A stretch of 64,000 nt of DNA, taken from positions 70,742,001 through 70,806,000 of the forward strand of contig NC_045705.1 of assembly GCF_009834535.1 (NCBI RefSeq), read 5' to 3'. The DNA comes from Camelus ferus. Taxonomy: Eukaryota. A program made the position numbers and the translations under genes. A model generated the notes under the pieces. It worked only from the letters and a program-made list of their open reading frames with translations. It searched no databases and had not been told where the DNA came from. Positions 1-64,000 of this stretch are shown in pieces; position 1 is the stretch's first letter; each line of letters opens with the position of its first letter.

Positions 1-2630
1 CTCGGCGTGCAGAGGGCCAGCCAGGACTTGGACAGTCACGGAGTCAGCAGCTGGTACCGCCCGGCCCGGCTGTGAGGACCAGGGGACCAGAGCCTGCGCG
101 TTACGCTGACTATTCACCAGGTTGGACGTCGGGAGGGGGCTGGGGTTTAGCAAACGGGAGGCCTGTCAGGCCTGTTTGCGAGAGACTGTCTCAGAGCTCA
201 GAGGCCGGAGCTGGGTGTCTACGCCGGAAATGTGGATTTAGAGGGCGTCTGCACAGAGCGAAGGTCTCTCTTCAGCGTCTCCATCCTCACCCCTCCACCA
301 TCCCTCCGTCTGCCCGTCTCCCGTCCAGCCCCTCGCTCCCGCTTCACCTCCACAGCTCTTTGTGCATTTGTCCGTCCACCCGTCCATCCATCTATCCATT
401 AAATCTCACCCCTTCGACTGAGCAAACGGATATGAACTGAAATACAACTGATTTCTGATTAGATTGTGAACTTTTGGGGCGGGGGGCAGAGTCCCCCTGT
501 CTCTGGAAGCCCAGAGAGTCACGGCCCACAGCAGGCTCCCAGGAATCTCTGTTGGATGAGTGAAGCATTCAGAAGAGATCAGACTGTCACATTTACCCAG
601 TTCCTTCGAAAAGACCTGTCCTTTTTCCCCTTCCCAGGGGCCTGGAGAGTGCGTGGCTATCGGTCAGTGGTGATGCCGCGCTGGGCTGGCATGTGGGTGG
701 GCCCTGTCCATCTTCTGGACGCTTCTTGTGCCTGAGCGAATGCGAGAGGACAGGCAAGGGGGACAGGCAGGCGCTGGGCACACCGGGGCGGGTGGCCGGA
801 TGTGGGGGGTGGATGGGAAGAGGGGGTGTGCGGAGGCCCCAGGCCAAACATTCCCCAGCCAAGCACCAGGGCGGGTGCTGGGCGGGGTGGGGCTGCCTCA
901 GAGGTGCGAGGTGGGAGCCTGCCATGGGCTCTGGAGGACCAAGGGGCCGGAGGCTCTGGGCTGAAGTCACACCCAGCTGGTCGGCTGGCCCGACAGTGGT
1001 AGGAGTGGAGAGACCACCCCAGCTGGACCCTGCCCAGCGCTGACCGCTGCCGGCCCCCCAGTGCTGGGAGCAGGCCTGTGCAGAAGTAGCCCTGGGGCCA
1101 GTCGCCCCCCTTTCCTGGAGGTGCTGCCCACCAGCCCACCTCAGCCCAGGCAGCAGCCTCCCTGCCAGGGGTCTAGGTGGGCAGTTTCCTCACGGGGGGA
1201 TCGTGACGGTCACTCAGCTGGCCAGAGGCTCCACCCAGAGGCTCCAGGCTCAGGAAGATCTGGGCCGAGGAGAGAAGGGGGCCTTGACACTGGAAATCCC
1301 GCATGCGGGTGCGGGGTGCCCCAGGCATCCACCATGCGATATCGGCCTGTCTTTCAACACCCCGACCCACGGCCTCCCCTTGTGCCAGGTGGTCTGGGGC
1401 AGAGGGCGCCTGGGGCAGGGAGCACAGTCAGTGAGGCCCCATGGAGATGGGGACCCCTGCAGGCAGGACCAGGGTGTTCCGGGTCCGGAGTGTGCAGGGC
1501 TCTGGAGTCTGGCCCAGGCCTCCATTCTCTGGGCTCTGCCGACCGCCCGGGCCCCACTGCCGTCCCTCCCAGGCTCTGGCAGGCACGTGCAGCGGGATGG
1601 GGGGGGTCCACGCTCCTGCAAGGTCTCCCCCTCACTCCCAGGCTGGGAGCCCCGGATGGGCTGTGTCCGAGCCCTCCAGCCCCGAGTGGCATATTCCTGC
1701 AGGTGTGGGCTGTGCAGGCCCCGAGGGACGGGCCTTGGTCTGCTGTTCATGCTGACCATCCTCCACGCTGCCCGTCGTGGCGGTCAGGCTGCCCTGGGCA
1801 GACAGGCCGGGCTGAGGTGGCCAGGTCCTGCCCCAGGTGTGGCCAGGGTCCTGGGCTGGGCATGTCTGCGGGGTCAATTCTGTGACCCTGCAGGCACGGT
1901 GACTTTGGGGTGCTGGCCCTGGGGAGGCCAGAGTCTCGAGACCAGGATGGCTTCATTCTTTGTCCCCCCAGGACTGGACACATGGAGCTGGCTGAGAACA
2001 GGCCTGGCCCCCATGTTTGTGAAGCAGGGGTCACCTTTCCCCTGAGGCTGTCTTAAAGAGGGGTGCACCTTCTATCCAGGGAGCCGCCTCTGGGGGGACC
2101 CTACTTGTTCCCAGGTGGGGACAGGCCAGACTGAGCCCACCCTCCCTGGCCCTGGGTGCCCTCAGGAATTGCCATCTGCCAGCCCTCTTGGCCCCCATGG
2201 AAGCACCTTGGGCTCAAGGCCCCCTCGGTGGACCGCATGTGACATTTTCTCTAGATACTCACACTGTGAGCAATTATGCGGGCCCCCACTGTCCCCTGAA
2301 CTTGGTTTTGCCCTGGGAAGACAGAGAAGTGGTGGGGAGGCCTGAGTGGGGCTGAGTGCATGGGGTGCGGTGACGGAGACCCCATGCTGGGGGGGGGGGG
2401 CACGAGGGTGGCCTGGCCATGGCAGTCCTCCAAAACAGGCACAGCGGACTGTGATGGGCGGGAAATCTGCCGAGTGGTCCAGGGGAGCCAGCGCCCTGCC
2501 TGTGTCGCCCCAGCGTTGGCGCCTGGTGAGGGAGCAGGGGCCTGGGACACCAGCCCCCATGCAACACTATACCTGTCCCTCCCTCGCAGGCTGGGCCCTG
2601 GATCCACCCCTCCATGTGACTGAAGGGCTG

Positions 2631-2674
2631 GTGCACGCGTGTGTGTGCGTGTGCGTGTGCGTGCGTGTGTGTGT
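2631..2674. repeat. (TG/CG)n alternating purine-pyrimidine microsatellite
   Basis: gtgcacgcgtgtgtgtgcgtgtgcgtgtgcgtgcgtgtgtgtgt, uninterrupted R-Y alternation. Confidence 0.85.
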
Positions 2675-3524
2675 TGGCTGGAAGCCCTCGTGTCCTCAGG
2701 CCTGGCCCTGGTCAGCCCCATGGCGGCCTAGGAGATGCAGAGCTGTAAGGTGGGACTGGCAGGGCTTGGGGGCCCCCCACCTGTGGGCGTCCTGGGAGGC
2801 CCTCAGGCCCAGAGAACCATGCCTGCCCCAGGCCTGTTCTAAGGCTGAGGCTGTTGGCCCATGGCTGGTCCCGTAGGCGGAGGGCTCGGGCTCCAGGCAC
2901 CACAGCCTTGCCTGGGCCCTCACCTCCCCCACAGTCGGTCCAGGACTGTAAGTGAGCTAGCCTGGCAACACCTGTCCCACAGCGCCATGGGCCACACCTG
3001 CTCCAAAAATGGGATGAGGGCCCCACTGTGTGGCCACCTGGCCACACTGCAGGGTGGACATCTGGGCTCAGGCTGCAGTCCTCATCACACCTCCTTTAAC
3101 TGTGTGTGACAGACAGACAGATATACAGACAGGGAGGCTGACGAGGCCACACAGCCACATTTCTGCTGCCCTAGGTGCCCCTCCTATCTACAGAGAGTGG
3201 TCTTCTGCCGCCCCAAAGCTTTCCTGTGGGGCAGTCGGGCGGCTGGGCTGTAGCAGCTGACACAGATGGCCCGCCCTGCCCGGATCAGCCTCAGCCCCCG
3301 ACACCAAGACCTCGACCAGAACCCAGCCCAGCCCCCGCCCACGTGGGCCAGGGGGCGTACACCCCCTTCGGCGCTCCCCACCTGGACATGAGGATGCCGC
3401 CCTCCCCCCACGGAGGCAGGACACCCCCTCCCTCGCTGACCCCTCCCTAAGGTGGCAGAGGCAGCTTGGTCCAGTGGGGTCCGAAGGCCTGGGTCCCACC
3501 CCCACTCACTGCCTTTTCGGACCC

Positions 3525-3565
3525 CCGTTTCCTCACCTGTTAAAGGGGAGTGATGACAATAGAGC
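3525..3565 (+). mobile_element. MIR SINE core fragment
   Basis: cccgtttcctcacctgttaaaggggagtgatgacaatag resembles the MIR core (ctcagtttcctcatctgtaaaatggggataataatag). Confidence 0.55.
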
Positions 3566-4913
3566 CCGCATCGGTTTGGTGCCCACAGACGCACCATGGA
3601 ACTGCCCGGGGTGGGGGGGCTGCCTTTGGTCTGGTCAGGAATAGCCTCTGCTGGTCTGGCGGGACTGCAGGGGTGCTGGGAACACGCCGGAGGGAGCAAG
3701 GGTCCCCGGAGGAAAGCCTGGGCTGGGGGCTTCCCAGGTCACTGCTCATCCCACCTCCTGGATCTGAGGCCTCTAGGCGGGGGTGGCCCCTCACTCCCTG
3801 CTGGGCATCTGGGTCTCCTGTGGACGCCTCTGACGTTCTGATCTGTGCAGCTGACCGCATCCTGGAAAACACTACCCGTCGACCACCAATGTTGGGGTGG
3901 TTCTCAGGTCCCAAGAAGGACCGCACACCCTGCCTCCTGCCTTGGGATCTGGGAACAGGGGACCATGGGCTCCACACACAGTTCAGCCCAGTGTCGGTGG
4001 CCCTGCGTCCCGAGGAGCCCAGACATCCCTCCACAGATGGCCCTGCAGGGCTAAGCTGACCTCGGCTGCCTGGTGGACCCCTTCCCCGGGTGGGGCCACC
4101 TTCTCTTTCCTGCCCGGACTCCCCCCACAACTGGAGGGCCAAGAGGGAGGTGATACCGCAGAAGGCCACGTGGGGGCGCCAGTGCACAAGGAACCCGGAA
4201 GGGAGCTGGCCAGTTGGGGCTGCTGCTGACCCACGAGGCTGGGGACTCTCCACGGCCTGGCAGAGGTGAGCGGGCGTGCCGCTGCCCCCAGGGAGAGTGC
4301 AACCCACAGGAAGCAAGAGAGAGGCAAGAAGCTGCAGAGAAGAGGGCGTGCAAAGTAGTGTGGTCCATTCAAGTCCCCGTCTGGGCCCTAGGGCACTGGG
4401 GGTGGAGGTGGAGAAGGGAGCAGGCGGGTGCCCGGTGTGCGAGGAGCGGGGACCCCAGGACAAGCTCCAGCGCGTGGAGCTGAGGGCACTGGGAGGGCCC
4501 AAGGACCCCCATCCGCGCCCTTCACCCAGTGTGTGCACGGGCACACCCACAGGCTCGCCTAGAAACGTGCCCACATCGGCTTCCCTCGCGACACAAATGC
4601 ACACACATCTTCCCCCCAGAAACACCCACGTGGGCCCCACACGGACACACCCCACAAACCCCCACAGACACTCCCACCACTGGAGGGAGGACCTCCTGCC
4701 CAGAGAGGGTCCCAGCCTGCGGGAGGCTGCAGATGGGTCCCCGACTCTCCCACATTCGTGGCCTGGTGGGTTTCCGTGACGATGGCCATGGATGGATTCC
4801 AGGTCTGGCTGGGGGCTGGGTCACAGGCCCGGATACCCGCTCCGTTTGCTGTCCCTTCCCCTCCCCAGGGCAGGCTCTGTCCCTCTTGCTGCCACTGTCA
4901 CCACTCTGGACAG

Positions 4914-4959
4914 GCACGCACACACACGTACATGCACACACGCACACATGCACACACAC
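4914..4959. repeat. (CA)n-like microsatellite
   Basis: gcacgcacacacacgtacatgcacacacgcacacatgcacacacac. Confidence 0.8.
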
Positions 4960-7900
4960 TGAGTCCACGAAGAGCATGACAGGGCCTAGGGCGCAGGGTC
5001 CAGGCCCCCAACACACCATTGGCCAGGGGAAGAGCACTGGGCTGAGAGTCCAGAGGTCATCGGCCATGTGGCCTGGGGTGGGGAACATCTCCCTGTCTTG
5101 GAGGGCCCTGGCGGTGGCAGCGTCGGATGGAGAGTCTCCCAGGTGAGCTCTAGCCCTCCTCCCATGGGGCTCGCGGAATCAGAGGCTCTCTGTGGCCTGG
5201 AGCTCAGGGCTGGCCAGCAGGTGTGGGCTCAGTGCCCCTGCCCCGTGCCCTGGCTCCCCGCCCCTGCCCTGGGCCCCGACTCCCCCTCCCTGCCCTGGGC
5301 CCCAGCTCCTCCGACTCCTACTGCTCCATTCCCGCCCCTCACACCGCCTGCCTGGACCTCTCCGCTCCCCCCACCGCTTCTATGGGCCCTCCCGGCTCCC
5401 CCAGCACAGAGCCTGCACCCCTGTCCTCTGAGTCGCTCCCAGCTGTCCTTCCTCCCGTCACCCTCACTCCCCTCGCCTGCCGACTCCTGGTGGAGGAGTG
5501 AGTGTCACCTGTCATGATGACACAGACCAGGGCCAGCGCAGTGGCAGGGCCAGAGGAGCAGAGCGGCTCCAATGTGCCCGCAGGCAAGGTCAGGCTCGAA
5601 TCTGGACAGAGCACTGTGTGCCCTCAGCAGCAGGACAGCCTGGGGTGGGGTCTCCAAGCCCCAGGAGCCCTCCATCACCCCGCTGACTCCCACCACAGCC
5701 TTCAGGGTTGGCCTCAGGACCCCTGTACAGGTGGGGACCCCGAGGCCACCAGGGTGTGGCCAATTAGGGTCTCTTTTTCTGGGTGGCATCAGGGCTGACC
5801 CCATCCATGTCTGGCAGTGACCTGCCCACCCTCCCCCCCTCCTCCTCTGCTGCAGGCAGCATCAGACCTGGACCCCAGACCCCATGCCAGCAGTCTGCCA
5901 GCTCAGGACAGCCTCCCCGAGCCCCACTCACCTTCGGTGGACAGCAGCCGTGGTTGGCCATCGGCTGTGGAGCAGAGGCCCGCTGGCCCTGCAGGAAGTG
6001 GAGAGGAAGTGGGGAGGGGAGTGCCTGCCTGCCACCAGCCCCCCGGCACCCCGCTTGCCTGGGGGTTTGGCAGGACGCCCCCTCCCCTGGTCCTGCAGGG
6101 GTACATTTGCGGCAGCCTGACCATTCTGGCTCCAGTGGGCAGTGGCCGGTGCATTGGCAGCTGGGGACAGGCCTCCTGGGAGGGACCCTCAGCCCGCAGG
6201 GGCCTTAACCAGGAGCAGACTGGGCGGTTCCCTGTACGCACTCGGGGCTCTGGTGGAAACCCACGTCCCTGGGTGTGGAATATGGGGACCCGGGTGGCAG
6301 GAGCCTGGCCTCAGGCTGGGGCCTCTTGCTTCTGGGGCTGTGGAGAGCCGGGTCAGGTCCCAGCCTGGGGGGAGCGGCCCATGAGGTACAGGTGGCATTT
6401 TCCCTGAGAAATCACATTGCTCCTGCCGCCCCCCTCCCCGTGGTGATTTGGTATCAGCTTCTCCGCCACAGACACAGCCAATTCCAGCATCTTTGGTGCC
6501 CTGCCCCCGGGACTCAGCACAGCCCGGAGCCCCCTGCCTTAAAGAAGAAGAAATAGGAAACACGGGCGAGCTGAGGCCCAGTGTGCCCACACACAGGGCA
6601 CAGTGCCACCCTGAACTGGGGCCCCTCGCCCCACGAAGGGGTCCTACCCATCGTGTGGGGGTGTCGGTACCGATCACCCCCATCTGTCCATCCCCCCAGC
6701 TCCCGGAGGCCGTCACCCATTTTGTCTCAAATGTATTAGAGGCACCTGTTCTTTGTCTCCCGTTTGCATTTCTAATGAGCATGGATTACTTTTATCATCA
6801 GGAAAAAATTATATATATATAAATACATTTCAGTTAAAACTGGTTTTTCAGTGACAAACATAAAGCCCAAACCAATCCCATTCACTGACTCCTAAAGTGT
6901 CTCGTGTGCCCAGTGAAACCTTCCACAAGACAGAGGAACGCGGGGAGAATCAAGCCCCTCTTCTCCTGCGGCCCCGGGGCCCCTCCCTGGAGCAGCCCGG
7001 CGTCTGGTTTCGGTTCCGAGAGTTCTGGAGACCTCAGTGCAGACACAGGCAGTCGCCTCCTCTGCCCCCTCCCAACTCCAGCCCCCGTGCGCACGGCTCC
7101 CACCGCCCCAGGCTTCGGGGGAGGCTGCGGGTGGCCAGGCCAGGTGCTCTGGGCTTTCTCAGCACCCAGGAGCTAGATTTCCTGCAGCCGCTTCCCCCCC
7201 CCCCCGCCCCCGCCGGGTGCGTGCATGCAAGGAGTCAGCTCTCTGGGCCCCACGGGCCCCACGGGCCCCAGCGCGATGGGGAGCAGATAAGGGCGGAATA
7301 GCCGCCCGCCCTGACGAACAGTGATTCCTAAGACACTGGATGGTGGTGCGTAATGCGACAGAAGGAAACTGATTTCCAGGCCTCCTCTAAACAGTGTCGC
7401 TGGCGACAACAGCCCCTCACCTTCTAGTCAGTGGCCGAGAGGGCCGTGCACCCTCTCTGTCCTTTGACGCTGGGTGGATTCGAACGCACATGGGATGACA
7501 GCAGGGCGACGCCGTGTGCACCCCACATGGATGATCACGCCGAAGACTCTTGGAGGAAAAAGATGCTGGGAGACAGACGCCCCAGGTCAGCGGGGCAGCT
7601 GCATGGGGGTTCGGGCCTGGCCGCTATTTGCTATAATTTTGTTCACTTTGCTGTGTCACGGAAGACAGCACGTCACTATTTAAAAAATCAATAAATGGTC
7701 CCGACACTTTTAATGGAGAGGAAATAAATAGGAACCGAGACTGACCAGCTGGAGCAACAGCGCTTTCTGCTCTGCCCGCCGAGCCCCCCGGCTGTGCCCG
7801 CCCCCGCTGGGGTCGGAAGCTGTAATCAGATCAGATGGCATGGCCGGCTCCCGGAGGCTGGGCAGTGAGCATCCCTACGCCGGAGGGGAGGTCCGTCCTT

Positions 7901-10792
7901 CGTCCCCTGCCTCCATCTGTACCCCAGATGGAGGGCGGGGAGGGCCCTGTTACCTTGTCACCTGGAAGCTAGCCTGGGGCTCTGTAACTGGGGTCCCTCT
8001 GCCCCGGGCCCCCACTCCCCTGTCTGGGAGGGCGCGTCTGGGGTGTCTGTGCTCCAGGCCCTGCACATTCAGACAAGGCACTTCCCCGGCAGAGGGAGGC
8101 AGGGCTGCATCCCTTATTCTGCACCCCTCAGCCTCCACAGTGATGCGGGCTTCCCAGGGAGGGAGGGCCCACCCCAGGGTCCACAGCTGCGGGTCTCCTG
8201 GGAGTGTGGCCCAGGGAGGCACAGCTCTGACCGTCACTCAGCCCTCCTGCCTGCCTTTGGCTGTCGCTCTGGGCCTGCCGACCGGGTATGAAAGCTCCAA
8301 TGGGCAGAGGAGAGTGGACCGAGGCAGCTCCTCGTTGCAAAAGCACTGCCCCGGGGCCTCTTTTTAAGCCCTGTTTCCCCTCTTTGGGTTGGAATCGGGT
8401 ATCCAAGGATGCCTCACAAAATCCAGACCCAGGTCCCAGTGCACAAGCTCTTCCCACAGGCCCACATCCCCGCCACCCTCCCCTCCAAGGTCTGGAAGGA
8501 AGGACCCTCGGGCGAGTGAGTGTGTGTGCAGGCGGGTAGGGACATCAATGTTAATCTTCTTAGGAGTTTATCACAAAGAGCAGGCCCTCCAAAGCCGGCC
8601 CCCGCGTCCCCTCCAGCGACCGGCTTGCACACGGTCAGCCGCCCATCTTCCCTTTCTCTGCAGCCTCCGAAGCGACCCTGCCTCCTGTTTACGCAGCCCC
8701 CTCCGGGGCACTTGGGGGTGGAGAGCTGGAAATTTTTGCTTTTCTAGCTGAAGCTGAAGCTGCGGTGACTTCCTGGAGGACCAGTTCCGATGGAATCGCT
8801 GGGTCATTTAGAACTTGGAGAAATGTGGCCCCGGTGGCCCCCATCCGGGCGGCCTCCCAGCCCAGAATCCCCAGCAGCAATGCCTGCGAAGGGAAAACCC
8901 GCCCCTCAGGGTGTCTGAGCCCGTCAGAGTCAACTTCACTCTCCCTGACGTCCAACAACGTCTGGAAATTTTAAGGGGTCAAGGGAAGCCCCTCCTCTGG
9001 GCTCTGAGAATGAGTGGTGGGGTACAGGGGGAGGGAAGGGGGATCTCTGGACAGGTGTGGTCGGGCTGGCCGGGGGGCCTGGGCTGGGTGGCCAGTGAGG
9101 TCATGCTGTCATTGACGGGCACTGGGAGCCACTGAAGGTGCCTGAGTCGGAGAGTGACTGGGGAAACATATTTCAGTGAAGTCTTGAAACAACAGAAGCG
9201 GGGTGGGGGGGCAGGAGGAGCCGAGAGGCCCCCAGATATGTTGCGGGGGTCCTGACACACCCAGAGGGCTCACGGATCTGCTGTGTGTGCTGCACAGACC
9301 ACAGCATTGGTTTGAACCCCCAGACGCCTGCTGGGATGTGGAGAAGGGGGAGACCCTGTGGCCAAGTGTGCAGGACCGGGGAAAGGGGGCAGTCTGGCTG
9401 GGGCACAAGCCGTAGGGACCTTGACCTGGGTGAGAGGTGGGGCTGGGCAAGGTCACCATCCGGGCACAGAGGAGGAGCAGACCTGGGTTGTGGGGTATGA
9501 CCCCCCCATGGCCCAGCAGACAGTGGGGCAGGCATAGGGGCTCCAGCCGTCTGAGGACCAGGAGGCCAGACGCCCAGGGGGCTGAAGCTGGCAGGAAGAG
9601 GTTCCTTCCAGAGGGGGGTGGTCAGAGTCCCTGCCCACCACAAGAACCCTGGGACCACCCCCCTCCCCATGCCGCCCCTGCCCCTCTGGCCCTGCCCCGT
9701 GCCCAGCCCCACTCCATCCCTAACCCCTGCCCCCAGGGCGATCGAGGAGGTGGGCTGAGTTTCTGCAGCCTGTTCTCCTGGATGGGCGCCCTGATGTCAT
9801 CAGGGAAGCCGTGGTCAGTCGGCCTGAGTCCAGACCCCCGCCCATGCCGCCCGCACGAGCCCCCAGACAGTCTGAGGGCTTCTCCTGTTACCCAGGGGTT
9901 GGGAACGGCTGCCCCCGCCCCCTACTGGAAGTCCCTGCCGCTCCGTCTTCAGGGGCACCTGGTGTATCTCAACACTTGCCACTCGGCCTTCAGTGACCCC
10001 TGACCCTTTTGATGGACATCAAAACTCAGCGCCTGCCCCGGAGGCCACGCCCCCGACCCCTCCAAGACCAGCAGATCCTGCCAGCAGCTCCTAGAAGAAA
10101 GGCAAGAGTGACTTGCATGATCTCATCCGAGCACACAACCGCACGAGGGTTGTGCAGGTGACACCCGATGACTTCGGGGGCCCAGTGTTGCTGCGGGAGG
10201 GCCACCGCTCCCTCTGAGGGGTCGCTGCTCCCCTTGGGATGGATTTCCCAGACAAGACCCAGACTGCAAAGGCCACGAGGGGAAAGGCTGACCCTCCTGA
10301 CCCCACCGGGGCACATCAAAGCCAGACCCTTCTGGTGATAAGAGGCCCATCAACCCAGGAACAAGCAGAGCCCGGGCCACGGAAGAGCATGTTTGCCGAA
10401 AAGCATTCGTGTCCAGAACATATAAATCCTCTTCCGGCTCATTACGAAAAGCAGTGTCCACAGGGAGAAGGAGGGGAAACGGAGAAGGGACCCCTCTGGG
10501 AGGAAGGGGATGTGGCCAGGAGGCCGGGAAAGGTGGCGCCCTGGGTCAGCACGGCCCTCTCACACCCATCACTCCGGCAGACACACGGAGGAAATGCAGA
10601 ACTTTGATCCTATCCAGTGTTGGTGCGGACTTGGCAAGCGTCTGGGGCGGCCACTCTGGAAGACACCAGGTGGTCCTAACAAAGCCCTGAAGCACAGGCA
10701 CCCCCGGGCCCAGGTCCACCTTCTCCCCAGAGGGTCACCTTCCAGGCTTGGGGAGTGGGAGGGCCAGGCCTGCGGAGGGCTTTTACTCCTCT

Positions 10793-10837
10793 GTGCGTGT
10801 CTGTGTGTCTGTGTGCGTGTGTGCCTGTGTATGTGTG
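10793..10837. repeat. degenerate (TG)n microsatellite
   Basis: gtgcgtgtctgtgtgtctgtgtgcgtgtgtgcctgtgtatgtgtg. Confidence 0.75.
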
Positions 10838-10859
10838 TTTAGAGGAGAATCTGCTACTT

Positions 10860-11525
10860 GTATAATTCAAATTAAGAAACGGTTGCACAGATAGGGTGAA
10901 ACCGGACCGTTGGCCGCTGCCAGTGGGAATGCAGAATGGGGTGGCCACCGCAGAAGGCAGGATGGAGTTTCCACAAAAAAGTAAAAGATACAATTACCAT
11001 GTGACCCTGCAGCCCCTTGCTGAGCATCTCCTCAGAAGACGTGGAGACAGGGACTCAGATACGTGCACACCCGTGTCCACAGCAGCCAAATCTGGGAGCA
11101 GCCCGAGTGTCCATCATGGGATGGGTGGATACACAAAATGTGGTGGGGCCACACAATGGAATATTATTCGGCCTTAAAAAGGACGAAATTCTGACCCTGG
11201 CTACACCATGGATGAGCCTTGGATGAAATGATCCAGATCCCAAGGACAAACCCTGCACAGTCCCCCTCACAGGAGGTCCCTTGAGGAGTCAAATTCAGAG
11301 ACAGGAAGTAGGGTGTGGGGGCCGGGGCTGGGGGAGGGGGAGAGGGAGAGCCAGTGTTTAACGGGGACAGAGTGTCAGCTCGGGAAGATGTGAGGTTCTG
11401 GGGGTGGATGGCGTGACGGTCGCACAACAATGTGAATGTGCTGAGTGCCCCTGAGCTGTGCACTAAAAACGGTTAAGACAGTAAATTTTGTTTTTTGGTG
11501 CACTTTACTGCAATTTAAAAAATAA
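10860..11525 (+). mobile_element. old LINE-1 3' end (L1MB/L1M-type)
   Basis: Typical L1 3' motifs: agtgggaatgcagaatgg, caattaccatgtgaccc, cacaatggaatattattcggccttaaaaagg, catggatgagccttg, ggtcgcacaacaatgtgaatgtgct, ending in an A-rich tail. A further small fragment lies at about 10590-10680. Confidence 0.85.
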
Positions 11526-12644
11526 GCAATTGTTTTAAAAACTCGATGGCATAAAGAGTGGCGGGGCTGGGCCCCCGCAGACGTCACCCTGGCCTGGGGT
11601 GTCGAGAAGGGGCACGGGAAGGAAGTGCGGGCTCACTGGCCCACAGACCCCCCAGGCACTTGCCCGCTGGGGCCCGACTGCCCCCCGACCGTCTCCCTTT
11701 GCTCCATTTAACAGAAGCGTGGGGCCCACCGCGCAGGCGCCAGGTAGGCAGAGACCGGTAGGCCCACGACGACCCCTGGGGTCGACAGTCCACCGAGAAA
11801 ACAGCCGCAGCTGCAGAAGTGCTGCCTGGGGGTCTGGGGGCCTGGGGACTATGGGGACATCAGGCGCGTCGCCTTGTCTGGGGATGAGGGAGGGTCCCAG
11901 GCCCTGTGGCAGGAGGGAGGGCCCCGAACCTGCCCAGCTCTGCCAGGAGACCCTGTCCCGGCGGCCTGGCCACCCTCTCCAGGTCCCCCTCCAAGGGCAG
12001 CTGTGCAGAGGGCCCCCCGCCTGCTGGCCCCCGGCCCCGCGTGGTCGTCCATCGCACAGGTCTGGTCTCCCTGGAGGGCAGCCAAGGGGAGGGCTTCCTC
12101 GGCTGGGGGCTTGGACTGGCCCGGGAGCTGCCGAGGGAGCCAGGAAGGCTGGAGCCACATGGTGCAGAGAGCGGGGACTCCCGGGTCACAGGGCTGGGCT
12201 GCTGGGGACGCCGGGCCTGCACCCGCCTGCCGGCAAGTGAAGGGCCCACCGGCATCTCGTGGCTCTTGCAGGGGTTGGCGCGGCCTCTCCCAGCCTGGGT
12301 TTCCTCACTGCTCTTCCTGCCTCAGGGGAGCGTCCGGGGAAATTTCCAGAATTTGGAACTCTCTCCCAGAAACCTTGGGGTGAGGGGAGGGGCCCCCAAA
12401 GCGCTGCCTTCTTTCTCCCTCCCTCCCAGAGACTGGCCACTGTCTCTCCAGAGAGGGGTGAAGTCTCCCTCCAGCCATCCTGGGGGGGGGGTCCAGGGCA
12501 TGCGAGGTCCCCCACTCCCCATTCAGGACTCAGCCTGGCGGGAGAGAGGCCGTGGAAGGGTCTCGCCTGCATTGGGAACCCTACATGGGTCTCCCCCTGC
12601 CAGGGATGAGACCCCGGAAGGGAAGGGCCCCTGACTCCAAGACA

Positions 12645-12700
12645 GCCCTGGAAATGCTTGTTGAGTGAGTGAGTGAATGAGCAGAATGAAGGAAGGAAGG
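12645..12700 (+). mobile_element. L2 3' tail fragment
   Basis: aaatgcttgttgagtgagtgagtgaatgagcagaatgaagg matches the L2 terminus pattern (aaatgtttgttgaatgaatgaatgaa). Confidence 0.5.
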
Positions 12701-13469
12701 ACCAGGCTGGGGAAGAGAGCAGCGGGCCTTTCCCGCCCCCACGGGGGACAGAGCTGCAGCCTCGGCTCTGTGGGACCAGCCCCTGCTGGGGAGACCCAGG
12801 CCCCAGGCAGCAACCCCAGAAAGCACAGGCCCAGCTCTCTGTGGGATACGTTTATATTACAAAACCCACGCTTGAGCTCAAGGTGGGCCAGCTGGGTCTC
12901 CGCCGAGCTCATCCTGGGCCCCAAAGTCATCAAAAGTAAGTAATCGCAAATAAGCCCTGTCTAAATATCACGGCCAGCCGGGTCAGCAGCGCGCCCTGGA
13001 AATGTCACTGGCGGGGCGGGGGCTGCTCTGAGCCCGGGATTAGCCAAAGGCACCTGAAAAGACTGTGCCAGCGGCCTCCCACCTGGGCAGAGGCTCAGAC
13101 GATTACGGCTCCGGGGCCCCTCGGGGGCCGGGGACCCTTCTTTCAGTCCTGCTGGTGCCCCGGAAAGGATGCCAGCTGCCGGGGAAGCTGAGTGGGGGAG
13201 GCGGAGCTTGGCCGGAGTGGGGGATACACGCCTGGGTCCAGACCAGGAGCCCAGGGTTGGGGGAGGCAGGCAGCCCCAGGGAGGAAGCTGCCCACTGAAG
13301 ACCCCAGCCCGGGAGGCGAGGTGTGGGGACGGGCGAGGCTCGGGCGGCCGCCCATCCAAACTCCTCTCCCTGCGTGATTGTGTCTCCTCTCCCAGCCTGA
13401 GGTTCTCCACTGCACACACGGTGCCTGCCCAGCAACGGGTGTGGCGCTGGTAGCTTGGGAAACCAGCGG

Positions 13470-13530
13470 GTCACACCCTCTCTGCTTCAGTTTTCTCACC
13501 TGAAGGTCGGGATTCTGGTACCCAGCTCTG
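13470..13530 (+). mobile_element. MIR SINE core fragment
   Basis: ccctctctgcttcagttttctcacctgaaggtcgggatt. Confidence 0.55.
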
Positions 13531-14587
13531 GGCTGCCAGAGTCAGAGGGAGCAAAGCATCTCAGGTCAGATGGAGGGACAGTACAGACGTTCACGGCCAC
13601 ACTGTGTCTGGTCGCATCAGCATCACTGACTCTCCTGCAGGATCAGAGCGCTTCCTGGGGCCACCTGCTCTGGGATGGGGGTGGGAATCCCTGCAGCCTT
13701 CAGGTCCCCAGAATGTCAGCATCAGGGGGCAAGGTGGGACCTCAGAGCTGCTCCCTGAGGCGGGAGCACCTGGGACGGGGCTGCTTGGCTCTCCCCACCC
13801 CAGGGGGAAGGACGGCCGAGGCCAGCTGCCAGCCTGGGGCAGAGGTGGATGGCCCCTGCTTGGCACGTCTGGAAGGCGGGGCAGTGGAGGGGAGGGAGGT
13901 GCTGGAACAGCCAGGTGAAGCAGAGCCTGGCGCACAGCTGCCCAGAGGTCCAGCTGCTGTGTTCTGGCCCACATGGAGCAGAGCAAGGCTGTCCCCTCCC
14001 GTGTTTTGGCCATTCCACCTCTGCTAATGCAGCCCAGGCCCCAGGGAGGGGGTGGCCTGGCGCGGAGAGCCAGGCTCCCTTCTAGGATGCCAAGGGAGGC
14101 TTGGGATGGTCGAGGTGAGGGATGAGGCGGCCCCTTGCATTCAAGATCCCCGGGCACCCGGAGCAGCAGGACCACAGCCCCTCGCCGCCGTACAGACAGG
14201 TGACTGGGCCCTTGGCCCGTGGCACCAGGGCTGGGGAGGGACACTGGTCTGGCAATTAGACTTGACTGTTGTCAGAACACAGCTGCACAGGCTGCCCAGG
14301 CGGGAGTGACTAATGAGAGCTGAACGTGGCCCTTACTGCTGCTCTCCGGCTAATTTGTCAGAAGACTGAAAGGGCCAGTGAGGGGGCAGGGGGCTGTGGT
14401 CAGGCTGAGTTGCTGGCATGGGGGCGGTGCAGGGGGCCTGGGGGTCCTTCCAGGGACAAAGGGCAAGCAGCCGGAACCTGGGGACTTGGTCATGACCTGG
14501 CGTGAGGCTCTGGAGAGACACAGAGCCAGGGGTCGCCCTGTGTATCGCCCACTGGCTGGGCAGACCTTCTAAGCCCCTGCCACGTGC

Positions 14588-14648
14588 CACACGCACACGC
14601 TTACACACACAAGCACGCATGTGCACACGCGTTCACATGCACACACAG
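14588..14648. repeat. degenerate (CA)n microsatellite
   Basis: cacacgcacacgcttacacacacaagcacgcatgtgcacacgcgttcacatgcacacacag. Confidence 0.7.
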
Positions 14649-17600
14649 ACGAACGAAGCTGCAGGAGGAGGTCCCGACCGTGGGTCCTAAGCCCGGCTGC
14701 GCCCATGGCCCCGGGTGCTCTTGGACGGTTCAGCGCCTCCACCCTGGGCCTCCAGGTGTGGGTGGAGCTGTTCCTCCCCGAGCCTCAGCTCCCTCAGCCC
14801 GAGAGCGGTCGGCTTCCTGCTCCTGGAAGGCACCTGAGCAGTGGGGGGGGGGGTGCTGGGAGATTCGGGGTGCTCTGTGGGTCAAGAGGCATCTGCCACC
14901 TCCTCGCTCGGCCCTCCTCCCAGCGAGCGGCCCATCGCCAGGGGCTTTGGAGACCTCCTGCCGGCCAGGCCTCTGACTCTGAGGCCTCTGTCACCTGCCT
15001 CTCCCCCCCCTTCCTCTGCCTCACTCCCCTCCCCCAACTCCCCCCTCTTGGGTCCCACAGGGCCTCTGGTCACCTGGTTTCCCTCACCTGGAGGGAACAC
15101 CTGCACCCAGTCCCCTTGGCCTCTGCAAATCCCATGGACACTCCCTCCTTCATGGGTGGGGTGGCCTTGCCCCAACGGGCTCTGCCCTAACTTCCATCTC
15201 CGCACAGCAGTGCCCAGCCCAGGCTGCCCCAGGCCCAGCGCCAGACAGACCTCTGTTGAAAGGATCCTAGGATGGGGACCCTTGGGGAAAGCATGGAGAA
15301 CTTCTCCAGAGGCCTGAAAGCACCAACACCTGGTGCCCTGGGACCTGTGCTCCCGCTGTGTGGATGGGAAAACGGAATTTGGGGCACAAGGGGCTAAGCC
15401 AGGACCACTTCCTACCCCCAAAGTTGCCTCCAGCCCTGAACCAGGGGCCTAGCCTCCTGCCAAGGGCAGGTACCACCCACGAGGAGACAGTGCCTGCAGG
15501 AAGGGAGCTCAGAAATGGGGTAAGAGGACGGTCTGCCTGGAGGAGGAGAGGCGACCAGCAGGCTGGAGGGCCTGCTGGAAGGGAGCCAGGAGGGCCCAGG
15601 TGGGAGTGGGTGGGCGGGCACTCTCTGAGGGGGCCGGGGTTGCGTGGCCTGCTCAGCCCATAGCTCTCTCCTGTGGCCCGACTTCCAAACACCCAATTAT
15701 CCCTAAGTGCGTTGGATCGACCGGTGGGGCGGCCAGCTCCGGGCTGGCCCGTCGCTCCCTGCCGCCCACGTCCTCTCCTCCGGTGTCCTCGTTAAGGCTA
15801 ATTGCTCTGACATTTCAGCTCTGACAGGCCAGTGTGTCGGGGCGTCATGGATCTTCCCCCAGCCGGGGGGGGGGGGTGTTGCTGGGCGGCTCTTCCCCTG
15901 CCTGTCCCCAGACCTGGGGTCCCACAGGAAGAGACCTGGGACCCAGGCTGGGTGAGACTGGAGGCGGGTGGCAGGAAGGGCCTCTGTCCCTGACCGCCTG
16001 AGTGTGTGCTCTGTGGGGAGGGGTGGGACATAGGCCTCACTGTCCCCAGAAGCCCCCAGAACCACAGGGGCAGGGGGACAGCCCAGGCAGTGTGACACCT
16101 TTAGTGCCCTCGAGTCCTTGGAGGTGTGTGTGTCACACAGATGGGAGCCTTTCCCAGGGCACATGCCATGCTGGGACACGAAGACCTCCCTGCTCACATG
16201 GTGGAAGCAACCTCTGGCCCCTGGATTGCCAGAACCACCTCCCTTCACCGTCTCACCCTGGGTTTCGACAGTGAGGTCCTGCAGAGTCCTAGGCTGGGGA
16301 CTCCCGGAGCAGCGCCCTGGCTCTGGGGAGGAGGGCAGGACTAGGGGTCCCACAGCCGGCGAGGCCAGTGTTGGGGAGCAGCCGGAGGCCCTGGAAGCTG
16401 AGGAGGGGCAGGTTGAACGCAGTCTGCCCTGCCCGGCCCCTCGCCAGGTGCCGGCCCGATGCCAGGAGTGGGCACACTGTCATTACAGGCTATTAAGTCC
16501 TCTGGAGGCCTCGCCTGTTGAGAGAGAAAACACTGCAGCTCAGCGCCCCCTGACTGCCTGGCGAGGTGGCTGGAAGTCTCAGCGGGCCTGGGAGGGGAGG
16601 GCCGCTCCAGCGAGGGGTGCGGGCAGAGGGGGCGAAGGCGCCTGGCAGGCAGGCAGGTGGGGCCGGCGGGGCCGGCGAGGCCTGGAGCAGGTGGAAGGAC
16701 AGAGGGGCTGGCGGAGCCACGGCCACGTGCCCATCCCGGCTTCCCTTCCCTTCGTGCCCTGCGCTCCCCTGGTCACCCGCCGCCCCTTCCCGCGGTGCTC
16801 AGCCGCTCTCCTCCCCAGCAGACTGTGTCAAGGCCGCAGGGCTCTCTCCTGCCTGACCTTCCCCCAGGGAGGCCCTTCCAGTCCTGTTGGCCTCTGGGGT
16901 CTCTGTCTCCCCAGCATGGGGCTCTGAACCCCCTCAGCCCCTGGGGAGGGACCCCACTGGGTCCTGGAAAGAGCTGTGACTCAGGAGATGGAAACCTGGG
17001 ATCCAAGACTTACTGCGTGATCCCGAGAAATCATGTACCTCCATCTTCCCGTCTGTAGAATGGGCCTATAGCGGCTGCACCTCTCTGAGGGTAGATGCTG
17101 CAATCACCCCAGGAGGCCCAGGCCAGAGGGGACCCATGGGTGGGAAGGAGACCAGGGTGCAGAACCAGGGGAGAGGATGTTGGTGGGGGTGGGCTTTTGG
17201 GGGCCCCCCTGGGTTCCCTCGCCATCTGGGGTGGAGGAGGGTACTGCGCACTGTTGGGGGAGAGTTTAATTTTGTGCTTTCGGGGGCCCCAGGTTTGGGC
17301 CCAGTGCCAGCCAGCCCCGGAGGGGCCGGTGTATGCAAAAGGCTTCCCAGGACGGATGCGCAGATGGACACGTGGTCAGGTGTGGCCCAGAGGCCAGAGG
17401 GGCCAGCTCTCCTGCCCTCAGTGCTGGCCTGCGGTCCCACCTGGGGGCCACCTCGCCCGGGGCAGATCCAGAGAGCTAGCTCCCATGCAGGCGCGCCGGC
17501 TCAGGGAGGCAGAGGGGTTACAGACAGCATTTGCATCAGTGGAGACATTTGCTGAAAGGCTAAACCCACACCGGGCGGTGGAGGCCTGCGCTCCTCCTGT

Positions 17601-19619
17601 GCGGTGTTCAGCGGATAGGTCACCCCCCTGCCCCAGGCCCCCTCTGAGCAAACACGCGGGCCACCACAGGCTGGACCCACGTCATCAAGGGGCCCCCAGC
17701 AGCCCCCCCAGGAGAGGACAAATGACAGCCCTGGGGGGCTCCTGGGGGAGCAGGGAACCTGTCCAGGGCTGCAGCAAGCCGATGCTGGGCGTGGAGGCCG
17801 GGCCACACCTGGGGACCACTGGGGACTCAGGCAGGTTGGCTGCAGCCCAAGGCAGGGCAAGCCCACAGCCCTCCACATCATCCCAGCGCACAGAGCCAGC
17901 CCCACCATCACCACCGCGGTCTTTGGCCGACCCTCTCAGGGCACACATCCCTGTGGACCTCCTCTTGGCCAGGCCCTGGGGGCAGGGACCACGGAGACAT
18001 GTTCTCCAGGAGCCCAGACTCTAGGAGGTGAGATGGGCCAGGGTCTGTGCCAGGCATGGGGATACAGCCGAGGGCCAAGCCAGTTCCTGCCCTCAGGGAA
18101 TTTGCAGAGGAGGACGAAGAATCCAGGAGAGCAGAGGAGGGGGAGGTCGACAACAGGGATGAGAAAGGGTCAGCGCTGCAGAATGAATGGTAGCCGAGCT
18201 GGTTTTGTGGGAGGCATAGGAGTTCACCAGGAGAAGAAGCGGGTGAGGAATGGTATTTCAGTCTGGGTGTCATGGAGCCCCAACCCCTCCTGGAGCAGGA
18301 AGTGGGGATAGTCGGGGGTGAGATCGGGGAGGGGAGGGGAGGGGAGTCACTCAGGCTGCTTCCACAGGGCAATGGGGAGCCATAGAGGACTGAGCAGTGA
18401 GGGGCTGACATGGTCCGATCTCTTGGGGGAAGGTCTGGGAGGAGAAGCGTTGGCTGGCTGCTGTGATGCAGATTAGGTGCTTCCTAGGGGTCTGAGAGGT
18501 GCCGGGGAGGTGGACAGTTGGGGTGGACCTGGAGAGGTGGGGAAGGGGGAGTCCAGGGCCGTGGCTCCTGCTGTGTCCAGTATGTCCCCTGGGGCAGCCA
18601 GACACTAGAAAGCCCACCTCTAGTGGCTGCCACGACACACACACTCCCTCCAGGCAGCCCTCCCTCTCTCCACCCCATCCTTTTCTGGGGGTGCAGAGGA
18701 CGCTGGCCTAGATGGTCCCTGCTGACCCCACAATGCCCAGAGGCACAGGGGGGCGTCCCTTCCAAGAGTTTCCTTTTTTGAGAGAGGAAACCTTCCCCAA
18801 AAGACCTTAGAGATGCTGGTGGCCTCACAGCCAGGATGTCCGCACACCTTTCCCAAAGCCTTGCCTGAAAGCGGGGTGGGCGGTTGGGCGGTTAGACAAG
18901 GCAGGACTCACGCCTGCCTGGCGCTCCCCTGGTCTCCTGGCTGCTTGTGGGGGCCAGGGTGGCACAGCCCAGAGGGAACACTGTGCATGGAACTCAGGAG
19001 AAACTCTTGCCCGGGAGCCCGGTGATGCCAGGGGCCACCTGAAAAAGGGGTGTGGCCTCGGGGACCGGCCCTTGCAGCTCAGGGATAGGTGTGTCCCTGA
19101 GGTGGTGACATCCCGAGAGAGAAGTGGCCAGGTGGCCTGGGGGGCATGCTGGGGGCTAGTGGTGGGCCGCGAGGGGTGGGGGAGCACCTGCGGGGGTGCG
19201 GTTCAGAGGAGACGGCCCCGCAGGAGCTGGGGGGACAGCTGTTAGAGGCGTCCCTGTCCCCACATCCCTGGTCCTCCTCTGCACTGGGGGTTGGGCCCTG
19301 CCGGAACATTCCGGGTCCTGCTAGATGTGCCTGGCGCTCCGGGCACAGGGGCCTCGGGGAGCAGGTAGCGCTCCTCCTGAGAAGGAGCCTTGGGACCCTA
19401 CTGGGAAATTTGGTGACGAATCTTCTGGAAAAGGCAAATTGCCTCCTAACATGTGAGTCTGGATTTCTGGAACAGCTGCTACCAAAGTTCAGGGTTTTGT
19501 GCCACGTGCACCGTGGGGTGCCCAGAATACCACCTCCCTGCGTACTGGCCTGTCACCCCACCGGCAGTGGGCTGAGGGGCCTGGCCGTGCTCAGCCCCGC
19601 ACAGCACGCCCGCCCGAGC

Positions 19620-26696
<7,077 letters not shown>

Positions 26697-26880
26697 GTGC
26701 CGGGCGCCCCCCCGGGTCTCCCGCCTCCCTTTGGTGCTCACAGGGCACCTGAAAGCCTGAGACCCTCCCTGCTCGAGGGGCCTGCTGCGCCCGCTCGCCC
26801 TCCCGCCGCTTCCCAGCTCTGCCTGCAGGTGTCCTTGTGCTGCGTGCCGCGTCCAGCATGTGCTGCCCGTCTGCAACCAC

Positions 26881-26886
26881 AATAAA
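26881..26886 (+). terminator. TH: TH polyadenylation signal AATAAA
   Basis: AATAAA 185 nt after the TH stop codon. Confidence 0.9.
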
Positions 26887-28499
26887 AGAAAAAGCCCCTC
26901 TGAGTACCCACCCCGAGTCGGTGTCAGTATCTGCGCCAGGCTCAGGGCCACAGCCCCTCACACTCTCCCCGCCCTGCTCAGGGTTTCCTCCACTGCCTCC
27001 CCACCTCCGGAGGCCTCCCCGGGCACCAGACAGCAGGCTCCTCCCGGCCTGGGTTACCTGCTCACCCGGAGGACCAGCCCGTGCTGAGCTCTAGCCGCTC
27101 CAGAGGCCCAGGGGGCCTGGCTGAGCGGTTGCGTCTCCGTGGGGTCCCAGCAGGGAGGTGGGGGCCTGGCCCACAGAAGCCCCACCTGCTCTAGGTTTGG
27201 GGGGCAGGGCTCACCCTGGTGGTCTCTGAGGCAGGGCTGCAGGCTGGGCCCTCCCCTCAAGCCCGATGTCCCACTGGGAGGAGGGTGGGGCTGCAGAGGC
27301 CAGTCTGTGAGAGCAGGCAGAGGACCAGGGACCCCAGGTGCAGCCCCCGCCTGCCCGGAGCAGGACCCAGGGCTATTTCTAGATGGGTGCTGGCAGCGGA
27401 CCAGCCGAGCTGGTCCCCAGGTGACATCTCTGGGCCCCAGTCTCCCCAGCAAAGTGGGTGTGGGGCTGGATTCTGGGCTCTGCTTACTCGAGAGGTCTGG
27501 ACATGGTTCTCTACCTAGAGCCCCCCGCATCTTCCAGGGCCTTGGAGAGCGTAGCCTGGGGCTGGCTGGGAGGTGGCTGCCTCCTTACTTCCTGCAACAT
27601 GCGGGCACCAGCCTGTCTTCCCGGCCCTGCTCACTTCCTCCGGCACACCATCATGGCGTGGGCTCTGAGCTCTTAGGATGCCAATCACAGCAAACTCCTG
27701 CTCATCCGTCAAGACCCTCCTGGGCAAAGCCTTCCTTCCCAGCACCCCCGGCAGTCTGTCCTTCCATCAGCTGTACCTTAAGCATCTTGTCTGTGACTAG
27801 CCCTCCTGTACCAACGTCCCTTCTACCTGTGAGGCCCCAAATGGGGCCATGTCTGATGGCTGCAAGCCCCACTGAGTCCCCAGGGAAGGGCTGATGGCCG
27901 GCCTCATCTCCCTCTGGCCCAGCTGACCCCTGGGCTCCAGCCTTCTGCCTTAACACACTTCTCTCAAAGGGACCCTCAGGTATCCCTTGGCTGCAGAGGG
28001 GCCTTGGGGCACCATGATGTCCTGGGAAGGCAGGGCCCAGCCCCTTCCTCAGCAATGGGGGCTGGTAAGCTCCGGTCTCCTTCCAGGTGCCTGTCCAGGG
28101 GGGCGGGGCACCACAGGGGATGCAGTGGGGCTGAGAGCCAGGCTGAAAAGGGCCAGCAGGAAGAGAAGGCAGGGGCTCCAGGAAGAGGGGGCCCGAGAGG
28201 GGCCCTGGGTGGGGCGTGGTGGGGCCCCACTCACCAGTCCTGCGGCCCCTGCACCGAAGACAAGAAATGGGGATCGGATTGGGGGGCCTCACAGCCACTG
28301 GTCCTTGAGTCTAGCCCTCTTGGGAGCTGTGGGGGAGCCGGGGTGGGTGAGGATGGGGCCGTGAGCTGAGGAGACCGTGCCTCACTGCCCCCCGCCCCGG
28401 CCTTGGACCGCCCCAGGGCCTCTCTCCCACCCCACTCCCTGGATCAAGTGCGGAAGAGGCACAAGCGAGGCCGGAGGGGCTGGTCCCTGCAGACGCTGG

Positions 28500-28739
28500 C
28501 CCCCAGCTCCGAGCTGGGGGGCTGGGCCAGCAGGCCCCTCATTAAGGCTCTAATGACGCAGCCTCAGGAGGTGCTGACGGCCACGGAGATGTTCCCGCAC
28601 ACCCAGCATCAAGGAAATGGCCCAGAAACTGCAGCCTCAGCCCCCACCCACCCCCGCCATCTGCCACCCACTTGGAGGCCCTAAGGAGCCAGGAGGGGGC
28701 CGGGGGCTATAAAGCCCGCAGCGCGGCCCAGCAGCCCCC
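28500..28739 (+). promoter_or_regulatory. INS: insulin promoter: A3 (TAAT 28551-28554), CRE2-like TGACGGCC (28575-28582), GG2 GGAAAT (28613-28618), C1/MafA TGCAGCCTCAGCC (28630-28642), E1 GCCATCTG (28656-28663), TATA (28708-28713)
   Basis: Canonical beta-cell elements in the canonical order upstream of INS exon 1. Confidence 0.92.
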
Positions 28740-28781
28740 AGCCCTCTGGATCAGCTGCGTTCCGAGGCTGCCAGCAAGCAG
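28740..28781 (+). other. INS: INS non-coding exon 1
   Basis: agccctctggatcagctgcg...agcaagcag|gtgtgt; 42 nt, starting about 27 nt after the TATA; TSS approximate. Confidence 0.8.
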
Positions 28782-28930
28782 GTGTGTCCCGGAGGGCTCC
28801 GAGCTCTGCTGACCGGCAGCAGGGTGTGGGCCCCTCCTCCTGGAGCCCTCGGGGGTGGGCGCTGGCAGGGGTCCCGGGGGTCCCTGCACGGCCTTAACCC
28901 TGCCCGTCTGCCAGGCCTCGCCCCGCCGCC

Positions 28931-29768
28931 ATGGCCCTGTGGACACGCCTGCTGGCCCTGCTGGCCCTGCTGGCCCTCGGGGCGCCCACCCCTGCCCGGG
29001 CCTTCGCTAACCAGCACCTGTGCGGCTCACACCTGGTGGAGGCGCTGTACCTGGTGTGCGGGGAGCGCGGCTTCTTCTACACGCCCAAGGCCCGCCGGGA
29101 GGTGGAGGACACTCAGGGTGAGACCCCCACTGTCCCCACTGCCCCCCGGCCCCGGATCCCAGCTGGCGCCCAGGGGGCGGTCAGGAGGGGTTTTAAAAAG
29201 GAGAATGATTCCCTCTTGGTCACATCCTCAAGCGGCCAGCTCTTTGGGGGCTGAGCCCTGACAACACCCCAAGGGTGGGCTCGCCGTCCCCTCCACTCCC
29301 ATCTTACCCCTCTCAGCCCCATTCCTTCCTCTCCTCCGACAAGAGCGGCTTCAGGGAGGGGTTTTATGAAGTGAGTCAAGCCCTGGGGGCTGAGGGTCTC
29401 GGGGGTGCCCCATCCTCCTGCCTGCATGCCTGTGGGAGACACCTCACTGCCCTGAGGGGACCCCCACACACACAGCCCGAGGCAGTGGGAGGGGGCTCGG
29501 TCCTGCACAGGCTGCGGGGAGGTGGGTGCGGGTGGGGGTGGGCGGGAGACAGGCCCCGCGACGGGCACAGAGGATGCCCGCCCGTTCAGGGTCCCGCTCC
29601 AGGGCTGGCTGTCTCTCGGCAGTGGGCGGCGTGGAGCTGGGTGGAGGCCCGGGTGCGGGCGGCCTGCAGCCCCTGGGCCCGGAGGGGCGCCCGCAGAAGC
29701 GCGGCATCGTGGAGCAGTGCTGCGCCAGCGTCTGCTCGCTCTACCAGCTGGAGAACTACTGCAACTAG
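28931..29768 (+). CDS. INS: preproinsulin, 110 aa
   Basis: join(28931-29117,29623-29768). Signal [25 protein letters not shown] chain [33 protein letters not shown]-peptide [34 protein letters not shown] chain [21 protein letters not shown]. Confidence 0.99.
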
Positions 29769-32700
29769 GCGGCCGCCCCCGACCCGGCACCCCGGCCCCC
29801 CGCGCCCCCGCTCTGCAATAAACCCCCTGAATGAGCCCTGCTGGTGCCGTCTGTGTGGCCTGGGGGCTGCGGGGCTGGGGGAAGGGGGCGAGGAAGGCTG
29901 GGCCCACCTGCCCAAGACCGTCTTCTGTTCTCTCTGCGCCGGCCCCTCCAACCTTTCTCTACCTGCACGGGCGCCCACGGGCACGTGGGCGGACGGGGAC
30001 GAGGGCCCGCGGCAGTGCCCCCCAAGGAGGCGAGCTCCTGTCCTCAAGGGTCCTGACGCCCCCCTCCCCAGCCCCCATGCCGCACAGGGCGGCTCCGTGG
30101 GCCGCCCGCCCCGCTGCTGCTGGCAGACCCGAGGGCCCCAGGGCTGCCTGGGCTGGCCGTGGCCTGGGAGGTCAGAGGGTGACTTGGCTGTACCAAGGCC
30201 TGGCCAGCCTGCCAGCCACCCAGGCCAAACCAATCTGCACCTTTCCTGAAGACTCCACCCGGGCCAGGCCATGGGGCGGCTGGGCCTGGGGCTGGACGCT
30301 TGGGCCCCGGTGGTGGCAGACCCCTCAGAGGCCAGCCAGGAGGCGAGAGCAGGCTCTCCTGCCGGGGTCCGGCCAGCTGGGCAGCCCTCCCTGCAACCCT
30401 AAGGCTCTCACCCAGGTCCCCATGGCCACATCCACAACCCCCACCCAGGGGAGATGTCACAGGCCCCCCAGCGGGCCCCGCCCCCGGAGTGGAGGCCAGG
30501 GCTGGGCAGGCGGGTGGACGGCCGGACACTGGACCCGGAAGAGGAGGGGAGGAGGTGGCTGGGATGTGCAGCGAGCTGTCCATGGGGTCACCAAGGCGGC
30601 CCCATTTGCACGGGTAGAGGCAGGGGCGCCCCTGCAGGAGCTGAGGTATGTAAGTGCCCAAGGCTGGGCCGGGCGCGGCCAGGACAGGGGAGCTGGTCAG
30701 TCAGTCAGGGTCAGGCTGCCCTCCAGGCATTAAGCCTGTGGTCCTGGCTGGCCCTGTCGGCCTCTGAGACCCTGGGGATGACCCAGGGGTGTCCCCGCCC
30801 CCTCAGGTGCCAACAGGCTCTGCAGAGAGGGACCAGACGTTTGGGGTCCCAGGGTGTGGGGGGCTGTCACAGCCGACAGGGCTCACGGAGCGGCTGGCCC
30901 CACGTGATGCAGGGGCCTGGGGAGTGTCGCCTGAGGGCCTCTCCCTGTGGTGACTTGCGTCTACATGGTGGGGAAGGCAATCCACCCAAGTGCCTGGGCT
31001 GGGGCCTGTCCCCTGTCCCCTCCTGATACCAGCCCCGCCCCAGCTCAGAGATCCAGACCTTCCTCTCAGCCGTTCTCACCAGCCCCTGGGTCCTGGTGAC
31101 TGGTCTTGAACAGGTGGGGTGGGGGGTCTCCATACCCAGCACGGGCGAGCTCATGGAAGGAGGGAGCAGTGGCTGCCCGGGCCACCTGGGCCCCAGGGGC
31201 AAGGGCAGGACCAGACTCTGTTTCCTGCTTGACACCCCCTTGAGGGCCGAACCCCAGGCGCCCCTGCTTCCCAGAGCCTCCACGTCACCCCACGGAAGCC
31301 AGGCGCACAGACCGCGGCTCTGCCGCCCGTCTGGGCCCAGGCTCCGCCCCTTCTGGGGACTAGGAGGGCACGTCTCCCGCGCCCTCAGACCTGGCCTCTC
31401 CTGGGGGTCTGGGTTTCACTCGCCCAGGGGGCTGGCAGTGGCGGTCCAGCTCTGTGTCCCCCTGGCGTGGGCAGTGGGAGTCCAAGTGCCAAGTGCAGCC
31501 CCACATTCATGTCCCACTCACTTGCTCCCAAGCCTGTCCATGCCCCACTGTCACACATGCCACATGGGGTGGGGACAGTAGCACATGTGTTCCTACTGGG
31601 GAGACTGAGGCTGGGTCTGGTGCCAGCCCACTAAGGACATTCTGCCAGTGTAGCTGCCTCCAGGCTGGCTCCCTGGATTGCATCTGGTCCTGGCACAGAT
31701 GAACTGACCCCTCCCTCCCGCCACCTGGCCGTCGGGGCTGTATTTGCCTTCTCCTGTTGGCAGCAAATATTTACTGTCCTCGCTGTTCCCCAGGCCTGAG
31801 CAGATCCTGAGGGGGAATGGGAGATGGACACAAGGATGCTGGAGTGGGACCCCTGCCCTTGAGGGCTTGGTACTTGGCTGGGGCCGGCCTGGAGAAAGGG
31901 AGCCAGGAACCAGTGGCCTGAGCTCCTGGAAAAGGCCCGCTGGTAGAGCCCAGGCCGAGCCCCAGCTGGTGTCTGTGTCCAGCTAGGCTGTGAGTCCCCA
32001 TCCTGGGGGGCTGGCCCCGGACCCAGGCAAGGTGGGGCCGCAGTGCAGGCGGCTTCACTGGGAGGACACCTGTCCATGCCAGGCAAGGTGGTCAGAGCGG
32101 TCATTCACAGAGAGAACCAGCAGAGGGCGCCAAAGCCCAACTTTTGATTCACTCCCTTTTGCTCGGGGCCTGGTGTCCCGGAGGGTGGCCCTCTCTGCAG
32201 GGGTCTGCTGCTGCTGCCTGCGTCCCCTCCTGGCGGCACTCACAGGGCCCGTGGGGGACTGCCCAACACGCCGGCCACCTGGGCCCTGGAGGCCGTGAGG
32301 TTTAGGAAGGCAAGAAGGTGTCCGCGGTCTCAGCACCCCTGTCAAGCCCACACCCTCTCTCACGGGCCCCCGCTTCCTGGTGGAGCAGCTGGACAAACGT
32401 CCCAGGTCCCCAGCATTCTAGGAATGTCTCCAGTGGGAGTCTGACCCTCTAGGCCCAGAATCGGAGACCTGGGGCGGGGGTCCTCGGGACGGCCCCCTCC
32501 AGCACCCACATTACAGCTGAGCAGTGCCCAGCCGGGGCCTTGCTGAGGGTGTCCGGGACCTGCGCTGGGTGTCACTGTCCCTCCCTCTGCTTGTGGCCGC
32601 CGTGGCCACTCTAGCCACAGGGCTCAGATGAGGTGGGGGCTTCGGGGGCGGGAACCCTGGGCCCAGGAGGCGTCAGGTGGGGGTCCGGCGGGGTCAAGGT

Positions 32701-35700
32701 TAGATGTCTCCCACGTCCACCCCATCTCCCCACCCAGAGCTGGGAGGAGAGGTCAACTCCAGAAAGAATGTTTGGGGGTAGGGGGTGGTCAGGGGTCTGG
32801 GAGCCGTGGAGATAGCAAACAGAAAAACAGGGTGTGGGGGTGGCCGGCCCACCCCTCCCTCCCGCACTGTTGTTTCTGGCCTCGGAGCCAGAACAGCGCG
32901 GCAGATTCCTTCGAAAGTGGAGGTCGGCAGAAGGGCCCCTCCATCGCCCCCACAGCAGAGCATGGAGCCCCCACCCCTCGGGTCCTCAGCTTACCCCCGA
33001 GGCAGCCCGCCAGCCCCACCCACCTCAGCTCAAAGCCCCCGCCTCCTACTACCTGCTGCTGTCGGGAGCTGACCCACAGACCCCCAAGATTGTCTCCAAA
33101 AGTCCCTGGAGGGGTCACTGAGGCTGCTCCCAGGAGCTGGGCTAGTGCGGTCACCCCACCGTCCCCACCCTCCAAGGCACTAGGCTGAGACACGGGGTCT
33201 TGGGGCCACCACTGGGCCCTCAGGATGGGGGTAGACGTGGGTGCTGTCTTGCAGGCTCCCTTCACCCAGAGATGCTCACAGGTGTGGCCCCAGGCAGCCG
33301 GCCCCTGGGTCCAGGTCACAGGATCGTTCCCAGCCACACCTGGCCCTGCGCTTTGCCAGGGACAAAGGTGGACCTCCAGGTCCCTAGCCCATGGGTCCAG
33401 AGCCCGTGAGCTACTAGGTGCCCCCCACCCCACACCGCAGCCCCACATGCACCAGGCTGCTGGACCATCAGAACCTCATGGGGTGTTGGGGGGGGTGAGG
33501 GGCCACATTCCACCGTCCTCACTCTGACCCCCTTCCCAGCCCATCTGTGTTTTTGGAAAACAGAGCCGGCACCCCGGCAGCCCTGCCAGCTTGTGGCCGT
33601 TCACACAGCGTCTCAAAGCATACGTTTGTCTTCTTCAAAGTCCAGCCTCACTTCAGGACTTGGCCCCAACCCAGCCCGGCCTCCCTCGAGGTACCGGCCT
33701 GCCCCTCCTGCATCCAAGGCCCACTGGCTGTGGGACCTTGGAAATTCCCTTCCCTCTCCGGCCTCGGGTTCTGGGCTCTGGGTCGCATGTGGTGACTCAG
33801 TGGGCAGACAGCAGAGCTGGGAGGAGGTGAACCTCAGGCCCAAGCTCATGGCTCTGGCCTCCCCGGCCTCCCCTGGCCCTCCATGGCACCCCCGAGTCTG
33901 ACAAGCTCAGCCTGTCCAAAGAAAGCTCCGAGGGGCAGGGGCACGGAGAGGATAGAAGGTGGCCTTCCTCCCTTGAGGCCTAGACAGTGGGTCTGTCCTT
34001 GGTCACCTGCTGGGGGTGCTTCCACCACCCAGGTCCAGCTGTGGACAAGGACAGGGCAGAAAGGCCAGGCTCCCTGCGGGAGGAAGAGCCACCTGAGAAA
34101 CAGGAGAAGGGAGGGCTGGCAGTGCTGCAGAGGTCAGAGGAGGTCAGAACAGGCAGGCTGGGAGGCTTCCTGGAGGAGGTGTCCTGTGTCCCCACACAGG
34201 GGCCTCAACTTTAGGGTCAAGCCCACATCTGGCTGTCACCGCCGAGGGTGCAGACCAAGCCCAGGGATTGCTGCAGGTCAGATATAGCCTGTGCCACCCT
34301 CCCTGGAGCCACAGTGGGGACATGTTCACACAGAGACAGCGTCCTCCAGGCCCTGGCCAGAAAGAAGGTGTAGCAACCCCTCTGGAGGACACAATGGGCC
34401 AAGTCCTGTGGGGCCCTCACCTCCTCAGACACCGTCAGTGTGCGGGGGCCAGCGGGGGTGTCCACCCTGGGCTGGAGCCGGGCTGAAGGGTGAGAGCCAG
34501 TGGGCCGAGCAGCTGGGGCTTGGGTTCTTGCTCCGCTGCCCATGGCTGTGTGGCCTTGGGAAAGTTGCTCAACATCTCTGCGCCTTAGTTCCTTCCAGGA
34601 GACACCTTGACTTGGCGGCTGAGGGTCCACTAGGGTGATGTGTGTGCGTGGGGAGTCCCCACCCAGGCCTGTTGCCATGGTGTCTGCATCATCCTCTGTG
34701 CGCGGGGCATGTAGATGAGGGCGGCTGAGGGAGGGCTGTGGGCCTTGGGCACTTCCTGCGCCTTCTTGCTTGGTGTCTCTGGTAAGCCGCTCACCCTCTC
34801 TAGGCCTCAGTGCCTGGGACAGCTCGGTAGGTCTGTGTCTCCGCTGGGCAGTGAAGACAGGGCACAGCTGACAGGCCTTCCATGGCAAAGCAGCAGACCC
34901 CACCATTACCGGGGTGGACAGTGGGCATGTCGGGGGGCCTTGCTGGAAGGACCAGCTCCCCAAGAAGGGAGGCCCAGGGCTGGGGTCACAGAGGGCTCAC
35001 ACGTCTTGAAGTGAAGCTGAGGGCAGGACTGGGGAAGGAATGTGCAAGACCCAGGGGACCCAGGGCGTCCCATGTGCCCCAGGGCTGGGGTGAGGTTCCC
35101 CACCTGGCTGGTCTCCCTCTCCCCAAACTCCAGAGTCCTCTCAGGTGGGATGGAGGGGCCCAGCTGCCAGCCACTGGGGCTGGAAAGAATGTTTGCGTGC
35201 CATTGGCGGGGGAGCCGGGGGCAGAGATACCTTCACGTGTGTTAGCACGCGGTCTGTGCGGGCGCTGGCCTGCAGGTTCCCAGGCCCCAGCACGTGGAGC
35301 CTGTAATGTCAGAGGCACGTGGAGGCCTGGGGTGACCAGGCTGTCCCGGGGCCATCGGCAGAGCGGGATTTGAGCTGCACCAGCCTCCTGCCCACTCGCC
35401 TCCCCGTCTGAATACACTGCAGTGTGTGCACGCAGAATGAACCCCTCGGTCCTCCCGCTGAGAACTTGCGGCCTCACCCTGGGCTCTCAGACCGCCTGCG
35501 CGGAGGTGGCTGGGCGATACGAGATGGTGCGGGGCTCTCGGGGCGATGGGTGTGCTCAGGATCGGGGTTCTGGTACCTCCTCTTCTGCTCTCCCAAGTTT
35601 GTAAAGTGGTCCTAATGGCAATACTGATTTCTGGAAAAGCCAAGGCTGCCACTGCACTTCTCCACGTGGCCACAAGGTGGCGGGCTCGGGTCAGATTTAG

Positions 35701-38700
35701 AAAACCCTTCCCAGGAGCTGGTGTGTCTTTTGCACCAGATTCAGCGCCCCTGCTGGTCTCAGGGATCTTGCTTCCGGGCAGGGGTCCCCACATTCTGCTC
35801 CAGAGCCCCTCAGTAATACGTCTGACTTTATTCTAATATAAACACAATACAGCTTTCTCTAATTCTCAGAACACAGCAGATGCTTCAGGAAGGCGCCCTA
35901 GGTTTACTCTGTGCTTTGGGGACCCACCTCGCCACACCCCTGGGGTCAGGAGCCCCCAAGGGGAAGAATTTCCTTAGGCGTCCGTCCACCATCAGTTCTG
36001 TAATGCCAGGGTGGGGGCAGATGACAGCCTCGGACCCGACTGCAAAGGTGCAGAGCCTACCCGCCCCCCGCAGTGGAGGCGCCCCCTTTAGGGGGGATGT
36101 TGTCGCCCCCCCCACCACCGCCCTCTCCCCAGGGTGTCCCAAATTGCCTCTTCTAAGACCTTCCAGCTGTGCGCTGTAATCCTAGGAGTGGACACCAGGT
36201 GTCAGCACGAGGCCACTGAAGCCGCCGAGAGCTGGAAATCCAGAGTGCGGGGGCATTCCTCAGGGTATGTCAAGGCTCTCCTGCATAAATGAGAATCTGG
36301 CCCGAACCCCAGGGCGGGATACTCCTCCTCCAGGCCTAAGAGGCAGTGAGGTTTATGTAATGAGGTGTCACTCAGTCCTGCCCCCCAACTTTTTCCCTTC
36401 CCTCCCATTACACTGTGTCCCCTGCAGGTCCTGTGTCCCAGCCACGGACAGCAGTGAAGTGCAGTGCTGAGAGTCACAGTCCCCAAGCCCCCAGTAGGCT
36501 CCAGTCCCGCCTCACTGGCATCAGGGGTCCTCTCCACCCCGACTCCTTGTCTCTGTTCCCCTTCCTTTGTTTAAACACTCTGGGTTTCAAGATTCTGACG
36601 GAGGGGGTGAGGGGTGCAGCTCAGTGGTAGAGCACGTGCTTGCTGCGCACAGGGTCCTGGGTGCAATCCCCAGTGCCTCTGTTAAGGCACAAATGAAAAC
36701 TTTTAATGGAAAAAAAAAAAAAGATTCCCATGAAATCAAATGGACCTACACTGGCATGAGCCCCCTTTTGAGCTGTGCCAGAAATGGGGCACCAGACAGG
36801 GCAGAGTTTGACTCAGCACACTGTTTTGCGGGTGGGGAGCCCCACACTTCCAAGAGCTTGATCTGTGGGTTGGAAAGGCTGCTTCCCTTTCGGTCTCACG
36901 GCTGCCCACCTGCTCAGCTGGAGGGCCCCCGTCAGTGGAGTCCCGCCCAACCCTGTCGTCTGGATGAGGTCAGAGCTTTATCCTCCACAGCCTCACCTGG
37001 AGCTTGGGCAGTCCCAGCTGAGGTTCCCAGTAGGGACCTGGGCCCGGCTCTTTGTAACGCCTAGGCAGCGTCTTGCTGTGGATGCCAAGGTGGCAGCGCA
37101 GGCCATGAGCCCAGAGCAGAGGCAGAGCCAGCACGAGCAGGCGCCTGCTGCACCCGGGAGCTGTGGGCTGCCTCACGCCGACTCCCCTCCGTGCACCCTG
37201 GACCTGACTGGGAGGCTTTGCATCCCTTGGTCCCTCCCACCCAGGAGCCAGGGAGGAGCCCCACCTGCCCTGCTCCCAGAGGCTGGTCTGGCTCTGTGGC
37301 ATCTGCATGCCGTTCAGGACACCCATACCAGATCGGAGTCTCCTCCCTCTGAGAGCCCTGCTCTCCCACCAGGCGTCCTGTCCCTCCAGCTAAGGAAGGA
37401 CGTGCAGGTGAGGGCTTAAAAGACAAAAGCAGAGGGGAGCATTAGACCCCAACACAGCCTGGGAAGCTTGGTAAGGTAAACGTGCTGGGGCACAGAGGCA
37501 CGGGGAGGGTGGGGACTGGTGGCCTGCTGGCAGCTGCGCCTGTCTGTGCCTCTTCGTGAGCCTTGGCTCTGCCTCCTGCTCTTACTTGCAGGCTCCGGGA
37601 TGAGGTGCAAACTCCCAGGGAAACTGAGTTTCATCAGGCAGCACCCGAACCTGGGCCTCCCCCTCGGTGCTGACGCCTCTGAGTCTATGCCTTGATTAGA
37701 GTCTCACCTGAGCTCAAAAGGCTGTGAACCCAGTCATCTTACCCAGGAGTGCCGTTTGCTGCTGCCCTCTCAGTGCCCAGCACCCACACGCACTGGGGGG
37801 TGACAGTGGGTGTCACTAGTGAAGGAGGACACTCCCAGGCGAGCCGCCGGCCTCGGGAAGAAGAGCAGATGCGAGCGTGCTGAGTTGCAGCTGCGCTGAT
37901 GCCCCTGGAGAAAGGTTTTTCTGACCATTCTCGAACCCTGTTTCTTTCCCCGTTATGCCCGCCCCCATTTTACCCGTGCCACGCCCACCGGCACGCCAGG
38001 GTGTCAAGTGACCGCCAGGTGTCAATCCAGTGAGGCCCCGCCCACCCCCACCCCCCACAGGGCCGCACCTCCCAGCTGGCAGGGCGTGCTTCCGGCTGGT
38101 GCCCACGCCCACACAGCCTTCCCGCCGGGCAGGGGTGGGCCGGGCCTCCGCCCCCTGACGCCGCCGTGCCGGCGTGGAAGGCGCCCCAGGCAGCTGCCCC
38201 GGCAGCCCCGGCACCGCCGGGTTGGCTCACAGCGACCCAAATTTGGAGGGGCTCGAGGCAAGGCGCGGAGGGGATGAGGAGGTGAGAGGCAAAACTATGA
38301 TTTCAGCCGGCGTTTGGGCAGGGGCCGTGCTCAGTGGTGGAGGCGCTCCTGCTTCTGGGGGCTGCTATAATGCGTGCTCTAAAAGCGCCCTTCCCCATCT
38401 CTCCAGCCTCAGCCTCGTCCCCGCCCTCCTCCGCCTCCTCCGCGTCAGCTCGGCTGGAGGCTCTGGACACCACAGCCAGAGCACCCCCTGCTTTGGCGGC
38501 GACTGCTAATTTTGGCCCAGCCAGCGGGCCACCGGCCCGGCAGTTTCGGCAGAGAGCCTGGGGCACCAGTGACTCCCCAGTCCTCTTCATCCACCGCCCG
38601 GGAGCTTCGGGGACCACGCAGCGACTAGAGTACAGGTACCTGGGCTCCCCCCCTTCACGTGCCCCCACCTGTGTGTGAGCAATGCCACATTCTCAGGGTG

Positions 38701-40097
38701 CAGGTGTGGGTGGGCTGGGGGCTTGGGGCAGCTGGCAGGAGTGGGGGGGACCTCTGCTGTCAGGGTCCTGGGCGAGCTTCCACTTTGGAGGGGACAGGAA
38801 AGACAGGTGGGCAGAGGACCCTTCTACAGAGCTGCCCAGAGCCACAGAGGCTTTGGCAGGGAGAAGAGGTTTTCCTTCACTAGTCTGTCCGGCAAAATGG
38901 GAGGGGCAGGGGTGGAGCGGAGGGCTGCTGCTCTCAGCAGCAGGACATGGCTGTTTGTGACAATGCAAAAGACACAGGGTTTTTCTGGGTAAGAAGTTCC
39001 CTCTTGCGGCGTGCCCCCCCCCAATCCCAACCACAGACAAACACGAGACTGTGCAGAGGGGCCAGGGCCCCGAGATTCTGAAGCAGCTTTTTTCTTTATA
39101 CCATTTATAAAGTAAAGCTTCTCTGTCCCCACTGTCTACACCCCCCAACCACCACCAGAGAATCCCACCAAGTAGCTGGAAAGGAGGCTGGGAAGGACAA
39201 CGCAGGGAAGCAGCCCCTTGGTACCCACAGCAGGCCCCCTCCTGACGGTGCGCGCTGGCCTCCTGCGCCGACCCCGCCAGCCCCACCACCTGGGCACTGA
39301 GTGCCGGGCAAGGGCAGTTTCTCCAGGGGGCGTTATTTTGTCATGAAGTTTCTCTCCTTCCACACAGGGCCGCAGACTCCTCCATCCACCCAGTGTTGCA
39401 TTTGTGGGGAAGGGGTTCCCTTCCCCAGAGAAGCCCAGCCTCCCCCACCTTCAGCTGCCTTCTCAGTGCTGAGCTGTGCCCTTTGGTTGGTGCCCGGCCC
39501 CTCCTTGCTTCTGTTCAAGGGGGGGATGTTGTGGGGTGGGGTGGAGGGGAGGATGTCTGCACTGTGTGCTGTCACCCCCCAGACGAGCTGTTTGTGGGCA
39601 GCCTTCAGCCCCCATGCCCAGGCAGAAGTCCACCCTGGCCAGGAAGGGGCAGCCCGTCCAACAGAAAGGTCTCTGGCTGCCCCACGGGCATCTCTGCAGG
39701 CGTGGCTGCTGGAAAGCCCAGCTCTGGGTGAACTGTGGGCACCTTCCTCCTTCCTCTGTACTTAAAAAAGGGAGAGCCATGCAGACGGAGGGACAGAAGG
39801 GGAGCCACCACCCAAACCCTGACAAGGTGACCTGCGAGCCTCTCCACCCAACAGCCAGGGGAGGGGCCAGGGACCAAGGCTCTGGTTTGGGGGAAGGATT
39901 GTTTTAAAAGAGATCATCTTAGGAACATCTTTTGGCTTCTCCCCAGGGGCCGAAGAGTCACTGCTGAGCTCGAGGAAGAGGAGGGGGACTCCAGTCCCCA
40001 GCCCCAGGGCCCCACACCGCGTCTGGCCCAGCCCCCAGCCAAGGCTGCCCCCCAGCCTGAGCCCCAGCCTGAGCCCCAGTCGGCCAGAGCTGCCTGA
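28931..40097 (+). CDS. INS-IGF2: predicted INS-IGF2 read-through ORF, 188 aa
   Basis: join(28931-29117,38407-38635,39947-40097) is in frame. The translation after the insulin B chain (ASASSPPSS...[11 protein letters not shown]...[19 protein letters not shown]...[12 protein letters not shown]) resembles human INS-IGF2 as recalled. No transcript evidence is available here. Confidence 0.45.
29817..29822 (+). terminator. INS: INS polyadenylation signal AATAAA
   Basis: AATAAA 48 nt after the INS stop codon. Confidence 0.92.
34540..34595 (+). mobile_element. MIR SINE core fragment
   Basis: ggctgtgtggccttgggaaagttgctcaacatctctgcgccttagttcc vs MIR gctgtgtgaccttgggcaagttacttaacctctctgtgcctcagtttcc. 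Confidence 0.7.
35652..35683 (+). promoter_or_regulatory. candidate CTCF site with upstream (U) motif
   Basis: Core CCACAAGGTGGCGG (35670-35683) matches CCASYAGRKGGCRS at 13/14, with a TGCAC upstream motif at 35653-35657. It lies between INS and IGF2 exon 2, where a CTCF/cohesin site is known in human. Confidence 0.5.
36601..36722 (+). mobile_element. vic-1-type camelid tRNA-derived SINE
   Basis: ggggtgcagctcagtggtagagcacgtgcttgctgcgcacagggtcctgggtgcaatccccagtgcctc plus an A-rich tail; A box about 36617, B box about 36659; AAGATTC at both ends (36589, 36721) as a possible target-site duplication. Confidence 0.85.
38150..38406 (+). promoter_or_regulatory. IGF2: IGF2 P0 region / 5' extension of exon 2 (DMR0 neighbourhood)
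   Basis: ccaaatttggaggggctc...ggggatgaggaggtgag...tttcag...tgctcag...ctctaaaagcgcccttc resembles the recalled 5' end of human P0 transcripts; boundaries approximate. Confidence 0.55.
38407..38635 (+). other. IGF2: IGF2 leader exon 2 (P1/P0 transcripts; first IGF2-derived exon of INS-IGF2)
   Basis: Acceptor ctctccag|CCTCAG, donor GTACAG|gtacct; the translation is homologous to the human INS-IGF2 segment. Confidence 0.85.
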
Positions 40098-40198
40098 GAT
40101 CCGAGCCCTGAGGTGAGCTGCTGCGGCCTGTGGCCCAGACGACCCCCATCTGCTCAGAACTGAGGCCAGCAGCCAGCCGCAGCCCCTGCCCCATGCAG
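39947..40198 (+). other. IGF2: IGF2 leader exon 3
   Basis: Acceptor ttctccccag|GGGCCGAAGAGTCAC, donor CCATGCAG|gtgagt; contains [12 protein letters not shown]-coding sequence as in human exon 3. Confidence 0.85.
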
Positions 40199-43100
40199 GT
40201 GAGTGTCTCCAGCCTCCCGGGGCAGGACCCAGTGTACAAGAGCAGGCTGTGTACAGGGGCCTGTTCTCCTCTGGTGCTTAGAGCTCTGGGCAGTTGCAGC
40301 CCCCAACCCCTCTTTCACAAGGAGAGGTGACCCAGTGGGGCTGGGGATGTGTTCAGAGTCACACAACTGGAATCTGGGATTCAGGGTCTGCTCCTGGGGC
40401 CTCTCTTCCTGGGGGCTCAGGTGTGGGCAGAGCAGGCTCCCTGCAGTCCGGGCAGCAGCGCTGAGGTCCTCAGAGGGGAGCTCCTGGTGGAGGAAGCCAG
40501 AGGAACGGGGAGGGGAGCAGGGGAGACGGCCGGGTCAAGGTGAGGACAGAGCTGGAGGAAGGGGAAAGAGGACGGAAAACTTGTAAGTCATAAATCCAGG
40601 AGGAACTGGGGAAAGCTGGCTCAGCTGGGCACGTGAGACCTGGTCCTCCCTGCCCTGGGCTGCGGGCTGTGGGGCCTCCCACTGGTGGTTTGGCATCTCA
40701 GTGTTCCCAAGTGTCGAACTGGGTGACAGTTGCATCCCTCCTGGAGGCTCTGGACAGTGAGAAGTGAGGTAATGACCAAGGCTGGGGACGCACCTGAGCT
40801 CTACAGAGGGCCTTAGGAGCGCCGGTGTCACGATCCCATCGCGTTCGAGGCCGGCAGGGCTTCCTGTGTGTGAGTGTGGGCCGGAGGGTGGGGGGCACTA
40901 GAAAGGCCCCGGGGCCAGGGCCTCCTGGGATGCTTCTGGGGCAAGTTTCCCGGTGGCGGCCGGCCAGCTGACGGAGCAGGTACTGGGACGGGGGCACAGG
41001 CTGGCTGCCCCAGAGGGGTGCTTGCTCCGGGGTCTTGGAGAGCTTTGGCGGTGGAGGTGGGTGGGTCTGTGTTCTTGTGCCGTGCCCACTCTTCCGGGAC
41101 TGCAGTGGGGGACCCCGCACGTGCAGAGAGAGACAAACCAAGAACGGTTTTAAAGGTGTCTTCAGTTCAGACACTGCATAGAACAGTCCAACGGGGGTGC
41201 CGGGTCCGTGCAGGGAGCGCCCGCTCAGCCCCTGCCCCGGGGCCCCCACCCGATCCACACGTACTTCTGACTTTTGGTTCGTTGCTCAGGGGCCTCTGGT
41301 GCCTTGTGATGTCGGGTCCTGGCGTCCTGGCTGGGGCTGCCGCGGAGTGGGGGTCCCTTTGGGAGCTGAACGCAAGGTTTTTGCCTCAGCGGCCGGGCGC
41401 CCTGCGGTGGGGGGCGGGCGAGAAGGGGGCACTCAGGGGACTCCCGGAGCATGGAGCCTGGTTTGTAAAATGCTGGGCTTGGTCCCAGGGACGGGGGGAG
41501 CGGCCAGCTCAGAGCCAGAGCTGGGGGAGGAAACCCGGGAACGGGAAAGGCCGGCTGCGGGGCGGGCGGGAGCGAGGGAACCGGCGCGGCTGGAGCCTCG
41601 GAGCCGCAGGGCCTGGGCGCTGGGGCCAGGCTTGCTGGGGTGAGTCTGAGTACTTGGGGGGGATGATTGTTCTCTTTGGAATATGGGTGTGCAGATCCAG
41701 AGGCGAGGCTGGTGCCGCCTCAGGCCGGAGCAGGGTGGGGTGGGGAGGGTGGCACTTGGGGCTGAAGGTCCTGCCTGCCAAGACCTGCGCAGGGGGAGAT
41801 CCCAGCCACACAACATGCAGGGGTCGCTGGCAGGTCCCTTCCTACCGTGGGGGGCCAGAAGGCAGGGAGACCCAGGCCGCTAGTCCTGGCCGGGGGTGGC
41901 CAGTGCCCTTTTTGAGCCCTACAGTGACCCGGATCTGCCCGACAACCCTGCCCCTTTAGCTGAATTTGTGACTAAATAAGGTGAGGGTTCAGGGCAGCCT
42001 CCAGCTCAGGGAGGAAGTGCATGGGGGCCCCCTCTCCCTGCTGGCCCAGCCTGGCACCCCAACGTGGCCTCAGCCTTCCTACCTCCAAGGTCCAAGCGCG
42101 TGTCTCCAAGCACTGGCAGAAGCTTCTCCAGGGCTGGTGCCTGCTTGGGGCAGAAAGCAGGGGAGGGGTTCCCAAGATGGCCACTGGCAGGAGTGCCTGG
42201 GCAGCCCCAGACAGGGGGAGAGCCCATCCCCGGCCTGGGAAGCAGGCCTGCAGGAGAGGTGGGACCCCAGAGCAGGGCCAAGGGAAGCAGAGGCCCTCCT
42301 CCAGGACGTGAAATCCGCTCTGGGGCCCCAGGGAACCAGGGTCAGCAGACAAGTACTTTGTAAATCCTCGACACCCCCAAATTTACAAGTTGCCACGGAG
42401 TGGGGAGCAACCTCAATGCAGCCAGGCTTCTGTGCTGGAGGCTCCCTCCCGGCCCTCCTTGCTATAGGCACACAGGCCTGAAAGCCAGGGACGCAGGGGA
42501 CTGCAGAAGGCTGGTGGAGAGGGGAAGGGGGGCAGTGATGGGTGGGGGGAGACAGGCCAGATGTTCTTGGAATGGGACACGGGGGTGATTGATGCGGACT
42601 GGAATTTGAAGGGGGAACATTGCCCACGTGCCTTGGGCTCCGGGTGGAAAACAGGCTGTTTTTCATGGAAGGGGGGGTCTCCTGGTCTTGCCAAGCTAAT
42701 GTGAAAGGGAGGCCTCAGCCCTGCCGGGTCCCTACACCTGTCCAATGGTATTAACCCCTGCCTTACTAGAGTGCCAGGCTTTGGGGTGCCCCCCCAGCTA
42801 GCTGGGGTCCCTTTGGGGTGACTAGTGGGGACAAGTGATGTCCAGTGTACTGGCCCTGAGGCCCCTCCATCCTGCTGTCCCCAGCAGCACCACCCTCTCT
42901 GGCCGCCCCCCAACGCAGATGCCCCTGGGGTGGCTGCCCCCCACCCCCACAGTGGCCCAGTTCCGGGGGCGGAGGGGTGACTCTTCCTGCCAGCAGTGCC
43001 TGGGGTCTGTGTAGGGTTCAGTATTTGCCTTGAAGGAACTAAGCTTTCACTGCCAGGAGAGGGAGGCTTTTCCTGAAAATTCTCTTTCCGAAAACGAAAG

Positions 43101-43229
43101 GAGACCCCTGCCCCCCCCCCCCCAGTCACCGTGCAGTCCTGCCCCCACCCCTCTCCCCTACGCCTCTCCCTCCCCCAGCGATTCCACACTCCCGAGGGGC
43201 CAAAACAAAATTGCTTTCGCCCCGTTTGG

Positions 43230-43800
43230 GGGCTGGTTAAGGCCGGAACAGCGCTCGTGGAGCGCCGGGGCGAGCGGGGGTGGCCGCCGGGGGTGCTCCC
43301 GGGTCCCCAGACCGAGCTGAGGACGAGCCTGCCCGCGGCGGCGGCCCGGCCGCGGCTTCGCCTAGGCTCGCGGCGCGGGAGCGCGCGGGGCGCGGCGGCG
43401 GCGGGGGGCCCGCGGGCCTCCTCGGAGACGGCCGGGCGGGGGGGCCCGGAGCCCCGGGAGCGCCCGGGGAGCAGCGCCCCGGCCGCTCCCTCGCCGCGCT
43501 CGGGTTTCCCCCTTCCACCCCGACGCCGCCGCTCCTTCTGCACCGAAGCGCTCTCCGTGGCGAGGAGGCAAACGCGGGCGACGCGCTCTGCCACCCGGGG
43601 TGGGCGGCTGGGGCGCCCCCGGGACCGCGCGCCACCTGCCCGCGCCGCCCGCACACCCGCCCCGGAGCCGCCGCAGCCGCCGCCGCCGCCGCGCCGCCTG
43701 CGCTCGCCGCCCCCCGGGGAGGGCGCCACTGCGCCAGCCGCGCCTCCCTTCCCGGGCCCGGGAGCTCAGCCTCCGCCATCCCCAGGGCCCCGACCCACCG
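43230..43800. promoter_or_regulatory. IGF2 intron 3 CpG island
   Basis: Very high CpG density (cgcggcggcggcccggccgcgg...); boundaries approximate. Confidence 0.85.
43356..43382 (+). promoter_or_regulatory. ZBED6 repressor site (equivalent of pig IGF2 intron3-3072), wild-type G at 43370
   Basis: cttcgcctaggctcGcggcgcgggagc, 3172 nt into intron 3; matches the pig QTN oligo CTTCGCCTAGGCTCGCAGCGCGGGAGC at all but one base. Confidence 0.92.
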
Positions 43801-43859
43801 AGCGACTGCCCGGCTCTTCCCAAACGCAGACCGTATTTTTTTCTGGGGTCTTCCAAATG

Positions 43860-46700
43860 TAAGCCTTGCTCCCAGGTCCCCCCAATACTTTGGACATTTC
43901 TCCAGGTCACAAGAGTGTTTGGGGGACATTAATTTCCGGGGACCTCAAAACACATCAGCCCCCACTGGCTTTCTCAGGCTTACACTAGTGGCTTAGGACC
44001 CCAGACTCACTGGGGGTCTTCTCCCAGGCTCTTGACAGTTTCACACCCTCCACCCCAGGTCATACAGAGTCACACAGTGCCCAGTCCTCTTTTCTTTAAA
44101 TGTTAACCCGGGGGCTCCTGTGGTCAGGCTGACCAACTTGCCGGACTCCCCAGAATATGCACAGAGTTTTCCCGGGATTTAGGCATCCTTAGCAAACCAG
44201 TGGAGTTCTTTCCCTGTGTCCCCATGATTTTGGACTACAGGGGTTTCCAAGTTTACTGTCTATGTTCTGACTCCCCTACACTGAAGCCCTGTTCCCCTGG
44301 TTCTCCAGAGTTTGGGACGTTATCTGCTGAATTCCACAAATTTAATGGCCCCAACCTGGGTTCCTTAAATTTTACACAAAGAATCCCAGGTCCCCCCAAC
44401 ACACTAAGCAATTTCCCCAGGACCCTCAGAGTTTGAACACTGCTTCCAATGCGTGCATCAAAAAGTAGGCATTACACCCAAAGCACGCCTATCCCCTTTC
44501 GGAATCATAAACAAACCGCGCTCTGCTTTCCTGTGTTCCACAAAACTGAAAGGATGATTTCTGGTCCCCAAAACTCACGGAGCAATTTTTTTGTGGGTCA
44601 CGAAGATACAGGGCACTCATTTCTGGGGCTCTCCAAACTTCCCTGACACTGATCAGCTTCCTTAAAATTTAGGCACTGTCACCCAGGTCCTGAAAGCATA
44701 CCGAGCAATTATCCAAGGTATGCTCAGTTATGCTCAGTTGTGGCTGTGGGTCCTGCAGGTTCCCCCAAATCACAAATCTCCCAGGTCCCTATGGGTCAAA
44801 CCAAGCACAAAACAAACTTTTGCACAGAGCTTATATTTGGTTACAGCAAGCTCTTTCGAGTGTCCCAGTAACCAAATAGTCTGAATATTTTCTCTGCTTC
44901 ATAACATTCTGAATATTAAAAAAAATTCCCTGGGCCCCACAAGCTTATGGACAAGAATCTGGAGTTTCCTAAAATTCAGAACTGATCCCAAATCCCAGGC
45001 TCACACTGGACCCTTTCCCGAAGCTGCTCTATTTGGACATGCCGGGTTCTCAAATATTAGGCATTACCCCGCAGACCCCTCAAACATTCAGAATTACACT
45101 TCGGTCACAGAAAGGCACTAATTTCTTGGGCCCCAAAGCATCCAAAGCACCCACTGAGTCCTCCCAAAGTTTAGTCAGCATTTGCTGGGTTTCCCACACA
45201 CTGCCAACGCCCTGGAGATCACCAACTTCGGACATTGATTCTTCAGGCCCTGCCACCTAGGAATGCTTAATCCTTTCCCCCTAAAACTTAGATACTGACC
45301 CTCAAGACTAAAGAACTAAAGAACTTCTTTGGATCCCCAGATTTAAAAAATTATTTTCCTGGGGTCTCCAAATTGAGGTACTGTCTCCCAGCCCTCCAAA
45401 ATTAACCGAGATTGCCTTTTTCTCCTCCACAAAACAACTGAACTTTTTCTGAACATTGATTTATGGGTCCTCTGACTTTATGACCCTTGCCCCAAGTCCC
45501 CCTAAATTTAGGCCATTTTCCACGGGCCTCCCAAAATGAAATTACCCAGATACCAGAAAAAATATCTCCGCGTCCTGGAAATCCCAGGCACTACAGGCCT
45601 GCGTCCTACAAGTGTCCTTGCTACTCATCAGGGTCCCTGGAATTTAGGTATCAACCTCTTGAACAATTTCCACAGGTTCCCCAAAACTTGGGCCATGTTT
45701 AACTAGGGTCCCCAAATGCAGACAGTGCCCAGGAAAACAGGATATTTTTTCCTGTTCACCAAAAATAAACTAATTGAAATCAATTTAAAAACTAAAACGT
45801 AAAAGGACACTGATTTTCTGCATTCCCCAAATGTACTGATCAACCTCAGGTTGCACCCATTTAGACGGTATTTCCAGAATCTCTAAAGGATATTGAGAAT
45901 CTTGCGGGAAGCCACAACAATTATAGAAGTTACCTTCCGTGGGTGCTGCAAAGCTCCAGGCCACTAACTTGAATTTCTAAATTGTGGAAATGAGTCTCCA
46001 CTTTCCTCTACCACACTGAGGACTTGCCTAGACTCCCCAAATGCGTCCATTGTTTTTCTTCCCCCAATTTTACACAATATGCTTCTTGGGTTCCCCAAGT
46101 TCCATACTGAGAATTTTCCTAGAGCCACTCCGAAACCTACTTCCCCACAAATGGGAATCTCCCACAAGCTTGCCGACCTAGATGCAGGGGTCCCCACATT
46201 TTAGACGTAGATCCCTTGTCCTCCAGTTGCACGGAGCAATTTCCCTGAACCGCAGGCTCGGACTCTTTTGCTGGAGCCTCGAATTTACTCATTAATTACC
46301 GTTCCCCACACCAACGCAGCCTCCCTCGGGTCCCCACTTCGGGACCTTCGTTCTCTCGCCCGCAAATCAGGCGTCTCTGACTTGCGTTCCCGATCTCTGG
46401 GCATTGTTCCTGGCCCCGCCGAGGAGGCCCCTGCAGCTACCCCAATCCCTCACACAACGGGCACTGGTTCTGGGCCTCTCTGCGTCTCCTACGAAGTCCC
46501 CGGAGCTCCTCGGATTTGGGAAATTTCTCCTGTGTTTCCCAAACACACTTGGCCCAGCCGCGTGTGCGCCAGTGCTTCTCCCGCGTCCAGGAAAACGACT
46601 GGGCATTGCCCCCAGTTTCCCCCAAATTTGGGCATTGTCCCCGGGTCTTCCAACGGACTGGGCGTTGCCCCCGGACACTGGGGACTGCCCCCGGGGTCTC
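43860..46700. repeat. degenerate ~30-nt tandem array upstream of IGF2 P2
   Basis: Recurring cccAGGtCCCCCAAAwtTTrGGCAyTgtcc-like units with 29-31 nt spacing at 43872/43902, 44385/44416, 45672/45703 and 46601/46630/46660. Confidence 0.6.
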
Positions 46701-46799
46701 GCTCACCTTCAGCGCGTCCACCGCCCGCTGCAGAGCGCTCGCTCGCTGTCTCGGCTCCTAGCGCGCCCGCGGACGCAGCCTCCGGCCTCCAGCCTTGCG
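46680..46799 (+). other. IGF2: IGF2 P2 leader exon 4 (3' part; 5' end not placed)
   Basis: Donor CCTTGCG|gtgagc at 46799/46800, upstream of exon 4b, where the P2 exon is expected. Confidence 0.55.
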
Positions 46800-47002
46800 G
46801 TGAGCTCCCCGCCGCCTCGGGTCTCCGCTCGGCTTCCGAACCCACCCGCCGCCGTCCCGCCGGGGCTGGCGCTCGTCTCCGGAGGCTGCCGGGGTACACC
46901 GGCGCGGGGCGCGGGAGCCTGCTGCGGGCTAGCCCTTCGGCGGCCGCGCTTGCTGGGGCCCGGCGCCCTGAAACCCGCGCGGCTTTCGTTTGCTCTTTGC
47001 AA
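46709..47002 (-). ncRNA. IGF2-AS: IGF2-AS (IGF2 antisense) homologous segment
   Basis: Minus-strand frame SPQQAPAPRAGVP...EAGGCVRGRARSRDSER resembles the recalled putative human IGF2-AS peptide (SPQPCPAPHAGLP...EAGGCVRGRTRSSGSER); transcript ends unknown. Confidence 0.45.
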
Positions 47003-47350
47003 AGATCACAGTCGTGGGGAAGGCGCCTCGGCGGCCCCGAAGCGGGACAGGCAGGGCGCTGGGCAGGAGGGACGCGGAGGAGAGGCGCACCCCGCTCGGG
47101 CGGCGCGACGCGGCGCCTCCAGACGCCGAGCGGAGGATTCCGGGAGGCGCGCGCGGAGCGCGGGCGAAGTGATTGATGGCGGAGCGAGGGGGCGAGCCGG
47201 CCGCGGGCTTCCGCCGCCGGCGGCCCCTTCCCTTCGCAGGGGCGCTGGCGGCCGGGGCTCCTGGGGGCGGGAGGGGCGTGGGGGCTTGTGCGTGGTTTTG
47301 ACTTCGTAAAAATCACAACGACTTCTTACATCGTCCAAACTCTCCAGGAG

Positions 47351-47512
47351 ATGGTTTCCCCAGACCCCCAAATTATCGTGGTGGCCCCCGGGGCTGAGCC
47401 CGAGTCGACGCAAGTCCAACGCACTGAGGACGGGGGAACCATTATCCGGCTATTTTGGGTGGGCCCCAAAGGCGAGCTGCTTAGACGCACCCCGCTGAGC
47501 TCGGTCATGCAG
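47351..47512 (+). CDS. IGF2: IGF2 exon 4b (human exon 5): 54-aa N-terminal extension of the long isoform
   Basis: Exon 47348-47512 (ctctccag|GAGATG ... ATGCAG|gtagga) encodes MVSPDPQIIVVAPGAEPESTQVQRTEDGGTIIRLFWVGPKGELLRRTPLSSVMQ; phase 0, in frame with 52107. Confidence 0.85.
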
Positions 47513-48119
47513 GTAGGATTTGAGCGACGTTTCCCGCCCTGCTCGTCTCTCCCGGCAGGCGCAGTCCTGGCTGGCCCCGTGCCTGACCCAGATTCGGGCC
47601 TGGCCGGGTCGGCCCTCCCCACGTACTGCACCTGGTGGCCGCCGAGGCTACTCCCCGGTTCCTGCGCGGCACCGGGGGGCGCTCGGGCTCCGGCTGCAGC
47701 CCGAGGTGCTGCGCCTGCTCGGGCAGGTGGCGGCTGCACTCCCGGTCAGCGCCCAGGGTCTCTCCAGTTCCCGCTCAGATCCTAGCTGGACTCGGGGACC
47801 CCCGACCCAGCGTGGAGCCACCTGCGCCCGCACTCCGACGGGGCGACCCCGCCGCGGACTCCCCTGGAGGGGCGCGGGGACCCCGCTGCCGCTAGGGCTT
47901 GTGACACCGCCCACCCTGGTGGCCCCGCGTCCCCCGCGCACTAATGTAGGGATCCTGGCACCCCGAAACCCAGGACGGGGCCCTCAAACACTTTAGAACG
48001 GCGATTTGGGATTTCTTTCGAGCTCTGCGGCTCCCTGCCCCCAATCCAATCTCGCCCCCGCGCACCCCACGGCCCCCCCGATCGCCGCCCCCCGGGGCCC
48101 CGAGACCCCAAGCCCGCCC

Positions 48120-48264
48120 CCCCTTGGCTCGAGTTGCGGGGGCGGTCCGGGGGCGGGGCGAGGGCCCCGCGGGCGCCCATTGGCGCGGGCGCGCGGCCAG
48201 CGGGGCCCGAGCGGGCGCCGCGCCGCGGGGTGGCGCGGCTATAAGAGCCGGGCGTTGGCGCCCT
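48120..48264 (+). promoter_or_regulatory. IGF2: IGF2 P3 promoter: GC boxes, inverted CCAAT (48179-48183), TATA (48240-48245)
   Basis: gggggcggggcg...cccattggcgcg...ggctataagagccg read directly. Confidence 0.88.
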
Positions 48265-49410
48265 GAGTTCGCCTGCTCTCCGGCGGAGCTGCGTGAGGCC
48301 AGGCTGGCCTCGGCCCCCCCTTCCGGCCGCCCCCGCCTCCTGGCCCACGCCCGCCTGCGCTCGGCCCGCCAGCGCCTCCACCCGGCTGGCGGCCCCGCGT
48401 CGACGTCGTCCGCCACGACGCTGCTGACTCCCACCTCGGGCGCCGTCGGCGGGGCCGCGCTCCGCCGGCCTGCGGATTCCCCGCCGCCTCCTCCTCATCT
48501 ACCTCGACGCCCGCCCCGCTTCGCCCGAGGAGGCGGTCCCCCCCGCAGGCAGTCCGGCTCGCAGGCCGCCGGCGTTGTCATCCCCCGCGCTCCCCCCCGG
48601 CCCTCTCCGGCGCGCAGCCTGGCCGCTCCCCCTCCTCGCTGCGTCCCGAGCGGCCCCGGCGCCGCCACTGCCGCCCCCCCCCCCCCGAGGCCCGGGCTTG
48701 CGACGGCCGAGGGCTCCGTCGGCCCAAACCGAGCTGGGCGCCCGCGGCCCGGGTGACGCCTCCGCTCCGCCCCCCTCAGCACCTTCCCCGGCCCCCGACG
48801 TTGCGCCCTTTCCTCGCTTCTCTGTGCTCCCCGTCCCCTCTCCGGCCTCTGGTCCCGGCCCCCTCTCTTCTTCCGCAGCCTTCCCTTTGCTCCCTCCCGC
48901 CCCCCCCCAGCTCCTTGCCTCCAACTCCCTCCCCTTCCACGCCCGCCCTCTCGCCTTCGCCGTCCCAAAGTGGATTAATTACACGCTTTCTGTTTCTCTC
49001 TCCGCTGCTCTCTCCCGCTGTGAGCCTGCCCGCCTCTCGCTGTCCCCTCTCTCTCTCGCCCTCTCTTCGACCCCCCCCATTTTCACGTTCACTCTGTCTC
49101 TCTCGCTATCTCTGCCCCCTTCTATCCTTGATACAACAGCTGACCTCATTTCCCGATACCCTTTCCCCCCCTAAAAAGTACAACATCTGGCCCGCCCCAG
49201 CCCGCAGACAGCCCGTCCTCCCTAAACAATCAGACGAGTCTCCCACCCCCCCAAAAAAGCCATCCCCCCGTTCTGCCCCGTCGCACATTCGGCCCCCGCG
49301 ACCCGGCCAGAGCGGCGCTGGCAGAGGAGTGTCCGGCAGGAGGGCCAACGCCCGCTGTTCGGTTTGCAATACGCAGCAGGGAGGTGGGCGGCCCCTGCGC
49401 CGGCTTCCAG
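48265..49410 (+). other. IGF2: IGF2 P3 leader exon (about 1.15 kb structured 5' UTR)
   Basis: Starts near gagttcgcctgctctccggcggagc and ends gccggcttccag|gtaagc as in human leader 3; TSS approximate. Confidence 0.88.
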
Positions 49411-50252
49411 GTAAGCGGCGCGCGGGTCGGGCCGGGCAGGGTGGCCGGGCCCCGGCAGACGGGGGGGGGGGGGGGGCTGTAGGTCCCGTTCCCCGTGGCG
49501 AGCCCCGCGCTCTCCCCTGCGCCGCGGAGGAGGGGGTGGGGGCGGGGGTGGGGACTAAGGGAAGTGCCAAGGGAGGTGTGAGCTGTCTGCGAGGCGACTT
49601 CCTGGTCGCTATGTGGGTGCAGGGGGGTGTTGCTGAAAGTTTGTGATTTGTGCCGGGCAGGGGCGCTGGCGGGGGGCGCTGTGTAATGCGGAGGGGCGCA
49701 AATCGCAGAAACCCACCCTGGTATGTTGAATCTGTGCCAGGAAGACTGAGAGAGGAAAACTGGGTGGGCGGGGCCAGGATGGAGCAAGGGGGGCCGAGTT
49801 GGCAACAGAGTCATGCCAGACGCCACATTTGCAGCGCACCCCACTCCCAGCCTCCCTTTCCCTGTCCCCAACATTTCCAGCCAGGAATCTGGGGAGAGGG
49901 CTTGGTCCAGGGCTCAGAAGGGCAGGAGTGTACAATCCAGAGAAGGTCACTGCCCCTGCCCCAGTGGGCAGATGGAAGTTTCCATACAAGGAGGTAGAAA
50001 GCAGCCCCCCTCCCTGCCCCCCCATTGCCCTGTGCCCAGAGGGGTGGGGGGGCGGAGGGGTTCAGGAGGAGCCCCCCCCGCCCCCATGGTACTTTGCTAA
50101 GAGATGGTCTGGGGCTAGCGGTTGGGGGTGCAGGAGAGAAGGGACTGGCTGGAAGGAGGGAGGGGGCGGGATCAAAGGGGGCGGGGGGAGTGGTCAGCAG
50201 GGAGAGGGGTGGGGGGTAGGGTGGAGCCGGGGCTGGGAGGAGCCGGCTCAGA

Positions 50253-50385
50253 CATAAAAGCTGAGGCACTGACCAGCCTGCAAACTGGACATTAGCTTCT
50301 CCTCTGAGGCAGCCTTCCAGTTTCCTCCTCTTCCTTCTCGTCCTCCTCCTCCTCCAGCCCCAGCGAGCCTCCTGTCTGGCTGCAG
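50253..50385 (+). other. IGF2: IGF2 P4 promoter (CATAAAA 50253-50259) and leader exon (about 50283-50385)
   Basis: aactggacattagcttctcc...(tcc)n...ggctgcag|gtaacc. Confidence 0.85.
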
Positions 50386-52106
50386 GTAACCAGGGCTGTG
50401 GCGGGAGGACCCTGCTGCCCTTCAGCCCCGGCCTGCCCGCCTGCCGGCTGCTGAGCGCCTCCGGCCTCAGCCCCTCGGCCCCTGCCCGCTGCCTCCCGCA
50501 CAGATCCTCCAGCCCTCCTCCCAGCCTCTGCCCTCCTCACCCCTGCCCTCCCTCCTCTGCCGGCGCTTCACCTGGCTCTCACCTCAGCATGCCTCCTGCT
50601 CTCTGCTGGTGCCCTGGCCTGGACCCCACGCTCAGTGGCGGGGCTTGCAGAAGGATGGAGCTGCTGCCTGGAGGGTGCCCAGTCGCTCGCCGACCAAATT
50701 TCTTCTTAGAATTTGGAGGGGGTGGCACTGGGGTGTCGGGAGACAGACTGGGGTCTGGCCCAGGGAGGAGGAGGTGAGTGAGGTGGCACTTCAGATGCTT
50801 CCATGGAAGAGCTTAAGCAAGGCTGGGCCTCCTCCTGTCTCCTTCTTCTCCTACAGGATTTACTGCATCAAAACCCCTTGGGCCAAGTGTGCAGCTGCCT
50901 TTCTCCAAGCTGGGAAGGGCATGCTGCTTGGTGCCTCAGTGCCCACTGGGTGCACAGCCTGGGAAGGACACAGGGGACAGCCCGCCCAGGCCCTTCCTTG
51001 AGTAGCAGCAGGGTGCCAACGGGCTCAGAGACACTGGGCTGTGACTGTCCCTCCAGAAGGGGCTGGAACCTGGAGTTGCCTGCCTGGGAGAGGGGCTTCC
51101 ACCTTTTAGAGGAGGCAGGGGTAGCTTGCTGGGTCTAAAGAGAAGCAAGGTCCCTTCCAAGCCCCTCAGCTCCTCAGGGAACCTTGCAAGGGGGTGTGTC
51201 CTAAGCAGTGCCTCTTGTTCCAGAAGCAGCCCTGAGGGACCTGGAGTCTGGCCTCCAGGTGGCCTGACCTATTCTTTCCAGCACCTGGGGTGGGGGTCGA
51301 TATCCCACATGGAGAGAGGGTCTGGTGGTCCTGGAGGGACTTCGGGTCCCTGGCCCTGGGTGGCCTGATTCAAGGCTTGGAAAGGAGGCTTTTGGTTCTG
51401 ATGTGTGTTTTGCGGTGCTTAGGGGGCACTGGAATCAATGGACTGGGTGGTTCAGGAAAACAAGTTTCCTGGGATGTGGCTGGCACCGTGGTGCCAACCA
51501 TTGGACCCTTGACTCAAGCTTTGCTCAGCTACAGACTGGGAAGGCAGGAAGGGCAGTGGGGGAGGCAGAGGGTTGGGACTGGTGCAGCAAGACCCCTCTG
51601 TTGCTTTGGGAGGGGGAGCCGGTCCTCTTGGACCCCTACCTCTGCTGGTCCTCTGGGATGCACATGTCCTGTGGCTGGGTGGGGCTGTCTCCCACCTTGG
51701 GTGGCGCTGGGAGGCCCGCAGAGTGGCTGCTGCCCTGTGCTGGCCCTGCTGCCATGACATCATAGGATGGAGGCCAGGTCCAGTGTCCAGCACTGGCCCC
51801 TGCCGCTCTGGGTGTGGCTGAGCGCCTGCACTGATGTTGGCGGGGCGGTGGTCCCCACGTGAAATGACTGCCCGTCAGAGATGTGCTTTCCACCCCTTCA
51901 CTCTCAGGGCGGTTCTACGTCCTGCCTGCATCAGCAGTGAAAGCTTCTGTTATTTCTGTAATGAAAACGATTGAGATTAAGGAGAAGAGTCAGGCTTCAG
52001 AGCCGCGTAACGGGGCCTGAAGTCGGGAGGTGGCAGGGCTGGCGGCGGGAGAGGCCTGGACCGGGACGTGGCGGGCGGCGGGCTCACAGTCTCGTCTCCA
52101 CCCCAG

Positions 52107-55049
<2,943 letters not shown>

Positions 55050-55907
55050 GCCAAATTGTCGTAATTCTGCAAAGTGGCACCATCTGGCGTGTGACCTCCT
55101 CTTGACTGGGACCTTTCCATCAGGTCCCCCCTCTGAAATCTCTGTACCGTCCTGTCAGTGGGCTTCCCCAACCCAGCCCCCATGCCCCAACCTCCCCATG
55201 TCAGGCTAGTCTCTCTTCGGCCCCCTCCATCGGGCCAAGGGAAGCAACACCTTTAAAAATGTATGAAACCAATTGGCTTTAAATTTCTCCCCAAATTATA
55301 CCCCCCCAATTATCTTCAAATTGTATAACAAAAATTGAAATCGTGAGCCCCCTTAATCTCACACAAACACACACTCAGCCCCCTTAAAAATGAATTGGCT
55401 TTTTAGAAACACCAGAAAGGCTAATTAGCTTTAAAAAAAAAAAAAAAACCCAAAAAGATCAATTAGCGAAAAAATTACTAAAAACGAATTGGCTTCCAAA
55501 AAATTGACAAAATAAAAGAATTCGGCCCCCCCCCTTCCTTCTCTGTTCTTTCGGACCTTCAGTTAAATTGACTGGAATCTGACTGTCCACGAGAAAGGAA
55601 GGGACAAAATTTGCAGGTAGGCTTGTCACTGCCTAACAGCCATCTCCCTGCCCATGCCAGACCCTCTCTGGGGACTCCAGTGGGATGACACCAAAGACCC
55701 AAACCTGTTCCTCTCTCAGTTTCCCATCGCCAGGGCCACTACGGAGCTAGTGGGGGACCCTGTGAGACCAGAGGAGGGGCACAGGACAGAAAACCAGAAT
55801 TTGAGCAGATGAAATTTAATTGGCACCAATACCCACACACTGCAAAATCTTACAATTCAGCCCCCGCCTTAGAAAGCACATGGACCCACATGCATCCCTG
55901 CAGATAG

Positions 55908-55940
55908 ACACACACCCTCACACACACACACACACACCCT

Positions 55941-55974
<34 letters not shown>
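55908..55974. repeat. (CA)n microsatellite in IGF2 3' UTR
   Basis: acacacaccctcacacacacacacacacaccctcacacacacacacacacaaacacacacacacaca. Confidence 0.95.
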
Positions 55975-56382
55975 GGTACGTGGGCTACCTGAGCCCAGCA
56001 TTGTGCAGGTTAGACCACGTTCCACCCCAAATTCTCTAGGCTGTGCTGCGATGAGGTTTTCATGTCCTGTGCTCCCTCCCGTCCCCTGGGATGCGGCCCA
56101 GGGTGGAGGGCGTGTGTCCCAGGCTTAGACGGGTGGTTCCATCTTCTGAGATGAGGGAGGGCCCCCTTGTCTCGGTGCCCGTCCCCACGGCCCCCGCAGC
56201 GTGAGTCCCGATGCCCCCAGACCCCACCCCAGGGCATCCCTGCACCTACTATCGTGCAGAGCGAGGAATGGGTTTGGCCAGACTGGAGATGGCTGTAGCC
56301 CAGCGAGACATGCCCTGCCGTGTAGCCTGACCCCCTAGGTATGCTTCTGTAAGATCTGGGGACCCCCCCAGCACACCTAGGG

Positions 56383-56516
56383 ATCATCTTTGCCAGCCTC
56401 CTGGGGGAGCCTCTCAGAAATGGAGGCCCCCCAGGAGGCTGGCAAAGATGATGGGGAGAGTGGGCAGTCTGGCGGTTGGAGGGGTGGGTGGGGGGCAGTG
56501 GGGGCTGGGTGGGGGG
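56383..56516 (+). other. IGF2: IGF2 mRNA endonucleolytic-cleavage element II: 25-bp perfect hairpin plus G-quadruplex tract
   Basis: 56383-56407 is the exact reverse complement of 56428-56452, with an inner 5-bp stem gcctc/gaggc; G tract ggggtgggtggggggcagtgggggctgggtgggggg at 56481-56516. Confidence 0.85.
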
Positions 56517-59294
56517 ATGCTCTGGGGTAGGAAGTGGTCCAGCAAGGTTTCGGACAGCCAGGTCAGGAGGAGAGTGACGAGGAGATTTGCAGAATTACAG
56601 TTAGAATTGGGAGCCCAAATTGACGCCAATTGATCTATTTCCCCCCTTTAATTGGCTTCTCCTGGGGAATTTTTTCCTTTTTTTTTTTTTTCCCTCCTTC
56701 GCTTTTTACGCGCTCATACAGCAAATTAAACTTACACCCCATCCCGTGTAACAGGGGGGCAGTGACCAAAGGACGAACGCACAAAGCCAACCACCCGTCA
56801 CCGCGGGGCCGCCCGCACGTCCTGCCCTCCGCCATTTATTGCCCTTGATTTGATTTTTGTTTTTGTCTGTCCCTGTCGCTTGGGTTGAGTGGGGAGTGGA
56901 GCCTCTGGGGGGTGCCGGCCACTGCGCCCCCCAGAGAAGTCAGGGGAATGGAGAGGGCTGCTGCCCGGCCTGGCTCTCGGGGACAGTGGCTGGTCCCCGA
57001 GGGTCTTGAGGGGCGGAGGAGGGGGCAGGGAGGTGTCTCCTCGGGTGTCAGGAAGGTGCTCGGAGGCCACCAAGGTGGGGCCCCCGGCTGGCCCAGCCGG
57101 CCGGGGGGGAAGGGGCTGCAGAGGTGTGAGTGAAGGTCTCCATCCGGCGGGAGCAGGTGGCCGCCTTCCGCGCACTCGGGGAACCCTCCCTCCACCCCTC
57201 GGTGACACCTTGCCCGCCTCCTCAGCACCCCGTCTTGCCCCCAGGAAGCTTGGAGCTCCGCGGGGCTTCCTGGGGTCCAGGCGGGGTGAGGCCGGGGAGT
57301 AGGAGCGGTCAGGAGAGCGGGAACCCCGCAGAGCAGGGGAGCTGCGAAGTCGCCGACAGCTGGGGTCGCTTGGGCCCCGAGGCCCTCGGGTCTGGCGGTA
57401 CCGACCCAGCCACCATCTCGGCGCCAAGGGCTGCGGCAGGGACCCGGGCGGCTGGGAGGCTTACCTCACCCCCACTTCTGCCCCCAGTGCGGCCCCCCTG
57501 CACAGCAGCCTGACTAGCAGTCTAGAGGCCCGAAGCTTCTGGGCCCCAGCGACAGGGCTGGCACGACCCTGGGGGCGGTCCGCGCCAGCCCGCCCACGGC
57601 ACAGAGGGCCCTTCGGCCAGCGCCCGGGCAGTGGGCCATTCGGACCATTGGATGCAAGCTCAAACAGCCAAATTGTCCCAATTGGAGAATCCAGACAGAT
57701 TGGCCTGTGATCCAAAGTGTCTTCCTTCGAGGCACCCCAAATTACCTGCCCACTCAGCCGGACACCCACCCACCAGTGTTACCTCAGCCTCGCTCAGCGT
57801 GGGTGTTCCGGGGGCGGCGGCCGAGGCTCCTCTGTGTCCCCCAGCCAGCAGCTCTCCGTGGGTCGTCACCAGCTGGACCCGGGCCCCCTCCGACCTCCAT
57901 GCCCGGTTGTGGCCTCCCATCTTGTTTCTTCCCCGAGTCCCCCCAGCTGTCTTCAGCGGGACCCCCTCTTGGGTCCCTGTACCATCACCCGAGGACCCCC
58001 ACGTGCTGAACACCGAGTGTCACCTTGCGGGCCGTCCAGTCCATCTCACGGCCGTGTTCGCCTCCACTCGCCCCTAACATGCTGATTTCCGGCAGAACCC
58101 ACAGCTTGGGTTCTGTCTTTAACTGTTAACGCTCGCAATCCCAATAAAGCATTCAAATTTATTTTGTTCGGAGTCCTCTGATCTTTCACTTGGGTACCGG
58201 GTCAAGGGAGGGAGGGAGGGAGGGTGGGAAGGTCTGGATCCTGGGGAGGGGGCAAGACGGGAAGAGGTAGGCGGTGTGGACCCCTCCTCTGGGCCACTGC
58301 AGCAATGGGATGCAGGGAGAAGGGCCTCGGCGGTGGTGGTGGCCACTGTGGTGGAGTGGGGGCTCTGGGACCATCTCAAGCGCCAAGTCCTCAAAGACAG
58401 GGAGCCATGGGACAGGAAGGGCCCTAGAGGGTCTTTTCCAGGAGCCCACCGATGGGGAGTGAAGTGACTTGGCTGTCAACCCTAAGGAACTCTCCCAGCA
58501 CAGGAGGCTGGGGCCTGGCCAGGTTCTGAAAGCTTCTGGAAACTGTAGCTGTGGCTGGAGATGACTCAGAGCTACTCACACCTGGGGACTCATGTCACCT
58601 GTGTGCCCACCTGTACAACAGACACACTCCCTCTTCCCCCAGGGTTGTCCTCAGGTCTGGAGTGGTGTCCACATGGGCGGCCACACTGCCCATGCTCACT
58701 AGAACTAAGCAGGGTGGTGGGATGTCTGGAGGAGGTGGAAGCAGTCTACAAGAATGAGGAGGGCTGGGAGGATGGGAAGGAGCAAGCTGGTTGGGGGTCA
58801 CCGTGCCCCTCTTAGGGCAACCGGGGGCCTGCCAGGTGGGGCAGATGGCTCAGGCCCCAGCAGTACTGGCCCACCCCACAAAGAGGCACTGAGACACTTT
58901 CAGGGGTTGGGGTGTGGACCCAGCTTGAGATCCTCTGAGAAGCCCTGCCTGGTGCCCCCTCCCAGGGCCCTTGGGATGCTGGCCTCAGGGTCTCCCTCCC
59001 TCCCTGCTCTGGGCAGCCCAGCCGCCTCGCCCTCACTGCATCCTGTTCACCCACACCTCTGCCTGCAGCCTGCTTTCCCGAGGACCCCCACGACCTCCGC
59101 TGACCATGGGGCAGCCCAGGGCACAGCCAGCCATCCCCCAGCTCTCCTGAGTTAGACCCCACCCTTCCCCTGACTGCCGTGGCCGCCCCCACCCCACTCT
59201 GCTTGGCCAGCCAAGTCCCGGGTGCCCTGGGTCTGCCCATCTCTCCTTACCCTCTCCCCCTGCTCTGCAAACTCCCAGCTCACCCTGGGGCTCC

Positions 59295-59640
59295 CTTCAT
59301 TCATTCATCTAGTCACTCATTGTTCATTCGCACATGCGTGGGAGGATGGTCTCCCAGGTGCAGGTGTCTTGGAGGGTCATGTGCCTTGGAGGGACATGTT
59401 GGGGTGCTTTGTCAAGTGGATGGACTCACAGGGACAGTGACTCAGGAGTGCAGGCCTGAAGGAGGCGACGGCAGGCGTGGGGTCTCCCAGGAGGAGGGGT
59501 GAAGCAGGACTTGGGGAGTCGGGCGTTCAGGTGGGGCTGCCGCAGGGGGAGGGGGCCAGGGTAGGACACGAGGTCAGAGCTGTGACGGGGGCTCTGTGGG
59601 CCATTGTCATTCATTCAGCAAATAATTACAGACTCCCACT
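59295..59640 (-). mobile_element. L2 tail fragments
   Basis: ttcattcattcatctagtcactcattgttcattc (about 59298) and cattcattcagcaaataattacagactcccact (about 59608). Confidence 0.5.
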
Positions 59641-60092
59641 GTGGTGGGCTGAGCGGTGTTCTCCCCAAAAGACATGTCCACGCTCTAACCCCGGAATCCC
59701 TGAATGTGCCCTGATTTGGAAAAAGGGTCTTTGCCCATGTGATTAAGTGAAGGATCTCGAGGAGAGAGCACCCTGAATTTAGGGCCCAGATCCCATGACA
59801 GGTGTCCCTGTCAGAGAAGAGAGTTCACCGAGGAGGGGGCCGTGTGAAGACGGAGCAGAGACGGGGGTGACGTGGCCACAGCCCTGGAGCTCCCGCCTGG
59901 AGCCCCCAGAGGCTGGACGAGGCAGGAAGGACCCCTCCCCACCCGGAGCCTCTGGAAGGAACCTGGCCCTGTGACATTTTGCTTTCAGTCCAGTGACACT
60001 GATTTCAGACCTCTGGTCTCCAGGGCTGGAAGAGAATGAATTTCTATAGTTTGAAGCCACCCAGTTCGTGGTCATTTCGGAAACTCATTACA
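59640..60092 (+). mobile_element. MaLR solo LTR (MLT1B/C/D-like)
   Basis: TG...CA ends; tgtggtgggctgagcggtgttctccccaaaagacatgtccacgctctaacccc ... aagccacccagttcgtggtcattt...ttaca is the MLT1 signature. Confidence 0.88.
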
Positions 60093-60859
60093 CGAGGAAG
60101 GAAACACCTCCTCTGCCCAGTCCCCGCTTCAGGGACTAAGGGCACCGAGAGAGCTGGGCAGGCGGCCACGCCCGCACCTGCATCAGGACGGTCATTGTGT
60201 CTGCGCTCCTGACCTCCACGCACAGCCCAGGTCTTTTGAAACCTCAGACCAGGTCCCAGCTCAGCTCTCGGCTTTCCCGGAGAGGAGCAGAGTCCTCATG
60301 ACCCGTGAGGCCGCTCTGGCCCGTCCAACCCCGGCCTAAGGGCCTTTGCATGGCTGCCCTGCCTGGGCCACTCCCCTGCAGACGTCTGCCTGGGTCCTGC
60401 CCGCCTCACTTGTTGCTGACTCGCACCCTCCTCGGGGGAGCCTGCCCTGAGCACCCTCTCATGAGCAACTCCTGTGCTCCTGTCCCTCAGCCACTTGCTG
60501 AGTGAAGAGGACAGTCGGGGGGGGGGGGGGCAGGAGGTGACACTGAGGACCGACCGGGAGCCACGGGAGGAGAGGGCTGTTTGCTAAGCCAGGGACTGAC
60601 TCTCCAGCTGGTGACCCCACCTGGGTCTCCACCTGCTGTTTTCACCTGGGCTGCACAACGGCGCCTGCTGTGGCGCGTTCAGCTGCCTGGATGTGCTGCA
60701 GACCCCTGACCCTGCGCGTTCACAGCCAGCATCCCCACACCTGCTCCAGGGGCCTCTGCCCCCAACTCCCACGGCTCCACAAGTCGTGGAGCGCTGTGCT
60801 GCGCGGCCTCCAGTCTCCGTTCCAGCCACTCTCCATAGGTGGCCAGGCGAGCTTGCAAT

Positions 60860-61330
60860 GCCAGCCTTTAGCCTGCCACTCTCCCTTTAAGACCCTCTGT
60901 GGCTCCCGTGGGCCACTGGGAGTGCAAGCCCCAGATAAAGTGCAAGCCCCAGGCCAGGCTTTCCTGGGGTCTTAAACCTCTGACACCCTCCAGTTTCTCA
61001 GGGGTCCTAGCTCAGTCCCTCCACTCCCAGGAGCCCTTGGCTCCGCCTCTCCCCACGCCCCCACACTCCCTCACCTCCTCCCACCCCCGGCTTCACACAG
61101 GCGGGTGGCTCCCTCTCCTCGGCTCTACACTGGTAACCCCTGCACCCTCTCCATCACTCTGTGCTGTGCTGGACACCTTTCCCCCACTCCTGAGTGTCTG
61201 GCCTCAGGAGCTGCCCCTCCCATGTGGTCAGCGGTCTGGCACTCAGCCCTGCCTCTGCCCCCGACAGGCTGTAACCACAGGTGCAGCGTCCCGCCCGCCG
61301 CCTGGTCGTCCCAGGCTCTCTCATGCTCTC
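60860..61330 (+). mobile_element. degenerate L2 fragment
   Basis: ccactctccctttaagaccctctgtggctcccgtgggcc...agataaagtgcaagcccc resembles the L2 3' region (cactcctctgcttaaaaccctccagtggcttccc...ggataaagtccaaactcc). Confidence 0.5.
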
Positions 61331-63446
61331 TGTGCAGCCCCCCAGCACAGCGCTGGCCAGGGAGAAGGTCCTGGGTGGTGTTGGGAGGGACCCCATCATA
61401 CCAGCCCCTAGAGACCCCTTGCCGCTCCTTGAGGGGAGAGCCCTGCCTACCTAGATGCAGGCTGCCTCTCCTTGGCATGCTCGCCTGGCCCTGGTCCCCA
61501 GGCCTCATCCCCAAATGACCTGTGTCCACCTGCCAGGCTGGTCCTGGCTCCTGGGGTCTCCATTCCTCCTAGGTGCCCGGGCCTGGCGCCCAGCTGGCAC
61601 TTCTGCACAGGTGTGGCCAGGCCGGGGGGCCACAGGCCAATAGGCCACCCCCCGAGGCCCGACCCCTACCTGCCCAGCCCCCTCTGGCCTCATTAGCGGA
61701 GCCTCCAGCCTCTCCCCCTCCCAGCCCAGCCAGTCCAGGCCTCAGCGGCCAGAAACCACAGAGAAAATGCCTGTTTGTGCCAGTTATGCCGAAAGCAAAA
61801 CAGTTTGTGGTTTGTGACCCAAATTTTTTGCCTTTTTTTTTTTCCAGAACATAACAAAGCCCAAGACGACTCCCCCCGCCCCCACCCCCCAGGCAGACAG
61901 AAACGATCTGTTGACACTGGCCCTCGCCCCAGGCCGAGCCCTCCGCACTGGGCAGCCTCACAGAAGGGGTGCCGGCCTGGCGGGGGGGGGGGGGGCAAGA
62001 GGCTGGCATGAGGGGTGCTGCGTCCTCTGGGGTGTTGATGACGGGGCTGGGGTGCCTCTCCATCTAGTGGGAGTGGGGATTCCACACAACCCTTGACAGG
62101 AGAGGAGGTGGGGAGATGTCGCCCCCAGCTGCTCCCCTCCAAGGAAGCCTCTCCCCAAGTCCGCCGTCAGCCTCCAGCTCCCCCGTCACAGAGACCCACG
62201 AGGCGACAGACTCGGGTCCATCACCCACCGACCCGCCTTTGTCCCCTGCCCGGCATCCCCTGCTCCCCACTCCTCCCTGGCCCAACACCCAGGGCCTGAG
62301 GCCCCTCACTCAGCTCAACAGTGGGGCCTACAGAGGGGGCACGTTCTCTGCCCTGGGGGCTAAGCCCTAGGGTAGCCAGTGTCCGTGGAGTGGCAGGTGT
62401 GGAGCTCACTGGCCCCAGCCCAGATGGGGAGGGGGCCAGAAACACACTGGAGTCCAGTGGCGGGGGACAGGCAGGTCACAAGTTGTCCTGGCCAGGAGCG
62501 GGGACCAGGCGCCTTTCCCATTCCGGCTGTCCTGTCCCAGACCTTGGCCCACACTCTTGTGTGCAGCTCCCCACGTGGCCCTAAGGGGACCCCTCCTCTC
62601 CCCACAGCCTCCCCCTTCACCCCTTCCTCTATCTCGGCCTCGGCCCTCCTCCTCCGCCCCCTCCACCCCCTCCCTGCATGGCCTCGTCCATCCTTCCCTT
62701 ATCAGCTCCCTCATGCCCTGCACTGGGTGCCGGGCAGCCAGCGCCTAAGAAGGAGTTTCTGGGCCAAGGGCTCTAAGTGTCATGGGGGCTGGTTCACAGA
62801 CTCACTAGCGAGGGGGAGGCAAAGGCGCCTGGAAACCCTGGTACCCAAGGAGGACCACCCAGATGGGGAGACTCAGCGGAGGAGCTGGCAGGACACTGAA
62901 AGGGCATTTTAGGCAGAGGGAACAGCGCGAGCGGCTTTGGAACGACCTGCCATCTCACGAGCAAACACGCTCAGGTGCAGTTCTAGAGACGGTCCAGCAG
63001 CGGACCAGCCGGGGCCTGAGGGCTGGGGTGGATATTAGTGGATGGAGGAGGCAGAGCCCAGCCGGGAGGCATGCCCACTGGGAGGAGCTCAGCGTGGCCG
63101 TGCGCCCCCATGCCAGTGCCCCGGGTGGTGCTCCCAGCCCTCTCCACACCCCGGGGGCAGGTCCCAGCTCCCTACTTTTGGGAGGTGGCAGAGGCAGTGG
63201 GCTGGTCTTGCCTCAGGCCCTGGAGACAATCGGGTCCTGCTTCTGCCAGGCTGGGAGCCCATACCCCCTCTCCTGGCCGGAGCATCGTTTTGGAAAGGTC
63301 TGGCCTTGGACCTCTGCTTCCCCCTCCCCTCTTGTCATCCCTGGCCTCCCCTCGATCAGGAACAGATGTGCCTCTGAGCAGGAATTCTAGCTATTTGGTT
63401 AACCAGTCACTCGAGGGAGTTTCTGATAAGGCGATTTGGTTCTCAG

Positions 63447-63472
63447 CAGAGCCGGAGCCGGAGCCGGAGCCG
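63447..63472. repeat. (GAGCCG)4 hexamer repeat
   Basis: gcagagccggagccggagccggagccggtg. Confidence 0.85.
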
Positions 63473-64000
63473 GTGAGGGGAGGAGTGAGAACAAGAGACC
63501 CCACCCCCAGCTTCCTTGTGCCCAGGGGCCTGGATGCTCCCAGCTAGGGTCTCACCCTAGCTGGGCAGCTCTGGGGAAGAAAGACTTTCCACGCCTCTTG
63601 TGGTGCTGGGACGTTCCGGCAGGTGGGGGCTGAGGCATTCACACACCACCCACCCCTGCCTGGGACCTGGGCACAGAGCGTCAGTGGGAGGGAATAAACC
63701 CAGCCCTCTGCTGAGGCAGTGCCCTCCCACAGTCTCTCCAACATCCGAGTGAGCGCTCACTGCCTCCAGCCGTTGGTCCTCCCTTCCCTCATCTTTGGTC
63801 CAGTAAATATTCGTGCCATGGGAGCCACGGAGATGAATAAGGTTCCAGTCCTGCCGTCAAGACAGTTACAGGGAAGGAGGAGGCTGGTGCACCACCTCAA
63901 GGTGGACAGGGATAGTGGGACTGAGGGAGTTCCCCCCTGGGGGCTTCTCGCCTGGGGCGAGGGCCTGGACCCCTTCTTCTCCAGGCTGCCCTCCCCCAAG

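Follow-up and report, generated by a model that had tools for sequence, protein, structure and literature searches.

The window analyzed, a 64,000-nt stretch of the Camelus ferus genome, is the Camelus TH-INS-IGF2 locus. It includes the first coding exon of INS, the leader exons 1 to 3 and the first coding exon of IGF2, and a long ORF that begins in the P0-specific 5' extension of IGF2 exon 2 and continues through exon 2 into exon 3 (Table 1). Below, "ORF frame" denotes the frame of the 138-aa ORF starting at ATG 38370, and "frame +1" the frame shifted from it by +1.

Table 1. Features of the Camelus INS-IGF2 region discussed in the text (positions within the window)
Feature	Position	Strand	Remarks
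INS first coding exon	28931..29117	+	62 codons + 1 nt; phase 1 donor
IGF2 exon 1 (P1) region, two ATGs in two frames	30422..30645	+	tblastn of camel, cheetah and marmot models, and direct reading
Upstream mini-ORF ATG AGG AGG TGA	38274..38285	+	ACG in most species; common only to camel and Molossus
5' splice-site-like GAGGAG/GTGAGA (slash, junction)	38276..38287	+	conserved in 9/9 species (GTAAG in Perognathus)
Camel-only upstream ATG	38297..38299	+	out of frame, A at -3; absent in the other 8 genomes
ORF start codon	38370..38372	+	in P0-specific 5' extension of exon 2; context gctataATGc
Leader, 12 codons + 1 nt, to exon 2 acceptor	38370..38406	+	37 nt; includes polypyrimidine tract and 3' splice site
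IGF2 exon 2	38407..38635	+	229 nt; acceptor and donor read directly; donor GT at 38636
5' part of exon 2	38407..38554	+	ORF frame open; coding-like constraint in frame +1
Frame +1 ORF over exon 2	38407..38628	+	ends at TAG 38626-28; open in 9/9 species
3' part of exon 2	38555..38635	+	ORF-frame protein-like constraint begins
IGF2 exon 3	39947..40198	+	252 nt; read directly; donor GT at 40199
Exon 3 portion of camel ORF	39947..40097	+	stop TGA 40095-97
Camelus-specific premature stop	40095..40097	+	Arg in alpaca (P0038) and most other species; CGA in humpback whale
Ancestral C-terminal 21 codons and ancestral stop (40161-63)	40098..40163	+	3' of camel TGA
First IGF2 coding exon (main ORF)	52107..52271	+	downstream of uORF

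When its coordinates and splice phases were read again, the ORF proved to be as an earlier sequence-only reading had described it: 417 nt after splicing, coding for 138 aa with the same translation, from an ATG located 37 nt 5' of the exon 2 acceptor AG (38405-06). The ORF ends well ahead of the exon that contains the main IGF2 start, both in camel and at the ancestral stop, which lie 101 nt and 35 nt, respectively, from the end of exon 3. The length differences from human that had been put forward are also sound, in that camel exon 2 exceeds the published human exon of 220 bp by 9 nt (PMC6599137) and, given the 200-aa human INS-IGF2 protein (PMC9953665), the 21-nt excess holds when the ORF part of exon 3 is counted as far as the ancestral stop; the complete exon 3 is 10 nt longer than the human one (242 nt). 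An open frame of 138 codons appears in 8.8% of the dinucleotide shuffles of the camel sequence (P ~0.09; 69% GC), so that the ORF of camel taken singly is within chance, and the weight of the observation rests on other species, not on a single genome.

The comparison set consists of 9 genomes from across Laurasiatheria, rodents and Afrotheria, whose species were found via gene models already containing the ORF, so that the counts below are subject to ascertainment bias. The ATG, whose conservation had been put up for checking, occurs in all 9 genomes, flanked each time by A at -3 and C at +4, and the leader measures 37 nt throughout. It begins predicted proteins in about 20-22 eutherian lineages, and the N-terminus MHTLKVPF or close variants were found in 17 named non-human species and 5 further assemblies that span all boreoeutherian orders sampled as well as elephant and manatee. 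No other ATG occurs in any frame of exons 2 and 3 in the 9 species. Taken by itself, the invariance of the ATG is modest evidence when set against local conservation (p ~0.06-0.2). Of the 3-column windows in the 260 nt 5' of the ATG, only 6.4% are invariant. The leader has a pN/pS of 0.5-0.6 over a stretch too short to tell the frames apart, and frame +1 is closed there by TAA or TGA. The ATG lies inside a conserved promoter and 3' splice-site neighborhood.

In human, P0 exon 2 is 478 bp long, compared with 220 bp for P1 exon 2, and reaches 258 nt 5' of the acceptor (PMC6599137). In bovine fetal muscle, P0 accounts for 30% of the IGF2 mRNA, and the P0-specific primer used there begins 3 nt past the ATG and covers codons 2-9 (PMC6042742). 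Both transcript maps speak against the proposal, raised earlier as a potential refutation, that the TATAAT at 38366 serves as a TATA box with the transcription start site 3' of the ATG; the proposal is weak also in that the TATAAT is not conserved. Camel retains conserved blocks upstream of the ATG. In the tiger and alpaca gene models, the splice-site-like motif in this region is used as a donor joined to the exon 2 acceptor, an arrangement that would splice the ATG out.

The dN/dS comparison that had been suggested for the whole ORF yields a split result, with omega below 1 exclusively in the ORF frame from about 38555 to the stop, but not in 38407-38554. In the 3' part of exon 2, omega is 0.16-0.25 in the ORF frame (p 1e-6 to 5e-8) as opposed to 1.4-1.8 in frame +1, and the variable columns are distributed over the ORF-frame codon positions as 9/2/15. 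For the ORF part of exon 3, omega is 0.28-0.30 (LRT 59, p 1.6e-14), compared with 1.1-1.4 and 1.8-2.0 in the other sense frames, and this result stands with a codon-blind alignment. Thus, from 38555 to the end, the ORF frame shows values of 0.16-0.30 whereas the other sense frames do not fall below 1. On the antisense strand, the frame with low omega is interrupted by stops in all species, so that none combines low omega with an open frame. The ancestral last 21 codons are the best-conserved part of the ORF (pN/pS 0.24). The ancestral stop itself is kept in all 9 genomes, with TAA in place of TGA in manatee and hamster.

Conservation of the frame, also suggested before, is evident from the indels. 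Between the ATG and the stop, 13 of the 15 gap runs are multiples of three, compared with 66/300 in the flanks (22%; Fisher p 5e-7), although many are in 3-, 6- or 12-nt repeats, where slippage preserves the frame anyway; the remaining two add up to 27 and occur in one species. Just 3 gap runs fall in exon 2, each of a length divisible by three, and indels of 1-2 nt stop exactly at the ATG. The suggestion that the ORF is kept as a protein finds support from about 38555 onward and not for the first ~60 codons, where omega is 1.5-1.7. The AlphaFold model of the ORF protein has a mean pLDDT of 52, and the only moderately confident segment, residues 58-97, coincides with the start of constraint in the 3' part of exon 2; no Pfam domain was matched.

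Over 38407-38554, the first two thirds of exon 2, the constraint is found in a different phase. Here omega is 1.5-1.7 in the ORF frame and 0.43-0.46 in frame +1 (LRT p ~1e-4), and a model-free count of variable columns by ORF-frame codon position gives 31/14/15 (p 2.6e-4), a pattern that recurs when lineages are counted apart (27/8/12 in rodents and 24/9/11 in laurasiatheres). The synonymous exchanges seen in frame +1 are Arg CGN/AGR and Leu TTG/CTG, and its terminal TAG is invariant, which requires the ORF frame to use CTA, a rare Leu codon, at this place. A search for the start of this frame revealed neither an AUG nor a conserved entry route, and the peptide has no database homologue except for bovid-like read-throughs and is present in no annotated protein. 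In camel, ATG 30454 in exon 1 reaches the donor in phase 0 and hence joins exon 2 in frame +1, and the frame of ATG 30422 joins exon 3 in the ORF frame, like the cheetah model. The exon 1 frames are not conserved, as the hamster ORF stops after 16 codons and 1-nt gaps are present, and upstream ORFs that pass through the mini-intron have inconsistent phases. In the literature, we found no paper describing a codon-phase switch inside exon 2. We tentatively suggest, while considering it doubtful, that exon 2 is dual-coding, with both a frame +1 peptide (38407-38554) and an ORF-frame C-terminal module (38555 to the exon 3 stop) translated in placental mammals.

The preservation of the ORF is not universal. 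In a bovid-like lineage, the ORF is frameshifted and the leader is 36 nt long; the start codon is altered to Arg in the predicted protein P0033 and to Val in peccary; and in Equus, the stop is displaced. The Camelus element itself is degraded, a nonsense change of the CGA-to-TGA type having dropped the best-conserved 21 codons; the dromedary model likewise ends at this TGA. In addition, two new upstream ATGs precede the ORF start in Camelus, and the one at 38297 opens a 70-codon ORF that overlaps ATG 38370. Given the truncation and these new upstream AUGs, the camel copy is ill suited to represent the ancestral element.

The explanation that we favor, at about an even chance of being correct, is that IGF2 leader exons 2 and 3 contain a eutherian-wide conserved ORF, from the P0 AUG to the stop, that would be translated as a long uORF of the P0 mRNA and whose frame is shared by the INS read-through, with the C-terminal module being the selected part. 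Starting at the AUG within the part of exon 2 exclusive to P0, the uORF would extend to the stop located 35 nt short of the exon 3 end; the C-terminal module under selection would comprise the last ~27 codons of exon 2 and ~70 codons of exon 3, with a nearly invariant tail; and the first ~60 codons might merely be kept open as a bridge from the AUG, overlapping the second constraint in frame +1. Translation from the P0 ATG appears plausible. An ORF of 150-155 codons with a good AUG context would intercept scanning ribosomes and so should lower the translation of IGF2 from the P0 mRNA; for camel, P0 transcription, initiation at ATG 38370 and this effect on IGF2 are what we infer. The original idea of a P0-derived protein or regulatory uORF thus retains its conserved ATG, its frame and the constraint from ~38555, and loses the first ~60 codons and its universality. 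Rodents are reported to have no functional P1 (PMC3405008) and yet selection is equally strong on their branches, so that the remaining routes in this lineage are P0 and Ins2 read-through.

Read-through from INS is the basis of the closest competing account, in which the frame is kept only for the INS-IGF2 fusion (signal peptide, B chain, 8 C-peptide residues, then the tail) and the P0 ATG is a chance triplet within conserved promoter and splice-site sequence. The INS exon ends at 29117 in phase 1, so read-through to 38407 enters exactly the ORF frame (G+CC = Ala). The NCBI gene models for Camelus are P0001 and P0002, and INS-led models are found in bear, walrus, colugo, aardvark, tarsier, monkeys and hamster. 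According to a review (PMC9953665), the segment that INS-IGF2 derives from the IGF2 5'UTR looks as if stops had been selected against; the modest significance of the ATG invariance fits this account as well, and, speculatively, the conserved Cys-Cys of the tail could in principle pair with two B-chain cysteines. However, INS-IGF2 mRNA is >20,000-fold rarer than INS mRNA and the protein was undetected by mass spectrometry in islets (PMC4517550), whereas P0 transcripts are abundant in bovine fetal muscle; furthermore, conservation extends to the ATG, the A at -3 and the 37-nt spacing alike, with the 1-2 nt indels halting at the ATG. We regard retention for the fusion alone as rather unlikely.

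A further account takes the phase switch as its starting point and proposes a CDKN2A-like use of exon 2, with separate mRNAs translated in separate frames, such that a phase-0 entry leads through frame +1 to TAG 38626 and the other product is the ORF frame in the 3' part and exon 3, the P0 AUG not necessarily being the start of either. The agreement of maximum likelihood omega with the variable-site count, independently in rodents and laurasiatheres, the openness of frame +1 in 9/9 species with its invariant TAG, and the two camel exon 1 ATGs are all in line with this arrangement, but with no conserved start for frame +1, its closure in the P0 leader, the inconsistent phases through the mini-intron, the unconserved exon 1 frames and the lack of the peptide among annotated proteins, it seems unlikely. 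A single protein could also be made by recoding, with entry in frame +1 followed by a PEG10-like -1 shift into the ORF frame near 38555. The two constrained segments do abut without overlap and the required shift is indeed -1; nevertheless, no X XXY YYZ heptamer in register was found at 38520-38570 in any of the 9 species, the only TTTC there is not conserved in otter, and the frame +1 start would still be missing, making recoding extremely improbable. Finally, translation might be absent altogether. Conservation of exons 2 and 3 would then reflect functions at the DNA or RNA level (P0 promoter or DMR0 enhancer, splicing signals, leader structure), with GC-richness giving rise to the open frame as a by-product. 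Consistent with such a scenario, exon 2 changes at about a third of the rate of the intron (tree length 0.90 substitutions per site vs 2.79 in intron 2) and remains slow even at ORF-frame fourfold sites, the frequency of equally long open frames in shuffles is appreciable, and human DMR0 and the P0 enhancer map to the exon 2-3 region (PMC6973060); stop avoidance is equally 'significant' in two exon 2 frames, which points to site-rate heterogeneity. Conservation of this kind would not be expected to produce 3-base periodicity of substitutions, frame-specific omega of 0.2-0.3, multiple-of-three indels bounded by the ATG and the stop, or TGA/TAA switching, and we consider it very unlikely.

Few imprinted growth genes have been studied as much as IGF2, whose P0 transcript governs placental supply in mouse, and exons 2 and 3 (mouse U1 and U2) have been regarded as untranslated for 35 years. 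[quoted passage not shown] The P0/U2 deletion mouse would then lose part of a conserved coding sequence besides the promoter product. The classic mouse P0 knockout deletes exon U2, and its phenotype exceeds what a P0 transcript share of 10% would lead one to expect (PMC3914337). U2 being the rodent counterpart of exon 3, this knockout would, if dual coding is real, also remove half of a conserved protein, and the loss could contribute to the outsized phenotype. The phase switch in exon 2 is in itself a concrete and testable oddity.

Among known systems, the closest is human INS-IGF2 (UniProt F8WCM5, 200 aa), which has the same exons, frame and stop, and whose 138 IGF2-derived residues are the orthologue of the ORF minus the 12 leader codons. 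The ORF differs in starting in the P0 extension of IGF2, so that its predicted product lacks the signal peptide and B chain, and the camel copy stops 21 codons early. Conserved-peptide or long uORFs are known from AMD1, CHOP/DDIT3 and ATF4, and uORF-encoded proteins include ASDURF and the MIEF1 microprotein. Like these, the ORF has an AUG in the 5' leader, a stop before the main start, its strongest conservation at the C terminus and a depletion of other AUGs; unlike them, it is much longer (~155 codons), spans two exons, belongs to the mRNA of only one promoter, is not selected as a peptide in its N-terminal third and is a putative uORF. PEG10, which is imprinted and placenta-linked, employs a -1 programmed frameshift; the coding phase of IGF2 exon 2 likewise changes by -1 within an exon, but with no slippery heptamer or evident retroelement origin. 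CDKN2A exon 2 (p16INK4a/p14ARF) and the GNAS XL exon (XLalphas/ALEX) are single exons read in two frames. Their IGF2 counterparts are only predicted products, with no entry route found for frame +1, but the resemblance extends to two sense frames that are open across mammals and to the partitioning of constraint along the exon; moreover, GNAS, like IGF2, is an imprinted, paternally expressed unit.

The ORF that the sequence-only reading had traced from an ATG in the extension specific to the IGF2 promoter P0 through exons 2 and 3 comprises 138 codons, as had been written, and its ATG, splice sites and TGA can be read directly at the positions listed in the table. The exon 2 query is nearly identical to the gene models of Camelus ferus (98%) and C. 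dromedarius (96%); the window contains a run of N at 54800-54931. Upstream of the ATG, the frame of the ORF (hereinafter the reader's frame, the other sense frames being +1 and +2) is open back to 38301 only. Direct reading places the end of the INS coding exon at 29117 in phase 1, so that INS read-through shares the reader's frame. The length differences from human that had been given as multiples of three hold for exon 2 (+9 nt; 220 bp published) and for exon 3 as far as the ancestral stop (40161-63, downstream of the camel TGA and 35 nt from the end of exon 3; +21 nt), but not for the whole of exon 3 (+10 nt). Within the camel genome by itself, the ORF does not stand out: among dinucleotide shuffles of the camel sequence (69% GC), 8.8% are open for 138 codons, and with this shuffle P of 0.09 the single-genome argument against a chance ORF was dropped.

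Positions of the ORF and of the surrounding genes in the window
Feature	Position	Strand	Remark
TH	24-25 kb	+	six-frame motif scan
INS	28931-29800	+	six-frame motif scan
ORF start ATG	38370-72	+	37 nt 5' of exon 2 acceptor AG at 38405-06
IGF2 exon 2	38407-38635	+	
IGF2 exon 3 start	39947	+	
ORF stop TGA	40095-97	+	closes 138-codon frame
IGF2 coding exons	52.1, 54.35, 54.9 kb	+	six-frame motif scan

Protein searches initiated with the camel exon 2 piece produced 35 matches, and those with the lynx protein as the second query 47, all of them mammalian. The matching models are automatic annotations labelled 'insulin-like' or 'uncharacterized'. In 17 named species, including whales, dog, lynx, otter, pig, squirrel, two bats, mole-rat, pocket mouse, hamster, elephant and manatee, models of 150-163 aa open with the homologous Met and the sequence MHTLKVPF or a close variant, as do the models from 5 further assemblies; other species have models led by INS or exon 1 that use the reader's frame. 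At the DNA level, camel was compared with humpback whale, lynx, otter, a molossid bat, manatee, Nannospalax, Perognathus and Phodopus. Among these nine genomes, the comparison species having been located via models that already contained the ORF, the start is conserved: the ATG, A at -3, C at +4 and the 37-nt leader (the part of the P0-only extension from the ATG to the exon 2 acceptor) are present in 9 of 9. Exons 2 and 3 contain no ATG in any frame in any of the nine species, and the 200 nt preceding the start are free of ATG in five. Searchable papers yielded none of the ORF peptide strings, and a metagenome scan for the bovine leader gave no match.

The frame is maintained as well. On codon-blind nucleotide alignments, the ORF shows 15 gap runs, 3 of them in the leader plus exon 2 and the other 12 in exon 3, and 13 of the 15 are multiples of three; the two exceptions belong to one species and sum to 27. 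The count carries two caveats, namely the location of several indels in 3-, 6- or 12-nt repeats and the choice of species through models with the ORF. The respective fractions are 4 of 22 just upstream, 7 of 37 farther upstream, 40 of 183 in intron 2 and 15 of 58 past the stop (ORF vs flanks, Fisher p 5e-7), and gaps of 1 and 2 bases extend as far as the ATG. At the 3' end, the stop is conserved, with TGA replaced by TAA in manatee and hamster. A stop-avoidance simulation gave P ~0.02 for two different exon 2 frames, which mirrors site-rate heterogeneity and ascertainment, and is not counted as evidence. The hamster exon 3 (L008:14454-14739 in the hamster DNA) is enlarged by 63 nt of in-frame, proline-rich sequence that probably corresponds to the tandem repeat known from mouse exon U2; most of this sequence is spliced out in an alternative hamster model (P0030).

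Under the GY94-F3x4 model on the species tree, omega for the whole ORF is 0.48 in the reader's frame vs 0.94 and 1.9 in the other frames; this single value averages over two regimes and was replaced by a partitioned analysis. In the ORF part of exon 3, omega is 0.28-0.30 in the reader's frame (LRT 59, p 1.6e-14), 1.1-1.4 in frame +1 and 1.8-2.0 in frame +2, with the same result from protein-guided and codon-blind alignments. The 3' part of exon 2 (38555-38635) behaves similarly (0.16-0.25, p 1e-6 to 5e-8, vs 1.4-1.8 and above 6), whereas in the 5' part (38407-38554) the reader's frame gives 1.5-1.7, frame +2 1.2-1.4 and frame +1 0.43-0.46 (p ~1e-4). The selection anticipated for the reader's frame is thus found in 38555-38635 and exon 3, and fails in 38407-38554. 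The model-free count of variable columns by reader-frame codon position agrees with the partitioned omega (31/14/15 in 5' exon 2, 9/2/15 in 3' exon 2, 37/30/46 in exon 3), and the same phases appear on rodent branches alone (27/8/12, 7/1/13, 25/27/48) and on laurasiathere branches alone (24/9/11, 4/2/15, 25/20/52). Taken together, exon 2 has accumulated 0.90 substitutions per site vs 2.79 in the intron, a threefold lower rate. Antisense coding was considered and rejected: the antisense frames with matching wobble positions have low omega (0.31-0.35) but are interrupted by stops in every species, and for exon 3 the antisense frame free of stops in most species yields an omega of 1.4.

The frame +1 peptide of 5' exon 2 is nearly invariant among the nine species, with Arg exchanged between CGN and AGR, Leu between TTG and CTG, and other exchanges at third positions, and the frame runs to an invariant TAG at 38626-28. 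Dual coding of exon 2, by analogy with CDKN2A or GNAS-XL, is the leading idea for this constraint, and would call for an entry into frame +1; none was found among the leader, the exon, upstream ORFs, exon 1 and frameshift sites. Within the P0 leader, frame +1 is closed by TAA or TGA. An upstream AUG could lead into it via a conserved GAGGAG/GT donor (38276-38287), but the phases differ among species. Camel exon 1, transcribed from promoter P1, has an ATG at 30454 whose frame meets the exon 1 donor (30645) in phase 0 and would continue in frame +1. As a conserved source, exon 1 was rejected, since its frames are not kept between species: the hamster homologue, 72% identical and sharing this ATG and donor, has 1-nt gaps and runs into a stop after 16 codons. 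A -1 frameshift where the codon phase changes, near 38555, lacks a slippery heptamer, and an internal splice site there would depend on the GT at 38569, which is not conserved. Database searches with the frame +1 peptide matched only the models P0056 and P0057. Exon 1 itself (30422-30645) has two ATGs in two frames, and its hamster homologue (L008:3699-3900) retains ATGTCACAGG and the AG/GTATG donor, in spite of the reported absence of P1 from rodents.

Published human and bovine data suggest that the ATG lies inside the P0 transcript. Human exon 2 measures 478 bp from P0 vs 220 bp from P1 (PMC6599137), which puts the P0 start ~218 nt 5' of the ATG, at ~38149 in the window. In the fetal muscle of cattle, 30% of IGF2 mRNA derives from P0 (PMC6042742), and the bovine P0-specific primer spans codons 2-9 of the ORF. 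The alternative in which the TATAAT beside the ATG is a TATA box and transcription starts 3' of the ATG is weak: the motif is not conserved among the nine genomes, and transcripts beginning 25-30 nt 3' of the motif would not include the bovine primer site. Two almost invariant blocks at 37965-38030, one with a GC/CACCC-type box, are present in all nine species ~120-185 nt upstream of the human-equivalent start and likely represent the P0 core promoter. The P0 extension also contains, in 9 of 9 species, a perfect 5' splice-site consensus, GAGGAG/GT(G/A)AG (38276-38287), which serves as a donor for the exon 2 acceptor in tiger and alpaca gene models; the ATG would be lost with the ~125-nt mini-intron so defined. 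Marsupials appear to lack P0 and P1 (PMC3405008).

The most economical account of these sequence patterns is that P0 mRNAs carry the ORF as a long upstream ORF that is translated. Selection would act on a C-terminal module, the first third being a bridge that needs only to stay open, and INS read-through would be a minor second entry to the frame. According to a review, stops seem to have been selected against in the portion of INS-IGF2 derived from the IGF2 5'UTR, an effect attributed there to the fusion (PMC9953665); the INS-IGF2 mRNA is outnumbered more than 20,000-fold by INS, and its protein went undetected by mass spectrometry (PMC4517550). An ORF of 150 codons would leave little chance of reinitiation and hence would be expected to restrain IGF2 translation from P0 mRNA. 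In the mouse P0 knockout, the deletion covers exon U2, which corresponds to exon 3, and the phenotype exceeds the expectation from P0's 10% transcript share (PMC3914337), so that a conserved ORF in U1/U2 merits consideration in this knockout.

Several lineages depart from the pattern. The leader of P0056 and P0057 back-translates onto the published bovine P0 primer, and both proteins follow the reader's frame at first, then +1 and lastly +2 within exon 2. This implies a bovid-like genome in which the leader is 36 nt long, so that the ATG would no longer match the reader's frame, and in which two more single-base indels have occurred; both the ORF and frame +1 thus appear broken in this lineage, in line with the lack of ruminants among the protein matches. 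The start position is occupied by Arg in the model P0033 and by Val in the peccary model, and Equus has lost the ancestral stop by an in-frame deletion. The Camelus TGA, which corresponds to Arg in alpaca and CGA in whale, cuts off the 21 codons with the strongest conservation (pN/pS 0.24). Camelus has also gained an ATG at 38274, opening a three-codon mini-ORF, and another at 38297 that is out of frame and overlaps the ORF start.

A Pfam search with the ORF product found no match. The AlphaFold model with 16 orthologues has a mean pLDDT of 52; residues 58-97 alone, with four short strands, reach 62-73, and the start of this segment coincides with the start of frame-specific selection.

In intron 2, the Camelus ferus isoform X2 model (P0001) includes an alternative exon at 39357-39485 that shifts the frame to an early stop; comparable exons occur in minke whale and orca models. 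At 52107-52127, the initial IGF2 coding exon opens ATG CCA GTG GGG ATC CCG ATG, with GTG at the position of the usual first Met and the second Met (52125) retained. Exon 3 ends in ATGCAG/gt (40193-40198), the ATG of which would be in frame with 52107 if exon 3 splices to that exon. Rfam matches in the window are IRES_IGF2 (153 bits, 46595-46715), mir-483 (87 bits, 53775-53848) and a tRNA-like element (46 bits, 36610-36681) without an ARAGORN call, which is probably SINE-derived.
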